DNA from: Patescibacteria group bacterium
GTDB lineage: Bacteria; Patescibacteriota; Patescibacteriia; Buchananbacterales; UBA6539
DNA: 64,000 bases
Direction: 5' to 3'
NCBI GenBank assembly: GCA_028688055.1
Contig: JAQTYZ010000002.1
Coordinates: 132,256-196,255 of the forward strand
The notes under the pieces were generated by a model. That model had not been told where the DNA came from. It worked only from the letters and a program-made list of their open reading frames with translations, and searched no databases. This document shows, in pieces, positions 1-64,000 of this stretch. How positions within the stretch are numbered: the stretch's first letter is position 1; every line of letters starts with the position of its first letter. A program made the position numbers and the translations under genes.

Positions 1-65
1 GGGGCTAGTCTGGTAAATTATGATGTCCGAAATCAAGCACACGAGACTATAAGGAGAAGAGACGA

Positions 66-251
66 ATGTGCAATTCGAAACGCTGCGACGATTGCCGCGG
101 TGAAGGTGCTCCATGCGTGAAGCCGTCCGAAGAACAATGCGATCATTGTCGATCGCAAAGCAATGAGATTGGCTGGGGCACTTTGGGTATCGTTGCGGCA
201 GCGGCGACAATTTTGGCGTTGCTCATTGTGGCGATCAGCCGTCTGTTCTAG
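66..251 (+). CDS. Small Cys-rich protein with C-terminal transmembrane helix
   Basis: AAGGAG RBS upstream; two CxxC motifs; hydrophobic C-terminus; hairpin plus T-run follows. Confidence 0.6.
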   Translation: MCNSKRCDDCRGEGAPCVKPSEEQCDHCRSQSNEIGWGTLGIVAAAATILALLIVAISRLF

Positions 252-534
252 GCGGTGGGCGACTTTAGCGCGTTCTCGGTGTTTTCCAAAGGGAAGCCGA
301 GAACGCCCTTTTTTTATTCAAAAAACACCTCGAAGGTGTTGTTATTTATCATTAAATTCAGGCCACAATTGATTGACAAAACCACTAAAATAAGCTACCT
401 TTTCAAGTTGCAGAATCAGCGTGATTTTGCGCTCCCGTCACGGCAGGGGAAATACTGCCCAGGTCGCTGCTCTGGCAGGGCCGCAGTTCTTTGAACGGCG
501 CGCGACTTTGGTCGGCGCTATGTAGGAGGTTGTT

Positions 535-1434
535 ATGGATCTCGGGAAGTTAGTTAAAGCTGATTCACACGCTGGGGTGCTGGTACTTAGCCCAGCCCAC
601 AGTAGAGCCATGATCAGATTTATTGGCAGTAGCCTGTCGACATTCTCAGTGCCTAGTGAACGTGAGTGGCGAACAAGTGCCATCCCGTTTGACACCAAGA
701 GTATTGCCGGGCCACTCGTCGATTCAGTTGAGGTTTGTGAGGTGATTGCCTTGGGTGTGGCTGATCATCAGCAGAGTGGGACGTTCATTCTCGTCCCGGT
801 TTATTTCACGAGTCAGCAGTGTTCCGTTAAGCTGGATCGACCGTTTGTACCTCGCTCTGGCTGTTTGGCTGAGATTATCACTGTGGATCCCGAACACGTC
901 AGTCGGTTCGCGCTCTCCTACCTGCGGGTTCAGGTAAGTGGCTCGGAGGAAGAAGCTGACCAGGTCTTTACCACTCAGCCCGATGTCCCCGGCACGTTTT
1001 ACGTGCCCGACAGCAATTTGCTTTGTCGGTTTCTGGTTGGTCGCGCGGAGTTAAGTGAGCTCCAACAGGCCGCGATTGAAACGACGGCCGAAGCTTCGGC
1101 GGCCGAACAACTGCGTCAGTTAGAGCAGTTGTCGAATACACTGGCTGTTTGGCCGAGCGAAAGTGGCGATATGGCCAATCAGGTTGAGGTGTACATTAAT
1201 CAGCTTCAGTCTTCTCTGAGCGGTGCCAACTTTAATGCCAGAATCGCTACCGCACAATTGAAAAATATTCTGGACATGACTTTGCGCATTGAAGACTATG
1301 CTAGGACCAACCTAGCGCCGCCCCGCTGGCGTCTTTTCCGCCGCCTCCGGCATCAAGCCGCGATGATTTCGTGGTTTTTGTCCCACGTCGCTCAAATCAG
1401 GTTTGGCATTGAGGATCTTGACCAGCATCTTTGA
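535..1434 (+). CDS. Hypothetical protein (299 aa)
   Basis: AGGAGG RBS, TTGACA upstream at ~373, terminator after stop. Confidence 0.75.
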   Translation: MDLGKLVKADSHAGVLVLSPAHSRAMIRFIGSSLSTFSVPSEREWRTSAIPFDTKSIAGPLVDSVEVCEVIALGVADHQQSGTFILVPVYFTSQQCSVKLDRPFVPRSGCLAEIITVDPEHVSRFALSYLRVQVSGSEEEADQVFTTQPDVPGTFYVPDSNLLCRFLVGRAELSELQQAAIETTAEASAAEQLRQLEQLSNTLAVWPSESGDMANQVEVYINQLQSSLSGANFNARIATAQLKNILDMTLRIEDYARTNLAPPRWRLFRRLRHQAAMISWFLSHVAQIRFGIEDLDQHL

Positions 1435-1456
1435 CAAGATCTCGTAACGACATCGA

Positions 1457-1490
1457 CCGGGAAGCGCCCCTGGCTTCCCGGATTTTTTTT
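1457..1490 (+). terminator. Rho-independent terminator
   Basis: CCGGGAAGC/GCTTCCCGG stem followed by T-run. Confidence 0.8.
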
Positions 1491-1685
1491 ATCAATAATA
1501 TCATCCCTGACATCCCTTCGTTCTGCCGGTGGTTTTTGAGTTGACGCCACGCGCTCGCATTGGTTATGCCGAACTTGCTTGCCCCGCTGTGGCGGTGGTT
1601 TCGACATCCCATAGATTTTTGAAATCCATCCATTTCTTGCTAGATACCAAAAAATCGCCGCTGGGGCGATTTTATTTTTTAAAAC

Positions 1686-1762
1686 TGGTGGGCGATAGTG
1701 GACTCGAACCACTGACCTTTACAATGTCAATGTAACGCTCTAACCAACTGAGCTAATCGCCC
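1686..1762 (-). tRNA. tRNA-Val(GAC)
   Basis: GGGCGATTAGCTCAG...TTACA-TTGACAT-TGTAA...GTTCGAGTCC...CGCCCACCA. Confidence 0.97.
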
Positions 1763-1805
1763 ATGACCCATATCTTAATTGTAAAAACATATTTTGGCAA
1801 TAACT

Positions 1806-1882
1806 TGGTGCGCCCACCTGGACTCGAACCAGGGACATCCACCTTATAAGAGTGGCGCTCTAACCAGCTGAGCTATGGGCGC
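1806..1882 (-). tRNA. tRNA-Ile(TAT)
   Basis: GCGCCCATAGCTCAG...CCACT-CTTATAA-GGTGG...GTTCGAGTCC...GGGCGCACCA; anticodon TAT. Confidence 0.93.
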
Positions 1883-1910
1883 AAAAAGCTTTTATATTAT
1901 AGCAATCAAA

Positions 1911-3047
1911 TTATTTTTGACCAAGCCGCTCTTTAATTTTGGCAATGACTTCGGTTTCCGCATCAGCTAAGGTTTGGTTGCTAATTTGAAACTGCGCACT
2001 ATTTTTTGATCCTTCCGGATTAAACGTTGAGGCTAAGTATAGGGCATTATGGCCTTTTAGGGTGTGGACCAACACATTTATGCTACCGTTGAGCTGATAA
2101 ATTAGCACGACAATTTCGACGCCGGGCATAAAGGAGATTAATTCATCAATCACATCGGACAAATCTTTTTGGTCAGCCTTAGCCTCGACAAAATCGTTAT
2201 CAGTTAGCAGCGACCAGATCAATTTACTGTCGCCGTCGTTGCGCAATCTTGCCAAAACGCGACCCCAAAGATTAAGTGTCGCTAGGCTGCGGCTGCGGTA
2301 GAGATTTTTAATGATGGTGTCGCGATCAGCCTCGGCGGTCATGAGCGCGCTGGCGACGCCCAGGGTCGTCGGGGTTACGTTCGGGGTTTTGAAACTTTTG
2401 GTTTTAGCCACTAAGCCGGTTAGCAAACACGTCGCAATTTCCGCGTCCAATAGATTTTTATCAATTGAGTTTATCAAGTCAAATAAAATTTCCGACGTGG
2501 CCACCGCATTGAGGTTGGTAATATTAATTTGACCATATTGTTCGTTATCGGAATGGTGATCAATATTAATGATATTGGTATCAAAGAAAAATTGGGTGAA
2601 GTTTTGGTAAATGGCGCCCAAGGCATTGAGGTCGGCGGTATCAAGGGTGATGATTAAATCATACTTGAATTGCGAACTTTCGATTTTGACCTTTTCTTCA
2701 TTCAAGCCGCCGGTTTTCGGAGTAATAAAAATTTTTAATTTATTAGCTTCAAAGTTATAGCTAAATTCTTCAATTTGCTCTTGGTCCGCGTCAACGGTAA
2801 TAATTAATTTTTGTAGCGTTTCTAGTTTGGGATTGATAATCTCCGCGTTCGGCAAAAATTTTAAGTTTTTCGGCAAAACAAAATCAGGGCAGATGATGTC
2901 GACCAGTTTATTTTGCTTTTTTAAAACCGAGTATAATCCCAAGGCAGCCGCGACCGCGTCAATGGTAAACTCTTTCTTAAAAACGATTAAAACGTGGCTA
3001 CTTTTTTTGATTAATTCGGTAAATTGTTGGGTTTCGTTGAGCGCCAT
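1911..3047 (-). CDS. DHH-family phosphoesterase (NrnA-like)
   Basis: NIDHH and SEI motifs; ATG is the reverse complement of CAT ending at 3047 and TTA is at 1911, so minus strand (ORF track strand label is wrong). Confidence 0.85.
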   Translation of the reverse strand: MALNETQQFTELIKKSSHVLIVFKKEFTIDAVAAALGLYSVLKKQNKLVDIICPDFVLPKNLKFLPNAEIINPKLETLQKLIITVDADQEQIEEFSYNFEANKLKIFITPKTGGLNEEKVKIESSQFKYDLIITLDTADLNALGAIYQNFTQFFFDTNIINIDHHSDNEQYGQINITNLNAVATSEILFDLINSIDKNLLDAEIATCLLTGLVAKTKSFKTPNVTPTTLGVASALMTAEADRDTIIKNLYRSRSLATLNLWGRVLARLRNDGDSKLIWSLLTDNDFVEAKADQKDLSDVIDELISFMPGVEIVVLIYQLNGSINVLVHTLKGHNALYLASTFNPEGSKNSAQFQISNQTLADAETEVIAKIKERLGQK

Positions 3048-3175
3048 TATCCTTATTGATATATCATGTGCTAAAGCAGAATGAATCGATAATCATAATG
3101 TTTAGCGCCAATTGTGTCAAGTGTTTTGGCTAAATGACGTTAAAACTTGCGAAAAACGCTTAAAACCGTTAAAAT

Positions 3176-5815
3176 ATGGCCATGAAACAAGGTGAAATTT
3201 CTAAAGTTTATCAAGCGTCTTCTATTGAAGACGCGATCTATAAGACTTGGGAAGAGTCTGGTTTTTTTAACCCTGATAAGCTACCGGGGCAAAGAAAAAA
3301 ATCTTTCAGTATTGCGATGCCGCCGCCAAACGCGACGGGAACTTTGCATTTGGGTCATGCGGTGATGTTGGCGATTCAGGATTTGGTTATCCGCTATCAG
3401 CGGATGAGCGGCGCTAAGGCGCTGTGGCTGCCGGGAACGGATCATGCCGCGATTGCCACTAATGCCAAGGTGGAAAAAATTTTGAAGGAAACTGTTAATA
3501 AAACTCGTTTTGATCTTGGCCGTGAGGCGTTTGTTCAGCGGGTTAATGATTTTATTATTGAATCGCAAAACACTATTACCAATCAAGTTCGCAAAATGGG
3601 CTCAAGTTGTGATTGGTCGCGTCAGCGCTATACCCTTGATGCTGGTTTGAGTAATGCCGTGGCCACCGCGTTTGTTGAAATGTACCATGATGGGCTGATT
3701 TATCGCGGTGAACGAATTGTTAATTGGTGTCCGCATTGCGCTTCCACGCTGGCTGACGATGAAGTTGAGTATCAAGAAGAGCAAACACCATTTTATTATT
3801 TTAAATATGGACCGGTGGTGATTGGTACGGCGCGGCCGGAAACTAAATTTGGCGACAAGGTTATCATTGTCCATCCCAACGATAGTCGCTATCAAGCTTT
3901 GGTCGGCCAGGAGCTGGAAGTTGATTGGATTTTAGGCAAAATTAAAGCCCGCGTGATTGCTGATGAGGCTACCGAAATTGATATGGGTTCCGGCGCAATG
4001 ACGATCACGCCCGGCCACAGCTTTATCGATTTTGAATTGGCGCAAAAGTATGGTATCCCCATCGAAAAAATTATTGATGAGCAGGGTAAGCTGACAGCGG
4101 CGGCCGGCACCTTGGCCGGACTGGATGTTAAAACCGCGCGCCAAAAAGTCGTCGAGATTTTGCAATCAAAAAATTTAGTTGACCATATTGACGAAAATTA
4201 TACTCATAATCTATCGGTCTGTTATCGTTGTGGTACGGCGGTGGAGCCGTTGGTGTCCAAGCAGTGGTTTGTTAACGTCAACGCGCCGGTTAAAAAATTT
4301 AAAGGTCAAAGCTTAAAAGAGCGCTCACTGGCAGTAGTTCGTAATAACGAAATTAAAATAATTCCCGAGCGGTTTGAAAAAACTTATTTTCACTGGATGG
4401 AAAATTTGCGCGACTGGTGCATCTCGCGCCAGATTTGGTTTGGCCATCGGATTCCGGTTTGGTATCGAAATGGTAAAGCGCAAATAGCAAACGGCAAATC
4501 GTCTGAAGAAATCTATGTTGGTGTATCGAAACCAACCGGGGAAGGATGGACTCAAGATCCCGACACGCTCGACACTTGGTTTTCGTCAGGCTTGTGGACT
4601 TTTTCAACCCTTGGTTGGCCGGAGCAAACCGTTGACCTAAAAACTTTTCATCCGACGTCGTTAATGGAAACTGGCTATGATATTTTGTTTTTCTGGATTG
4701 CGCGCATGATTTTAATGACCACTTATTTAATCGAAGATATTCCGTTTGAAACCGTTTACTTACACGGTTTGGTGCGCGATGAGCAGGGGCGGAAAATGAG
4801 TAAGTCGTTGGAAAATACTATTAATCCGCTTGATACGATTGCCAAATATGGCGCCGATGCCACGCGTCTGAGTCTGATTATCGGTACGACGCCAGGCAAC
4901 GATGTTAATTTGGGTGAAGCGAAAATCGCCGGTTATCGCAATTTTGTTAATAAGCTCTGGAATATTTCGCGTTATATCTTAATGACTGTTGAAAATCCGC
5001 AAACGCTTGACCAGCGCCCGCAGCCCAAGACTTTGGCCGATGCGTGGATTTTAGCGGAACTTGATTTATTGATTGTCACTGCCACTGATAATTTGGATAA
5101 GTATAATTTTTCCGCCGTCGGCGAAAAAATTTACGAATTTACTTGGAGCAAATTGGCGGACTGGTATGTTGAAGTGGCTAAAATTGAAAAAGAAAAAGAT
5201 GAAATTTTGTGTTATGTTCTGACGCAGTTGTTAAAACTTTGGCATCCCTTTACACCGTTTGTTACTGAAGCGATTTGGCAAGAATTAAACCCCGCTGAAT
5301 TGTTAATCGTGGCGGCCTGGCCTCAGACATCCGCTAAGGTTGATAAAAATGTTCTCAATGATTTTGGCTTAGTCAAAGATGTCATTACGGCCATTCGAAA
5401 TCTTCGTTCTGAAAGTAAAATTGCCGCGGGTAAAAAAATTAAAGCTATAATTATTTCTAAGCAAGCCAAAATTTTAACCCCACAAGCGGAAATTATCAAA
5501 AGTTTAGCCCGGTTGCAAGATTTAGAAATTGTTGAAACCGGCGACCAGCCCAGTCAAGCCTTGTCGGCCGTCGTTGGTGGCACTGAGATTTATTTGCCGG
5601 TTTCTGATATGATAGATATTGAGCAGGAGACCAAAAGATTAACGGCCGAAGCCCAACAATTGAACAATTATCTTGAAAGTTTGAACAAAAAATTAAGCAA
5701 CAAAGACTTTGTGAAACGCGCACCAGCAGAAGTGGTGAAAGCCGAAATGGCCAAGCTTGAAGCCAGTCGCGAGCAACTGGCTAAAATAAGTGAGCAATTA
5801 AAAACTCTAACATAG
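3176..5815 (+). CDS. valS: Valine--tRNA ligase
   Basis: PPPNATGTLHLGH, WCISRQIWFGHRIP, KMSKS, C-terminal coiled coil. Confidence 0.98.
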   Translation: MAMKQGEISKVYQASSIEDAIYKTWEESGFFNPDKLPGQRKKSFSIAMPPPNATGTLHLGHAVMLAIQDLVIRYQRMSGAKALWLPGTDHAAIATNAKVEKILKETVNKTRFDLGREAFVQRVNDFIIESQNTITNQVRKMGSSCDWSRQRYTLDAGLSNAVATAFVEMYHDGLIYRGERIVNWCPHCASTLADDEVEYQEEQTPFYYFKYGPVVIGTARPETKFGDKVIIVHPNDSRYQALVGQELEVDWILGKIKARVIADEATEIDMGSGAMTITPGHSFIDFELAQKYGIPIEKIIDEQGKLTAAAGTLAGLDVKTARQKVVEILQSKNLVDHIDENYTHNLSVCYRCGTAVEPLVSKQWFVNVNAPVKKFKGQSLKERSLAVVRNNEIKIIPERFEKTYFHWMENLRDWCISRQIWFGHRIPVWYRNGKAQIANGKSSEEIYVGVSKPTGEGWTQDPDTLDTWFSSGLWTFSTLGWPEQTVDLKTFHPTSLMETGYDILFFWIARMILMTTYLIEDIPFETVYLHGLVRDEQGRKMSKSLENTINPLDTIAKYGADATRLSLIIGTTPGNDVNLGEAKIAGYRNFVNKLWNISRYILMTVENPQTLDQRPQPKTLADAWILAELDLLIVTATDNLDKYNFSAVGEKIYEFTWSKLADWYVEVAKIEKEKDEILCYVLTQLLKLWHPFTPFVTEAIWQELNPAELLIVAAWPQTSAKVDKNVLNDFGLVKDVITAIRNLRSESKIAAGKKIKAIIISKQAKILTPQAEIIKSLARLQDLEIVETGDQPSQALSAVVGGTEIYLPVSDMIDIEQETKRLTAEAQQLNNYLESLNKKLSNKDFVKRAPAEVVKAEMAKLEASREQLAKISEQLKTLT

Positions 5816-5817
5816 GT

Positions 5818-7008
5818 ATGGCCGATCAAGCCGAAAAAATTAAAGAAGTGCTAACGCGTGGCGTGGAAAATATTTATCCCAGCCCTGAGGCGTTGGGAAA
5901 AGTTTTAGCGTCCGGCAAAAAAATTAAACTTTATACTGGCATTGACCCCACCGGTGATTTACATATCGGCCACGGCGTGGTTTTGAATAAATTGCGTCAA
6001 TTTCAGCAGCTTGGTCATCACGTTATTGTTTTAATTGGTGATTTTACCGCTACGGTTGGTGACCCGACTGATAAAGCCGCCACCCGGAAACCTCTGACCA
6101 AAAAACAAGTTTTGACTAATGCTAAAAATTATAAAGCTTTAATTGGTAAGACCCTTGATTTAAAAAAAACTGAATTCCGTTTTAATTCAGCCTGGCTGTC
6201 AAAAATGAAGGTGGATAATTTTTTTGAATTAATTTCGCATTTTACCGTCCAGCGTTTGTTGGAGCGGGACATGTTTGCCAATCGTCTTAAAGAAGGTCGA
6301 CCGATCCATGCCCATGAATTTTTATACCCAGTCTTGGTCGGTTATGATTGTGTCGCGCTTGACGTTGATTTAGAGCTTGGTGGTAATGATCAAACTTTTA
6401 ATATGTTGGCGGGCCGGACTTTAATGAAATCATTAAAGAACAAGGAAAAATTTGTCATGGCAACCAAGCTATTGGTTGATCCAACGGGCAAGAAAATGGG
6501 CAAGACCGAAGGTAATATGGTTAATTTGGATGATTCACCTCAAGATATTTATGGCAAAGTGATGAGCTGGCCTGACACGTTGATTGTGACAGCGATGGAA
6601 ATTGCCACCGACATACCAATGGCTGAAGTTAAACAGGTTGGAAATGAGCTTGCGGCCGGTAAGAATCCAAAAATTTTGAAAATGTTATTAGCCTACAAGC
6701 TCGTTGAAAAATATCATTCAACGACCGAAGCGATTAAGGCCGAAGAAAATTTTAAGCAGGTTTTTGAAGAAGGCCTTAACCCTGATGAGATTCCCGTTTT
6801 TAAAATTAAAACCCGAAGGTTAGTTGATGTTTTAGTTGAAACTAAATTAGCGTCATCGCGAACTGAAGCGCGCCGTTTAATTGTTCAAGGGGGGATTAAA
6901 GTTGATACGAAAAAAGTAACGGACGAAAATTTTGTCATTAGTAAACTCGATGCCGACGGCGTCGTGATTCAAAAAGGCAAACGTCATTTTGCCAAAATTT
7001 TAAAATAA
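5818..7008 (+). CDS. tyrS: Tyrosine--tRNA ligase
   Basis: GIDPTG-LHIGH, GGNDQ, KMGKT, C-terminal S4 domain. Confidence 0.98.
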   Translation: MADQAEKIKEVLTRGVENIYPSPEALGKVLASGKKIKLYTGIDPTGDLHIGHGVVLNKLRQFQQLGHHVIVLIGDFTATVGDPTDKAATRKPLTKKQVLTNAKNYKALIGKTLDLKKTEFRFNSAWLSKMKVDNFFELISHFTVQRLLERDMFANRLKEGRPIHAHEFLYPVLVGYDCVALDVDLELGGNDQTFNMLAGRTLMKSLKNKEKFVMATKLLVDPTGKKMGKTEGNMVNLDDSPQDIYGKVMSWPDTLIVTAMEIATDIPMAEVKQVGNELAAGKNPKILKMLLAYKLVEKYHSTTEAIKAEENFKQVFEEGLNPDEIPVFKIKTRRLVDVLVETKLASSRTEARRLIVQGGIKVDTKKVTDENFVISKLDADGVVIQKGKRHFAKILK

Positions 7009-7012
7009 TCAT

Positions 7013-7372
7013 ATGGCCAAAATTTTAATAATCGACGACGACCAGGCCGTCGTTAGTAATTTAGTGCAGGCTCTTAAAGATAAACACGAGGTTCTCACCG
7101 TTGCCAGCGGGCAAGAGGGATTAGCTCAGGCCAGCAGCCAGCAGCCGGATTTAATAATTTTAGACGTGATGTTGCCTGATTTAAACGGCATTGAAGTTTT
7201 AAAGGCCTTGAGCCGTGACATTAAAACTAACAATATTAATGTTCTAATTTTAACCAACCTAAGCGACCATGATACGGTTAGTAAAATCATCGCCGCGGGT
7301 GGGCGCGAATATCTAGTCAAAGCCGATTTATCAATTAATGAGATTACCGAAAAAATCGAAAGCCTGCTGTAA
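7013..7372 (+). CDS. Single-domain response regulator (receiver)
   Basis: ILIIDDD, DLIILDVMLP, YLVK. Confidence 0.92.
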   Translation: MAKILIIDDDQAVVSNLVQALKDKHEVLTVASGQEGLAQASSQQPDLIILDVMLPDLNGIEVLKALSRDIKTNNINVLILTNLSDHDTVSKIIAAGGREYLVKADLSINEITEKIESLL

Positions 7373-7512
7373 AACCAGCTAAAATTTATTATCATTAAGG
7401 TTGACAATGGTCAGCCTTTTTGGTATAGCTATATTAGTAGTATGTTCCAACTTGGGGCAGTTTCCGTTTCAACCGTACGGCCATGGAGGTCCGTACATCG
7501 TAGGAGGGTGTT

Positions 7513-8145
7513 TTGAATTATTTACGCAGGGTTCAAAGAAGTCTTCCCAGTCGTCGACCGGAAGCAAATACGGTCGCAAGCGAAGAGCGAGATGAAGGAG
7601 ATCTCGCACCTGAGCTCACGGACGGTTCCGACCGTGATTCTGTCATCAAGGCATTTACCATCAGACTTACTGAGTGTCTTGCCGAGATGAAGGCGCGCGA
7701 TCGGTGTCGAATCAAACTTTGGCGAAGTCTGCTAGGCTTACGCCGGACCGCCGAAGAGTTCGAGATCACCGCTTCGGAGATCATTGGGGAGCTGGCTCGT
7801 CAGGCCGGCATCAATATCGATCTGGCTGTGCTCAGTCAGGAGGTCGTACTCGACCAACCCGTCGGTAAGATCGAAGAGAATCCGAGCGAGGTCATTGCCG
7901 AAATGTTTCGGACACTCCCGACGCTGCCACAATTCCACGATTTTTCGTTGGATGACCCGTGGCAATATGGGGTTGCCCACGACGATCGCGGCATTGGCTG
8001 CATCGGTGGCTGGTTTGCCCGGCCCGGTGATGAAACCTTTGGGTTTCACATTGTGACGAAACCGTCATATGTCGGTATGCCTTCCGGCGATAACTCCCAG
8101 CCACGCGACGAACGGGGACGATTCGTCTCCACCAACATCGCCTAA
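7513..8145 (+). CDS. Hypothetical protein (210 aa)
   Basis: AGGAGG before TTG start; TTGACA at 7401; terminator after stop. Confidence 0.7.
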   Translation: MNYLRRVQRSLPSRRPEANTVASEERDEGDLAPELTDGSDRDSVIKAFTIRLTECLAEMKARDRCRIKLWRSLLGLRRTAEEFEITASEIIGELARQAGINIDLAVLSQEVVLDQPVGKIEENPSEVIAEMFRTLPTLPQFHDFSLDDPWQYGVAHDDRGIGCIGGWFARPGDETFGFHIVTKPSYVGMPSGDNSQPRDERGRFVSTNIA

Positions 8146-8162
8146 GCCGAACCTTTGATACT

Positions 8163-8198
8163 GGACCGAGAGCGCGCCAACTCTCGGTCCTCCTTTTT
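8163..8198 (+). terminator. Rho-independent terminator
   Basis: GGACCGAGAG/CTCTCGGTCC stem plus T-run. Confidence 0.8.
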
Positions 8199-8425
8199 TA
8201 AATAAAAAAAGGCAGGGGGTAAACCCTGCCTAGTGAAGGTTGCCGCTTCGACCTTTGGCAACTTAAAATTGCATCAATTCTCCGGTTCAACCGGAATTTC
8301 CATATCGCCAAACCAGCAAAATAGCTAGGCCTCTAAAACACTATGGTTTGTGGCTTTTAGGTCAGCGTTTTGCCGGTTTTTTGATTACCCCCTGCATCTA
8401 ATAAGACGCAAAAAAAGGAATTTTA

Positions 8426-9553
8426 TTACATTAAGGTTTGGTAGATTTTAATCAATTTTTCAAAGGCCGTTGGCCAAGTTTTAGCTAAGCAATTTTCACG
8501 CGCTTGCTGCGACATTTTAGCTCTTGTTATTTTTATTTTTAACAAATCTAGTCCGCGATTAAAATCATAGGCATTAGGTTTCAAAACAAAACCGGAAATT
8601 TTATCTTTAATAATTTCTTGCGGCCCGCCAACGTTAGTAACTAAGCAGGGAAGTCCTGACGCCTGAGCTTCCAGTACGGCGTTACCAAAAGTGTCGGTTC
8701 GTGACGGAAAAATAAAAACATCAGCCGAGGCATAAACTTCGCTCAATTTTTCGCCGGTGAGTTGGCCAAAAAATTTGGCCGTTGGCAATTTTTTTTGTAA
8801 CTCTTTTTTGTCGGGTCCGTCGCCAACCAGCCATAATTCATAATCCTTTCTGGTTTGCCAAATGGCCGCTAACAAATCCAGATTTTTTTCCGTTGATAAT
8901 CGGCCGACATAAAGTGCGACTAGTTTATTGTCCTTTGGTCTTTTGCTTTTTTGTGGGTTAAATAGTGTCGTATCAATGCCGCGTGGGAATAGTTTAACTG
9001 GCTTATTAAATTTTTTTATTTTTTCCGCCGTGGCTAGGCTTGGCGCCAATATTAAATTAACATTGCTGTAAAACCATTTTAAAGCCTGCTCGGTTGATAA
9101 TTGCGAGAAGTTAATTAGTGAGTTTTGGAGCTTGTCCGGAAATTTTTTTAAAATTTTCTGCGCTAAATTTTTAGCGTACTCATCAAGCTGAGTGTGAAAA
9201 ACGCCAATTTTTGGTTTCGTGTTTTTAGCCAAAATAATTCTGGCCGCAATGCCCAGCGAGCCGGGCGTGGCCAGGTGAAAAATGTCGTAGTTACCAGCTA
9301 ATAATTTTTGTTTAAAACCCGCTGGGGCAAATTTTAGATCAAAGGGTGGTAAATCGGGGTAGTATTTAATTGGTAAAGCAGCGGGGAATTCAAAAATATT
9401 TACTGATGCAATTTTTTTGGTCGTTAGTTTTTTACCAATCGTAAAAATATCTAACTCAATATTTTGGCTTTGGCAATATTGGGCAAATTGCTGATAGGTA
9501 CGGCTGACGCCGTTGGTGGCCGTATAGCTGTCGGTGATAAGCGCAATTTTCAT
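8426..9553 (-). CDS. GT4 glycosyltransferase (diacylglycerol glycosyltransferase-like)
   Basis: NGVS, YVGRLSTEKN, DTFGNAVLEAQASGLP. Confidence 0.93.
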   Translation of the reverse strand: MKIALITDSYTATNGVSRTYQQFAQYCQSQNIELDIFTIGKKLTTKKIASVNIFEFPAALPIKYYPDLPPFDLKFAPAGFKQKLLAGNYDIFHLATPGSLGIAARIILAKNTKPKIGVFHTQLDEYAKNLAQKILKKFPDKLQNSLINFSQLSTEQALKWFYSNVNLILAPSLATAEKIKKFNKPVKLFPRGIDTTLFNPQKSKRPKDNKLVALYVGRLSTEKNLDLLAAIWQTRKDYELWLVGDGPDKKELQKKLPTAKFFGQLTGEKLSEVYASADVFIFPSRTDTFGNAVLEAQASGLPCLVTNVGGPQEIIKDKISGFVLKPNAYDFNRGLDLLKIKITRAKMSQQARENCLAKTWPTAFEKLIKIYQTLM

Positions 9554-9577
9554 ACCTCTCCATTATATCATTAAACT

Positions 9578-9606
9578 TTGACAGCCCACGCCGCTGGCGA
9601 TATAAT
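9578..9606 (+). promoter_or_regulatory. Consensus sigma70 promoter of the copper module
   Basis: TTGACA-17nt-TATAAT. Confidence 0.85.
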
Positions 9607-9616
9607 AGACTTGTTT

Positions 9617-10018
9617 ATGGCTGCCTTAAATCGACACAACTTAATCATTGCTTTAACTCTAGCGTCTTTTGTCTATGTGGCGATTTTTGGGCTGAGTATG
9701 GGGATGAATATGAATAATCAGGGCCAAATGACTAATTGTCCGTTTATGTCTGAAGGCGCTTCAATTTGTCCAATGACTATTGGTGATCATGTCTCGGCCT
9801 GGGAAACTATCTTAATGTATTTAACTGTGACAATTGGTTTTGTCTGGCTCGGAATAATTATGTCGGTAGTTTTGTTTATTTTGCCAACCCTGCTATCGCC
9901 GCCTAATTTTTGTCGTTTCCATTTGGCACGATTTTTTGATTTTTCTGAAACTAAAATTTTTGATTTTCTCCGTTTGGCTTTTGCGGACGGTATCTTACAT
10001 TCTCGAATTTACGCCTAA
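9617..10018 (+). CDS. Cys/Met-rich membrane protein leading the copper operon
   Basis: ATG at 9617 downstream of the promoter; CPFM and CPM motifs; two hydrophobic segments. Confidence 0.7.
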   Translation: MAALNRHNLIIALTLASFVYVAIFGLSMGMNMNNQGQMTNCPFMSEGASICPMTIGDHVSAWETILMYLTVTIGFVWLGIIMSVVLFILPTLLSPPNFCRFHLARFFDFSETKIFDFLRLAFADGILHSRIYA

Positions 10019-10074
10019 TTAATTTGTTTTTGATTAAACCAATTTTAATTAGGTGTTTTTATTAATCTAAAAAT

Positions 10075-11523
10075 ATGGATAACAATAGTAATCATAAAAT
10101 GAAATTGAAGATCTCGGGTCTGCATTGCGCTAGTTGCGAGGTTTTGGTTGAACGTCAGTTCAAAACCGTGGCGGGCGTTGAAAAAGTTTATGTCAGTCAG
10201 GCCGCGGGCAAAGCGGTAGTCTATTATTCCGACCGTCCGGCTGTTGATGAATTGCAAGCCTCAATTAAAGCGGCTGGCTATGCCATTACGGCTTTAAACG
10301 GGCAGTCACTGGCGGCGACCGACCCTATCAGTAATGATAGTGAAAAAAATTATTTTCAAGTCGGGGCGATCTTTTTGATCGTTGCTGGCATTTACTTGTT
10401 GGCCAAAAAATTTAATTTATTGCCCGCCGGTTTTGGCGTGGCCGAAGGGATGAGCTATGGTTTTGTTTTTTTGATTGGCCTGGTGGCCTCAGTTTCAACT
10501 TGTATGGCGGTAACGGGCGGATTACTGTTAGCATCGGCGGCTAAGTACAGCGAGTTGCATCCCGATTTGTCGGCGGGGCAAAAAATTAAGCCGTTATTAT
10601 ATTTTAACGGCGGCCGCTTAGCTGGCTACACTTTTTTTGGCGGTTTGGTCGGCGGCCTTGGTGGCTTAATTACTTTCTCGCCCCGCGTTAATGGAATTAT
10701 TACCATTTTGGCCAGCTTAGCGATGGTGTTTTTAGGTTTGCAATTACTCCATTTATTCCCCGGTTTGCGACGGCTTCAAGTTAAACCGCCCAAGTTTATC
10801 AGTCATAAAATTCACGATCTGAGTGACAGTAATTCAAAGGTGGCCCCGGCGATTTTAGGGGCGCTTACTTTCTTTTTGCCTTGCGGTTTTACGCAGGCTT
10901 TACAGCTTTATGTTTTGGCTCATGGTGGCATTGTCAGTGGCGCGTTAACGATGTTTTTTTTCGCGCTGGGGACGATCCCGGCTTTGATTTCGGTTAGTGC
11001 GTTATCAAGTGTGTTGCGCGGTAAGCCATTATCATTGTTGCTAAAATTTGCTGGGGTGATTGCGGTGATGTTGGGAATATTCAATATTCAAAACGGCTTG
11101 GTTTTAGCGGGGGCGAGCTGGCCAAGTTTTAAGGCGCGAACCGTTGTTCAAACACCAACCAGCGTCGATCCTAATGTGCAGATTGTTAATGGTTGGCAAA
11201 TCATCAAAATGAAAGTTGACGGCGTCAACTATCTGCCATCACATTTCACGGTCCAAAAAGGCATTCCGGTTTCTTGGCAAATTGATGGTACCCAGGCCGC
11301 TGGTTGTATGAGTTCTCTCATTGCGCCGCAGTTAGGCATCCGCGATTATTTGCCGCGGACCGGTATTAAAACCATTGCCTTTACCCCGACCACCGCTGGA
11401 ACTTTCAAGTTTAATTGTCCAATGGGTATGGGTACGCCGGGCGCCGCCATCACGGTTATTGACGCGCCCACTCAAGGCGGTTCAAGCAGTTGTGATCCCG
11501 CCGTGGCTAATTGTCTAAATTAA
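10075..11523 (+). CDS. HMA + DsbD_2/TauE-like membrane + cupredoxin domain protein
   Basis: GLHCASC, STCMAVTGG, LPCGFTQ, C-terminal FNCPMGM. Confidence 0.88.
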   Translation: MDNNSNHKMKLKISGLHCASCEVLVERQFKTVAGVEKVYVSQAAGKAVVYYSDRPAVDELQASIKAAGYAITALNGQSLAATDPISNDSEKNYFQVGAIFLIVAGIYLLAKKFNLLPAGFGVAEGMSYGFVFLIGLVASVSTCMAVTGGLLLASAAKYSELHPDLSAGQKIKPLLYFNGGRLAGYTFFGGLVGGLGGLITFSPRVNGIITILASLAMVFLGLQLLHLFPGLRRLQVKPPKFISHKIHDLSDSNSKVAPAILGALTFFLPCGFTQALQLYVLAHGGIVSGALTMFFFALGTIPALISVSALSSVLRGKPLSLLLKFAGVIAVMLGIFNIQNGLVLAGASWPSFKARTVVQTPTSVDPNVQIVNGWQIIKMKVDGVNYLPSHFTVQKGIPVSWQIDGTQAAGCMSSLIAPQLGIRDYLPRTGIKTIAFTPTTAGTFKFNCPMGMGTPGAAITVIDAPTQGGSSSCDPAVANCLN

Positions 11524-11559
11524 CGATTAGGATTACTCTAACAGAACAGAATAAAAAAT

Positions 11560-13806
11560 ATGTCTATCAAAAAAACGGTTGATATTCGGGGGATGCATTG
11601 TGCCAGTTGCGCCCTGAATATTGAACACCAATTAAAAAAAATTACTGGCGTCACCAATGCCGTGGTTAATTATGCCAGCGAAAAAGCGACAGTTGAGTCG
11701 GATGCCGATATCGCCGATGACGCCATTAACAAGGCGGTGTCGTCGGCTGGTGATTATGAGGTGATTGAAAAAATGCCAGATCATAGTGGTCACAAAATGT
11801 CGGATATGTCTGGTCACGATCATGTGGCGATGCTGAAAGCGGCGGACCTTAAAATTTTGCGTCACAATGTGGTCGCCGGTACCATCGCCTCGGTGGCAAT
11901 TATGTTGTTAATGTTGGAACGCTTTATCCCGATCCTGATGTCGCTGGGCCAGCCGGTGATGTTTGCGCTTCAACTAATTATTGCTACCCCCATTCAATTT
12001 TGGCTGGGCCGGCAATTTTATCGTGGTGCCCAGTCGGGCTTGAAACGTTGGTCAGCGAATATGGATACTTTAGTCGCAGTCGGCACCACGGCCGCTTACG
12101 GTTATTCGGTCATTGCCACGTTATTCCCAAGTTTTTTTGCGTCCGCCGGTTTGGAAGTTAATGTTTATTATGACGCCGCGGTGGTCATTCTAACCTTGAT
12201 AATTTTTGGTAAGTACTTGGAGGCAACGGCTAAAGGTAAGGCGTCGGAAGCCATTAAAAAATTAGCCGGTCTGGCTGCTAAGACGGCGCATGTCATTAAA
12301 GCTGGTCAGGAAGTTGAAACACCAATTGACCAAGTTGTGGTCAGCGATATTATTGTCGTCCGTCCGGGCGAAAAGATTCCCGTTGATGGGGTGATTGTCG
12401 ATGGTGAGTCGGCGATTGATGAGTCGATGATCTCGGGTGAAAGTTTGCCCGTTGATAAAAAACCTGGTGACGCGGTTATTGGCGCGACGATCAATAAGTC
12501 TGGAATGTTTAAGTTGCGGGCGACCAAAATCGGTGCCGATACCGCCTTGGCCCACATCATTAAAATGGTGGAAGATGCTCAAGGATCAAAAGCACCAATT
12601 CAGAAATTAGCCGATATTATCTCCGGTTATTTTGTGCCGATTGTTATTGTTATTAGTATGGTCACGCTCGCAGTTTGGTTGGTCGTCGGCCAACCGTTTG
12701 CCTTAGCCTTCTTTGCCTTTGTGGCGGTACTCATCGTGGCTTGTCCGTGCGCCTTAGGTTTGGCCACGCCAACCGCCATTATTGTCGGTACTGGTCGTGG
12801 CGCTGAGCATGGGATTTTAATTCGTGACGCCGAAAGTCTTGAACGAACCGGTGAAGCGACCGCGATTATTTTGGATAAAACCGGTACCATTACCGAGGGC
12901 GCACCAAAGGTAACTGACGTTGTTACGGATAATGCCAATGATTTTTTGCATTTCGTCGGCTCAGCGGAAATTGGATCCGAGCATCCTTTGGGGCAAGCCA
13001 TTGTCGCTTACGCCAAAGAAAAAAATGTTGCGTTAGTTGAACCGAAGAATTTTTCTGTCATTTCCGGCTTTGGACTTAAGGCAATTGTTGATGGCAAAAC
13101 CGTTGCCGTTGGCAAGCGAGCATTTTTGCACGATTTGAAAATTGATGTCAATCAATATGATCAAAGGGCAAAAGATTTGGCGGCTCAAGCTAAAACCGTT
13201 ATTTATGCCGCTGTTGATGATAAAATTATTGGCGTTCTTGCCCTGGCCGATACGCTTAAGGCTGGGTCAGTCCAGGCCATTGCTGAATTAAAGGCTATGG
13301 GGTTGAAAGTAATAATGATTACTGGCGATAACATTCAAACCGCCAATGCCATTGCCAGCCAGGTTGGCATTACTGAGGTAAGGGCCGAAGTTTTACCGCA
13401 ATACAAATCACGAGCAGTCACTGAATTACAGCGGCAAGGTCAGAAAGTAATTATGGTTGGTGATGGTATTAACGATGCGCCGGCGCTGGCGGCGGCCGAT
13501 ATTGGTATGGCAATTGGTTCCGGGACCGACGTGGCGATGGAAGCGGCGGATATTACTTTGGTGTCAGGCGACTTGCGTAAAATAGTTTCGGCGATAAAAT
13601 TGAGCCGTAAAACAATGTCGACGATCAAATGGAATTTGTTTTGGGCGTTCGGGTATAACATTTTAGGTATCCCAGTGGCGGCCGGCGTGCTTTATCCGTT
13701 TTTTGGCATTTTGTTGCACCCGATTTTAGCGTCGGCGATGATGGCGTTTAGTTCAGTGTTTGTAGTGACCAATTCACTCCGTCTTAAAAAAACCAAGATT
13801 AACTAA
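11560..13806 (+). CDS. copA: Copper-translocating P1B-type ATPase
   Basis: GMHCASC, CPC, DKTGT, HP, GDGIND, YN and MAFSS motifs. Confidence 0.95.
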
Positions 13807-14083
13807 TATTACAATCAATCCGCTAATTATAATTATGGCGCTAGTTATTGGTGGGCGATATTTCCGGTGGTTACAATGATTTTGGTTTGGGCTTTACTAA
13901 TTTTGGGTCTGGTTGCTTTGGTAAAATTTTTGAAGCCTAAAAAATAATTTATCTTTAATAAAAAACGCCGTTGTTACCAGCGGTGTTTTTTAGTTTAAGT
14001 TAATTAACCAGCCCGAGTCGGGGAGTCGCCTCAAGCCCCGTGGCAACTTGGCAATTTTCAATCATTAATGCTAAAATAAAAAC

Positions 14084-14143
14084 GGTACAATGAGGTGCCA
14101 CCATTGCGACAACGACGTCTAAAAGATTTTAGGCGCTTTTTTT
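14084..14143 (+). promoter_or_regulatory. ANTAR-type dual hexaloop overlapping an intrinsic terminator (amtB leader)
   Basis: GGTAC-AATGAG-GTGCC and GAC-AACGAC-GTC (A1/G4 loops); terminator CGTCTAAA..TTTAGGCG plus T-run. Confidence 0.7.
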
Positions 14144-14162
14144 ATTATTTAAAAATAAAACT

Positions 14163-15374
14163 ATGGTTACTTTAGATACCGGCAACACCGCTTTTATGTT
14201 AATTGCCACCAGTCTCGTGATGTTAATGACTCCCGGCTTGGCCTTTTTTTACGGCGGCTTGGTCGGACGAAAAAATGTCTTGGCGATTATGATTCAAAGT
14301 TTTTTGTCGATGGGCTGGACGACGATGATCTGGTTTTTGGTTGGTTATTCGCTGACCTTCAGCGGCGATTGGTATGGTATCATTGGTAATCTTGACGCGG
14401 CCTTGCTCCGCGGTCTTGATGTTACGACGCTGCACCCCAACGGTTTTCCGTTGCTGGTGTTTGTTGCTTATCAGATGATGTTTGCCATTATTACGCCCGC
14501 TTTAATTACCGGTGCGTTTGCTAATCGAGTTTCGTTCAAAGCTTATTTATTTTTCTTAACCACTTGGTTAATATTTGTTTATTTCCCCATTGCTCATATG
14601 GCTTGGGGACCAAACGGTTTATTTCAGCAAATTGGTGCCCTTGATTTTGCCGGTGGCACCGTGGTTCATGCTACCGCCGGATTTGCCGCCTTGGCGTCGG
14701 TCTTATTTGTTGGCAAGCGAAAATTCAACGGTGAAGGTTCGCACAGTGTTCCGTTAGTAGCTTTGGGTACGGGGCTGTTATGGTTTGGTTGGTATGGTTT
14801 TAATGCCGGCAGCGAATTGGCCGCCGACGGTGTCACGGCGCTCGCTTTTTTAAACACTGATATTGCCGCTTCGATGGCAGCCGTGACTTGGCTGATGATT
14901 ACTTGGGTGCTTGAGAAAAAACCGAAGTTTGTTGGTTTATTAACCGGTGCGGTGGCCGGACTTGTTGCCATTACCCCAGCGGCTGGCTTTGTTACGCCCG
15001 GCAGTGCGTTTATTATTGGGATAGTTTCGGCTTTTGCTTGTTACGCCGCGGTGGCTTTAAAGAATCGGTGGCAGCTGGATGACGCGCTGGATGTTTGGGG
15101 TGTCCACGGTGTTGGTGGCGTTGTTGGTTGTTTGATGTTGGGCTTGCTAGCGACCACCACGGTTAACGCCGCGGGAGCTGATGGTTGGTTTTATGGTAAC
15201 CCGATGTTTTTTGTTAAAGAAGCGGCGGTCGTCTTGGGCGTTGTTATTTATGTCTTTATCTTTTCTTATTTAATGTTGTGGTTGATAAATAAAATCACGC
15301 CGGTTCGGATCACGTCGGCGGATGAGGAATTGGGTTTAGATGAGTCACTACACGGCGAAGTTGCCTACGAATAA
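14163..15374 (+). CDS. amtB: Ammonium transporter
   Basis: MTPGLAFFYGG, DFAGGTVVH, WFGWYGFNAGS, DDALDVWGVHG. Confidence 0.97.
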   Translation: MVTLDTGNTAFMLIATSLVMLMTPGLAFFYGGLVGRKNVLAIMIQSFLSMGWTTMIWFLVGYSLTFSGDWYGIIGNLDAALLRGLDVTTLHPNGFPLLVFVAYQMMFAIITPALITGAFANRVSFKAYLFFLTTWLIFVYFPIAHMAWGPNGLFQQIGALDFAGGTVVHATAGFAALASVLFVGKRKFNGEGSHSVPLVALGTGLLWFGWYGFNAGSELAADGVTALAFLNTDIAASMAAVTWLMITWVLEKKPKFVGLLTGAVAGLVAITPAAGFVTPGSAFIIGIVSAFACYAAVALKNRWQLDDALDVWGVHGVGGVVGCLMLGLLATTTVNAAGADGWFYGNPMFFVKEAAVVLGVVIYVFIFSYLMLWLINKITPVRITSADEELGLDESLHGEVAYE

Positions 15375-15533
15375 AATTACGTCAGTCAAAACAGCTCGTA
15401 TTCGCGCGGGCTGTTTTATTTTATTAATTTATTGGTAACACTAAAAATTCGTTAATAGTTTTCATAAAGTTATTCGTATATAAAAAAAGACCCGCGGTTC
15501 TCGTTTGAATCAAGTCCAATTTCGAGCGCGGGG

Positions 15534-15779
15534 CTAGGTGGCCGGTTCGGCCAACAGGTTTTCCAGGGCCGTGAGGAGGTCGCTGACATTTTTACTGCGG
15601 TCGGCGGCCTCGTCGCCAATGGTGTTGCTTGGGTCGGCGGCCTCGAGCCCAAATGATTTGAGGACGTTTGAGACTCCTGGATGTACCTTCAGGGCAGAAG
15701 CAATTGTCATCCCCGGATCAAATCTTCTTACCACTCTATGTGTGGCGGTTTTGGGGCTTTCTGTTTCCAAGGTGGTCAC
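15534..15779 (-). CDS. DUF1858-like small protein, Cys-less paralog
   Basis: MTIASALKVHP..VLKSFGL; 3' end nearly identical to the next gene. Confidence 0.7.
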   Translation of the reverse strand: MTTLETESPKTATHRVVRRFDPGMTIASALKVHPGVSNVLKSFGLEAADPSNTIGDEAADRSKNVSDLLTALENLLAEPAT

Positions 15780-15955
15780 CCTCCTTAATATTCCTACTGA
15801 CGGTTAACGGTAAAAATACTTTATCATACTTTATCTTAGTTTTAGTTTAGCGTCAACGTGTTATATCTGTTTTAGTTGTTTGTTGGTAAACCCCGTCGTT
15901 AAAAAAAAGACCCCACGGGTACTGACCTTGATTAAGTCCAAAGTCAAGCGCGGGG

Positions 15956-16177
15956 CTAGGTGGCCGTTTCGGCCAACAGGTCTTCCAGGGCTTTGAGAAA
16001 ATCGTCGAGATTGACTCCTGCTTGGGTGCAAATGTGTTCCAAAGTGTCGGATTGCGCCGACGGGCAAGTAGTGCAGTAGCCGAGATGAAACCGTTCAAAG
16101 ACATCGTGTGCCTTGGAATGAGCATCCAGGGCATCAGCAACGCTCATCTGTGAATAGAAGCGCTTTTCGGCCGACAT
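15956..16177 (-). CDS. DUF1858 / redox-disulfide-domain protein
   Basis: MSVADAL..VFERFHLGYCTTCPSAQSDTLE; AAGGAGG RBS. Confidence 0.85.
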   Translation of the reverse strand: MSAEKRFYSQMSVADALDAHSKAHDVFERFHLGYCTTCPSAQSDTLEHICTQAGVNLDDFLKALEDLLAETAT

Positions 16178-16433
16178 AGCTTACTTCCTCCTTAGTTTAG
16201 ACCAGCCATTATTGGTTAAAATACTTTATCGTAGTTTTAGCTTGGTGTCAACTGTAGCGTTGCAGATAAAAATATTTGTATCTGCGTATTTGTAAAATTA
16301 TTAGCATGTTGTCATATACAAAAATAAAAAAAGACCCCGCACCATTTTTCCGAATGAATTAGATCCGGGGGTTTAGGTGCGGGGGCTAAGCAAAGGTCAA
16401 TTTGTTAAATCTAGCCTAGCGGCTGGTCCACGA

Positions 16434-17408
16434 TTAGGCGAGTTTCAGGGATTCGAGAAAATGCTCGCGGGTGAAGACGGAAAGATCGCAGGTCGTCGGG
16501 TTGATCGCTTGGTTGGCCAAGGAAAATAACACGGGCAGGGAAGTCATCTCGCCGGGGAGAAGTTTAACGTTAGGCCCGATGTCTTCCATCTCGACCATGG
16601 CCGGCCCCGGGTTGTCAACTTGTGCCGACGGGCCAACGTACATCGCGGCGTTGCACCCGGGGATGGGGTAGGACAAGTTGTGATTGTAAGGCGGCGCGGC
16701 CTTGAATAGCGTCATGTCCTTATTCGGTATGATCATGGCTTGTCCACCAAAGGGGGAAGTCCAGGCGCGTTTGGCCTCTAGACCGGAAGGCAGGAGAAGG
16801 TGCAACCACTGTCCGTCAGAGATGACCTGACTGAATTGCCCGTCGCCGTCGTCACTGGTCGTGTGGCCACCACCCCATTTGGGGAAGTGGACGACCGTGA
16901 AGGAATCCCAAGCGTCATCGCCGCTATTCAGGCGACTGGTGTAGACCGCATCCGTTGACACGGGGTCGGTGCAGGTGATCGGCCAGATTCCGCCGGATAT
17001 AAGCATATCCCCGGCATTCTTAACGAAGCTAACCACATCGACCATACTGTCCGCCAAAGGCCGAATAATGAACCCTTTGACGAGTTGCATCTCGTCGGGC
17101 GGTGCCGTGAAGACGAAGCTGCCGTCCTCGAATTCGCCGACCTTAATGGGGCCAGTGTCGGGCGTGTAAGCCCCGTGATGCTCATCGGCACCTTCCAGTG
17201 CCCACCAGACCCGAAGGCCACCCCTCAACTGCCACAGCCCGCGCCTGAACTTGCCTTCCGGATCAAGGTAGAGCAAGTTCGTGTTTATGTCTGGACCAAG
17301 ATGGGCGATCCGCAGAAACGTCGTGAATATCACCAACTCGATCCCGGCCAGACTCAGGTGGACTGCTGATTGACCTTGAAACTGGATATCTCTTCTTGTG
17401 AACCTCAT
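16434..17408 (-). CDS. Hypothetical protein, possibly galactose-mutarotase-like
   Basis: NLLY..GGLRVW, MVEMEDIGP; downstream of a sugar isomerase gene. Confidence 0.65.
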   Translation of the reverse strand: MRFTRRDIQFQGQSAVHLSLAGIELVIFTTFLRIAHLGPDINTNLLYLDPEGKFRRGLWQLRGGLRVWWALEGADEHHGAYTPDTGPIKVGEFEDGSFVFTAPPDEMQLVKGFIIRPLADSMVDVVSFVKNAGDMLISGGIWPITCTDPVSTDAVYTSRLNSGDDAWDSFTVVHFPKWGGGHTTSDDGDGQFSQVISDGQWLHLLLPSGLEAKRAWTSPFGGQAMIIPNKDMTLFKAAPPYNHNLSYPIPGCNAAMYVGPSAQVDNPGPAMVEMEDIGPNVKLLPGEMTSLPVLFSLANQAINPTTCDLSVFTREHFLESLKLA

Positions 17409-17448
17409 CTTTTTCTTTGCTCCTGTTGTTGTACTTCTTTCGGTTTCG

Positions 17449-18879
17449 TTAGTCTTCTTCGGGTCGTTCGTGGCGGTAGGTTGTCATGCCGAAATAGTTC
17501 TCGAAAGCCTCGGTGATGGCGTCGGCATGGTTGCCAAAACCGATAGCCACATGGTGTGGGAATCCGTTGCGACAAGCGATCCGTACAAGTTTGTCGAGCT
17601 TTGGCACGGCAATGATGCCAAAGCCGCCAAAGGTGGTGATTTGGTCTTCGGTGGTAACACCTTGCGCGGTGTACGCCATACATTGGCCGTCCGCGTCGTT
17701 GGTCGTCATCCGGCAGAGTGTGACATTTTGATTCGGCGCGAACGCGCCTTCAATGGTACCGTAGGTACTTTCTTTTCCGACGGTGCCAGCGATGATCGCT
17801 TGATAGCCCATCATGGGTTTGACCAGGAACGATCTGGCGATATTGCTACAGTGGAAGGCAACGAAGGTTCCCTTACGCGGGCCGTTGTTGTTCCAGTCCA
17901 CCAGTGCCGCCGGATTTCCCGATGCAAGTTGTAGAGCGCGCATACTGACGGCTCCGCAGACATCGACTTCGCAAGCCGCACAGAACAGCGAATCGCTGAG
18001 CATACTCATGATCGCGCAGGGGACCACGCCGTAGTGTTGCTGCAAAGCAGTCCAACACTGGATTGCCAGGGCATCGATTTCGTTTTCTTCGCGGAAGCGG
18101 TTGATAACGACGGCCAGTTTGGCCATCTTCAGCAATGCATCCAGAGGGATATGCGAGGTTTCAACATAAGCCTTGATGGCTTCAACCTGGGCTTTGACCG
18201 TTTCGTCGTCGTCGGCGAGTGCGTTGGCTTGGCCGATGACTTCGGACAAATCGAGCGTGATGACCTGGATGCCAAGGACTTGGGCCAACAAGGTCTCGCT
18301 ATACCGCATGGTGCGGAAAGCGTCGGGTCGCGTGCCAATGGCACCGATGCGACAGCCACGCAATCCCTGGACCACCCGGCAGGTCGCCGCGAATTGATCG
18401 ACCTCGGCTTTGAATTCGTCGCTGGCCGGGTCGAGCGTGTGCGATTGGGTCAGGCTGAAGGGAATACCGAGCTGGGTCAGGTTGTTGCAGACACTGAATT
18501 TGCCGCAGAACGAATCGCGGCGTGTTGCGATTGTCATCGCGGCGCAGTCATCGGCAAAGGCGTGCACCAAAATCGGTACATTGAGCCCGGCCATTTGTAG
18601 GGCTTCGGCGACCGCTTTTTCATCGCCGAAGTTAGGCAGTGTGACGATCACGCCGTCGATTACGTCACCGTGCTTCCGGAAAAGCTCCGCGCACTGTTTC
18701 GCATCTCGATGGCTTTCTATCGCCCCACCGAATTGAGTGTCGTTCTCGGCGAGGACGACGACGTCATAGCCAAGGCCTTTGAGGTTCTCGACCATTTGTC
18801 GTCGGCCATTGACCGCCAGTTCACTTGGGAAAAACCCCCGCGTGCCGACAATCAGTCCAAATGTGGTTCTTCGTTGCAT
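17449..18879 (-). CDS. L-fucose/L-arabinose isomerase family protein
   Basis: NFGDE, RRDSFCGK, QCW, ACEVD, FHCSN, FPHHVA; start moved to ATG 18879 (AGAGG RBS). Confidence 0.88.
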   Translation of the reverse strand: MQRRTTFGLIVGTRGFFPSELAVNGRRQMVENLKGLGYDVVVLAENDTQFGGAIESHRDAKQCAELFRKHGDVIDGVIVTLPNFGDEKAVAEALQMAGLNVPILVHAFADDCAAMTIATRRDSFCGKFSVCNNLTQLGIPFSLTQSHTLDPASDEFKAEVDQFAATCRVVQGLRGCRIGAIGTRPDAFRTMRYSETLLAQVLGIQVITLDLSEVIGQANALADDDETVKAQVEAIKAYVETSHIPLDALLKMAKLAVVINRFREENEIDALAIQCWTALQQHYGVVPCAIMSMLSDSLFCAACEVDVCGAVSMRALQLASGNPAALVDWNNNGPRKGTFVAFHCSNIARSFLVKPMMGYQAIIAGTVGKESTYGTIEGAFAPNQNVTLCRMTTNDADGQCMAYTAQGVTTEDQITTFGGFGIIAVPKLDKLVRIACRNGFPHHVAIGFGNHADAITEAFENYFGMTTYRHERPEED

Positions 18880-19205
18880 CCTGATTTCCTCTCTTTCTAC
18901 AATCACTTCGCTGTGGTTTAACTGCACAAATTGTCAAACAACATCCTCCAAAATCAACTGCAACTTACTTAAAAATGGCTTAATTGTCAAGGATAATTCT
19001 CTTTACTAGAACAGCCCTTGTTCTCAAAATTAGAGAATTAAATACCCTTGACAATTTCACATTTTCCCTTAGAATGTGCATATTCATGATATTGTCTTAT
19101 TTTTTCTTTAAAATTATTGGAAAAATATGTACAAAAATGTCAAAAAATATTATAATGAAGGGGTTTTACTGATATTTTTTAGACATCAACGATAACAGAT
19201 AATAT

Positions 19206-19475
19206 ATGAATGATCGACAGTGGCAACCAATTGTTGCCTTTGGCTTGACTCTGTCGGGCTGGCTGGCCGCACCCTTAATTGCCGCTCTGTTTATCGGCCG
19301 TTATCTTGATAACCATTGGTCGATTGAGCCCTGGGGCACTCTCGCCGCTGTTGGTATCGCCTTTATCATTTCTAATGTGGGAATGGTCATTGAAGCTAAA
19401 CACTTGTTTAAACAAATAAATCAAACTAGTCAGAAATTATCGAAACCAGAAAACCATGACAATCGAAACGAATAA
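19206..19475 (+). CDS. AtpZ/AtpI (ATPase gene 1) protein
   Basis: Two TM helices, GRYLD..PWG; first gene of the atp operon. Confidence 0.85.
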   Translation: MNDRQWQPIVAFGLTLSGWLAAPLIAALFIGRYLDNHWSIEPWGTLAAVGIAFIISNVGMVIEAKHLFKQINQTSQKLSKPENHDNRNE

Positions 19476-20364
19476 CCAAATTCAAAATACAGCACAACCA
19501 GACGCGGCTACTTTAGCCGGCGAAACGGTAACTGATAGTGAGACAACTAGTAGTGTTCATCAGCCGACTCTTTTTGCTGAGCCGGTTTTCAATATTGGCA
19601 GTTTTACGGTTACTAATTCCTTGCTAAGTTCCTGGATTGTTTTGAGTGTCATTTTATTGATTGCGGTAGCTATCAGATTGTCATTGAAAAAGGTGCCGCG
19701 GGGGATTCAAAACTATTTTGAGGTGGTTGTTGATGGGGCGCTTAATTTGGCTGATTCGGTGACTGGCTCACGCGCCAAGAGTATGAAATTTTTTCCCATC
19801 GTTTTTCCACTTTTTTTATTTATTCTTTTAAATAACTGGTTGGGAATTTTGCCGGGCGTCGGTTCGATTGGTTTTAACACCATTGAAGAGGGTCATCAGA
19901 TTTTTATTCCATTTTTACGCGGTGGCACCGCTGACCTCAACACCACCTTGGCGTTAGCAATTGTGGTCGTCATTGCCACGCACGTCGCCAGTATTGCTAT
20001 GACCAGCACTTGGCAGTATCTTAATCGTTTCATCGGTATTGATTTATTTTTAGAATTACCAAAAAAGATTTTTAAGCATCGCGAATTTACAGCAGTTTTG
20101 GTTAATCCGATTAAATTTTTAGTCGGCTTAATCGAAATTGTCGGCGAATTCGCCAAAGTCGCTTCATTGTCATTTCGATTATTCGGTAACATTTTTGCCG
20201 GCGAGGTTTTGCTCGGCGCGATGGCGATGATTTTTGCTTATATTCTGCCAGTGCCGTTTATTTTTTTGGAAATTATTGTTGGACTGGTTCAAGCGATGAT
20301 TTTTTCAATTTTAACTTTGGCGTTCCTCACGGTGATGACCATCGATCACGGTGAGGCACACTAA
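19456..20364 (+). CDS. atpB: ATP synthase subunit a
   Basis: TADLN, SLSFRLFGNIFAGE, QA. Confidence 0.97.
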   Translation: MTIETNNQIQNTAQPDAATLAGETVTDSETTSSVHQPTLFAEPVFNIGSFTVTNSLLSSWIVLSVILLIAVAIRLSLKKVPRGIQNYFEVVVDGALNLADSVTGSRAKSMKFFPIVFPLFLFILLNNWLGILPGVGSIGFNTIEEGHQIFIPFLRGGTADLNTTLALAIVVVIATHVASIAMTSTWQYLNRFIGIDLFLELPKKIFKHREFTAVLVNPIKFLVGLIEIVGEFAKVASLSFRLFGNIFAGEVLLGAMAMIFAYILPVPFIFLEIIVGLVQAMIFSILTLAFLTVMTIDHGEAH

Positions 20365-20384
20365 ATTAATAATTAACTAATTAA

Positions 20385-20612
<228 letters not shown>

Positions 20613-20686
20613 TTTTTTTATCGGCACTGCGTCGTTTTCACGGGGGAGCGCCGATGGCTAAAACTATTTATTACTGAACTTAAGTT

Positions 20687-21196
20687 ATGGAATCAATTAT
20701 TACAACTTTTCATATCGATTGGCGTTTGTTAATTGCCCAAGCCGTCAATTTTGGTTTAGTGGTCGGGGTGTTGTGGTGGTTTGCGGTTAAACCATTGACC
20801 AAGTTAATGGCTGAACGCAGCGCCACGATTGAAAAAAGTTTGCACGACGCCGAAGAAATTACCAAAAAACTTCAAGTTGCTGAGGAGGAAAAGCGACAGC
20901 TTATTAATCATGCCCGAGTGCAGTCTCAGGAAATTATCGCTCAAGGCCAGGCGCGCTCGGCGGAAGCCACCGCGCTGGCGGTTAACCGTGCCAAAGAACA
21001 GGTCAAAAAAATTATTGAAGAATCAAAACGGGAAATTGCCAATGAGCAAAAGAAAATGATGGTCGAAGCCAAATCGGAAATTGTTGAGGTTGTGACCGCG
21101 GCGGTTAACGCCGTTTTAGCCACCGCCGTTGATAAAAAAGTTGATGCCAAGCTGGTTGAGGAAACAGTGTCAGCGCTTAATCAGACTACTAAATAA
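20687..21196 (+). CDS. atpF: ATP synthase subunit b
   Basis: N-terminal TM helix plus coiled coil. Confidence 0.95.
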   Translation: MESIITTFHIDWRLLIAQAVNFGLVVGVLWWFAVKPLTKLMAERSATIEKSLHDAEEITKKLQVAEEEKRQLINHARVQSQEIIAQGQARSAEATALAVNRAKEQVKKIIEESKREIANEQKKMMVEAKSEIVEVVTAAVNAVLATAVDKKVDAKLVEETVSALNQTTK

Positions 21197-21198
21197 CG

Positions 21199-21597
21199 AT
21201 GAAAGTAACACCCAAACAACTAGCGGCGGTCTTAGCCCAAGCGACAGCCGATGTTAAAGGATCGGAACTGGCTAGCATTTTGGAAAATTTTTTTCAATTG
21301 GTAAAACGTTCGTACTTAATGTCGCGGTTGCCGGAAATTATTTTGGAGTATAAAAAATATTATCTGGCCGCCCAAGGAATAATAGCGGTTAAGGTTCAAT
21401 CAAGTCGGCCGTTGACCAGCTCGGAACATAATCAGTTGGTCAAACAACTCAAAGCACTGACGGGAAAAAATATTGAATTAACCGATACGGTTGACTTGAG
21501 TCTGGGCGGGGGAATCAAGCTCCAGTATGAAGACACTTTGATTGACGGTACCATCAAACGCCGCGTGGAAAATTTAAAATCATTATTAAAAAGTTAA
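21199..21597 (+). CDS. atpH: ATP synthase subunit delta (short form)
   Basis: VDLSLGGGIK..IDGT. Confidence 0.92.
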   Translation: MKVTPKQLAAVLAQATADVKGSELASILENFFQLVKRSYLMSRLPEIILEYKKYYLAAQGIIAVKVQSSRPLTSSEHNQLVKQLKALTGKNIELTDTVDLSLGGGIKLQYEDTLIDGTIKRRVENLKSLLKS

Positions 21598-21620
21598 CGC
21601 TTTAGAAATATTAAAAAATT

Positions 21621-23135
21621 ATGTCAAACAATCGGATTATCGATGCCCTCACGCAACAGCTAAAACAATACAAGGCCGACCCAGCAGTCGAAAAGGTTGG
21701 TACCGTTTTAGAAATCGGTGACGGCATCGCCAAAATTAGCGGTTTGTCGTCAGCCATGGCCGGCGAAATGCTTGATTTTGGCAATGGTGTGATGGGCGTC
21801 GCTCTTAATTTAGAAGAAGATTTTGTCGGTGCTATTGTTTTGGGCGATTATCAAAAAATTATTCAGGGTACAACGGTCAAGACTACCGGCCGGATTTTGG
21901 AAGTGCCCGTCGGCGACGGGATGATCGGTCGCGTGGTTGATGCTTTAGGTCAGCCGCTCGACGGCCGCGGTGCGATTTCAACTAAAACTTTTTATCCGTT
22001 AGAAAAAATTGCCCCGCGCGTTATTACTAGACAAGGGGTGAGCGTGCCGTTGCAAACCGGTATTAAAGCGATTGACGGGATGATTCCGATTGGTCGCGGC
22101 CAGCGCGAATTAATTATTGGCGATCGGCAAACCGGTAAAACTTCCATTGCGATTGATACCATTATTAATCAAAAGGGTCAGGATGTTATTTGTATTTACG
22201 TGGCGATTGGTCAAAAAAGTTCCAAGGTGGCCCGAATCGTTTCGGAGTTGACCAATGGTGGGGCAATGGATTATACAACTGTTGTGTTGGCCTCGTCATC
22301 TGATCCGGCTTCTTTACTTTATTTGTCACCCTTTGCCGGCTGTGCCATTGGTGAATATTTTATGGATCAGGGCAAAGACGTTTTAGTTATTTATGATGAT
22401 TTATCCAAGCACGCGGTGGCTTATCGAGAAATCGCGTTGGTGTTGCGACGCCCGCCGGGACGCGAAGCTTATCCGGGTGATATTTTTTATCTTCACTCAA
22501 GATTATTAGAGCGGGCCGCGCGTTTAAGTAAAGATTATGGTGGCGGTTCCTTAACCGCGTTGCCAATCATTGAAACTCAAGCCGGTGATATTTCCGCCTA
22601 CATTCCGACTAACGTTATCTCAATTACTGACGGCCAAATCTTTTTGGAAACGGACTTATTTTATCAAGGCGTTCGGCCCGCGATTAACACCGGTTTGTCA
22701 GTGTCGCGCGTTGGATCGGCGGCCCAAATTAAGGCTATGAAAAAAGTGGCCGGCAAAATGAAATTGGATATGGCGCAATATCGAGAATTGGCTGCCTTCG
22801 CGCAGTTTGGTTCTGATTTGGATGAGGCGACGAGAAAACAGATTCATTTAGGCCAGCGTTTAACGGAAGTTTTAAAGCAGGGACAATTTCAACCCTTGCC
22901 CGTTGTTTTGCAAGTTACCATTTTATATGCGGCGACTAACGGCTATTTGGATGACGTGCCGGTTGAAAAAGTTCGCGAGTTTGAAGCAGGATTGTTGGGC
23001 TATGCGCAAGCTCACGGTCAAGCGATCTTGAAAAACATCGCCGAGAAAAAAGAAATTGTTGAAGCCACCGAACATCAATTGCGCGGTTTGATTGTAGAAT
23101 ACAAACAGAGCCTTGATTATCTAACTAAAGCTTAA
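21621..23135 (+). CDS. atpA: ATP synthase subunit alpha
   Basis: [17 protein letters not shown]. Confidence 0.98.
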
Positions 23136-23141
23136 GCGCTT

Positions 23142-24068
23142 ATGGCGGTTTCAACTAAAATTATTAAAGGGCGGATTCGATCAATTGGTAATACCAAAAA
23201 AATTACCAAAGCGATGGAAATGGTTGACGGTGCTAAAATGCGCAAGGCGGTGGCCGCGGTTTTGGCTTCACGGGCTTATGCTGATTTAGCGTGGTCGATG
23301 ATTTTTAATTTAACCGCCGGAGTTAATGAAATTGCTAATCCGTTATTACAGCCGCGCGCTGAAGTAAAAAATATCTTATATGTTTTATTTTCTTCCAATC
23401 GCGGTTTGTGTGGTGGTTATAATAGCCGCGTCGTGGCTGAAGCCTTCCAGCAAAGTCAGCGATTCAACGGTTATGGGGCCACAGCGCATTGGCTAGCGGT
23501 TGGTAAAAAGGCGGCCGATGCGATCGTCCGTTCCGGCCGAACGCTTGAAGCGCAATTTGAAAAACCGGAACGAGTTGCCACCAGCGCTGATGTAATGGCA
23601 TTAAGCCATTTAATCATCAACGGTTTTTCCGACGGCACTTATGACAAGGTGATGATAATTTACACTGATTTTGTAACACCTTTAGTCCAACAAGCCAAGG
23701 TAAAGCAATTGTTGCCGCTTGAAAAAAATTCAGATGATACTTTGGGTGCGGCCGAGGAAGTATTTACCGATCAGCCGAAACCAATTCAAACGCGGGTAAA
23801 ATCAGCGGCGATCGAATATATGTTTGAACCAGACCCTGAGATTGTTTTAGATCAGTTGTTGCCGCGCTTTATTGAAGTTCAGCTTTATCAGGCGATGTTG
23901 GAATCAGCGGCATCGGAACATTCAGCCCGAATGATTGCGATGCGCAACGCCACTGATGCCGCGGCTGATATGATTGATTCATTAACCTTACTTTTTAATC
24001 AAGCCCGTCAAGCCAGTATTACCCGTGAGATTGCGGAAATTTCTGGTGGTAAGGCGGCCTTAGAATAA
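23142..24068 (+). CDS. atpG: ATP synthase subunit gamma
   Basis: KITKAM, RGLCGGYN, RQASITREIAEI. Confidence 0.98.
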   Translation: MAVSTKIIKGRIRSIGNTKKITKAMEMVDGAKMRKAVAAVLASRAYADLAWSMIFNLTAGVNEIANPLLQPRAEVKNILYVLFSSNRGLCGGYNSRVVAEAFQQSQRFNGYGATAHWLAVGKKAADAIVRSGRTLEAQFEKPERVATSADVMALSHLIINGFSDGTYDKVMIIYTDFVTPLVQQAKVKQLLPLEKNSDDTLGAAEEVFTDQPKPIQTRVKSAAIEYMFEPDPEIVLDQLLPRFIEVQLYQAMLESAASEHSARMIAMRNATDAAADMIDSLTLLFNQARQASITREIAEISGGKAALE

Positions 24069-25475
<1,407 letters not shown>

Positions 25476-25477
25476 TT

Positions 25478-25927
25478 ATGTCTAAAACCTCGTTCGAATT
25501 TAAAATTGTCACGCCGGAACGGGTGGTGATGTCTGAGGTGGTTAAACAAGTTACCATTTCCACCGTCGCCGGTGAAATCACCGTTTTACCACACCACTTG
25601 TCGTTGGTGTCGCTTTTGAAGCCAGGTGAAGTTCGCGCGGTGTTGCATGATTCGGAGGTGACAGTCAGTATGGCCGTGTCCGGCGGTTTTATTGAAGTTA
25701 CTCACGACCGAGTTTTGATTTTAGCCGACACGGCCGAACGAGCCGAAGAAATTGATGAGCAGCAAGCCGTCGCGGCTCATCAGCGCGCTCAACAATTAAT
25801 GACTGAATCAAAGAATCGTGACGACGTTGATTACACCGCTTTAGCCGGTAAGATTGAAAAAGAGTTGGCGCGACTTAAAGTCGCTCGTAAGCGCCGCCCG
25901 GGTATTCAACCCCATATTGAATCTTAA
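25478..25927 (+). CDS. atpC: ATP synthase subunit epsilon
   Basis: IVTPER, VSGGF, LADTAERAEEID. Confidence 0.96.
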   Translation: MSKTSFEFKIVTPERVVMSEVVKQVTISTVAGEITVLPHHLSLVSLLKPGEVRAVLHDSEVTVSMAVSGGFIEVTHDRVLILADTAERAEEIDEQQAVAAHQRAQQLMTESKNRDDVDYTALAGKIEKELARLKVARKRRPGIQPHIES

Positions 25928-25939
25928 AAAATATCGTTT

Positions 25940-26359
25940 ATGTCTAAACATTCTTGTGCCGCGATGGTCATTCGTTGTATTGATTTTCGCATCGCCCCTA
26001 AAAATTTATCAGAATTGCTTTCCGAAGCTGGGATGTGCCATGACGGTGATTATGATTTAGTTTCGGTCGCCGGATCTGGCAAGGATTTATTATCAGAAAA
26101 TACAACCGAGCGTGATTTTATCTTAAAGCAGATAAATATTTCAAAAAAACTTCATGACATTAAAACTATTTATATTTTAATGCATGACAACTGCGGCGCC
26201 TATGCCATTCCAGATGCGGTGGAAGAACATAATATTCAAGTTAAGGATCTAAAGCAAGTTGAGCAATATCTTAATTCGGTGCTGACTGATGTTGAAATCA
26301 AAGGATTTATCGTTAAGGGTGTTCCGACTGGTATATTGTCATTGGAGTCAGTTTATTAG
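25940..26359 (+). CDS. Minimal beta-carbonic-anhydrase-like protein
   Basis: CIDFR and HDNCGAY Zn-ligand motifs. Confidence 0.8.
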   Translation: MSKHSCAAMVIRCIDFRIAPKNLSELLSEAGMCHDGDYDLVSVAGSGKDLLSENTTERDFILKQINISKKLHDIKTIYILMHDNCGAYAIPDAVEEHNIQVKDLKQVEQYLNSVLTDVEIKGFIVKGVPTGILSLESVY

Positions 26360-26515
26360 TTTTTAAAAGTCATTTAAGGCGGTGGTTTTGCCACCGCTTT
26401 TTTTATTTAACTCTTGACAAAATACCATAATATGTTATGGTAATCCCTTCGTTTGTTCCAGGTGAACAAATGATTTAGTTACTAATTGGGTCAAGGCAAC
26501 AGGAGGATTTGACCA

Positions 26516-27544
26516 TTGATCTATACAGTAAGCACCAATCAGCTGTTGGCGATGGCGGCCAGACATTCGGAGCAGTTCCTAAGGGAACAGCTGAATCGAC
26601 AAGATTTTCTCAGAAAACATCCGGTTCAAATTGCGGGTATCTCCTGCATGGACGGCCGGACAAAACTGAGTGCAATCTTTGGGCTCCGCTTCGGCTTTAT
26701 CCGACGGCAATGGCGAACTTTAGCCGGTGTGGTTGATTTGGGCGCCCCTCGTTTTAGGGCTTCCGTCGACAATTGGCGAAGTTACGCCAAGCAAAACGAT
26801 CAGGATAGCTTAGTGTTTGTCAGCTATCACTACTCGGGCAGAAATGACGCCCAACTCGGTTGTCGTGGTCATCACCACAACAAAGACCGAGCGCTGGCCG
26901 CGGCCCTGAAGATTTACGAACAATTCGTTCGTGTCTATGGTGAAACGATGCCATGCCCGGTGGTCATTGGCATTGATACTGACTTTGAGACAGTTTATGT
27001 CCACGATCAGAAGGGTTCTATTATCGACGCGAGCAGTTTCGTCAATCAGCCGGAGGCAGATATTGTGGAATGTCTTGCCGGCGGTTTCCCGAGTATGCCG
27101 AAGACAGTGCTAGAGGTTTTAGCCTTGGCGGTCAAAGGTAACGCTGTTCATACGTCCGGCCTTAAAGCGGCCAAACGTCCGATTGAAGAGGCTCAGCACC
27201 ACGAGTATGCCCTCGTCGTTGGCGAGGGGATGTGGACTGAGCCGAACTCAGCAATTGTTGTTGGTCCTTACACTCTGGATTTTGGCGAATCGATCGGTGT
27301 CGCCGCTGGATTGCTGTCGGACAATTTCGACAAGGGTCGGGCCAATGGCAATGATCCGGTCCTGTTGTCTTGTGCGGTTTTCCGCGATTCGGAAATCGCT
27401 CGTCGCGGTGCGATTGAAGAAGCTCGATGTTTTCTGGATTATTCGCAGCAGGTCATTGCCAAGCAAGTCCCTGACTTCGCCAAGCGTCTGATCTATCATG
27501 CGAGTGTTCTCGATTTGAATAATCGCCTCGTCGAGCTAGTCTAG
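26516..27544 (+). CDS. CsoSCA-like (carboxysome-type) beta carbonic anhydrase homolog
   Basis: SCMDGR; YHYS..GCRGH; IGIDTD; AGGAGG RBS. Confidence 0.65.
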   Translation: MIYTVSTNQLLAMAARHSEQFLREQLNRQDFLRKHPVQIAGISCMDGRTKLSAIFGLRFGFIRRQWRTLAGVVDLGAPRFRASVDNWRSYAKQNDQDSLVFVSYHYSGRNDAQLGCRGHHHNKDRALAAALKIYEQFVRVYGETMPCPVVIGIDTDFETVYVHDQKGSIIDASSFVNQPEADIVECLAGGFPSMPKTVLEVLALAVKGNAVHTSGLKAAKRPIEEAQHHEYALVVGEGMWTEPNSAIVVGPYTLDFGESIGVAAGLLSDNFDKGRANGNDPVLLSCAVFRDSEIARRGAIEEARCFLDYSQQVIAKQVPDFAKRLIYHASVLDLNNRLVELV

Positions 27545-27793
27545 TATCGTTCTTTGTCATCTTGCTCTCACACGGTCCCAAAAAGTTTTTGGGCCGTTTT
27601 TTTATTTGGCTTTTGTCAAAAATATTTTTGTTCATCTATAATTTGAGAATATTTTTTTGTTTGGAACGTGTTTTAGTGACGGCCATCGGATATTAAGTTT
27701 CACGCTTGACTCATTGGTAAATTAGTACTAAATTTTAACGAGCATTTTGACAAATCGTAGCTTGGCTACTAACGGTTTTAGGAGGGAGAACCA

Positions 27794-28411
27794 ATGGGTA
27801 GTTACGGTGATAGGCTTACCGAAATGCAGGCTCTTGTTAACTGTGGTTTTGCCAGAGACGCTGAACATGCCGCAAGAATTTTGGACGATCTTGAGGCAAA
27901 CAAGAAACATGCCGATTTGTTGATTTTATACAATCAGCCTGGTCCGGTACGCCACTGTTTTGGCAGTCATTTGGTTGGTGAGAATCCATATCGCTGTACC
28001 AATGTTTTGTCCGCTCGGGTGCCCTCGGGCGCTTTGAGCCAAGCCATCAAAGCCTCACCGGCGATGGCCTTTGGCGCTTTGCGGGAATTTACTTCCCGCG
28101 TCGCCGATGATGAAAGATTCATCGACGAAGATGCCAGATTGGGGGCGTTTGTCTGGAATTTCCCGAAGCCTAATGAATGTCTTTTCTGTAGTCCTTTCTC
28201 GGCTGATTGTGTTCATGACCGAGGTAGTATGACTATTGATGAACGAGAAGGATACTTGCGCCTCGAGTTTCAGTCAGTCGCGGGAGATGATGTCTTGGGC
28301 ATATTTCATGCCTGGGGTCAGCAGTCATACGGCGATGTGCCCTTGGTTCTATACCTGTCTTGGAATCGGGTTTTGTATCCTGGATCAGCGCAAGCTGTAC
28401 CTGACATTTAA
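27794..28411 (+). CDS. Hypothetical protein
   Basis: AGGAGG RBS; operon with the next gene. Confidence 0.7.
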   Translation: MGSYGDRLTEMQALVNCGFARDAEHAARILDDLEANKKHADLLILYNQPGPVRHCFGSHLVGENPYRCTNVLSARVPSGALSQAIKASPAMAFGALREFTSRVADDERFIDEDARLGAFVWNFPKPNECLFCSPFSADCVHDRGSMTIDEREGYLRLEFQSVAGDDVLGIFHAWGQQSYGDVPLVLYLSWNRVLYPGSAQAVPDI

Positions 28412-28420
28412 GGAGAAAGC

Positions 28421-29119
28421 ATGATGAAACCAGCTACGATTGTTATTGCCGGACACGGCAAAATGGCCCGAGCCCTAACGGCTCTTTGTCAAAGTCAAAC
28501 AGGCCCAACTCGGTTGTTTTTCGACTTTACCGAAGACATGGCCTGTCTTGATTACGATGGCATGGTCGCTGTTCATTTTGGCAGCGGCAAACAGTTGCCG
28601 GCTTTGCTGGACTGGTGCCAGCGTCATAATGTGCCACTGATCCAGGGGTCGACCAAGCTAACGCTGCCCGCTGAAGTTACGGTGCCGGTAGTGGATGCAC
28701 CCAACCTTTCGTTGCCCATTATCAAGCTGTTTGGCATTTTGCCCGTTTTACAGCATGCGTTTGGTGATATGAGCGTGAGAGTTATCGAATCTCATCAAGC
28801 GGATAAGCCAGGTGTATCGGGTACGGCCATCGTGATGGCAAAGGCTTTTGGCGTCACCGAAAGCGAGATTGATCCAATTCGCCAACCGGCCATTCAGACT
28901 CTATTGGGCGTTCCTTCGGAACACCTCAAGGCTCACGGCTATCATTGGATCGAGTTTAATGGCGCTGGTGTGAGTATTACCGTCAGTACCAAGGTTAATG
29001 GTCGTCAAGCGTATGCGGAGGGAGCGCTGGTGATCGCCGATGCCTTGATCCAACACCGTCATCAGTTGGAGGCACGAGTCTACAGGGTTACCGATATCTT
29101 GGGATTGATGTCGCTCTAA
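28421..29119 (+). CDS. dapB: 4-hydroxy-tetrahydrodipicolinate reductase-like protein
   Basis: GHGKMA, GST, APNLS, ESHQADK..SGTA. Confidence 0.7.
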   Translation: MMKPATIVIAGHGKMARALTALCQSQTGPTRLFFDFTEDMACLDYDGMVAVHFGSGKQLPALLDWCQRHNVPLIQGSTKLTLPAEVTVPVVDAPNLSLPIIKLFGILPVLQHAFGDMSVRVIESHQADKPGVSGTAIVMAKAFGVTESEIDPIRQPAIQTLLGVPSEHLKAHGYHWIEFNGAGVSITVSTKVNGRQAYAEGALVIADALIQHRHQLEARVYRVTDILGLMSL

Positions 29120-29240
29120 AGCGACTTGTCATCAAGACAATTTCATATGCTCACCGCTGGCAATACTGGCTGGTGAGTTTTTTTAATTAAAAATACCTCT
29201 CAAAAAGGGCGATGTTTTTATCGGGATGAAGAATCTAGGA

Positions 29241-29414
29241 TTATTCAGTGCTCTTGTCTTTTTTATCTTTTAGTTTTTTTATGCTGTTTTTTGATAGCGC
29301 TGCCCATACCAGAACGCCGATCGCAGTCTCAACCGATTCTTTTTCTTCGGCGTCTAGGGAGTGCTTTTTAAGCAGGCTTATTAAAATGGTAGCGGCTTTT
29401 TTATAATCCATCAT
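29241..29414 (-). CDS. Small hypothetical protein (57 aa, MMDYKKAATIL...)
   Basis: Read manually; below the ORF-track size cutoff; clean ATG to TAA frame. Confidence 0.6.
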   Translation of the reverse strand: MMDYKKAATILISLLKKHSLDAEEKESVETAIGVLVWAALSKNSIKKLKDKKDKSTE

Positions 29415-29426
29415 AGTTTAACCATA

Positions 29427-29454
29427 CCAAAAAATCGCCGGTCAGGCGATTTTT
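29427..29454 (-). terminator. Terminator similar to the one after tRNA-Val
   Basis: CCAAAAAATCGCCG..GGCGATTTT also occurs at ~1648-1675. Confidence 0.7.
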
Positions 29455-29534
29455 AGATAGGGGTCGGGGGAGGAGGCACATTAGCACTGAGCTTCATTAT
29501 CACTGAAAAAAGTATTTTGATTTTCAATCCTCGC

Positions 29535-30965
29535 CTAATCTTTTGGTTCAACATGAATCACCACTCTTTTTATTTCCGGCATCTTATTTTTTATCAGATA
29601 TTCAAACCGGCTAACTGCATTATGCACTTCCTCAATGGAAAGTTCTGCCGGCGCCAAGCAATGCAGGGAGATGAAAAACCGTTCGCCAATTTTTCTCACT
29701 AGCACATTGTGCAGATTGCTGATAATTTTTATTTGTTGATCGGTTTCAGTTATTAATGTCATCACTTTCGCCATCTCTTCGGCGGTGACATTTGAACTCA
29801 AAATGGCTTCTTTTTTTTGAGGTTCGATATGTGAATTTATTTCCACATCACTCCCAAATTCTTCTTTAATTGCCTTTTCCAGCTCGGTGGCAATTTCATG
29901 GGATTTTCTAAGGGTCAGGAAATCTTCCAACTCTAAGTCGAAACTGATATATTTTTTTTCGTCCAAATTATCAACAACGATATTGTGAAGCGTTAGGTTA
30001 CTTTTACCAGCCAAAGCCTGGATGGATTCCACAATCGTTTCATTATCCAGCTGAACTGAGCTGGTCCTGATTCCGATGTCTGCTTCGGGGACTTTTTCAA
30101 TTATCCTTTCCTTAATGCTTGTTTTTATTTCCTCCACTTTTGGCAAAGATAAAGTCCGGCTGATCTGAATAGCTACGTCAACAAAAACGTTTGGCCCAAG
30201 CGGTCTGACTCTAATATTTTCCACTGCTACCACTCCCTTGGTCGTTTTAACAATTGCTGCAACCACTTCGGTTATTCCTTGGGGAGCGGTATCGACCAAA
30301 ACATCAATGGTCCTTTTGCCCAAGCGCCAGCCGGCAACCGCTACGAAAATAGAAACACCAATCGCCGCTAAAGCATCTGCTCCCTGAACGCCAAACAAAA
30401 CTAAGATCAAACCAACCAGTACCACCGTCGAACTCCAGATATCGGAACTAAAATGTAAAGCGTCAGCTTCAAGCGCCTGGCTTTTAGTTTCTTGAGCAAC
30501 TTTAGTCAAAGCCCGGGAACGAGAAATATCAACCAGTATGGAAAAGATCACAACCGCAAAAGCGTACCAAGTAGCCTCCACTTCAATATTTTTGGTCATT
30601 AAACGGTGTGAAGCTTCATAGATTATCCAGCCGCTGGTAAGAAAAAGCAGGCCGGTCTCAATGAGGGCAGAAACGCTTTCAATTTTGCCGTGGCCATAAT
30701 GATGTTTTTCATCAGCCGGCTGGCCGCCAAAGCGGACGGCATAAAAAGTTAGTCCAGCTGCCCCTAAATCAAGCAAGGAATGGGCGGCTTCCGACATAAT
30801 ACCGATGCTACCGGTTAAAATGCCAACAACAAATTTAGTCCCAGTCAAAGCGGTGCCAGCCAGGATGGAACTCAAAGCGACCGCTTCCTTTTTATGATTT
30901 TGGTTGTGATTTTTTTTGGTTTCAGCAGTCGATTGTCCAGCTGTCATAGGGTTATTTTTGTTCAT
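29535..30965 (-). CDS. Cation diffusion facilitator (FieF-like) with repeated C-terminal domains
   Basis: HSLLD, HHYGHGKIE, HFSSD, repeated HIEP/HVEP. Confidence 0.93.
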   Translation of the reverse strand: MNKNNPMTAGQSTAETKKNHNQNHKKEAVALSSILAGTALTGTKFVVGILTGSIGIMSEAAHSLLDLGAAGLTFYAVRFGGQPADEKHHYGHGKIESVSALIETGLLFLTSGWIIYEASHRLMTKNIEVEATWYAFAVVIFSILVDISRSRALTKVAQETKSQALEADALHFSSDIWSSTVVLVGLILVLFGVQGADALAAIGVSIFVAVAGWRLGKRTIDVLVDTAPQGITEVVAAIVKTTKGVVAVENIRVRPLGPNVFVDVAIQISRTLSLPKVEEIKTSIKERIIEKVPEADIGIRTSSVQLDNETIVESIQALAGKSNLTLHNIVVDNLDEKKYISFDLELEDFLTLRKSHEIATELEKAIKEEFGSDVEINSHIEPQKKEAILSSNVTAEEMAKVMTLITETDQQIKIISNLHNVLVRKIGERFFISLHCLAPAELSIEEVHNAVSRFEYLIKNKMPEIKRVVIHVEPKD

Positions 30966-31114
30966 ATTAATATCCGGGAATATCTATAATTTTGGTACTT
31001 ATCTTTTTCCTCTGGTTTTGCTTTGATTAAAAATAGCTCTCCGCCTTGAAGATTATTATGTTTAGCATAAGTGATAGTGGTGATTTTGTTAAGGGGGTCA
31101 AATAAAATAATATC

Positions 31115-31189
31115 TATAACAAAAAACACCTCCCCGAAATAGGGGAGATGTCTTCTCCTGAAACTACGACCTTAATCGCAGGTTCAGGT
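31115..31189 (-). repeat. 75-bp hairpin+terminator repeat, copy C
   Basis: Identical to 32861-32935. Confidence 0.95.
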
Positions 31190-31445
31190 CGAGATGGGGA
31201 CGATGCTAGAATTAGATTATATAATGTCATTGAAGGATTAAAATTAATTTTTAGTGGTTTAAATAATTTTCATATTCCAAATTTTTTAGATAATGTAACA
31301 CCATGAAAGTCATTTTTAACGTCTATTGTTGACAATAATAAATTTTTATGTTAGTGTCGAACGTTAACTGATTGGCAGTTAACTCTCACATACGCGTGGG
31401 AATATCCAGCAGCTCGGATGAGCTCAAAGAACGGAGGTTCAGGAT

Positions 31446-31868
31446 ATGACTCTTCAAGGGATGAGGCGAATGTTGCGGGATTTTCCCTGGCTATGGGCTT
31501 TGGGAAGCTACTGGGACTGCAAAAAAGTGGAGATGACTGTTTTCTCTCACTGGGAGGATGTTCATCTACTGTTTCACAAAGCAGTCTTTGAGCTAACCAG
31601 GGGCGTTAAGGTGTTCATTCAGGTTACAACTTCTGACAGCGTTGAACGGTTAATCCCTGTAAAGGACGATGAACCGCCCCGCTGGCCTGAGTGTGAAGCC
31701 AGAAACTATCAGCGTGCAATACTAGACGCAGCACCTCAAGATTCCCAAATCAACTACTTGGTTATCGTTCGCACCTCACGTTATAAGGGGATTAGGAATT
31801 TCGAAATTTGGAGGCCGCCGTCTGGCTACCATTGTTTTCGAAAGTATGCCGAGAAAAATCCTTACTGA
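31446..31868 (+). CDS. Hypothetical protein (cassette cargo)
   Basis: GGAGG RBS; TTGACA at ~31329; hairpin after stop. Confidence 0.7.
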   Translation: MTLQGMRRMLRDFPWLWALGSYWDCKKVEMTVFSHWEDVHLLFHKAVFELTRGVKVFIQVTTSDSVERLIPVKDDEPPRWPECEARNYQRAILDAAPQDSQINYLVIVRTSRYKGIRNFEIWRPPSGYHCFRKYAEKNPY

Positions 31869-31911
31869 CCAACCGAGGTTTAGCCCACCTCCAAAAAACG
31901 GGCTTCTTTTT

Positions 31912-31986
31912 TATACAAAAAACACCCCCGACGAAATATCGGGGATGTCTTCTCCTGGAGCTATGATTTACGTCACAGGTCCAGGT
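31912..31986 (-). repeat. Diverged repeat copy B with compensatory stem changes
   Basis: Shares AAAAAACACC..GATGTCTTCTCCTG..CAGGT framework with copies A and C. Confidence 0.88.
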
Positions 31987-32009
31987 CAAGGAGGGGACGA
32001 CGTTAGAAC

Positions 32010-32849
32010 CTATTTATTTAAAGCTAGTAAAGAATTAAAAGTCTTTTTTACTTCTACTAATTCTGTTGCGACTGGAGAAAGATAAACTTCCATTATATTC
32101 CCATTAAAATTATTTATAACCTTTAAAAATTTTGAATAAAACTCCTTAAGTTCATAAGCTTTCCAGTTCAATACTAAAACGCCATTTTTTTTATTTTGCG
32201 TGGCATGTTGAATTTCTAATCCGATTTTTTTAACCCAATCCGTAGTAGTTCCCGCTGAGCCTAGAATTAGACCATTAACATTGTCTGAGCACATAATTTC
32301 CTTACTCCTTTCAGGAGATGAACTACCGCCATATATTATTCTTAATTTTTTTTCTGTATCATTACCATATTTCGTTTTTATCAAAGTCCTCAGGAATAGG
32401 CACATACTGTTTATTTGAGGAGCTTGTGGGGGAGCAACATTATTTTTTCCGCTACCGCGTGTGCCCCAACCCGGTTCGTATCCAAAGACTGTTTTTTTAG
32501 CAGTTTCTTTGTTTATGTTGTGTAGTACACATAAAAATTTATTTTTTAATTTGTTTTTCATTTTGTTTATTTCATTTGTGCTACTTTTACCCCAACCCTT
32601 TTTTAAGTCATCCCAATCTTCTCCAATTAAGACAACATTATCGGATAAACCGTATTTTAAAGCAGCTTGCCATTTTTCATTAACTATTTTTGGATCGTCT
32701 TTAAATTCAGAGTGACCAAGAATTATGCCGGTAGCCCCAGCTTTTTTTAAATGATAAAATCCTATATCTCCGGTTCTGGCAAATTGGTGCTTACCATCGC
32801 CTAAATATATATTTACGTTTTGAGCTATTAAAAATACATTTTGTTTCAT
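32010..32849 (-). CDS. Triosephosphate isomerase homolog, circularly permuted
   Basis: AQN, GHSE, YEP.W, YGGS motifs; NWK motif located near the C-terminus. Confidence 0.85.
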   Translation of the reverse strand: MKQNVFLIAQNVNIYLGDGKHQFARTGDIGFYHLKKAGATGIILGHSEFKDDPKIVNEKWQAALKYGLSDNVVLIGEDWDDLKKGWGKSSTNEINKMKNKLKNKFLCVLHNINKETAKKTVFGYEPGWGTRGSGKNNVAPPQAPQINSMCLFLRTLIKTKYGNDTEKKLRIIYGGSSSPERSKEIMCSDNVNGLILGSAGTTTDWVKKIGLEIQHATQNKKNGVLVLNWKAYELKEFYSKFLKVINNFNGNIMEVYLSPVATELVEVKKTFNSLLALNK

Positions 32850-32860
32850 ACTGTATTTAT

Positions 32861-32935
32861 TATAACAAAAAACACCTCCCCGAAATAGGGGAGATGTCTT
32901 CTCCTGAAACTACGACCTTAATCGCAGGTTCAGGT
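32861..32935 (-). repeat. 75-bp hairpin+terminator repeat, copy A, abutting the tRNA-His 3' end
   Basis: Identical to 31115-31189. Confidence 0.95.
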
Positions 32936-33005
32936 GGCCTACGGGAATCGAACCCGTAACGCGAGTACCACAAACTCGAGTGATAACCGTTTCACCAAGG
33001 CCACC
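32933..33005 (-). tRNA. tRNA-His(GTG)
   Basis: G-1 GTGGCCT...CGAGT-TTGTGGT-ACTCG...GTTCGATTCCC..AGGCCACC; CCA not encoded. Confidence 0.93.
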
Positions 33006-33011
33006 ATAAAG

Positions 33012-33479
33012 TTAAAATGTTTTGCCGTTATGTATTAAGTAATGACAGTTTCTGCATAACCACATTAAATTCGCAATCGTGTTATTTTTTCGATTGTGAT
33101 CAACGTGATGAATAACCAATACTTTTTTATTACTCATTCCGCATTCCTTACATTCGGCACTGATATTATGTTCTTTCATAATTCGGTGATATGAGAATTC
33201 ACCACCTTGCCAATTGGGATGATTTTTACCAGTATACTTTTTATTACGCCATAGTGTTTGGCATGATTTACCACAGAAGAAATAACCACTTTTTGATTTT
33301 TTTAAATCCTTGGGTGTTTTCCACGTTGGTTTTTCACAGGTATAGCATAATACAAACTTGCCTGTTTTTTGTGCTTGTCGGCTGCATCCCATTGAGCAGT
33401 ATTTGCCGAAACCGAGCTTGAGTTGACTCGGTTTTGTGTTGAACTCTTTTTTACATTCTTGGCATTCTCGTCTTACCAT
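33012..33479 (-). CDS. HNH endonuclease with N-terminal Zn fingers
   Basis: CxxC/YCS repeats; CKEC..HHVDHNRKNN..NL..LCRNCH. Confidence 0.9.
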   Translation of the reverse strand: MVRRECQECKKEFNTKPSQLKLGFGKYCSMGCSRQAQKTGKFVLCYTCEKPTWKTPKDLKKSKSGYFFCGKSCQTLWRNKKYTGKNHPNWQGGEFSYHRIMKEHNISAECKECGMSNKKVLVIHHVDHNRKNNTIANLMWLCRNCHYLIHNGKTF

Positions 33480-33530
33480 ATCCTAATTATATTATAGTTG
33501 TCAAAGAAAGTAAAATAACAGTGTTGTGGA

Positions 33531-33563
33531 ACAATCCTCTGTTCTACCCTAAACTATAACCAC
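33531..33563 (-). pseudogene. Truncated 5' half of a tRNA-His-like gene
   Basis: GTGGTTATAGTTTAGGGTAGAACAGAGGATTGT: acceptor strand, D-arm and anticodon 5' strand, ending inside the anticodon. Confidence 0.6.
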
Positions 33564-33661
33564 TACATTATTGCAAATACTAAGCGCAAATAGCATATCA
33601 TAATCTTAGTTTTTACCTTAATAATTCTATTTTCTATTTGTTGTCTGCTATTAGCTGGCAT

Positions 33662-33733
33662 TGCCCCCAGTAGGAATCGAACCTACATCACAAGCTTCGG
33701 AAGCTCGCATTCTATCCGTTGAAATATAGGGGC
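33662..33733 (-). tRNA. tRNA-Arg(CCG)
   Basis: CGAGC-TTCCGAA-GCTTG anticodon arm; GTTCGATTCC. Confidence 0.92.
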
Positions 33734-33751
33734 TCGTTTCACTACTGATTT

Positions 33752-33828
33752 TGGTGTCCCAGGCTGGATTCGAACCAGCAACCTACAGCTTAGAAGGCTG
33801 TTGCTCTATCCGGTTGAGCTACTGGGAC
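33752..33828 (-). tRNA. tRNA-Arg(TCT)
   Basis: ACAGC-CTTCTAA-GCTGT; CCA encoded. Confidence 0.96.
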
Positions 33829-33965
33829 CTTGGCGATAATATCTACCTTTAATAACTAAGTTATGTCTTCGGTTGCCTGTCCGTCTGCAGTCACGCGCCG
33901 CGGGACGTCGGTGGAAGTTACTGGGATATAAAACAAAATGATACTAACAAAATTTAAGGTAAAAG

Positions 33966-34886
33966 TCAACTATCTTTTCGTCTTTTTCGCTGATGAAATG
34001 TCTTATAAACTTCGCGCAACTGGTTATTAGTGATGTGAGTGTAAATCTGAGTGGTGGTAATCGACGAATGTCCCAGCATCGTTTGAACTGATCGAATATC
34101 AGCGCCATTAGTCAGTAAATCGGTCGCGAAACTATGGCGCATCGTGTGCGGCGTGACGTGCTTGGTGATGCCGGCGTCGCGCGAATATTTTTTAATCAAG
34201 CGCTGAACACTGCGCGGCGTTAAATTTTTTGGTTCGGTCTTGCCCTTCGCCTTATCGTGGCGAACCAAGAGGTAAGGGGAGAGGTCTTTGCGCCCAGTTA
34301 AATATTGTCTGAGCCAATGTTTGGTTTGGTTGGATAAAAAAACGACTCGTAATTTATCACCTTTGCCGCGAACCGTGAATTCGTCTTTGTCTAAATTAAC
34401 ATTTTCAATTTTGAGATTAGCTAATTCGGAAACCCGCAAGCCGGTTGAAAATAACATTTCCAAAATGGCTTTATCACGCAGCTGAATTATTTTTTTCTCC
34501 TCGGTTTTTAAGGGTGCCTCTAATAATCTTTCTAAATCATTCCCTTCTAAAAAATCAATTTGACGCTCTGGTATTTTTGCCAGTTCAATTTTTTCCGGGG
34601 CCAACGACTTTACATCTTGTTTGGACAAATATTTTAGTAGTGACCTAATCGCGATCAAGTGATAATTTTGCGTTGATTTTTTGAGGCCTCGTCCGTAGTT
34701 GTCGGTTTGGCGATTTAGCCATAGTCGATAGCTTCGAATCAGCTCAGCTGTGATTTGGGCCGGATTACTGACCTTACCCCAATTGCAAAAACGGTTGAGG
34801 TAATAATCGTAGTTTTCAACCGTTTTAATACTGCGTCCTTTTTCGACCTCGAGGTACTCAAGAAATTGTCTGATTAATTTATCCAT
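33966..34886 (-). CDS. XerC/XerD-family tyrosine recombinase
   Basis: TGLRVSEL, GKGDK, HTMRHSFAT, LGH..TTQIYT. Confidence 0.93.
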   Translation of the reverse strand: MDKLIRQFLEYLEVEKGRSIKTVENYDYYLNRFCNWGKVSNPAQITAELIRSYRLWLNRQTDNYGRGLKKSTQNYHLIAIRSLLKYLSKQDVKSLAPEKIELAKIPERQIDFLEGNDLERLLEAPLKTEEKKIIQLRDKAILEMLFSTGLRVSELANLKIENVNLDKDEFTVRGKGDKLRVVFLSNQTKHWLRQYLTGRKDLSPYLLVRHDKAKGKTEPKNLTPRSVQRLIKKYSRDAGITKHVTPHTMRHSFATDLLTNGADIRSVQTMLGHSSITTTQIYTHITNNQLREVYKTFHQRKRRKDS

Positions 34887-35191
34887 CTGGTGTCATTCTG
34901 AATTTAATTCAGAATTTTTGGGCCCCGAAGCAAGTTCGGGGTGAATTTATTATTTATCGTCTATTGATAAATTCATTTTACGACACTTTAATAATTTTGC
35001 CTAGCAGTTAATTCTGTTTAAAATTTCTGCACTTAGATTATATGAACGAACGATAAAATGATTGACCGTCGACATTAAATATGTTATATTATTATATTAT
35101 TGTTTTAGCGTTGATGTTTGAAAATGAAATATCTCGGCCACGGAGAGCAGTGGCAATTTTGGATTTCTGTGAAATGTGAGAGGAAAAGCAC

Positions 35192-35947
35192 ATGATCAGA
35201 GCAGCGGTTGTAGAGGACACGGTTAGACGCTTGTCCAACGAAGTGCCGTTTGACAAAGTGGACGAAGTTTCTGCCACGATCGGAGAGGCACTGCGCAAAC
35301 AGTACCTTGTTTTCACGGTTCCCGACTTGCTGGAGATTACCAAGAGGCATCTTGACATTCTGCGCCAGCGTTTTGACAGTCTCATTGCGGAAGACAAAGC
35401 CACCTGCCGAGGAGGCATTGATTCAATCCTGGCTCGGTTGGAGGCCACGAGAAACATCGCGATTTCTGAAGTCGCCGGTAAACCGATGGTTGGCGTCAAC
35501 CTGCCTTTGCTGCCGGTCATTAGTAGTCGTTTTTTGGCTGCTAGCATCCAGGTCAATATGATAAGTCACGGCAATGATGTGGGTCTCAGTCTGCTTGATG
35601 ATGCTGAGATCTTGGATGAGTTCGTGTCGGAAAATGGTGCCTGGTGGCTCACCAATGTGGAGACTGGCCGCCAATTCAGTGATGGCACATATTCTCAGGA
35701 AGACCAGGAGTCTGTCGTCATAGCGCAGGATCGCAAGGTTATTATGGCGGCTGAAGCCATTGCGTTGGGTGTTCATTTTCCCAAAGTGTTTAAAGCAAAC
35801 AACGTCGTCGCTCTTGGTTCTCGATTAAGGAGCACTATTGGCCAAGCGATCATTTTGGCCAATGAATTGGGTTCATTTAGACTCCGATCCATGCGCATTA
35901 GCGGTGACGCCAAATATGGTGTTGCCTCGTGTAAGAGTCGCATCTAG
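35192..35947 (+). CDS. Hypothetical protein (DUF5701-like)
   Basis: LPVI, NVETG, EAIAL..HFP..LGSR; own RBS and terminator. Confidence 0.6.
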   Translation: MIRAAVVEDTVRRLSNEVPFDKVDEVSATIGEALRKQYLVFTVPDLLEITKRHLDILRQRFDSLIAEDKATCRGGIDSILARLEATRNIAISEVAGKPMVGVNLPLLPVISSRFLAASIQVNMISHGNDVGLSLLDDAEILDEFVSENGAWWLTNVETGRQFSDGTYSQEDQESVVIAQDRKVIMAAEAIALGVHFPKVFKANNVVALGSRLRSTIGQAIILANELGSFRLRSMRISGDAKYGVASCKSRI

Positions 35948-36148
35948 GGACATAACTCCTTGTTTTTTCTTCATTTTGACCTTTGTCAGTTAGAGGGCAG
36001 ATCGTTATTCGACAGTCTGGCCCTTCTTTTTTTATTGACATTTTTGGCAAATAATGATACTGTCAAGCTGCTAATAATTTAATTGACGGTACCTCGGATC
36101 GGCCACTTTGACCAATCTTGGATGCCGTTAGGGGAAGGCCAAGCTAAA

Positions 36149-36511
36149 ATGTTAGATAAGAACAAGAAAGAGAAAATCATTGCTAAGTATAAAACCCACA
36201 GCAGTGACACTGGTTCATCGCAGGTTCAGATTGCGATTTTAACCGAAGAAATCAAAGAGTTAACCAAGCACTTGAAAACACACAAAAAAGATTTTTCATC
36301 TCGCCGGGGTTTATTAAAAAAAGTTGCTGAACGACGCCGGCTTTTGAGTTATCTTCGTCGGGAAGATGAAAAAGAGTTTGATAAGATTGTTAAAGATTTA
36401 AAGATTAAAGTCGTCCGAACGGAAGAAGAGAAGAAGGCCGACTTAGAAGAAGCTGAGTTATTGGCGGAAGCCGATCAAGAAGTTTTGGCCACGGCCGAAA
36501 GCGAAGAGTAA
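36149..36511 (+). CDS. rpsO: 30S ribosomal protein S15 with acidic C-terminal tail
   Basis: DTGSSQVQIAILT, HKKDFSSRRGL; start at ATG 36149. Confidence 0.96.
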   Translation: MLDKNKKEKIIAKYKTHSSDTGSSQVQIAILTEEIKELTKHLKTHKKDFSSRRGLLKKVAERRRLLSYLRREDEKEFDKIVKDLKIKVVRTEEEKKADLEEAELLAEADQEVLATAESEE

Positions 36512-36529
36512 AAATAAAAATATAATTAT

Positions 36530-37081
36530 ATGATGAAGCATAAAGAACAGCGCGTCGGCGTTTTCATCGACGTTGCTAATATGTATCATTCGGCTAAAAA
36601 TTTGTATGGAGCCAAAGTTAATTTCGGTGAGGTTTTAAAAACATCAATTGCTGGACGAAAATTGATTCGGGCCATTGCCTATGTTATTCGTTCGGAATCT
36701 GAGGAAGAGCGAGGATTTTTTGGTGCTCTGTCTAATCAGGGGTTTGAAGTTAAAGCCAAGGATTTGCAAATTTTTGCCGGCGGCGCGAAAAAAGCTGACT
36801 GGGATGTTGGCATCGCGATTGATGCAATCAAAATGGCCGACAAGCTCGATAGCGTGGTGATTGTTTCCGGCGACGGTGATTATTTGCCGCTGGTTACTTA
36901 TCTCAAAGAGAACAAAGGTTGCCAAGTCGAAGTTTTGGCGTTCGGTAAAACGACTTCCGCTAAATTGGTTGAAGCCGTTGATGACTATATTGATTTAGGG
37001 GCCGATCCAAAACGTTACCTGATTGATAATCAGAAAAAAATGAAATTGATTCCGGATATTCGTCCTTTTAAGAAAAAATAA
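36530..37081 (+). CDS. NYN domain (LabA/DUF88) protein
   Basis: FIDVANM, KADWDV, SGDGDY. Confidence 0.92.
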   Translation: MMKHKEQRVGVFIDVANMYHSAKNLYGAKVNFGEVLKTSIAGRKLIRAIAYVIRSESEEERGFFGALSNQGFEVKAKDLQIFAGGAKKADWDVGIAIDAIKMADKLDSVVIVSGDGDYLPLVTYLKENKGCQVEVLAFGKTTSAKLVEAVDDYIDLGADPKRYLIDNQKKMKLIPDIRPFKKK

Positions 37082-37201
37082 TTAATTATTGAAGCTGATT
37101 TTTCCTCTAATCGTTGTTAGTAGCTATCGCTTGCTTGGTGTAGGCAGGGGATAAGTACTAGTAACGTGTTCGGTTAGGTCAGCTCAAAGGTAAGGAGTCT
37201 T

Positions 37202-39397
37202 ATGACTAAGAAGATTTTTTCCGCTGATTTAGCCGGGAAAGAGTTAGTGATTGAAACGGGCCAATTGGCCATGCAAGCCAATGGTTCATGCACCGTTCGT
37301 TATGGCGATACGGTTGTTTTAGCTACCGCGGTGATGGGTGGTATTCGCGAAGGGGTTGATTTTTTTCCGTTGTCGGTTGACTACGAAGAAAGATTATATG
37401 CCGCTGGTAAAATTAAAGGTAGCCGCTGGATCAAGCGTGAAGGCCGACCGTCTGATGAAGCAGTTTTAACTTCACGGTTAGTTGATCGCTGCGTCCGCCC
37501 GTTGTTTTCCAAAGAAATGAAAAATGAAGTTCAGGTTATTTTAACCGTGATGTCTTTTGACGCGGAAAATGATTCTGATGTTGTTGGTTTAATTGCCGCT
37601 TCAGCGGCTTTGGCCATTTCTAATATTCCCTGGGCCGGACCGCTTGGTGGCGTTCGGGTGGCGCGTCTGGAAAATGACTGGGTTGTTAACCCAACTTTTG
37701 CCCAACGCGAAAACGCCAGTCTCGAGTTAATTGTTGCCGGCTTGGATAATAAGGTAATTATGATTGAAGCCGAAGGCCATGAAGCGGCCGAAGCAACTGT
37801 TTATGACGGTGTTGAAGCTTCACTTAAGCCAATTCAATCAATTATTGATTTAATCAATAAGGCCTCAGCTGAACTTGGCGTTGAAAAAATCAGCCCAGCC
37901 GAGTTAACAATGGAAGTAACTGATGCCGACGCCACTGCCGCGCAGAAGGAAATGACTGACAAGGCAACTAACTGGATTACTAAAAATGTCCCAAACGTTT
38001 TATTTTCTAAAGATTTACCAACAAAATCTTCGCGCAAGCAAGCTTTAAGTCTGGCCAAAGACGAGTTGATGAAATATTTGGAATCAGAAAACATTGGTAA
38101 GGACCGACGCAAGTCCGCCGTGCCGTTGTTTGAAAAATATGTTGAACAAGAAGTTACGCGCGCTATCCTTGAAGATAATAAGCGAGTTGACGGACGGAAA
38201 CTAACGGAGATTCGGTCGTTGAGTGCAGAAGTTAGTATGCTGCCCAGAACTCATGGTTCCGCCTTGTTTAATCGCGGTGAAACTCAAGTTTTGTCAGTGG
38301 TGACGCTTGGTTCGCCTGGCGATGAGCAATTTTTGGATGGGCTGGAGGAAGCCGGACGCAAACGATTTATGCATCATTATAATTTCCCGCCTTATTCGGT
38401 CGGTGAAACCGGACGGCTTGGTTCGCCTGGTCGACGTGAAATTGGTCACGGTGCCTTGGCGGAAAAAGCCCTGCGACCATTAATGCCGGACAAAGAATCA
38501 TTTCCTTATACCGTTCGAGTCGTCTCAGAAGTCTTAGGTTCCAATGGTTCGTCGTCAATGGCTTCAACTTGTGGTTCCAGTTTGGCTTTAATGGATTCGG
38601 GTGTGCCTTTAAGTAAGCCGGTGGCTGGTATTGCTATGGGTTTAGCTTCTGACGAAGCCAAGGGTCAATTTAAAGTTTTAACCGATTTACAGGACTTAGA
38701 AGATGGTCCGGGCGGGATGGACTTCAAAATTGCCGGGACCAAGGATGGCGTCACCGCTATTCAGCTGGATACTAAAACCAAGGGCCTACCAATGACTGTT
38801 ATCAAACAAACCTTAGAGCAGGGCTTGCAAGCTCGTTTGGAAATTTTGGCCGTGATGGATAAAGCGATTGCAGCACCACGGGCGGAGTTGTCAAAATATG
38901 CTCCCAGAATTGTTTCGTTCAAAATTAATCCCGATAAAATTAGAGAAGTCATCGGTCCGGGCGGCAAGATCATTAATCAGATTATTGATGAAACTGGCGT
39001 TCAAATTGACATTGAAGATGATGGTATGGTGATGGTGACTGGTCCTGACGGCGAAGGTTCTAAGCGTGCCGTTGAATGGATAAAAAATATTGTTCGGGAA
39101 ATTGAAGTTGGTGAAGTTTTTACCGGCAAAGTTTCTCGTATCTTTGATTTCGGGGCAATGGTCGAAATTCTACCGGGACAAGAAGGGATGGCTCACATCT
39201 CCGAACTGGCTCACTATCGCGTCAATAAAGTAACTGACGTTGTTAATCTCGGTGACACGGTCACGGTTAAAGTTATCAATATTGATGAAAAGGGCCGCGT
39301 TAATTTATCCCTTAAGGCAATGTCAGATCGACCGGCGGGATCTCCGGGTGAAGATCACGGCGATGATCGCCGTCCGCGCTTCATGAGTAAAAAATAA
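37202..39397 (+). CDS. pnp: Polyribonucleotide nucleotidyltransferase
   Basis: FFPLSVDY, RREIGHG, SNGSSSMAS, KH and S1 domains. Confidence 0.98.
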   Translation: MTKKIFSADLAGKELVIETGQLAMQANGSCTVRYGDTVVLATAVMGGIREGVDFFPLSVDYEERLYAAGKIKGSRWIKREGRPSDEAVLTSRLVDRCVRPLFSKEMKNEVQVILTVMSFDAENDSDVVGLIAASAALAISNIPWAGPLGGVRVARLENDWVVNPTFAQRENASLELIVAGLDNKVIMIEAEGHEAAEATVYDGVEASLKPIQSIIDLINKASAELGVEKISPAELTMEVTDADATAAQKEMTDKATNWITKNVPNVLFSKDLPTKSSRKQALSLAKDELMKYLESENIGKDRRKSAVPLFEKYVEQEVTRAILEDNKRVDGRKLTEIRSLSAEVSMLPRTHGSALFNRGETQVLSVVTLGSPGDEQFLDGLEEAGRKRFMHHYNFPPYSVGETGRLGSPGRREIGHGALAEKALRPLMPDKESFPYTVRVVSEVLGSNGSSSMASTCGSSLALMDSGVPLSKPVAGIAMGLASDEAKGQFKVLTDLQDLEDGPGGMDFKIAGTKDGVTAIQLDTKTKGLPMTVIKQTLEQGLQARLEILAVMDKAIAAPRAELSKYAPRIVSFKINPDKIREVIGPGGKIINQIIDETGVQIDIEDDGMVMVTGPDGEGSKRAVEWIKNIVREIEVGEVFTGKVSRIFDFGAMVEILPGQEGMAHISELAHYRVNKVTDVVNLGDTVTVKVINIDEKGRVNLSLKAMSDRPAGSPGEDHGDDRRPRFMSKK

Positions 39398-39414
39398 ATT
39401 AACTTAAAATTTAA

Positions 39415-40872
39415 ATGACGGACCCCTTCCGAAATTTAACAAGATTTTTCTCGACCTTCGTTAGCAAGTATCAAAAAATGTTGAAAAAAATCTGGCTAAT
39501 TTTGGCCGGGGTTTTGTTTTTGTCAGCTGTGGCCCTATTCGGGCGCTGGTTGATTTTTGTTTCCGATAAATTAATAGCATTTGCGCCGGCTAATTCCATT
39601 GTTTATTTCTCATCACGCCAATCGTTTTGGTCGTGGCAAGTTCATACGGCCGATAATCTACCAATTAAAAATCTTGATTGGCTGACCAATGAAGTAACCA
39701 ATTTATCGACTGCTGACTTTCGACAAAAATTTACCAGCCAGGCTAACCAACTTTCCTTCAGCGTTGTCAGCAATACCACTGGTGGTCTAGGTTATATTTT
39801 ATTTTTAGCTTTTGATCGTCACAGTATTGCGGCTGACGACTATGCTCAATTGAAAAATTATTGGCAGCCGCGTCCTAATATTTTAATCATCGCTTCGGAC
39901 GCGACACTGATTGAGCAAGTTAAAAAAATATCAACTGGTTTTGAGTTATCACTTAATGACGTCATTAGTCACGACTTGTTTGGTCGGGGGGAGTTTAATT
40001 TATTTCTTAGTTCCAAAAATTTAAATCAGTATTTAGATAATAAAAAAACGACTCTGGGATTTGTAAAAATTCTAAATCGGGATGTCTATTTATCATTGAA
40101 CAAAAAAGTTGAACACTGGGTTTTTACGGCCAACCGTTTGGACAAATCACAATTATTAAACATCGCTTCTCCCTTAACGGTGTTGCCCCAGAATTTTATT
40201 TTTTATATTTCTGGCTTTAAGCTCAGTGACGTCTTGACTGACTGGCTAAGCATTGATTCTAGTTTGTTCACAGCGCAAGCCGATTTATTAAAGCCGATCT
40301 TATCATCAGGTAATTTTAGCAATGATGATATTTCAGGTTTATTTAATCATCCGGCCACCGCCGTTTTTGCCCCGACCTCAGCGCCGTCTGTTTTCGGCGT
40401 CGATTATGTCCTGACGTTTGATAATGTTAGCGACCGTGAAGTCAGCCTGCTTAAAGATTTAGTCGTTTATTATTTAGCCCAGAAAAATCCTAAAATAATT
40501 GCCAGAGTTTTACCAGATAAAACAGTGGTTAAGGAATTGGTTTTGGATCGAAATTTGTGGCCCTGGCAAGTTGATCATAGCAGTAGTCGCGAAGTTTATT
40601 ATGTTAATGATAAGTCTTTGCCAATTGAGTTTGCCTATAGTTATGATGGTAGCATTTTAACTATCGCTAATTCACGCCAATTGTTAAATAATATATTTGT
40701 TGGTGACGGTATTTCACTTTTGTCATTAGGCCGTTGTCGTCAGGCGGCGCCAAATTTTATTTTAAATGTTGCTAATTTGTCCGCTGACATTAATAAGTAT
40801 TTGCCGTCGGGGCTAGTTATGGGAAGCGATCATCAGGGTAGTAAGGTTAGTGGGTGTATCTTGGAAAATTAG
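39415..40872 (+). CDS. Hypothetical membrane-anchored protein
   Basis: Long ORF with N-terminal TM helix; start uncertain. Confidence 0.75.
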   Translation: MTDPFRNLTRFFSTFVSKYQKMLKKIWLILAGVLFLSAVALFGRWLIFVSDKLIAFAPANSIVYFSSRQSFWSWQVHTADNLPIKNLDWLTNEVTNLSTADFRQKFTSQANQLSFSVVSNTTGGLGYILFLAFDRHSIAADDYAQLKNYWQPRPNILIIASDATLIEQVKKISTGFELSLNDVISHDLFGRGEFNLFLSSKNLNQYLDNKKTTLGFVKILNRDVYLSLNKKVEHWVFTANRLDKSQLLNIASPLTVLPQNFIFYISGFKLSDVLTDWLSIDSSLFTAQADLLKPILSSGNFSNDDISGLFNHPATAVFAPTSAPSVFGVDYVLTFDNVSDREVSLLKDLVVYYLAQKNPKIIARVLPDKTVVKELVLDRNLWPWQVDHSSSREVYYVNDKSLPIEFAYSYDGSILTIANSRQLLNNIFVGDGISLLSLGRCRQAAPNFILNVANLSADINKYLPSGLVMGSDHQGSKVSGCILEN

Positions 40873-41436
40873 TAGTTGTGGATAAGTTGTTGATATTAAT
40901 TTAAATAATAAAATATTTTTTTTAGCTTTTGTAAAGACGAAAAAGGCGCTAAAATAAAGCGCTTTTTTATTTTTAAGTCAAAAATATTGACATAAGCCAT
41001 AATGTATGATATATTTAGATTGTAGACTGAAACTTGAAAATTATAGAAAAGTTTCCCCAGAATTAAATTGGAGAAATTTTTTTCTTCTCTACTACTTTTA
41101 TCGACGAGGTCATAAAACTGACTATGGCCCACAAAAACAAAAACAAAACTTCGGTTCAAGAACCCATAAAGAGAGTTCTGACCAAAGAGGGGTAGAGGAG
41201 CGCTTCAGTCAGTAGAAGCACAAGTAAGCTTTTGGGAGTCTGTGTCTAGACATTCAGTAGAGAGTAAATCAAATTTGATTTATTGCCTACTGAGTGTGTA
41301 GGCGACTGCTAAGAGCTCTAGGGGTGCATTCGCCATAAATTAAATTATTTGGGGCGCTAAATGCGCCCCTCTTTTTATCCCATTGATTTTACCATTATTG
41401 ACATAATAATCTGACGGCGATATCATTATCTTTAGT

Positions 41437-41808
41437 ATGAATCAAGCAGCTTTAGACAAAATTAAATCTAGCCTCGAAGTTGAAAAAAAGAAACTGTCTT
41501 TGGAGTTGTCCGAATTTACCAAACCGGATGTTGATAATTCGGATAATTATAAATCCGAGTTTCCTAAGTATGGCGATGATGAAGACGAGAATGCGGCCGA
41601 GGTTGCTGACTACGGCGATCGATTATCACTGGAGCATGTTTTAGAAAAACAGTTGCGTGATGTCAACAAAGCGCTGGGCTTAATTGAAGCTGGAACTTAC
41701 GGTACTTGTCAGCATTGTGGGCAGGCCATTGAGGAGCAACGACTGTTGGTTAGGCCAACTTCGAGTTCATGTGTTGAATGTAAAAAACGTCTAACCGGTG
41801 AAGAATAG
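41437..41808 (+). CDS. TraR/DksA C4 zinc-finger protein
   Basis: GTYGTCQHCG..RL..RP..CVEC. Confidence 0.92.
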   Translation: MNQAALDKIKSSLEVEKKKLSLELSEFTKPDVDNSDNYKSEFPKYGDDEDENAAEVADYGDRLSLEHVLEKQLRDVNKALGLIEAGTYGTCQHCGQAIEEQRLLVRPTSSSCVECKKRLTGEE

Positions 41809-42268
41809 ATTGATGCTTAAAAAATATTTTTTGTTTGGCTTGCCGGTCATTTTCTTTTTTATTGCTGACCGGTTTTTAAAATATTGGTTTACCCAAAATC
41901 CCTCCGCTAAAATCGGAGGGGGTTTTATTATTCCTTTTTTGGATTTTAAGTTGGTGCCCAACTATGGTGTTGCTTTTGGCATTTTATTTAATCAGACCGC
42001 CATTCTATTTTTTGTCATCGTCATCCTGATTGTTTTAATTTTCTGGTTAGTCGATTTTATTAAACAGCTCAATTGGTTTTCGGTTTTTTCACTTAGCTTG
42101 ATTATCGCCGGTGCCATCTCTAATTTGCTTGATCGGTTGCACTATGGATTCGTCGTCGACTATATCGACGTTACTTGGTTTACGGTTTTTAATTTAGCTG
42201 ACGCCATGATTACGTTCGGAGTTTTTTTACTATTGTTGGCAACTGTCAAAAGTAAAAATAATAGTTAA
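41798..42268 (+). CDS. lspA: Lipoprotein signal peptidase II
   Basis: NYGVAFG, SNLLDR, VVDY, FNLAD. Confidence 0.94.
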   Translation: MKNRLMLKKYFLFGLPVIFFFIADRFLKYWFTQNPSAKIGGGFIIPFLDFKLVPNYGVAFGILFNQTAILFFVIVILIVLIFWLVDFIKQLNWFSVFSLSLIIAGAISNLLDRLHYGFVVDYIDVTWFTVFNLADAMITFGVFLLLLATVKSKNNS

Positions 42269-42350
42269 CTGGACAAAGCTTTAATTATCTTGTAATATCA
42301 ACTCAGAAAATATTCAACATAGCGCACCTAATTATTAAGGGGCGCTTTTT

Positions 42351-43217
42351 ATGTCTTCAAAAGTTTTAGCGGCGGCGGTCTTGGGCCTAGAGTGTGAATT
42401 AGTTACGGTTGAAGCGGACACCTCGCCGGCTTTGCCCGGAATATTTATCGTGGGCTTGCCGGATAAATCGGTCGACGAATCTAAAGAAAGAGTGCGCTCG
42501 GCAATTAAAAATTCCGGTTTAGCGATGCCGCGCACCAAGGTGACTGTTAATCTCGCTCCCGCTGATTTAAAAAAAGTTGGGCCAGCTTATGACTTGCCAA
42601 TCGCAATCAGTATTTTAGTAGCCAGCAGTCAGTTGTCGTTAAAAGATAAATGGTCGAAGCAACTTTTTATCGGTGAATTAGCGCTGGACGGCCAACTTCG
42701 TCCGGTGGCCGGCGTTTTATCAATTTGTCTTAAAGCCAAGGCGTTAGGAATAAATAAAGTAATTTTACCTTTGGCTAACGCCGCTGAAGCATCATTGGTT
42801 TCAGGGTTAGAAATAATTGCCTGTAAAAGTCTGGAGCAGCTTTCATTATATTTAAAATCGAAAATAGCCATTGAGCCATTTGAGCCACCGCCAACAATTT
42901 TTAATGCTGTTAATGAATTCGGGGGATTAGATATGGCTAATATTAAAGGTCAGCATCAGGCCAAACGAGCGTTGGAAATAGCGGCCGCCGGTGGGCATAA
43001 TATTTTATTTTATGGCCCGCCCGGCTCTGGTAAAACATTATTGGCCAAAACTGCGGTAACGATTTTGCCGTCAATGACTAAATCTGAAGCGCTTGATGTC
43101 ACTAGGATTTATAGCGTCGCTGGCTTACTGCCGCCCGGGCAACCGTTGATTAACCAGCGGCCATTTCGGGCACCGCATCATACTTCATCGGGCGTGGCGT
43201 GTATAATAGCAAGGTAG
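42351..43217 (+). pseudogene. comM: comM/yifB Mg-chelatase-like ATPase, 5' part, interrupted by the element
   Basis: VGLPD..ESKERV, GPPGSGKT, RAPHHTSS, then element-derived residues and a stop. Confidence 0.92.
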
Positions 43218-43342
43218 AGAGATTAGGGGTTAAGTTTGAGATTGTGAGAAATTTAACCTGAAATTTAAGGTATTCTAGTATTATGGACAGAGCTCTATTA
43301 AAGTAATAAGATTTAGGGTAGTAAAATATTTTGGAATAGTAT

Positions 43343-44404
43343 ATGGGAAAAATGTTTTTAGCTTTTGCAGACTGCTCTTCTTCTAACAAAAATGTTATCA
43401 AAAAGATTGGAAACATTGAATTTTTTAATTTAGCAAAGATTAATCAGAATGATTTTTTGAGGTTAATGAATAGTAAATTTAAGTTTCCGAACAAAAAGTT
43501 GATAAAAAACTTTCCCAATTCACCTGACTATAAATTATTCACCGATTTATACAAATGTAGTGCCTGGGGCATGATGGTACCCCACAATCATAGGGAAAGT
43601 TTTGGATCAATATATATTCCAAGAATGATAACCCATCTTTATACGGCCAAACCTTTGATATGCACTTTTTCTGTGACTGTTGCCGGACCATGGATTATGA
43701 CTAGAAAACTTGCTATAGATCAGAGAGCTCAGTTTCATTCTGAAGACAAGTCTTTGATGTCTAAAAGGTTTTTAAAGTTTTATAAAGAAATTTATCCGGT
43801 GATCCAAGGAACCAACTGGAACGCCGATGAAGTTACTCAATGGGATAATGAGCGTTGGAGGGTTCACTTGGCACTAGTTTTTTTTGATCAATTATTCGAA
43901 TACTATAACAAGAAGCCAGTAACAACTTGGCCGAAAGAATGCTCAGAAATTGTCACACTAATTGAAACTATTTTCTCAGTGCATAAAAGTGATTATGGTC
44001 AAACACTAATGATGCAAAGAGTAGAGGTGTTGTTGGGTGATTTTTATGGCAAAGCCTTTAAGGATGTAAAACAAGATCTAAAAGATCTTTTTGATTACAG
44101 AAACAAATTTATTCATGGTAAATACTTTTTGACATTAAAGAAAAAAGTAACTACTTATCCAGATAATAGTAATATGGCACAGTTGCCCTCTGTTGACATG
44201 AGGTTGCTTTTTTCTCTAGAACTTATCGTTAGGGATTTAATGGTGGCATACTTGTATTTGTTAAAATATTTTCATCATAAGTCAAACAGAGGTAATATTA
44301 TGCTATCTAGAGTTATTTTGGAAGCCGTTATGGACATTCAGTTACGAGAAAAAATTCAATTCCGAGTAAATAGAATCCTTAGGCTAACTCATAGGGAGAG
44401 GTGA
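43343..44404 (+). CDS. HEPN-domain protein (ApeA-like), putative defence
   Basis: LIETIF..LFDYRNKFIHG (RxxxxH). Confidence 0.7.
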   Translation: MGKMFLAFADCSSSNKNVIKKIGNIEFFNLAKINQNDFLRLMNSKFKFPNKKLIKNFPNSPDYKLFTDLYKCSAWGMMVPHNHRESFGSIYIPRMITHLYTAKPLICTFSVTVAGPWIMTRKLAIDQRAQFHSEDKSLMSKRFLKFYKEIYPVIQGTNWNADEVTQWDNERWRVHLALVFFDQLFEYYNKKPVTTWPKECSEIVTLIETIFSVHKSDYGQTLMMQRVEVLLGDFYGKAFKDVKQDLKDLFDYRNKFIHGKYFLTLKKKVTTYPDNSNMAQLPSVDMRLLFSLELIVRDLMVAYLYLLKYFHHKSNRGNIMLSRVILEAVMDIQLREKIQFRVNRILRLTHRER

Positions 44405-44585
44405 AGAGATCTGGTTTGACTTATTGAGGTTAATGAACTATTTTTAACCTACCAACATAGCACGATAAAGCAGAATCAACATAGCGTCCCCGTAAGGGGG
44501 TTTTTGATTTGTCTAATTTTGGTATTATGGACACAGATTTGTTGGTGTATTAAGATTTATAATAATTGAAATAATCAAATAAGTT

Positions 44586-45113
44586 ATGCATGATTCAGAA
44601 AAATTTAAAGAAGCCATGAAAAGTATGCCTGATAATAGCATTGATGATTTTACTAAAAATATTGTAAAATTTTTATTAAAATTTAATGATGAGCAGATTA
44701 ATACAGTATCATTCGTGTTTTGGTTAGTTTATGTCGCAGAACTTAAATTAGACGAATTTAGAATACACGCATGGGAAGTAGCAGAAAAGGATTCTTCTGA
44801 AGATATAATTGATAGAGCTAAGCAGATGCTTACTGATAAAATTAATTTAGATAGGTCAGTTATCAATAACCCTAGATATTTTTCTGAAAAAATAAAATTT
44901 TTTGAAGGTGTTATAGGAAAAAATGATTTTGTTGAGATTTTATATATTTTAAGAGATTTGAGAAATGATATAAGTCATTTACGTATAGATAATTTAAAAT
45001 ATAAAGAATTATCTCTCTACACAAGAGAAGCAAAGGAAAATCTTATAATTGATTTTGTTGAGTCGGCAAGGAATTGCAATGCATCTAAATCTGATTTTAG
45101 GCAGTTTATCTGA
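44586..45113 (+). CDS. Small HEPN-like protein
   Basis: FSEKI..LRNDISH (RxxxxH). Confidence 0.6.
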   Translation: MHDSEKFKEAMKSMPDNSIDDFTKNIVKFLLKFNDEQINTVSFVFWLVYVAELKLDEFRIHAWEVAEKDSSEDIIDRAKQMLTDKINLDRSVINNPRYFSEKIKFFEGVIGKNDFVEILYILRDLRNDISHLRIDNLKYKELSLYTREAKENLIIDFVESARNCNASKSDFRQFI

Positions 45114-45188
45114 GTTTTTAATCCTTCTTGTTTAAACTTAAGGTGGCAGATGGTTGGGTCGTCATTATACATGAATATTTAATTTAAT

Positions 45189-46328
45189 ATGGAAAATTTT
45201 CAAAGTCTTTATGATCCAATTGATAAGTGTATAGAAGAAGGTGTTATTAATTCCAAGTTTCTCGAGATACTTGCAAAGACAAATCCTCTTAGCACTTGGC
45301 ATAATGAATTTTTAGAATTAGATAAAGTATATAAGTGGCCAAGTCTTAAACAAACACATTATCAAATCGACATAGAAGTTGATAGCCCGACCATTATCTT
45401 AAATGGGGAAATAAAAGATTATAAAAATATTATCTATACTAAAAAAACTAAGGTAATAAGAAAGGGGAGAGGCAAAGACTCGGAAGAAAGTTTAGAATCA
45501 TATTTAAACGAAAAGCTAGGAACAATATCATCGTTTTTGATGTTAAGTAAAAAACATTCAGATGATTATATTAAGTTAGGTTCAGAAAAATTAAGTCAGT
45601 TATTGAGCAGTGAGGGTTCGTGGGAGATTAAAGATAAAGATATTTCTATTAGTGGAAACTTAAATATTTTTGAGAGTGATGAATTGTTAGACCAGTTAAC
45701 TATTTCATTTTTATTAAAATCTGCGAGAGAAGGTAAAGGTAGACTACTACAAGATGCTGCAGCTTTGATTTTAATAGCTTTACTATATAAAAGATTGAAC
45801 TATCAGGTAGAAAGTATTTTTAAAGATATTAAAAATATTGACTGTAGTGAGACTCTTGATGATGCAATACATTTTGCAATCAAAATTATTAAGGACGATG
45901 AAACGGTGCCAGAAAGGTTTAGATTCAAGTCTGGCAACAGCAGTTCATTAAGATTTTTTTTAGTAGGGACAAGTTACTCAGAAGCTGGGGAAAACGTCTT
46001 TATACCAAAAATAAGAGAATATTTTCGGGATAAACGACTAAAATATGATAAGGTTTCAAAAGAGGATTATTTTAGTGAACTATCTACCGAAAAAGATGAA
46101 GAAGAAATAGAGTTTGATGTAAAAGATGAAAAAAATAACTTAAAGTTAAACGAGGGGTTACTGGCAAGTATTGATGGGGTAATCAATAATTTATCCGAGA
46201 GAGATCAAGCCATCTGGCGTATGTTTTTGGACGGACGTACCGGTGACGAAATAGGTGAAAGATTTGGCTTAGGTAAGGCAAGGATTTCTCAGATATTAGC
46301 TGAAATTAGAAAAAAAATTATGGATTAA
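45189..46328 (+). CDS. Protein with C-terminal sigma70 region-4-like HTH
   Basis: LSERDQAI..GRTGDEIGERFGLGKARISQI. Confidence 0.7.
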   Translation: MENFQSLYDPIDKCIEEGVINSKFLEILAKTNPLSTWHNEFLELDKVYKWPSLKQTHYQIDIEVDSPTIILNGEIKDYKNIIYTKKTKVIRKGRGKDSEESLESYLNEKLGTISSFLMLSKKHSDDYIKLGSEKLSQLLSSEGSWEIKDKDISISGNLNIFESDELLDQLTISFLLKSAREGKGRLLQDAAALILIALLYKRLNYQVESIFKDIKNIDCSETLDDAIHFAIKIIKDDETVPERFRFKSGNSSSLRFFLVGTSYSEAGENVFIPKIREYFRDKRLKYDKVSKEDYFSELSTEKDEEEIEFDVKDEKNNLKLNEGLLASIDGVINNLSERDQAIWRMFLDGRTGDEIGERFGLGKARISQILAEIRKKIMD

Positions 46329-46395
46329 ACTTTTCCGGTTTTTAATCCATATATATAAGTAACACTATTTAAAGTGTTATTTTTTTATATCCCAA

Positions 46396-46551
46396 ATGAC
46401 TCCAAACTTTGAGATCATCCATGAAAAGCTTGATATATCACCTCAGGAGGCCGAGCGCCGCTTATTTTCAGCGTTATCTCAATTAATTTCATACGGAGAT
46501 TTATATGTCGAAGAAAATGAACAGAAAAATCACAATCAATCCGCTGTTTAA
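46396..46551 (+). CDS. Small hypothetical protein (51 aa)
   Basis: Read manually: MTPNFEIIHEKLDISPQEAERRLFSAL... Confidence 0.45.
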   Translation: MTPNFEIIHEKLDISPQEAERRLFSALSQLISYGDLYVEENEQKNHNQSAV

Positions 46552-46765
46552 AACGAAGGATTCGTACCTAGCGAGTGTAATTTATTATTTTGGTTTTAAA
46601 TTGGACTCTACGGAATGGCAGGGAGACTCCTTATTTTTTGTATTCGAAAATGCAGAGGAAGCAGAAAAAATTGTTAAGCAATACTATGCAGGGGAACTTA
46701 AAGTCGATCCTAGAATTTTATTTGATTCCTATAAGATAATAAAGCAGATAATCTTTAGCAGATGA
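46505..46765 (+). CDS. DUF5659-like small protein
   Basis: TKDSYLAS..FFVF..YYAGELKVDP. Confidence 0.65.
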   Translation: MSKKMNRKITINPLFKTKDSYLASVIYYFGFKLDSTEWQGDSLFFVFENAEEAEKIVKQYYAGELKVDPRILFDSYKIIKQIIFSR

Positions 46766-46974
46766 TGGAATTTAAATTTACAACTGAAAATTATGAGTTG
46801 CTCAGATTTTTGCATAAAGAGCTAATAAAGAATTTAGATGAAACTAATGAACTAGAGTTTGTCCTGATGGAAAAGAAAAGAGATTTTTATAGACTAAGTA
46901 AAAAAATTAACGAACTAACTAACAAAATTAAATTAAATGAAAATGAAGATTCAAAGCCCAAAGCCAAAAGTTAA
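46762..46974 (+). CDS. Hypothetical coiled-coil protein
   Basis: Overlapping, translationally coupled ORF. Confidence 0.55.
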   Translation: MMEFKFTTENYELLRFLHKELIKNLDETNELEFVLMEKKRDFYRLSKKINELTNKIKLNENEDSKPKAKS

Positions 46975-48328
46975 AGAAGTATTTATCAGTTCCTTGGTAA
47001 ACCCTAAAGATGCCAGTCTAGTTGAAATGGTTTATTCAGAAGATCAAAACTCCACTCGTTTTATTCAGTACTTTAACGGAGAAATTGATACTAGGGATTA
47101 TATCGAAAAAGAGGATGGTAGAGTTAAGCTATTACCATTTCCACCCAATAATGACTTGGTTAAAAATAAGGTTATCCTATTCCCTAGCTATCCAGCCGAG
47201 TATGGCAATGATAGACAGTTGTTAAATAACATTTCTAACTTTATTCATAAATACTTAGACGTAAGTCCATTTTTTGAAAAAATATCGTCTTACTATGTTT
47301 TGTTTACATGGGTTTATGATTGTTTTAATGAACTACCTTACCTCCGAGCGCTAGGTGATTATGGAACAGGCAAATCAAGACTTTTAAAAGTTGTTGGTTC
47401 AATTTGTTATAAACCAATGTTTACTGCTGGGGCAACTACTGTTTCTCCAGTTTTTAGAATTATTGATAGCTTTAGAGGCACATTAATTTTAGATGAAGCA
47501 GATTTGAAGTTTAGTGATACTACTATGGAAATAATTAAAATATTAAACTCTGGTTATGCAAGTGGAACTCCAGTATTACGAAGTGTAACCGATGGTAAAA
47601 ATGGCTTTGATGTTAAGAGCTTTAATGTTTACTGCCCTAAGATTATAGGGACTAGGGGTAGATTTCAGGATAAAGCTCTAGAGAGCCGTTTTCTAGTTGA
47701 GGTAATGGATAAAAATAAGTTAAGAGATGACATCCCGATCAACCTGCCTGAGAGTTTTGAAAAAGGAGCGCTTGATCTAAGAAACCAATTGCTAATGTGG
47801 CGCTTTAAGAACCATGGCTCTAAGAAGATTAAGCATGAGTTGGTTGATAAAAGTATAGAGCCTCGTTTAAACCAAATCATTGTACCTCTGGCTAGTGTTA
47901 TTGAGCACTCTGAGCTTATCAAGGAGTTGCAGGACTTTATTAGAGAGTACAATAGGCAATTAACCTCAGATCGGGGAATGACATGGGAGGCTGGTATTCT
48001 AGAGGCAATTATAGAGCTTAAAAAGGAGTTGATATTAAGCCCAACTGTTAAAGAAATCACTGAAAGGCATAACGCCACCGTTGAAGAAAAAGAAAAAATA
48101 ACAAATAGGAAAACGGGTTACATCATTCGGGAGAAGCTTGGGTTCATAACGGTGAAAACTCGTGATGGTTATATTGTTGAGGGTAATGAGAAGAATAACA
48201 CAAGATTTTTTCACCTAGTTACTAAATATGGTTTAGATGAATTGTTAGAGGGTGAGAAGCGTGAACATGTGAATGATGTGAACGTTGCTACAGGGGTAGA
48301 TAAGGATGATTTACCTAAATTCAGCTAA
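46937..48328 (+). CDS. P-loop replication protein (primase-associated helicase-like)
   Basis: GDYGTGKS Walker A, ILDEAD Walker B, ILNSGY, ALESR. Confidence 0.8.
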   Translation: MKMKIQSPKPKVKEVFISSLVNPKDASLVEMVYSEDQNSTRFIQYFNGEIDTRDYIEKEDGRVKLLPFPPNNDLVKNKVILFPSYPAEYGNDRQLLNNISNFIHKYLDVSPFFEKISSYYVLFTWVYDCFNELPYLRALGDYGTGKSRLLKVVGSICYKPMFTAGATTVSPVFRIIDSFRGTLILDEADLKFSDTTMEIIKILNSGYASGTPVLRSVTDGKNGFDVKSFNVYCPKIIGTRGRFQDKALESRFLVEVMDKNKLRDDIPINLPESFEKGALDLRNQLLMWRFKNHGSKKIKHELVDKSIEPRLNQIIVPLASVIEHSELIKELQDFIREYNRQLTSDRGMTWEAGILEAIIELKKELILSPTVKEITERHNATVEEKEKITNRKTGYIIREKLGFITVKTRDGYIVEGNEKNNTRFFHLVTKYGLDELLEGEKREHVNDVNVATGVDKDDLPKFS

Positions 48329-48392
48329 ACTCAAATAAGCCAAATTCTATTTATTAACCCCTAATTAAAGTTCACAACGTTCACACGTTCAC
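48261..48392. repeat. Inverted iteron triplets, putative element origin
   Basis: GTGAAC/GTGAAT x3 (48261-48283) facing GTTCAC x3 (48370-48392). Confidence 0.7.
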
Positions 48393-48399
48393 AAAGTAT

Positions 48400-49059
48400 A
48401 TGGAGAAACCTAAAAAAATAAACAATCAATTGTCTATTAGTCAAAAAAAAGAGCTTGAAGAATGGGAAAAAAAGATAGACAGTGGAGAAGCTTATAAAAT
48501 TGCAGAAAATGAATTAATGAATAACGTTAGTAGCAATTATGATTTTCAACAGGGTATAAGGAAATTTGCAGAGGTCATTTTTCCTAAGTTGGCAATTAAA
48601 AGAGAAAAACTAACCAAAGAAGAACAGGAAGAGTTCAGAAATATTAGTTTATGTTGTGGCTTAGATAACGGGTTTGGGATAATGGGGGCTGTGGAAGTTG
48701 ATAATCGTGGTTTAATTCAAACCCTACGGAAAAAGTTGATAAAGGAATTTGATTGCAAATCGTATAGCGAGAAAGCATTGGTTGACTTGGCAGTTAATGC
48801 ATATTCAAGAAATCTAACATTCAGCACAAGTTTAATTACTTCCAACAAAATGGGGTACACTACTCAGCTACTAAATAATTATTTAAGTATTGCAAGCAAA
48901 GAGATAGATCGAGCAAATAGACAATTTATTACTGCCCTAGAAACATTGAGACAACTAAAACAGCCGGAGTTAAAGGTTAATGTTAAAACAAAAAATGCTT
49001 TTATTGCTCAAAATCAACAGTTTAACAATAATCAGAATGAAACCAACAACTCCAAATAA
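48400..49059 (+). CDS. Hypothetical element protein
   Basis: 219-aa ORF in the element operon. Confidence 0.75.
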   Translation: MEKPKKINNQLSISQKKELEEWEKKIDSGEAYKIAENELMNNVSSNYDFQQGIRKFAEVIFPKLAIKREKLTKEEQEEFRNISLCCGLDNGFGIMGAVEVDNRGLIQTLRKKLIKEFDCKSYSEKALVDLAVNAYSRNLTFSTSLITSNKMGYTTQLLNNYLSIASKEIDRANRQFITALETLRQLKQPELKVNVKTKNAFIAQNQQFNNNQNETNNSK

Positions 49060-49369
49060 TTTAGGAAAAAAGTATTTAGTTGATCAGTGTAAGTCAATTG
49101 ATATTTCTGATTATTTGGGTAAGGTTAAAAATGAACTTAAACAATTGGCCATTAAGTCTCAGGCAGAGGTAGATGGTTATGAGGTGGAATTAACCACTAG
49201 TAAAATTCATTACCTGGGGCTCAGATACTGGTTTAAATGCCCTCTATGTAGCAGAAGGGCAGGCAAGCTATATAAGCACCCTATAAGCCATATTTTGGGT
49301 TGTAGACGCTGTTTAAATCTTGAATATAGGTCTAGAAGGTACAAGGGAATGGTGGAAAGCTGTAATTGA
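49037..49369 (+). CDS. Zn-finger protein
   Basis: WFKCPLC..GCRRCLNLEY; ATG at 49037. Confidence 0.75.
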   Translation: MKPTTPNNLGKKYLVDQCKSIDISDYLGKVKNELKQLAIKSQAEVDGYEVELTTSKIHYLGLRYWFKCPLCSRRAGKLYKHPISHILGCRRCLNLEYRSRRYKGMVESCN

Positions 49370-49436
49370 CATAATATGACAAAATGATACAATAGTTATA
49401 AGTAGATTCTAAAAATATTTATGTATTTATGTATTT

Positions 49437-50144
49437 ATGAATAAAAGTATAGGTATTATTTTAATTTTGTTAGCTGGTTTAATTCTGCTGGGGTTAGCTA
49501 GTGGTTGGAGTTTTTTTACCTGGAGATTTATGGATTACATAATAATAGCCGCTAATGTTGTGATTGGAGTAATGCTAATTAATGTTAACGATTTCAATGA
49601 TTTGAATATTAAATCTATTTTTAAAAGTAGAAAATTTAAATTTATTGTTGTAGCTTTAATTTTTATAGCAATTATTTTTTTCGTTACCATATTATCAATA
49701 GTAAAAATCAATGAAGAAAATTTAAAATGTAAATTTAATATCAGTGACGTAGTTGAGAATAGATTTCAAGAAGATAAAGATGCATATTCTGAAAAATGTG
49801 TTGGATATCAACCTCTATTTGCCACGATAGTTTGTAAAGATGGGTTTAAAAATTACCCTGCCAAACATTTAACTTATTGGGAGATCAATGGGTTATTAAA
49901 AAATAATTCTAAATATAGCCAGTATCTCAAGAGTATTGTTTTGAAAATATATACCAATGACGAAAGAAAAATTTTATTAGCAGAAAATTTTTTAGATATT
50001 AATGAATCATTAACATCAGATCAATCTTATCCTTTTCAGGTAAGAGCACAAATTAATAGAGATTCTCAAATTGGAAAATATTTTAATAAGGACGATAAAG
50101 TAAAGGTAGATATATATCCATATTTTGCGAGTTGTACATATTAA
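49437..50144 (+). CDS. Membrane protein
   Basis: Three hydrophobic segments then a soluble domain. Confidence 0.7.
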   Translation: MNKSIGIILILLAGLILLGLASGWSFFTWRFMDYIIIAANVVIGVMLINVNDFNDLNIKSIFKSRKFKFIVVALIFIAIIFFVTILSIVKINEENLKCKFNISDVVENRFQEDKDAYSEKCVGYQPLFATIVCKDGFKNYPAKHLTYWEINGLLKNNSKYSQYLKSIVLKIYTNDERKILLAENFLDINESLTSDQSYPFQVRAQINRDSQIGKYFNKDDKVKVDIYPYFASCTY

Positions 50145-50146
50145 AT

Positions 50147-50491
50147 ATGAAAAATCAAGAACTATACACTACTCAAGAGGTTGCCGATATTGTTAAAGTT
50201 CATCAGAGAACTGTGTTCCGATACATTAAAAATGGCAAGCTAAAGGCCATTAAGATGTTTGGTCAATGGAGAGTAAAAAAAGATGATTTGGATAAGCTTG
50301 CAGGTGAAAAAAATTTTTTACCCAAAAAAGGAAGTAGGATTAGGCCTAGGGAATTTATGGATATTATGGCAAGGATAGAATTAATAGATAAAGAAATTAA
50401 GAAAGAAGAGAAGCTTTATACAGTTAAACTAAATTCTCTAGAATTGGAAAAGGAATATCTCTTGAATAAAATGCAGTCGAGGAAAAAGTAG
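50147..50491 (+). CDS. Excisionase-like HTH_17 protein
   Basis: YTTQEVA..RTVFRYIKNGKLKA..WRV. Confidence 0.85.
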   Translation: MKNQELYTTQEVADIVKVHQRTVFRYIKNGKLKAIKMFGQWRVKKDDLDKLAGEKNFLPKKGSRIRPREFMDIMARIELIDKEIKKEEKLYTVKLNSLELEKEYLLNKMQSRKK

Positions 50492-50612
50492 TAAAGAGGA
50501 TCATTTTTTTGGAACCATTTAATCTTGCAAACTTAAAGCCACTAAAACTAGTCAGTGGCGGATAACCAGAAAGGATCTAGATAGTTTTGTCAATAAGTTT
50601 AAAAATAAGTGA

Positions 50613-50967
50613 TATGGAAAAAAAGAATGAATTTGATATTACTTTAACAGAGGCAAGAAATATAATGGCAGACTTTGGTAAATGTATACAGGATCATCCT
50701 GGGGGTGGCTATCAGAATCTTTTACCGCATAGTACGGATTCAATTCTCATTGCCGCATTAAAAATTATTTTAAGTGATGAAACCGACAAAGTCTATAAAG
50801 AAATTGCATCTCTGTCGTTAGTATATCTAAAAGACTTTATCCCAGACGAGAAGGAGTATAAGAAGATGGTTTTTCTAAAAGAGTCAAAAGATATTTTAAT
50901 GGATGAATCAATATCCCTAGAAGAGAGAGCTGCTAAAATGAGCAGGATAAGGAAAAAATATTTATGA
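50613..50967 (+). CDS. Hypothetical protein
   Basis: Overlaps the integrase start (ATGA); start taken at MEKK. Confidence 0.6.
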
Positions 50968-52595
50968 AAAAAGCGGTTTATTATGCTCGTGTAAGTACTA
51001 GCCTGCAGGAAGAGAAAGGTACAATTGAAAGCCAAAAATTTGAACTTCTTAATCAGATTAAAAAAGATGGGAGTATTTTAGTTAAAGAATATATTGATAA
51101 TGGTTGGTCTGGAGGAAGATTAGATCGTCCAGCTTTAGATGAATTAAGAAATGATATTAAAACCGATCTATTTGATGTGGTTTATTTTTTAGATGCCGAC
51201 AGAATCGCTAGAGATGTAAGCTACCAAAATATAATTATTTCAGAATTATTAAAGTATAACAAAGATATAATTATCAAAGGTAAGAGCTATATTCACAATC
51301 CAGAGAATAAATTTTCACTAACTGTCCTCGGAGCTGTTAACGAGTTGGAGAAAGCAAAAATAGTTGAGAGGATGATGAGGGGTAGGAGAGAGAAAGCTAG
51401 AAGGGGAGCAATTGTTGATTCAGGCGGACTATTTGGCTATGACCATGTCAAAAAAACAGATCAAAAAGATGGGTATTATAAAATCAATGAAAAACAAGCA
51501 GAGGTTGTTAAATTTATTTATGAGACATACGCCTATGAAGATGTTAGCATTACGGGACTCATTAAAATTTTAGAAAACAAAGGCATCCAAACGGCCAGAG
51601 GTAGTAGTGTTTGGAAAGGTAGTGTTATTAGACGGATTCTGACAAATGAAAGTTATTATGGGCATCATCATTTTAATCGAACAGAAAAAGTGGAATCAGG
51701 AATAGAAAAGGAAAGGTATGCGAAGAACGCCAAAACTCTTTCAAGACTGAGGGATAAATCTGAGTGGATTTTGGTTCCAATCCCTCCCATAATTAATCAG
51801 GAGCTTTTTGATATAGTTCAGGGTAAGTTGAAAAGGAACTATAAACTCCTAAGAAATACGAACAACAAGTATCTTCTAGGGGGCGTTATAAAGTGTGGCG
51901 TTTGTGACCATACTTACTCGGGGGTTAGTTGGAAGGGAGATCAATACTATAAATGTAATTATAGAGACAAGACATACAATCATAGTAAGTTGGTTGATAT
52001 TGAAAAATGTGATAATCAGGCAATTAAGGGTGAGATGATAGACGGCTTAGTATTGGAAGAACTAAAAGAAAAAATACTAAAACCGTCTATTATTAAGAAG
52101 CATATAGACATTTTGCAAAGCTCTAAAAGCGAAGGCGCTAAGTCTTTAAACAAAGCATTTGATAAAGCAGACGCAAAACTTAAAAGTTTAGAAGTTAAAA
52201 AACAGAGGTTGTTAGATTTGTATGCTGATAATTTATTAAGCAAAGAGGACTATATAAGCAAGATTGAAGAAATTGATTTAAGCTGCAAAGAGCTTGAAGA
52301 AGAAAAAGATGATTCGACCAAAAGACTTTCCTTGTTAGATAAGAGAAAAGATATTAGAGTTAATATTAATCATTTTTGTAGACTAGCTAGGAGAAGATTT
52401 GATAAATTAGACAGAAAAGAACAAATTCGGTTCATAAAAAATATTATTGATGAAGTTATCATTTTCAAAAATGATTCTGCAAAAAAGCTAATTATTAGAG
52501 GGATTCTACCCGTATTAGCTGAGAACAATAGTCTGTCACCTCAGTATTATACAGGCTATGGGGGTGGCGTTGGTTGGCGGCGGCACTTGGCCTAA
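50964..52595 (+). CDS. Large serine recombinase
   Basis: YARVST, DNGWSG, RPAL, DRIAR, Zn ribbon KCGVC, coiled coil; reads through attR. Confidence 0.96.
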   Translation: MKKAVYYARVSTSLQEEKGTIESQKFELLNQIKKDGSILVKEYIDNGWSGGRLDRPALDELRNDIKTDLFDVVYFLDADRIARDVSYQNIIISELLKYNKDIIIKGKSYIHNPENKFSLTVLGAVNELEKAKIVERMMRGRREKARRGAIVDSGGLFGYDHVKKTDQKDGYYKINEKQAEVVKFIYETYAYEDVSITGLIKILENKGIQTARGSSVWKGSVIRRILTNESYYGHHHFNRTEKVESGIEKERYAKNAKTLSRLRDKSEWILVPIPPIINQELFDIVQGKLKRNYKLLRNTNNKYLLGGVIKCGVCDHTYSGVSWKGDQYYKCNYRDKTYNHSKLVDIEKCDNQAIKGEMIDGLVLEELKEKILKPSIIKKHIDILQSSKSEGAKSLNKAFDKADAKLKSLEVKKQRLLDLYADNLLSKEDYISKIEEIDLSCKELEEEKDDSTKRLSLLDKRKDIRVNINHFCRLARRRFDKLDRKEQIRFIKNIIDEVIIFKNDSAKKLIIRGILPVLAENNSLSPQYYTGYGGGVGWRRHLA

Positions 52596-53244
52596 ACCGG
52601 GAGAAATTTCTTTGGCCCACCGCGGGATCTTGTTTCTCGATGAATTTCCAGAATTTCCTAGGTCCGTGCTGGAAAATCTGCGTCAACCGCTCGAGGATGG
52701 AGTAATTAATGTCTCTCGGGCCACTGGTACGTTACAATTTCCGGCCAAGTTTGTTTTAATTGGTGCGATGAATCCTTGCCCCTGTGGTTATTTAACTGAT
52801 ACGGAAAGACAATGCGTCTGTTTACCTGGGCAGATCATCAAGTACCAAAAGAAAATATCCGGCCCGCTGCTGGACCGTATCGATTTGCACGTCGAAGTGC
52901 CCAAGGTCAATTTTGATAAATTGACCGAAGAAACGTTAGCGGAAGATTCAGTTAGTATTCGCCAGCGGGTTGAGGCTGCTCGGCAGTTACAGATTGAACG
53001 GTTTAAGTGTATTGGCGTTGTCGCTAATGCTGAACTGTCTTCAAAACAGACCAGTGAATTTTGCCAAATTGATGACAAATCGCTGCAGCTTTTAAAGCGA
53101 GCGGTCAGCCACTTTGGCTTGTCGGCTCGCTCCTATTTTCGAATTTTTAAATTAGCTAGAACCATCGCTGACTTGGGGGCCAAGGAAAGTATTGAGTTTG
53201 ATCACGTGGCCGAGGCGTTACAATATCGTCCTAAGGCTGATTAG
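52558..53244 (+). pseudogene. comM: comM/yifB 3' part
   Basis: VALVGGG..PGEISLAHRGILFLDE, MNPCPCG, SGPLLDRID. Confidence 0.92.
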
Positions 53245-53341
53245 TCAGCCGTTGACAAATTGGTAAAATATTGTTTAGCTCTCTTGTGAACTAATTATAT
53301 ATTTGATATTATTAAACTATTAATTAATAGTAACTAAAACT

Positions 53342-53872
53342 ATGAGTCCAACTACGAGTCCACAGCCGACTCCGATGACCAAACCAATGAACATTTGGGT
53401 AATCATCAGTATTGTCCTTGCCATTGCTTTAATTGGCGTCAGCGTTTACGCTTTTGGTCCGCTAAAATCAACTAAGGGTGATAATATGGTCGTCAAGTCA
53501 TCTGATCAGGCCAGCTCTGATTTGATCAGTTTTATCAATCAAGTTTACGGTGCCCAGGTCGGTAATGCGACGCTGAAGAGTACAACCGAGAAAAGTGGCT
53601 TATATGAAATAGCCCTGTCGATTTCAACTAATGGTCAGCCAACCGATCAGACCGTCTATGTTACTAAGGATGGAAAATATTTCATTCCTCAAGTTATTGA
53701 TATCGCTGACGTTACTAAGCAGTTCCAGACTTATCAGCAACAACAGCAACAGGGTGGAGCTAACGTTAATGCCAACGTCAATGCTGTCAATACTAATGCG
53801 AATGTTAATGTAGATACTAACGCTAATACTAACACCGCACCATCCCCAACCCAGCCTGACCCTACTAAATAA
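53342..53872 (+). CDS. Membrane-anchored exported protein
   Basis: N-terminal TM helix, YVTKDGKY, low-complexity Q/N tail. Confidence 0.75.
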   Translation: MSPTTSPQPTPMTKPMNIWVIISIVLAIALIGVSVYAFGPLKSTKGDNMVVKSSDQASSDLISFINQVYGAQVGNATLKSTTEKSGLYEIALSISTNGQPTDQTVYVTKDGKYFIPQVIDIADVTKQFQTYQQQQQQGGANVNANVNAVNTNANVNVDTNANTNTAPSPTQPDPTK

Positions 53873-54154
53873 TCAGTATTTTAAAAAGCCCCGCTCAACC
53901 GCGGGGCTTTTGTTTTACGGCCAAATTTAATATTTACTAGCGTTAAGGTATGAATAAATTTTAATTAGTGATTGTGCTTGATTATTTCTACCAAGCAGCC
54001 TTGTAAGTTTGGCTTAAGCAATCAAGACAATTTACTCGTTAGAGTATTAGATCGTAATACTACGGGCGAACCGATTACTAATGTTGAATTAGTTAGTTGC
54101 AAGTTAGTAAATTAAAACCAATAAAAAAACATTCTTGAAGTTAAGAATGTTTTT

Positions 54155-55351
54155 TTATTTGACGTAATACAATGGATTGCGCCGAACCGAACCAGTGCGA
54201 ACTTCAAAGTGAAGATGAGGCCCCGTCGAATGTCCGGTTGTTCCCATGGCAGCAATTAAGTCGCCTTGGTGAACGTAATCACCAACACCGTAGTAGATTT
54301 TACTTAAGTGGCCATATAACGATTGAATACCATTGCCATGATCAATGATGATCATTAAACCATAACCACCATTATAGCCACCTTGGGCTTTGATGATTTT
54401 TCCGGCGTCAGCGGCATAAATTTTATGACCCATACCGCAAGCAATATCAATACCGGTATGACCTAAGTGGAAATATTGGGTGATTCGTCGACAATCGGTT
54501 GGCCAAGTCATTTTGCCCGAGGATGTCACTGGTTTTGTCTGAGTCGCTTTTGGTGGCTTATAACTTGGGGCCGTATAGCTAACAATCGGCGCGGTTGCGA
54601 TAATTTTGGCGCCGCCCGGGATCATTAATGATTCGCCGATCTTAATATCATTGGCCGAAGCCAATTTGTTATAATCAAGAATTTTATCAATGTCGATACC
54701 ATATTTTTTGGCAATTGAGGCCACGGTTTCGCCGCGCGCGACTTTATGTCGAACGCCGGAAACCGGTAAAATTGTAAGCTTATCACCCGGTCTGATTAAG
54801 CTATAACCGGTTAGATTGTTCTCCCACAAGATGGTGTTAATGGTGGTAGCAAATTTATCGGCAATTTGTGAAATGGTATCGCCTTGTTCAACAACATATA
54901 TAATCGTTTCGTTACGATTTCTTAAGGCTTCTTCGGCCGGGGATAAAATTGGCTGAACCAGAGCGTTACCGCTAACACTTGGCGGCGGTGTTTCACCGTT
55001 TTGTTCGACAATTTGCGATTTACTTTCAATCGCCGTTTGGCCCAAATATCTGGTAATTTTTTTGGTGGTGGTGATTGGCCCTTCCGTTTCGATTACCCCG
55101 TAATCATTTTCGGAAACTAAGGCTGCGACGACGCTGGATTGATCGAACTCGTCGCTGCGGTTTTCGTAAGCATTAAGATTGGCCGCGATGGTAGACAAGG
55201 CCATTAGAATAATAATCAGATGAGTTAAGAACCGCCGCGAAAAAGGGTGGATGAGTTTGTGTCTGATTTTTTGTGGCGAATAAAATTTCGTGGCAATTTT
55301 TTTTAGGTTTACTGTTACTTTATAAAGGGGCAGAATAATTGCCAATAACAA
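54155..55351 (-). CDS. LysM/M23 peptidoglycan endopeptidase
   Basis: Two LysM repeats; HTGIDI, YGH, HLHFE; frame stays open upstream to 55495. Confidence 0.93.
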   Translation of the reverse strand: MLLAIILPLYKVTVNLKKIATKFYSPQKIRHKLIHPFSRRFLTHLIIILMALSTIAANLNAYENRSDEFDQSSVVAALVSENDYGVIETEGPITTTKKITRYLGQTAIESKSQIVEQNGETPPPSVSGNALVQPILSPAEEALRNRNETIIYVVEQGDTISQIADKFATTINTILWENNLTGYSLIRPGDKLTILPVSGVRHKVARGETVASIAKKYGIDIDKILDYNKLASANDIKIGESLMIPGGAKIIATAPIVSYTAPSYKPPKATQTKPVTSSGKMTWPTDCRRITQYFHLGHTGIDIACGMGHKIYAADAGKIIKAQGGYNGGYGLMIIIDHGNGIQSLYGHLSKIYYGVGDYVHQGDLIAAMGTTGHSTGPHLHFEVRTGSVRRNPLYYVK

Positions 55352-55616
55352 AAAACGCCCAACCTTGCCGAGCGGCTTAAGTGCAACCTTGATGAGTTTC
55401 GGATTCTTTTCTTTCCAACTAGCTAAGCCGCGAAGAATGTTGGCTATGATCTTAATTAACCAAATTTTTACTTTTACTTTAATATGGTTAAAAGATTATT
55501 TTAACACCCCTAAGCTTTATTTTCGATACTAATATAAATACCATGATATCGGGTCAATGTCAATTGATGTTGTACTGAAAATATGGTAGATTGTCAATAA
55601 TAATTTAACTATCTTT

Positions 55617-56678
55617 ATGGATAATAATTTACTGGTCGGCATCATTGCGGTTTTGGTTGTCGGGTTATTCTTAGTCATTTTTTGGTTTGGAAAAAAAGTT
55701 TCCGATCTCAGCGGTAAAAAAGGAGCTGATCAGTCAATGTTGATGCTGCAAGGGCAGATTAATGAGATTACCAAAACTTTAGACAATAAGCTGGGGCAAA
55801 CCACCGAAGCCATTCAGCGACATTCCGACCAGAATCTAAATATCATCAAAACTTTAACTCAGGAACTAACCAGTCTGCGGGAAACCAATAAGCAGGTGAT
55901 GGGGGTTCAGGATCAAATCAAAAATTTAGAGCGCGTTTTGACTAGTCAAAAACAACGGGGCAATTTAGGGGAAGCGGGTTTGCAATTGGTTTTGGAAAAT
56001 ATTTTGCCGCCGACGGCTTTCAAAATTCAGTATAAGTTTGACGATGGTGATATTGTTGATGCGGCCATTTTTACCAAAGACGGCATTATTCCGGTTGACG
56101 CGAAGTTTTCGCTTGAGAACTATTCGCGCATTATTGACGAAGGGGATGAAACGCGCCGACTGGTTTTAGAGAATGATTTTAAAAATGATTTAAAAAAGCG
56201 AATTGATGAGACGAGCAAATATATCAAGCCCAGCCAGGGGACGTTAGATTTTGCTTTTATGTTTATTCCCGCCGAAGCAATTTACTACGATTTGCTGGTT
56301 AACGAAATCGGGGCGGTTAAGGTTAATACGCGCAACTTGGTTGATTATGCCTTTCGGGCGAAAAAGGTCATTATTGTTTCGCCAACCACTTTTGCCGCTT
56401 ATCTGCAGACTGTTTTGCAAGGGCTCAATGCGTTAAATCTGGAAAAGAAGACCCAGCAAATAATTAAAAATGTTGAATTATTACAGCGACATTTAGCTGC
56501 CTATGATGAGTACACCAAAAAATTAGGTAATAATTTGGCCACCGTGGTTAACACTTATAATACATCTCAAAGTGAATTGAAAAAAATCGATAAAGATGTC
56601 GTCAAAATTTCCGGTGTTGATGAGACCATCGAACCATTGCGAATTGATCGACCTAAGTCGGGAGTAGATTATGATTGA
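55617..56678 (+). CDS. rmuC: DNA recombination protein RmuC
   Basis: RGNLGE, VDAKF, FMFIPAE, VSPTT. Confidence 0.92.
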   Translation: MDNNLLVGIIAVLVVGLFLVIFWFGKKVSDLSGKKGADQSMLMLQGQINEITKTLDNKLGQTTEAIQRHSDQNLNIIKTLTQELTSLRETNKQVMGVQDQIKNLERVLTSQKQRGNLGEAGLQLVLENILPPTAFKIQYKFDDGDIVDAAIFTKDGIIPVDAKFSLENYSRIIDEGDETRRLVLENDFKNDLKKRIDETSKYIKPSQGTLDFAFMFIPAEAIYYDLLVNEIGAVKVNTRNLVDYAFRAKKVIIVSPTTFAAYLQTVLQGLNALNLEKKTQQIIKNVELLQRHLAAYDEYTKKLGNNLATVVNTYNTSQSELKKIDKDVVKISGVDETIEPLRIDRPKSGVDYD

Positions 56679-57621
56679 GCTTAGTCATAATCAGCAAGCC
56701 ATTTTAAAAACCTTGGCCTATTTTGATATTTTTGATTATCCTTTAACCTGGCTGGAAATTTACCGCTGGCTCTGGCAGCCAAGCGAGCTATATTTGAGTT
56801 CAGACTTGCTGGCTGATTTACAACTGCTAATATCGGAAAATATCATTGAGCAGAAGTTTGGGTTATATTTTTTACCCCAGCGTGTTGGCATCATCTCAGT
56901 TCGCTATGATCGTTATCAGTTCGCGGAAAAAAAATTTGCGATTGCAAAAAAAGTGGCGCGGTGGTTTTCGACGGTTCCTTTCATTGAAATGATTGCCGTT
57001 TGTAATAATGTCAGTTACAACAACGGCTCCGCGAAAAGTGATATTGATTTTTTTGTTGTTGTCAAAAATGGGCGGCTTTATTTTACGCGCGCGATTGTCA
57101 CTGTTTTAGCTAATGCTTTGGGTTTGCGCCGCCATGGTGCTAAAATCAGCAACCGTGTTTGTTTAAGTTTTTATATTATTGATACTGAACTTGATCTTAG
57201 TGATATTGCCATTGCTGACCCGGACCCATATTTGATCTATTGGTCCGCGACGCTTTTTCCAATTTTTAATAATGATGTTTATCATAAATTTTTGGCAAGC
57301 AACGCTTGGCTAAAAAAATATCTGCCTCATTTTAATGGTGTGGAGGCCAACGGCCGCCGCTTCGCCAGCCGTTATAAAATGGCCGCCAGCTCGCAGGCTT
57401 TGGGTCGTTGGATTTTTGGTGGTCGCTTAGGTGACGCGGCTGAAAAAATAGCTAGATTGATTCAGTTGACTAAAATGTCCTATAATAAAAAGAGTGTCGC
57501 CACCCAACCAAATACCAAGGTGGTCATCTCGGAACGGATGCTTAAGTTTCATGAAAATGATCGCCGGCTGGAATATGCCAATCGCTGGTACCAATCATGC
57601 GCTAATTTGAAAATTTTGTGA
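56671..57621 (+). CDS. Nucleotidyltransferase-fold hypothetical protein
   Basis: TLAYFDIFDYPLT, SDIDFF. Confidence 0.7.
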   Translation: MIELSHNQQAILKTLAYFDIFDYPLTWLEIYRWLWQPSELYLSSDLLADLQLLISENIIEQKFGLYFLPQRVGIISVRYDRYQFAEKKFAIAKKVARWFSTVPFIEMIAVCNNVSYNNGSAKSDIDFFVVVKNGRLYFTRAIVTVLANALGLRRHGAKISNRVCLSFYIIDTELDLSDIAIADPDPYLIYWSATLFPIFNNDVYHKFLASNAWLKKYLPHFNGVEANGRRFASRYKMAASSQALGRWIFGGRLGDAAEKIARLIQLTKMSYNKKSVATQPNTKVVISERMLKFHENDRRLEYANRWYQSCANLKIL

Positions 57622-58256
57622 ACAATTTTTTAAACAGCAAAAAAAATTATCTCGTCTTTACTTTTACTGTTGTCTATTTGGCTGCCTTTACTTTTAACAG
57701 TATTATTAACGCCAATTATGAGTTCCTTTATTATACTTTCTTAATTTCATTTATCATTTATTTAATTTTTACCATTCACCAGAAACTCCATCTGGCTTTT
57801 TTTATTTTGATTAACTTATCATTGATGGGTTTTTTTCATTTGCTCGGTGGCAATTTTTATCTGCACGGCAACGTCAGGCTTTATGATTATTATATCATCC
57901 CCGGTATTTTCCGCTATGATAATTTTGTCCATACTTATGGCGCGTTTATTGGCACTTTGACGTTATACAGTTTGTTAAACTTAGTCTTTGATGAAAGGGT
58001 TAAAAAAAGATACTTTATTTTTTCCTTTATTTTGGTGTTGATGGCGATGGGGATGGGAACCATTGTCGAAATTGTTGAATTTATTGGCGCGATGACATTC
58101 AACGCCTGGGATCAAGTTGGTGATTATACTAACAATGCTTTGGATCTCGTGTTCAATACGCTGGGGGCTATTTTAGCCGCGACGGTAATTTATTTCTATC
58201 GTAACCCACCTAATTTTATTCGCAAGATTAATGCTCAGCCTCTCAAGGATAATTAA
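57618..58256 (+). CDS. DUF2238-like membrane protein
   Basis: HLLGG, RYDNFVH, EIVEF, DL. Confidence 0.7.
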   Translation: MNNFLNSKKNYLVFTFTVVYLAAFTFNSIINANYEFLYYTFLISFIIYLIFTIHQKLHLAFFILINLSLMGFFHLLGGNFYLHGNVRLYDYYIIPGIFRYDNFVHTYGAFIGTLTLYSLLNLVFDERVKKRYFIFSFILVLMAMGMGTIVEIVEFIGAMTFNAWDQVGDYTNNALDLVFNTLGAILAATVIYFYRNPPNFIRKINAQPLKDN

Positions 58257-59589
58257 ATTTGGTTTTTATACTTTGTTGTTTTTTTTGCCCTGGCAAACGC
58301 GTCTCATTTGGCAGGATGCTTTTTTAAATGGCTTTGTGTGGGAATATGGAAGAATGAGCTTGTATGGCACGGAAATTTTATTGTGGCTACTTTTATTGTG
58401 TTATGCGGCCTGGCTTTTTTCAGTTCATCCCAAGCCAAGTTTTAGTTTAGAGTTTTTTTTTCATGGGCTTAAAAAACCAGCCGTGATAATTTATGGGTTG
58501 GTGGTGTTATTTTTATTATTTGCCGCGGTTTCAATGACTTGGTCGGTTGATCGGAGTTTGGCTTGGTATGGTTGGGTTAGGTTAGTTGAGGCCATTGCCT
58601 TAATGTCTTTAGTTGTCGTTTTTAAGCCAAAAGTTAGCCGTGACGAGATTACGTTTTCGGGCCTGGCTTTTGTTTGGGTTTTATCATCGTCGCTCCAGAG
58701 TATTTTTGCCAGCTGGCAATTTTTTAGCCAATACACTTTTGCTAATAAATGGTTGGGGCTCGCTTCCCATTTTCCTAACATTAGCGGTTCAATAATTTTA
58801 CAAACTTCAAATGAGCGCTGGCTGCGGGCTTATGGTAGCCTTCCTCATCCCAATATTTTGGGTGGATTTTTGGCGGCTGGATTATTTTTTTTAATTTTTC
58901 TGGCCTTTGAAAACGCCAGTCGTCGTCGTCGAATTTTTGTGGCCACTAATTTAATTATCATTTTGCCGGCCTTGTTTTTTAGTTTTTCGCGTTCCGCGTG
59001 GCTGGCGTTAATTACTGGTCTCTTTATTTTCGGTGGTTGGTTTATCAAAAAACCGAGTGGCTTTGAGAAAAATTATTTCGCCAAAATTTTATTTTTAGTG
59101 GTCCTACTTATTGCTATCCTCGCTTTTAATTTAGTTGACCCGCTCCTGACGAGACTGGAGGGGATAGAACCCAACGAAGTTGACTCAATCCAACAACGCT
59201 TAACTTATTCCGAACAAGCCCTGCAATTAATTTCGCAGCGGCCACTGAGCGGTTATGGTATCAATAATTACACCTTGGCTATTGATCGTAATATTGATTC
59301 GACCTGGCCGGGGTATTATTATCAGCCGGTTCATAATATTTATTTATTGGCCTTCACTGAACTCGGTTTGATCGGTGGATCTATTTTCACGCTGTTAATA
59401 TTTTTATTACTTTTTTATTCCTTTAAATATCTCAACAACCTCGAAACGGTAACGGCCTTTAGCTTGCTGTTAGGTGCTTTGATTATTGGCCTGGTGGATC
59501 ATTATTTTTGGACATTGTACTGTGGTCTGCTATTTTTTTGGTTGATTGTCGGAATAAATATCCGTCTGATTAATGCTGAAAAAAAATAG
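58231..59589 (+). CDS. O-antigen ligase (Wzy_C) family protein
   Basis: RAYGSLPHPN, SFSRSAW, VHNIY. Confidence 0.88.
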   Translation: MLSLSRIIKFGFYTLLFFLPWQTRLIWQDAFLNGFVWEYGRMSLYGTEILLWLLLLCYAAWLFSVHPKPSFSLEFFFHGLKKPAVIIYGLVVLFLLFAAVSMTWSVDRSLAWYGWVRLVEAIALMSLVVVFKPKVSRDEITFSGLAFVWVLSSSLQSIFASWQFFSQYTFANKWLGLASHFPNISGSIILQTSNERWLRAYGSLPHPNILGGFLAAGLFFLIFLAFENASRRRRIFVATNLIIILPALFFSFSRSAWLALITGLFIFGGWFIKKPSGFEKNYFAKILFLVVLLIAILAFNLVDPLLTRLEGIEPNEVDSIQQRLTYSEQALQLISQRPLSGYGINNYTLAIDRNIDSTWPGYYYQPVHNIYLLAFTELGLIGGSIFTLLIFLLLFYSFKYLNNLETVTAFSLLLGALIIGLVDHYFWTLYCGLLFFWLIVGINIRLINAEKK

Positions 59590-59683
59590 CTTTACTCTCT
59601 GTTTTTTCCGCCCAGCTGATTATCGCTTGGGCTGATTGACATCACTTGACAGTCATCTTAAAATAATTTAACCTGATAGGTAG

Positions 59684-59710
59684 CTAGCACTCTATAATTT
59701 AGAGTGCTAA
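59684..59710 (+). promoter_or_regulatory. CIRCE (HrcA operator)
   Basis: CTAGCACTC-N9-GAGTGCTAA upstream of groES. Confidence 0.92.
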
Positions 59711-59750
59711 TTATGTCCAATGTTTAATAATAATTTAAGGAGCTAAAGCT

Positions 59751-60029
59751 ATGAAGTTAAAACCATTAGGTAATCGCATCGTGGTTGAACCTTTAACCGA
59801 AGCGGAAACCACCAAGTCTGGTATTATTTTGCCGGAAACTGTCGATAAGGAAAAAAAGGCCGAGGGCAAGGTTGTGGCGATCGGCGATGGCGCGAAAATT
59901 ATAACGCGCGGACTTAAGGAAGGCGATACTGTCTTGTTCGGTAAATATGCCGGTGAAGAGGTAAAGCTTGGCGAAGTCGAATATAAAATTTTGTCTGACG
60001 ACGACGTTTTAGCCGTTGTCATTAATTAA
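59751..60029 (+). CDS. groES: Co-chaperonin GroES
   Basis: [15 protein letters not shown]. Confidence 0.98.
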
Positions 60030-60046
60030 TTCTAATCATTCTAACT

Positions 60047-61699
60047 ATGGCTAAACAATTACTATTTGGAGAAAAGGCGCGCGTCGCTGTGAAAAGGGGA
60101 ATTGACCAAGTCGCTGATGCGGTCAAAGTCAGCTTGGGTCCGAAGGGGCGCAATGTCATTTTAGACAAAGGTTTCGGTTCACCCGTCATTACTAATGACG
60201 GTGTCAGCATCGCTAAAGAAATTGAACTGGAAGACAAGTTCGAGAATGTCGGTGCATCGTTAATTAAAGAAGTGGCCGAAAAAACTAATGACGTGGCTGG
60301 TGATGGTACCACCACGGCTACCGTTTTGGCGCAAGCGATGATTGAAGAAGGTTTGAAAAATGTCGCGGCCGGCACTGATCCGGTGGCCTTGAAAAGTGGC
60401 ATTCAAAAAACCGTCGCTGTTGCCATTGAGGGGTTGAAAAAAATTACCAAGCCGATTAAAGATAAAAAAGAAATTGCCCAAGTCGCCACTATTTCCTCAC
60501 TCGATGCTCAGGTTGGACAAATGATTGCTGACATTATGGAAGAAGTTGGCAATGACGGTGTGGTCACCGTTGAAGAAGGTCAAACTTTTGGTTTGGAAAA
60601 AGAAGTGGTTAAAGGAATGCGTTTTGATAAAGGCTATGTCTCGCTTTATATGGCAACTAATGCTGAACGGATGGAAGCCGAATATGACGAGTCGGCGATT
60701 TTGATTACCGATCAGAAAATTTCCTCGGTTCAAGGTATTTTGCCGTTACTGGAAAAAGTCGCTCAGAGTGGTAAAAAAGAGTTGGTAATTATTGCCGACG
60801 ATATTGAGGGCGAAGCTTTGCCAACTTTTGTGCTAAACAAAATTCGCGGTACCTTCAATGTGTTAGGCATTAAGGCGCCGGGTTTTGGTGATCGACGTAA
60901 GGAAATGTTGGCTGATATCGCGGTGCTGACTGGGGGCAAGGTCATTTCGGAAGAAGTCGGAATGAAACTCGAAAATACAACTTTGGAAGATTTAGGTCAC
61001 GCCCGAAAAGTTATCTCAACTAAAGATCATACGACCATTATTGACGGGGCGGGTAAAAAGAAAGCGATTGAAGATCGCATCGGTCAAATTAAAAAAGAAA
61101 TTGATTTGGCAACTTCGGATTTTGATAAGGAAAAACTTCAGGAGCGATTAGCTAAATTAGCTGGTGGTGTTGGTGTGATTAAAGTTGGTGCGGCCACGGA
61201 AACGGAAATGAAAGAAAAGAAATTCAAAATTGAAGACGCGCTCAACGCGACGAAGGCCGCTATTGCCGAAGGGATTGTCCCGGGTGGCGGCGCGGCATTA
61301 GTAAAAATTGCCAACGCCTTAAATGATTTATTGAAAGAGGCTAAGGTTGAATTAACTGACGATGAAAAAATTGGGGCTAAAATTGTTCAGCAAGCTTTGT
61401 CAGCGCCCTTACGTCAGATTGCCGCTAACGCCGGTATTAAAGATATCTCGTTAATCTTAAACGAGATTAAAGATCTTAAAGACGCTAACTCAGGCTATGA
61501 TTTCAGTGCGATGAAGAAAGTTGATATGCTCGAAGCGGGAATTGTTGACCCGATGAAAGTGACGCGGACCGCTTTGGAAAATTCTTCATCCATTGCCTCA
61601 ACGCTCATTACGATGGAAACCGTGGTAACTGATTTGCCGGAAAAGAAAGATGATTTGCCAGCCGGTATGCCGGGAATGGGCGGTATGGGAATGATGTAA
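60047..61699 (+). CDS. groEL: Chaperonin GroEL
   Basis: GPKGRN, GDGTTTA, GGM tail. Confidence 0.99.
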
Positions 61700-61714
61700 A
61701 AAAATTGAATATGT

Positions 61715-61763
61715 AAAAAAGGAGCCGGGGGAGATCGCACTTGCGTCTCCCTCGGCTTTGTTT
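61715..61763. terminator. Bidirectional terminator
   Basis: AGCCGGGGGAGA/TCTCCCTCGGCT stem flanked by A-run and T-rich tail. Confidence 0.75.
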
Positions 61764-61771
61764 CGTGGCTA

Positions 61772-61915
61772 CTAGCTCGGTTGCACCAAGCCAATGGCAC
61801 AGGCTATAGCACCCAATAACCCCCCGTGTATTGCCACAAGTGCTTTGCTTAGGCAACGACTGCAGTTGCAGTCTTGGGCGCATTCGTCCGACGGTTTCGG
61901 TTTCGTTTGTAGCAT
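61772..61915 (-). CDS. Small Cys-rich protein (47 aa) with hydrophobic C-terminus
   Basis: GGAGG RBS, ATG 61915; CAQDCNCSRC; TTGACA upstream. Confidence 0.55.
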   Translation of the reverse strand: MLQTKPKPSDECAQDCNCSRCLSKALVAIHGGLLGAIACAIGLVQPS

Positions 61916-62041
61916 AGACCCTCCGTTGTTTGTTGCGGTTATTGCTATGACACGAATGATCATGATATCATTGATTGGCTTTATTGTCAAGGTTTTTTGT
62001 GGTATAATTAACTTACTTTTAATTAAGTAATTATAAAAAAT

Positions 62042-62365
62042 ATGGCCGAAGTAAAGAAAAATAATTCGGAAGAAAAAATCTGGGGTGCCGTTGGCTACCT
62101 CTGGATTCTAAGTTTAGTTGCCTTAGCGGCAAGAAAAGATAATGAGTACGTTAGGTTTCATGCCAGTCAGGGCGCTTTACTGGCCTTATTATCAGTGGTT
62201 TTTATGTTTATTCCGGTGTTAGGCTGGTTGGCTAATATCTTAGTGGCGGTGTTGGCGATTGTTGGAATTATTAAGAGTTTGCAGGGCGAAAAATGGGAGT
62301 TGCCGATTGTTGGCAGTCTGGCCCAGAATTTTGGCAACTGGATAATTAAAACGATCAAACTTTAG
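62042..62365 (+). CDS. DUF4870-like membrane protein
   Basis: YL..VRFHASQG..LPIVG. Confidence 0.85.
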   Translation: MAEVKKNNSEEKIWGAVGYLWILSLVALAARKDNEYVRFHASQGALLALLSVVFMFIPVLGWLANILVAVLAIVGIIKSLQGEKWELPIVGSLAQNFGNWIIKTIKL

Positions 62366-62382
62366 GTTCATCAAATTAAACT

Positions 62383-63870
62383 ATGAAAAGAACCAAAATT
62401 GTCTGCACCGTTGGTCCGGCTTCGGAATCAAAAAGTAAAATGGAAAAAATGGTTAAGGCGGGTTTGAATGTGGCGCGGCTGAATTTTTCGCATGGCAGTT
62501 ATAAACATCACGCGATGTTGATTGCCAATTTACGTCAGGTGGCCACCAAGCTCAATTCACCCGTGGCCATTTTGCAGGATTTGCAAGGTCCGCGCATCAG
62601 AATCGGTAGCGTTGCCAAAGATGGCATTAAATTACAACTTGGTCAACAGATATCATTGGTTCCGGAAAATTATCGTTTGGCGCTTAAGGACGCTTCAACT
62701 TATATTCCCATTCAGTTTCCTGAACTTTATCAAAATGTAAAACCTGGTGATCCCGTGTTAATTGATGATGCAAAAATTGAGTTAAAGGTAGAGGCGATAA
62801 AAAATAAAGCCATTATTTGCAAGGTCAAAGTTGGGGATATTGTTTATTCCAATAAGGGCATGAATTTTCCCAAGTCATCAATTAAGGCTGAGCCAGTCAC
62901 CGCTAAAGATCGGGAGGATTTATTATTTGGCTTGAAGCAAAATGTTGATTTCGTCGCTTTGTCATTTATTAAGGAAGCATCGGATATTATTAATTTGCGC
63001 AAAGAAATTAGCCGTATCGAAGTCAAGCTCGGCCGTAAGATGAAAGATTTTAAAAAGCCGAAACGGAGCGGCAATTGGCCGGGAACGTTTACTAAAATTA
63101 TTGCGAAAATCGAACGACCGGAAGCGGTTAAGAATTTTGAGGAAATCTTAGCGGCCGCTGACGGAATTATGGTCGCGCGCGGTGATTTAGGCTTAGAGAT
63201 TCCCCTTGAAGATTTACCATTAATCCAGAAAAAAATTATTCGGCGCTGTGTCCAGGAATCAAAACCAGTCATTGTCGCGACGCAAATGCTTGATTCAATG
63301 ATTCGCTATCCAGTGCCAACGCGCGCCGAAGTTTCCGACGTGGCCAATGCTATTTTAGACGGCACTGATGCGATTATGCTGTCGGGCGAAACGGCTACGG
63401 GGAAATATCCGCTCAAGGCGGTTCAAGTGATGGCTAAAATTGCTCACGAAGTTGAAAAAACGGAAATTGTCGAACACGAAAAAATTAAGGAACTTTTAAA
63501 AAAAGTTGGCGGGATTACCGAAACAGTCAGTTTTGCTGTTCAAGATATCGCCGCTGATTTAAATGCTAAATTAATTGTTTGTGCCACAACTTCCGGTTTT
63601 ACCGCGCGGTCAATCTCCAAATATCGACCAGGTATTTCAGTCGTGGCCATGGCGCCGACTGAAAAAACTCGAAATCAACTCTGTTTAAGTTGGGGTGTTA
63701 GCTCGTATTGTTTGCCGTTTGATGCTAATCTCACCAAAATCATTAATCAGATTAGAAAATTACTTAAAGCTAAAAAATTAGTTGCCGCTGGCGATGTGGT
63801 GGTGATTACGGCCGGCCATCCGTTTGGCTATTTGGGCCAAACCAACCTGATCAAGGTTGAAACCATTTAA
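62383..63870 (+). CDS. pyk: Pyruvate kinase
   Basis: TKIVCTVGP, RLNFSHG, MVARGDLG, MLSGETA. Confidence 0.98.
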   Translation: MKRTKIVCTVGPASESKSKMEKMVKAGLNVARLNFSHGSYKHHAMLIANLRQVATKLNSPVAILQDLQGPRIRIGSVAKDGIKLQLGQQISLVPENYRLALKDASTYIPIQFPELYQNVKPGDPVLIDDAKIELKVEAIKNKAIICKVKVGDIVYSNKGMNFPKSSIKAEPVTAKDREDLLFGLKQNVDFVALSFIKEASDIINLRKEISRIEVKLGRKMKDFKKPKRSGNWPGTFTKIIAKIERPEAVKNFEEILAAADGIMVARGDLGLEIPLEDLPLIQKKIIRRCVQESKPVIVATQMLDSMIRYPVPTRAEVSDVANAILDGTDAIMLSGETATGKYPLKAVQVMAKIAHEVEKTEIVEHEKIKELLKKVGGITETVSFAVQDIAADLNAKLIVCATTSGFTARSISKYRPGISVVAMAPTEKTRNQLCLSWGVSSYCLPFDANLTKIINQIRKLLKAKKLVAAGDVVVITAGHPFGYLGQTNLIKVETI

Positions 63871-63888
63871 ATCATTAGGAAAAATTTT

Positions 63889-64000
63889 ATGTCGGCGAAT
63901 AAAAAATATATTCTTTGGTTTAATGAATTATCAATTCGCGACATTCCCAAAGTTGGTGGCAAAAATGCGTCCTTGGGCGAAATGTTTCGTCAGCTCAAGC
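63889..64000 (+). CDS. ppsA: Phosphoenolpyruvate synthase (partial, runs off the window)
   Basis: ILWF..VGGKNASLGEM. Confidence 0.85.
   Translation, partial: MSANKKYILWFNELSIRDIPKVGGKNASLGEMFRQLK

Follow-up and report, generated by a model that had tools for sequence, protein, structure and literature searches.

The window, the whole 64,000-nucleotide stretch of Patescibacteria DNA that was analysed, contains a tRNA-His(GTG) gene on the minus strand (32933 to 33005) that lacks an encoded CCA and ends in ACC (32933 to 32935). On the same strand ACC recurs at 31984 to 31986, 31187 to 31189 and 29462 to 29464, giving units of 949, 797 and 1725 bp, exactly where an earlier note on this DNA had placed them, and scans of the cargo agree with that note in finding one gene per unit (a permuted triosephosphate isomerase (TIM), a hypothetical protein and a metal exporter). 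The tRNA segment running from the T-loop to position 73, with GTTC located 18 nt before the ACC core, is the putative left half of an attB site, and the core itself (tRNA positions 71-73) would be the attL crossover region. All features below are on the minus strand unless otherwise indicated. Head A (32861 to 32935) consists of a hairpin (32903 to 32934), a terminator and then TGTTATAAT, an extended -10-like sequence ahead of the start of cargo A (32010 to 32849), a 279-aa circularly permuted TIM homologue. In tail A (31987 to 32050), GTTC precedes the core by 23 nt and the TCCC-N7 spacing is present; the plus strand of this tail reads as a relic of the C-terminus (DDVRT) of a large serine recombinase (LSR). 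Junction J1 and head B (31911 to 31986), again a hairpin and terminator, are followed by cargo B (31446 to 31868, plus strand), a 140-aa protein of no known family that is oriented opposite to cargo A and C, and by tail B (31190 to 31306), whose plus strand is open for 38 codons and ends in an FHIP motif as LSR C-termini do. Junction J2 and head C (31115 to 31189) precede cargo C (29535 to 30965), a 476-aa cation diffusion facilitator (CDF) transporter, and tail C (29465 to 29489), which is degenerate. The last junction (29427 to 29464) is composed of ACC, CCT and a terminator, a candidate attR with displaced host sequence.

As the note had reported, heads A and C are identical at 75 of 75 positions and the stem of head B, which is 78% identical over 81 nt, is maintained by paired changes (GAA/TTC to GGA/TCC and TGCGA/TCGTA to TGTGA/TCATA). 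No further copy of the head repeat was detected elsewhere in the 1.10-Mb assembly, and no Rfam family matched it above the gathering score. The TCCC-N7-ACC spacing that the note described for the tails is right, but the spacer in its tail motif is five nucleotides and not six. When the 32,140 genomic ACC sites are scored with a matrix derived from 22 tails in other genomes, two of the tails rank first and second and tail C ranks twelfth, in line with the note's view that the third end is more degenerate; tail C is degenerate but real. The site ranked third falls within an ordinary coding gene and was attributed to chance. Beyond the last junction, the terminator matches the one behind tRNA-Val at 27 of 30 positions, close to what the note had claimed, but similar terminators at other positions in the genome make this likeness generic. 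The proposal that native sequence has been displaced past the last junction fits the arrays of relatives, where CCA and a terminator are usually found at that point.

The array is real and is made of three stacked one-gene units. That the repeat is merely a dispersed terminator, or the identical copies an assembly artefact, has a negligible probability. The terminator half alone does resemble sequence behind tRNA-His genes that have no detected junction, and unitigs cannot order the loop formed by A and B. Against this, there are only three copies of the repeat, all within the array, and other genomes have arrays at the same tRNA. Furthermore, in the probable source run read depth over the 75-bp repeat is 15.5, about twice that of the array-side flanks (8 and 9.4; 13.3 on the tRNA side), and the junction between B and C (J2) is bridged by an independent 187-bp contig from another study.

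Elements carrying an LSR with Resolvase, Recombinase and zinc ribbon domains are located at tRNA-His in four relatives (G003, G004, G012 and G013), and all of them end in the tail. These intact elements begin at the tRNA end, with the LSR adjoining attL and the 3' end of its gene overlapping the site and running across the junction; the array in the window has no such gene. Because the LSR gene reads across the junction, the tails also appear to be its cut-off 3' end, which goes beyond mere mimicry of the tRNA. A protein profile of eight C-terminal peptides placed tail A first among 30,653 peptides at a nonsignificant E of 0.77, and did not match tails B and C. Where bases of the motif fall at third codon positions, they are conserved (24/25, 23/25 and 25/25), and the motif outlasts in-frame stops, indicating that the constraint acts on the DNA. 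Members of this LSR family adjoin no fewer than nine kinds of tRNA and have a single site geometry; for example, relatives at tRNA-Met and tRNA-Asn share it, and the tail keeps the 71-73 triplet of that particular tRNA. In G005, an LSR array is located at a tRNA-His-like fragment where there is no tRNA gene. In a quick version of the LSR tree, in which two rows labelled Arg are in fact His, the tRNA-His elements are spread over several branches. No LSR of the tRNA-His clade was found in the present assembly, which is 97.7% complete. It does contain one LSR at tRNA-Asn (38%), one that splits comM and a 5' fragment truncated where a contig ends. The comM-splitting LSR, which lies in the window, is improbable as a helper given its 22% identity and its different target.

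The tail repeats the T-loop motif of the tRNA exactly 5 nt further from the 3-nt core at positions 71-73. With the offset not imposed, GTTC is 18 nt before the core in all four tRNA-adjacent heads, and 23 nt before it in 12 of 23 internal heads; six of the remainder have no motif and five have it at other offsets, mostly at sites broken by short palindromic inserts. Of 21 candidate right ends of LSR elements, 12 also have the 23-nt offset; a strict search found right ends for only 9 of 22 elements. According to PMC3783163, the ZD motif of serine integrases lies at 11-19 in attB and at 16-24 in attP, which puts it 5 bp nearer the centre in attB, and with the centre set at 71-72 the attB interval 11-19 corresponds to tRNA G53-C61. 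The 18 versus 23 nt offset in the left arms therefore appears to match the attP/attB offset of these enzymes. The right-hand arms have no symmetric motif, and inspection of the heads by eye revealed no inverted motif at a fixed distance; the sites thus differ from canonical phage att sites. Intact elements carry a direct copy of the motif 62 nt out and have a core of 5-6 nt.

Could a tyrosine recombinase account for the same features? A gene for an Xer-like enzyme (33966 to 34886) is located 960 bp upstream of the array, and might serve as an integron-type integrase acting on the folded hairpin. No other tyrosine recombinase is present in the genome, and the gene lies upstream of tRNA-Arg/His at 13 of 17 relatives' loci, and a 3-nt core together with a hairpin recalls attC recombination. 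However, the gene is found both with and without arrays, and its product passes the XerA cut-off yet falls well short of that for integron integrases (138 versus 265 bits, TIGR02249). In addition, the same tail geometry occurs at the tRNA-Met and tRNA-Asn elements that bear an LSR, and neither the 5-nt offset nor the LSR coding relic would be explained. This reading is very improbable.

A more serious alternative to insertion by an LSR from outside the array is a stack of relics, in which full LSR islands lost their recombinase in place, or can move only when an intact island next to them does (cis-mobilisation, accretion), and the cassettes are not independently mobile. Over positions 73-800, unit B shares 87.5% identity with the intact G003 element at its right end (87% over 734 bp). 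In G005 the array is followed by a truncated LSR, short palindromic inserts interrupt many junctions, and PMC3146451 proposed such an origin for 15 module-less ssrA islands. Circle junctions, which the note had hoped to find, are absent among the joints listed from contigs, as expected from relics. What weighs against such decay is the hairpin head. A covarying hairpin is present at 27 junctions in 11 genomes, with 91% of cells paired and 41 two-sided changes across families, compared with 0 of 500 shuffles and 32-54% in slid controls, a comparison that ignores relatedness. The head breaks the LSR reading frame, and none of the 27 hairpin heads (0/27) is followed by an LSR gene within 2 kb. 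Different families have similar head types, and the hairpin head joins tails of two LSR clades that are 26% identical, a pattern on which independent deletions would not converge. Many units are also shorter than 1 kb. Overall, we regard the relic stack as unlikely, though far less so than the Xer-like reading.

Among 150 other genomes sampled across the phylum, one had a match at E<=1e-5, to a degenerate head. A pattern scan of genome_contigs, which was too loose, yielded 120 single matches from unrelated taxa, and these were taken as chance. A T-loop-like motif in the right arm of the hairpin (GTTCG in 9 of 23) was considered as its role and dismissed; it is absent from the heads in the window.

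The cargo is varied. In cargo A the Pfam TIM region 53-237 comes first, and the C-terminus gives a weak alignment to TIM residues 6-53 (c-E 0.016); the same genome has a canonical TIM as well. Homologues of cargo A (two) and cargo C (six) in relatives occupy ordinary loci that lack heads and tails, and so these genes have not been seen as cassettes elsewhere. Cargo B is 93% identical to the last gene of the LSR-bearing tRNA-His element in G003; it has no Atlas match, and neither it nor the LSR has relatives in viral_contigs. One 126-aa cargo is located behind differing head types in G010 and G013, and a reverse-transcriptase module is the cargo in one relative. A comparison run confirmed that cassette cargo and number vary at the tRNA-His loci of relatives.

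Taken together, the sequences suggest that the units are probably recombinase-less derivatives of LSR elements, likely inserted serially at tRNA-His by an LSR from outside the array; the arrays of relatives agree with the note that units without their own recombinase insert site-specifically at this tRNA 3' end. We infer mobilisation in trans by an LSR. The enzyme would read the T-loop (GTTCRA) and T-stem as an attB half-site and the tail, with its motif 5 nt further out, as an attP half-site, exchanging strands within positions 71-73 (AC or CC). If the right-hand arms are loosely specified, the tRNA joined to a head would be reusable as a target. New units would then enter at the tRNA end and push older ones along, and excision would remove either the first unit or a run of the first n, never an internal unit alone. 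Each cassette would have both LSR-derived ends around one gene, shielded from tRNA read-through by the head terminator, and forward-oriented cassette genes often have a -10-like sequence. In the weakest step, the added hairpin would act on the tRNA-sense strand, most likely in the tRNA precursor RNA and less likely in single-stranded DNA.

Integrons hold small, variable, recombinase-less cassettes in an array fed in at one site. The note's description of the array as integron-like holds as an analogy, as variable recombinase-less cassettes are likewise in tandem at one site, but no IntI lies beside the array. The AAC/GTT ends that attC, by its usual consensus, has at each cassette's distal end are missing, the stem here ending in CC/GG at the proximal end, and these cassettes run in either orientation with promoter-like sequences and terminators of their own. 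Staphylococcal SCC composite islands, with their ccr-less pseudo-SCC, are also an LSR-built tandem stack at the 3' end of one gene that includes recombinase-less members. Their target is rlmH and not a tRNA, their units are far larger, and the LSRs here score 73-84 bits against a cut-off of 900 for Ccr models, so that neither CcrAB nor CcrC is represented. In the general features of such stacks, recombinase-less units share ends with intact ones, and the LSR at attL with its overlapping 3' end is found in relatives and not in the window's array. The closest described system appears to be the Dehalococcoides ssrA islands, which, according to PMC3146451, are in tandem behind a tRNA-like gene with the serine recombinase DsiB and a circular intermediate that is only presumed. 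Going by the descriptions in that paper, both have, beside attL on the reverse strand, an LSR of ∼540 aa whose 3' end overlaps the site, and both stacks include islands without an integration module. They differ in that the target here is tRNA-His (at least nine kinds of tRNA for the family) with an acceptor-end core of 3-6 nt, as opposed to a 20-bp repeat from the T-loop; in units of 0.45-2 kb, mostly with one gene and a dedicated hairpin head; and in that no six-gene module is evident on viewing the ORF maps. Phage serine integrases (LI/A118) share the domain set and the 5-bp offset of the outer motif, but here the motif is in left arms only and the product site seems reusable (PMC3783163). 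No description of the tRNA-His system was found in the open-access literature that was searched.

More tentatively, the system may be a serine-recombinase analogue of the integron, in which hairpin-headed, self-insulated mini-cassettes move between species and are pushed in and popped out by helper LSRs of two distant clades at a reusable tRNA 3'-end site, with the T-loop as the attB motif and the hairpin as a dedicated signal of non-autonomy. If true, this gene-capture site would act like an integron yet be built from unrelated parts, and its reusable product site would be unusual for serine recombinases. The att-site model is testable, with the T-loop as outer motif, a 5-nt offset and crossover at 71-73, and the LSR family supplies candidate integrases for tRNA ends. 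Its presence at nine or more kinds of tRNA offers a natural series on how serine integrases switch targets. For ultra-small, gene-poor bacteria, such an array would provide a defined slot in which to sample single genes, such as those for metal export and metabolic enzymes.

The array of three one-gene cassettes (units A, B and C) stacked on the minus strand at the 3' end of tRNA-His is real. All four ACC junctions described in the earlier note are present in the window, the units measure 949, 797 and 1725 bp as it had claimed, the heads of A and C (the tRNA-near ends, each with a hairpin and a terminator) are identical at 75 of 75 positions, and the compensatory changes that it had pointed out in head B are there; the spacer of the motif in the tails (the far unit ends), given as N6, required correction to N5. 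The cargo genes could be identified as a circularly permuted TIM, an unknown 140-aa protein encoded on the opposite strand, and a CDF transporter. Heads occur three times in the entire 1.10-Mb assembly, every time in this array, and a scan with a matrix built from 22 tails, all from other genomes, ranked the window's three tails 1, 2 and 12 among 32,140 ACC sites. The probable source run yields the 75-bp repeat as a single unitig of depth 15.5; its array-side flanks have depths of 8 and 9.4, its tRNA-side flank 13.3. The junction between B and C is bridged by a 187-bp contig from another study, with one difference.

The permuted TIM (32010-32849) retains the NWK, GHSE and YEP motifs; homologues of permuted order, at 40% identity, are found in 2 of 350 genomes of the class, and the window's genome also encodes a canonical TIM. 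The last junction of the array reads ACC followed by CCT. Just beyond it lies a 57-aa ORF (29241-29414) that belongs to no Pfam family, has homologues close to the tRNA-His arrays of four further genomes, and may be an older cassette. The gap separating tRNA-Arg from tRNA-His holds an HNH-domain ORF (33012-33479) that stops 6 nt short of tRNA-His.

Loci in relatives were found by BLAST of 40 relatives and with a covariance model searched against the order (31 genomes) and samples of the class (150) and phylum (150). Scanning 35 sources picked from those matches and from matches to a large serine recombinase (LSR) turned up hairpin heads in 11 genomes, 27 in all and 23 of them distinct; eight of these genomes are among the 31 of the order and three elsewhere in the class. 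The tRNA-His arrays vary in cassette number, cargo and orientation; many units are below 1 kb and some reach 4-6 kb. The last junction is usually ACC, CCA and a terminator, and several tRNA-His loci have CCA and a terminator with no junction detected. One hairpin-headed 6.1-kb unit (L031:7297-13414, genome G005) carries a reverse transcriptase adjoined by two 84%-identical ORFs, resembling a diversity-generating retroelement. In the same genome, a fragment like the tRNA-His 3' end, located where a guaB-like gene ends (L208:1960-1995), is the landing site of a second LSR clade and of cassettes. Genome G021 (loci L209 and L035) has more than one tRNA-Arg/tRNA-His copy with cassettes after each, and one of its contigs starts and finishes with identical tRNA-Arg sequence. 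Short GC-rich palindromic inserts recur at junctions of L033, L034, L035, L036, L047 and L209, where they occupy tails, tRNA copies and terminators.

The tails connect the cassettes to a recombinase. Four family members (G003, G004, G012 and G013) carry on the reverse strand an LSR of 540-555 aa whose frame crosses the tRNA-His end, and the far end of all four elements is the tail of the window's units. From position 73 onward, unit B aligns with the right end of the G003 element at 87.5% identity over 734 bp, and in that element no head separates the unit-B-like part from the LSR; the terminator of the window's heads matches the head of that element, there inside LSR coding sequence. Relatives of the LSR were found in 48 of 301 class genomes (E<=1e-90), adjoining tRNA-His, Glu, Gln, Met, Leu, Asn, Ser, Trp and Gly. 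The left junction could be placed at 22 of 26 loci and the right junction at 9 of those 22; all nine right ends keep the 71-73 triplet of their own tRNA, and in all nine the LSR frame continues into the tail for 24-42 open codons. A DDVRT-like motif appears in all nine tail readings, and a YIP-like motif in the six from other families. Judged by sequence and checked on the relatives' loci, the tail is evidently the cut-off 3' end of the LSR gene. Conserved tail bases include third codon positions and persist despite stops, which argues that DNA recognition, not coding, maintains them.

The tail departs from the tRNA at position 70, and divergence of the hairpin heads sets in at 74, placing strand exchange within 71-73. 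GTTC lies 18 nt before the ACC core in 4 of 4 tRNA-adjacent heads; among 23 internal heads it lies at 23 nt in 12 and at other offsets in 5, with no motif in 6. With the offset left free, 12 of 21 candidate right ends had it at 23 nt. The outer (ZD) motif is placed at positions 16-24 in attP and 11-19 in attB by PMC3783163; with a centre at 71-72, positions 11-19 would correspond to G53-C61, the T-loop. No mirror motif was present in the right arms. Intact elements carry a direct motif copy some 62 nt out, at one shared spacing in 22 of 22 and in 27 of 35 by first match; the window's cassettes lack it. In the LSR heads of L171-L251 this copy, counted as about 62 nt beyond tRNA position 73, lies in LSR coding sequence, and its Glu codons are GAA only, versus 66% GAA in these genes.

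The hairpin itself is conserved as a structure: 91% of alignment cells are paired, with 41 two-sided changes among sequences whose relatedness was not controlled for, compared with 0 of 500 shuffles and 32-54% in slid controls. G-T exceeds A-C by 10 to 1 in the outer stem, which favours the tRNA-sense strand. In a fold that includes the tRNA, C72-C73 stay in the acceptor stem and the hairpin begins directly behind it. We infer that it is somewhat more probably than otherwise an element of the tRNA-precursor RNA; a single-stranded DNA signal for transfer or recombination is a less likely role, and a double-stranded palindromic site an improbable one. No LSR gene lies within 2 kb of any of the 27 heads, and the tails to which heads are joined belong to two LSR clades that are mutually 26% identical.

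The common ends, gene overlap, offset and core are established, and the mechanism that we favour would build on them: an LSR would catalyze cassette insertion, cassettes would pass through circles, the tRNA with its head would serve again as target, and a helper LSR would act in trans. Counting against it, the assembly of the window's genome holds no helper, no tRNA-His-clade LSR being found there; a circle was looked for among contigs and none was seen; homologues of cargoes A and C occur elsewhere at ordinary loci (2 and 6, respectively); and the C-terminal peptide profile is weak. That the units are instead relics, or moved in cis, we consider less likely. An upstream Xer-like gene is conserved at 13 of 17 loci, arrays present or not; as an IntI it is ruled out. 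The window also contains an element of about 9 kb (43217-52595) with its own 543-aa LSR (50964-52595); it interrupts a comM-type Mg-chelatase gene, whose two parts lie at 42351-43217 and 52558-53244. Elsewhere in this genome, at C6:98557-109420, a tRNA-Asn-like copy precedes an apparently intron-split tRNA-Asn, a 429-aa LSR and an island with ORFs that by sequence appearance are restriction-modification-like and reverse-transcriptase-like, and C5:1-441 is the 5' part of another serine recombinase gene, cut at the contig end.

No description of the tRNA-His system was found in the literature searched, mostly open-access articles. The tandem ssrA islands of PMC3146451 are the same kind of system: the LSR DsiB overlaps attL and was suggested to be possibly complete on the circle only, and 15 ssrA islands without the module are listed. 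The window's array differs from those islands in target, core, unit size and hairpin head. Composite islands of the SCC type may be another parallel. Tentatively, the hairpin-headed cassettes may form an independently mobile class.

Follow-up and report, generated by a model that had tools for sequence, protein, structure and literature searches.

The element described here raises the question of what becomes of an integrase whose own gene contains the attachment site, and what an exchange of its terminal residues could do. In the window, that is, the whole stretch of 64,000 nucleotides analysed, a mobile element of 9,370 bp (43193-52562) is inserted in comM and splits the gene in two; its G+C content is 32%, against 41% in both flanks. 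The attP of the element lies inside the integrase gene, and the enzyme has 543 amino acids when integrated and 555 in the predicted circle.

Junctions, integrase and cargo of the element

The features around both junctions are the following:

42351..43192, forward strand: 5' part of comM (YifB/Mg-chelatase-like AAA ATPase), host; Pfam ChlI and Mg_chelatase, TIGR00368
43175..43208, no strand: attL, with the host arm, the GG core (43191-43192) and the element arm (43193-43208), from junction analysis
43193..43261, forward strand: orphan integrase tail of 22 codons plus TGA, with no start codon of its own, in the integrase frame only in the circle
43229..43246, forward strand: codons of the conserved strand motif VKFEIV, a strand in the model of the homolog P0016
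50964..52595, forward strand: large serine integrase, integrated form, 543 aa (533 element-coded and 10 host-coded); Resolvase, Recombinase, Zn_ribbon_recom
52545..52578, no strand: attR, with the element arm (52545-52560), the GG core (52561-52562) and the host arm, inside the integrase ORF
52563..52595, forward strand: host-derived tail of 10 residues plus stop, comM read in another frame; pLDDT <50 for residues 519-543
52563..53244, forward strand: 3' part of comM, host; Mg_chelatase, Mg_chelatase_C

The first-pass annotation had proposed that rejoining the junctions at the GG dinucleotide restores comM and yields a symmetric attP, and both parts of the proposal held. Rejoined across the core, with the crossover in the shared GGG (43190-43192 / 52560-52562), comM forms a single frame of 508 aa, and the best symmetry centre of attP is the GG at 52561-62 / 43191-92, where 13 of 16 positions are symmetric. 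This value is reached by 6 of the 63,960 centres in the whole window and by 1 of the 9,330 within the element; attB has no comparable symmetry (best 7/16). Beyond a single mismatch the junctions share seven further bases (43194-43200), and a crossover placed there, 3-10 bases to the right of the first, would still leave both genes in frame, changing only the first tail residue from R to G and giving a symmetry of 12/16. As in large serine integrases, the att sites are short, the core has 2 bp and attP is an imperfect palindrome; as in comM-inserted serine-integrase elements, comM is split and its frame would be restored by excision. The 5' part of comM reads seven codons into the element and stops at 43217. 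An ATG at 52558-52560, in the element arm and in frame with the 228-aa 3' part, was considered as a designed restart of comM and rejected, the corresponding codons of the related elements L087 and L089 being ATT and ACT. Neither the attP nor the attB junction of the excised state was present in the contigs of the genome or in those of the sequencing run that contains this DNA, the likely source among three runs compared, which is no evidence of absence because contigs drop rare forms.

The integrase is a complete large serine recombinase. It has an N-terminal resolvase domain with the catalytic serine (PF00239, E 4e-28), in which Y7-A-R-V-S11 is invariant in 26 homologs, followed by the Recombinase domain and a zinc-ribbon domain with an inserted coiled coil (PF07508, PF13408; helices 388-421 and 427-458). 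Its close relatives, where named, are Patescibacteria proteins, and no close relative was found among the viral contigs, plasmids and phages searched. The best NCBIfam match is CcrB, at 109 bits against a cut-off of 900 and so outside that equivalog, and the element has one recombinase only, with no ccrA partner. A search of the genome for a related full-length helper integrase gave none; a second serine recombinase, a 435-aa open frame near 99700 of G000:C6, is unrelated and apparently has no long coiled coil. In the circle form the frame runs on through the 22 codons at 43193-43258 to the TGA at 43259-43261, precisely as had been predicted.

The other genes of the element lie between attL and the integrase:

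43343..44404, forward strand: 353-aa cargo protein with an R-x4-H motif, possible HEPN nuclease (a lead only); no Pfam match, nearest named Atlas cluster HEPN_Apea at 0.89, 11% of members
44586..45113, forward strand: 175-aa cargo protein with an R-x4-H motif and a weak HEPN-like match (PADLOC CARF+HEPN, E 0.0014)
45189..46328, forward strand: 379-aa protein with a C-terminal sigma-70 region 4 HTH, from domain search
46396..49369, forward strand: core-like module of a 51-aa ORF, a DUF5659 protein (46505-46765), a 70-aa ORF, a 463-aa DUF3631-like protein (46937-48328), and 219-aa and 129-aa ORFs
49437..50144, forward strand: 235-aa ORF, membrane-anchored-looking, of no family
50132..50491, forward strand: HTH_17 excisionase-family protein (PF12728, TIGR01764), candidate directionality factor or regulator
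50587..50967, forward strand: 126-aa ORF overlapping the integrase start, of no family, with no homolog in 18 comparison regions

Judging from their motifs, the two R-x4-H proteins (43343-45113) are possibly HEPN defence nucleases. The core-like module is partly common to L087, L088, L089 and L090. Its 463-aa protein, which has no Pfam match and falls in a DUF3631-like Atlas neighbourhood, stands in a nearly identical layout in L087 and may be the replication protein of the element.

Conservation of the circle-side tail

Both junctions could be placed in nine further elements, which makes ten with that of the window. Four of the nine occupy the same comM site, one of them inverted and with a CC core and two with their junctions on separate contigs; the others lie at a second comM site (one), in comEC (one), in ychF (two) and in an unidentified target (one). 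In L009, L012, L088, L090 and L092 the left junction falls outside the data compared. The first-pass annotation had made its proposal depend on conservation of the attP-side tail in homologous elements, and the tail proved to be conserved. The attL side keeps the integrase frame open for 18-43 codons in all ten elements, and the seven comM and comEC elements with host-fixed junctions all have an in-frame circle tail of 18-22 aa holding the motif [VIP][RK]F[EK][IV], across three target sites and both orientations. The integrated tails consist of 0-26 aa of host-frame sequence with no common motif.

The same strand is found as a permanent part of more distant enzymes. In 77 of 77 distant homologs a matching strand, with Phe or Tyr, lies in the gene after a short linker, and a profile built from these proteins scored the circle tail above the integrated tail in all seven scorable cases. 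The C-terminus could be read in 29 close homologs. Of these, 25 run into unrelated sequence once past a common (Y/H)(Y/C)T-like motif; four, P0015, P0016, P0019 and P0025, carry an in-gene tail resembling the predicted circle tail. P0017 and P0019 are adjacent on the tree and almost the same in sequence, but diverge precisely from the att position onwards, one continuing into comM-frame junk and the other into the tail. In a wide search the loose strand motif occurred in 24 of 127 representatives, against 7% in shuffled sequences. Counting against conservation, only 5 of the 10 tails reached p < 0.05 against random frames with the distant-group profile, and in 4 of the 10 elements another frame outscored that of the tail. 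The tails of the window and L087 differ at 6, 7 and 6 first, second and third codon positions, with 2 synonymous and 10 non-synonymous codons, and the other two alignable pairs at 10/6/12 and 7/6/10; these changes show no clear bias to third positions, and codon-level selection on the tail is weak. As judged by eye, most of the substitutions are conservative.

Insertion at the comM site of the window was also seen in L087, L089, G005 and G062. In L008 (near 2066-2100) and L088 (near 11591-11625) the element occupies this comM site the other way round, and the core on the integrase strand is CC; a symmetric attP needs just a flipped core for the orientation to invert. Close relatives (50-58%) lie in comEC-type genes in L007 (3952-11596) and L009 (near 2052-2075), with the same phase of the att site relative to the integrase. 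Members of a related clade have ychF as their target and insert within its first codons (L002, L003, L012, L013, L253, L254, L256, L258, L260, L261 and L262). There the integrase reads through attR in a frame overlapping that of ychF, and ychF looks intact because the element arm supplies a new in-frame start. All ten integrase frames of ychF-type elements cross the junction into ychF; a direct-repeat scan placed their attL in 2 of 10 and did not find it in the other 8. Scanning 6-38 kb blindly for attL by symmetry gave results that were too noisy, with the host-confirmed site ranked first only in L007 and fourth in G137.

Upstream of one integrase, at about 17.5-40.4 kb of G123:C3 (L271, L272), an attL-like site occurs in three near-identical copies, and a similar tail of 41 codons follows each of them. 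They are likely to form a tandem array, the internal junctions of which could encode full-length integrases. In L252/L264 and L093-L096 the last strand lies in the gene after a short linker, and the genes form adjacent pairs, like ccrAB. A FastTree tree of 79 hand-picked rows, midpoint-rooted and with no clade test, is suggestive of this permanently tailed, often paired group sitting among the split types.

For Wolbachia phage WO both states of the gene are found in deposited records. The recombinase of WOVitA1 is a homolog (about 36% over residues 7-322) and has 579 aa in the particle-derived genome KX522565 and 550 aa in the prophage record HQ906662. The two forms are identical up to codon 534, where a palindrome symmetric at 13 of 18 positions is centred, at the homologous place. 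The virion tail has 45 aa, with a similar strand-like motif; unlike the element of the window, WO is a tailed phage with a longer integrase tail. Its attP was sequenced from particles and confirmed by Sanger sequencing (PMC5062602), and sr1WO targets the Mg-chelatase gene (PMC5062602, PMC9203015); the accessible text of both papers makes no mention of a changed recombinase protein or a tail swap. From its junction the recombinase of WOVitA2 (L291, start of HQ906663) also runs on into comM, here in the 5' region, which is a third site within the gene.

Predicted fold and known systems

The expectation that the tail would add a strand at the C-terminus was realised in an AlphaFold model of P0016, a natural tailed homolog 61% identical to the integrase of the window. 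In this AlphaFold2 model, made with a 100-row alignment and depicting the homolog, not the protein of the window, the terminal hairpin (496-517) is followed by a disordered linker over the att-coded residues (533-544) and by a strand at 550-558 with a pLDDT of about 94. In the model of the integrated form the hairpin (495-513) is retained and disorder sets in at residue 519; the hairpin confidence is 85-87 against 91-96 in P0016, a comparison between different proteins. [quoted passage not shown] The SPbeta integrase was the best structural match, and for the solved chains of SPbeta, LI, Bxb1 and phiC31 the alignment with the tailed model goes no further than residues 515-523. When a short C-terminal stretch alone was searched against solved structures, only repeat-summed chance matches came back, none with a passing stretch. 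Compared with characterised integrases the integrated form thus lacks nothing, and the tail comes in addition. In phages PK1 and MMB025 the integrase ends with the hairpin, and an attP-like palindrome has its centre 24 and 28 bp, respectively, past the stop codon. Since the palindrome lies just past the stop, loss of the stop and read-through across the adjacent attP would be a simple origin for the tail. G513 and P516 are invariant in 26 close homologs.

Attachment sites within phage genes have been known before, attP lying inside some mycobacteriophage repressor genes, and the integrases of Mx8 and Mx9, another such case, are tyrosine recombinases. In Mx8 and Mx9 attP is inside int, and integration creates a new 3' end that alters the function without abolishing it, an arrangement called a molecular switch (accessible text of PMC6070905). 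In the archaeal 'suicidal' integrases of SSV1, pTN3 and pT26-2 the recombination site also lies inside the gene, the intact gene serves as its own control of directionality, and the accessible text of a review deems them exclusive to archaea (PMC8371274). The enzyme of the window shares with all of these an attP within the integrase coding sequence; unlike them it belongs to the serine family only, and from the Mx8 and Mx9 enzymes it differs in fold and in the mechanism of directionality. The analogy with SSV1, drawn in the first-pass annotation, stands for the position of att inside the gene and is otherwise loose, with only 22 residues beyond the solved domains being lost. The archaeal genes fall into two large pieces, Int(N) and Int(C), both inactive and with essential domains separated, whereas here 533 of 555 residues stay in one frame and 22 terminal residues are exchanged.

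Mx8 IntP is closer, and so is DsiB of the Dehalococcoides ssrA islands (McMurdie et al. 2011). DsiB is a large serine recombinase (about 540 aa) with a 3' end that in every case overlaps att; its authors suggested that full function might be confined to the circle or a tandem junction (accessible text of PMC3146451). The overlap of the 3' end of a serine integrase with att is common to DsiB and the enzyme of the window. The target differs, being comM instead of ssrA, and none of the DsiA, ParB and Mom families occurs among the 13 element ORFs scanned; in the accessible text the overlapping end of DsiB is described as divergent, with no conserved circle-side strand or mechanism given (PMC3146451). 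Compared with SPbeta SprA/SprB, LI/A118, Bxb1 and phiC31, the domain order and the fold are the same up to the terminal hairpin, but in those enzymes attP lies outside the gene and the aligned ranges contain nothing that corresponds to the tail strand (PMC11722253, PMC12286644). Among predicted site-specific integrases, 12.4% target the Mg-chelatase gene (Durrant et al., PMC10083194), and att sites inside the recombinase gene are not discussed in the accessible text of that study. No account of a conserved swapped C-terminal strand in serine integrases was found in the accessible open literature, the supplements of PMC10083194 and PMC5062602 (Supplementary Fig. 1) aside. What appears to be new here is this conserved swapped strand; an attP inside the integrase gene is already known from Mx8/Mx9, archaea and DsiB.

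Possible functions of the exchange

As far as can be judged from sequence, the swap plausibly changes the activity, directionality or stability of the integrase. The favoured reading, to which a little less than an even chance is given, is that the tail works as a built-in plug of the site of the recombination directionality factor (RDF), the tailed enzyme of the circle inserting and the tailless enzyme accepting an RDF. It is favoured because most RDFs extend the DBD2 sheet by a strand and because the extra C-terminal strands of SCCmec recombinases could block the RDF site on DBD2 (accessible text of PMC12286644, the latter in its Discussion). The tail strand would pair with the edge of the DBD2 sheet that RDFs use. 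An incoming circle would make a tailed, RDF-proof enzyme that drives attP x attB recombination; insertion would remove the plug and leave a tailless enzyme that keeps all the domains of solved integrases, can accept an RDF and excises; excision would rebuild the tailed gene. The HTH_17 protein is a candidate RDF for that excision. Homologs of it are present in 13 of the 18 comparison regions, frequently immediately upstream of the integrase; yet only 4 of the 7 complete comparison elements have one and L087 has none, which counts against the plug. In the SPbeta integrase F532 is an RDF contact important for directionality (PMC11722253), and counting from the end, on the assumption of no gap, it would fall at about model residue 514-515, in the conserved G-x-x-P of the family. 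The first five or six tail residues are set by the attP palindrome and not by any need of the protein, which also counts against the plug; the codon of the tail Phe starts 42 nt from the crossover, beyond the palindrome.

The strand could instead complete the DBD2 fold, the tailless enzyme being weaker or less stable, so that integration would lower the element's own enzyme and stabilise the integrated state until a rare excision or a tandem junction restored the strong form. This damping, as in Mx8, is rather unlikely. In its favour, an invariant G513/P516 and a Phe or Tyr in all 77 distant tails are as expected of a packed pair, the hairpin is modelled with lower confidence in the integrated form (although of a different protein), Mx8 integration alters its integrase without abolishing function (PMC6070905, accessible text), and full function on the circle only was what the DsiB authors proposed (PMC3146451, accessible text). 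It is opposed by the hairpin that still forms in the integrated model, by the solved integrases and those of PK1 and MMB025, which end at the hairpin, and by the wide spread of the family with intact integrase frames despite the lack of a related full-length helper in the genome. That the exchange regulates nothing, the gene having lost a stop upstream of attP and been read through with a slight gain in stability and both forms alike, is improbable. The palindromes past the stops of PK1 and MMB025 make such an origin easy, the synonymous bias is weak, and any sequence of 0-26 aa is tolerated as the integrated tail; yet the motif is kept 30-60 nt past the crossover from Patescibacteria elements to phage WO, though untranslated while integrated. 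Less probable again is a tailed form that is RDF-independent and weakly directional, as in Ccr recombinases, with a directional tailless form locking the element in. SCCmec recombinases do have extra C-terminal strands and poor directionality (PMC12286644, accessible text), the permanently tailed sister group occurs in ccrAB-like adjacent pairs (L252/L264, L093-L096), and CcrB is the best NCBIfam match, though far under its cut-off. The clear symmetric attP with an asymmetric attB is, however, that of directional integrases, and the element has a single integrase, with a candidate excisionase in many of its relatives.

Extended from this element to the family, the plug reading becomes more tentative still: serine integrases of a wide clade that reaches from Patescibacteria islands to phage WO may have their directionality control written into recombination itself. 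In that case attP would carry the last DBD2 strand, which would sit on the RDF anchor site, and one gene would give an RDF-proof integrase while the element is free and an RDF-receptive excisase once it is integrated. If true, self-editing control of integrases would extend from tyrosine to serine enzymes, with a mechanism at residue level. The two forms would be natural isoform pairs for the question, raised in the accessible Discussion of PMC12286644, of whether extra C-terminal strands of DBD2 block the RDF site and set directionality. When integrases of this clade are taken from integrated elements, it is the tailless, host-tailed form that is cloned, the form of 25 of the 29 close database homologs, so that activity screens may have used the wrong isoform, a concern that covers the phage WO recombinases, of interest as tools for Wolbachia.
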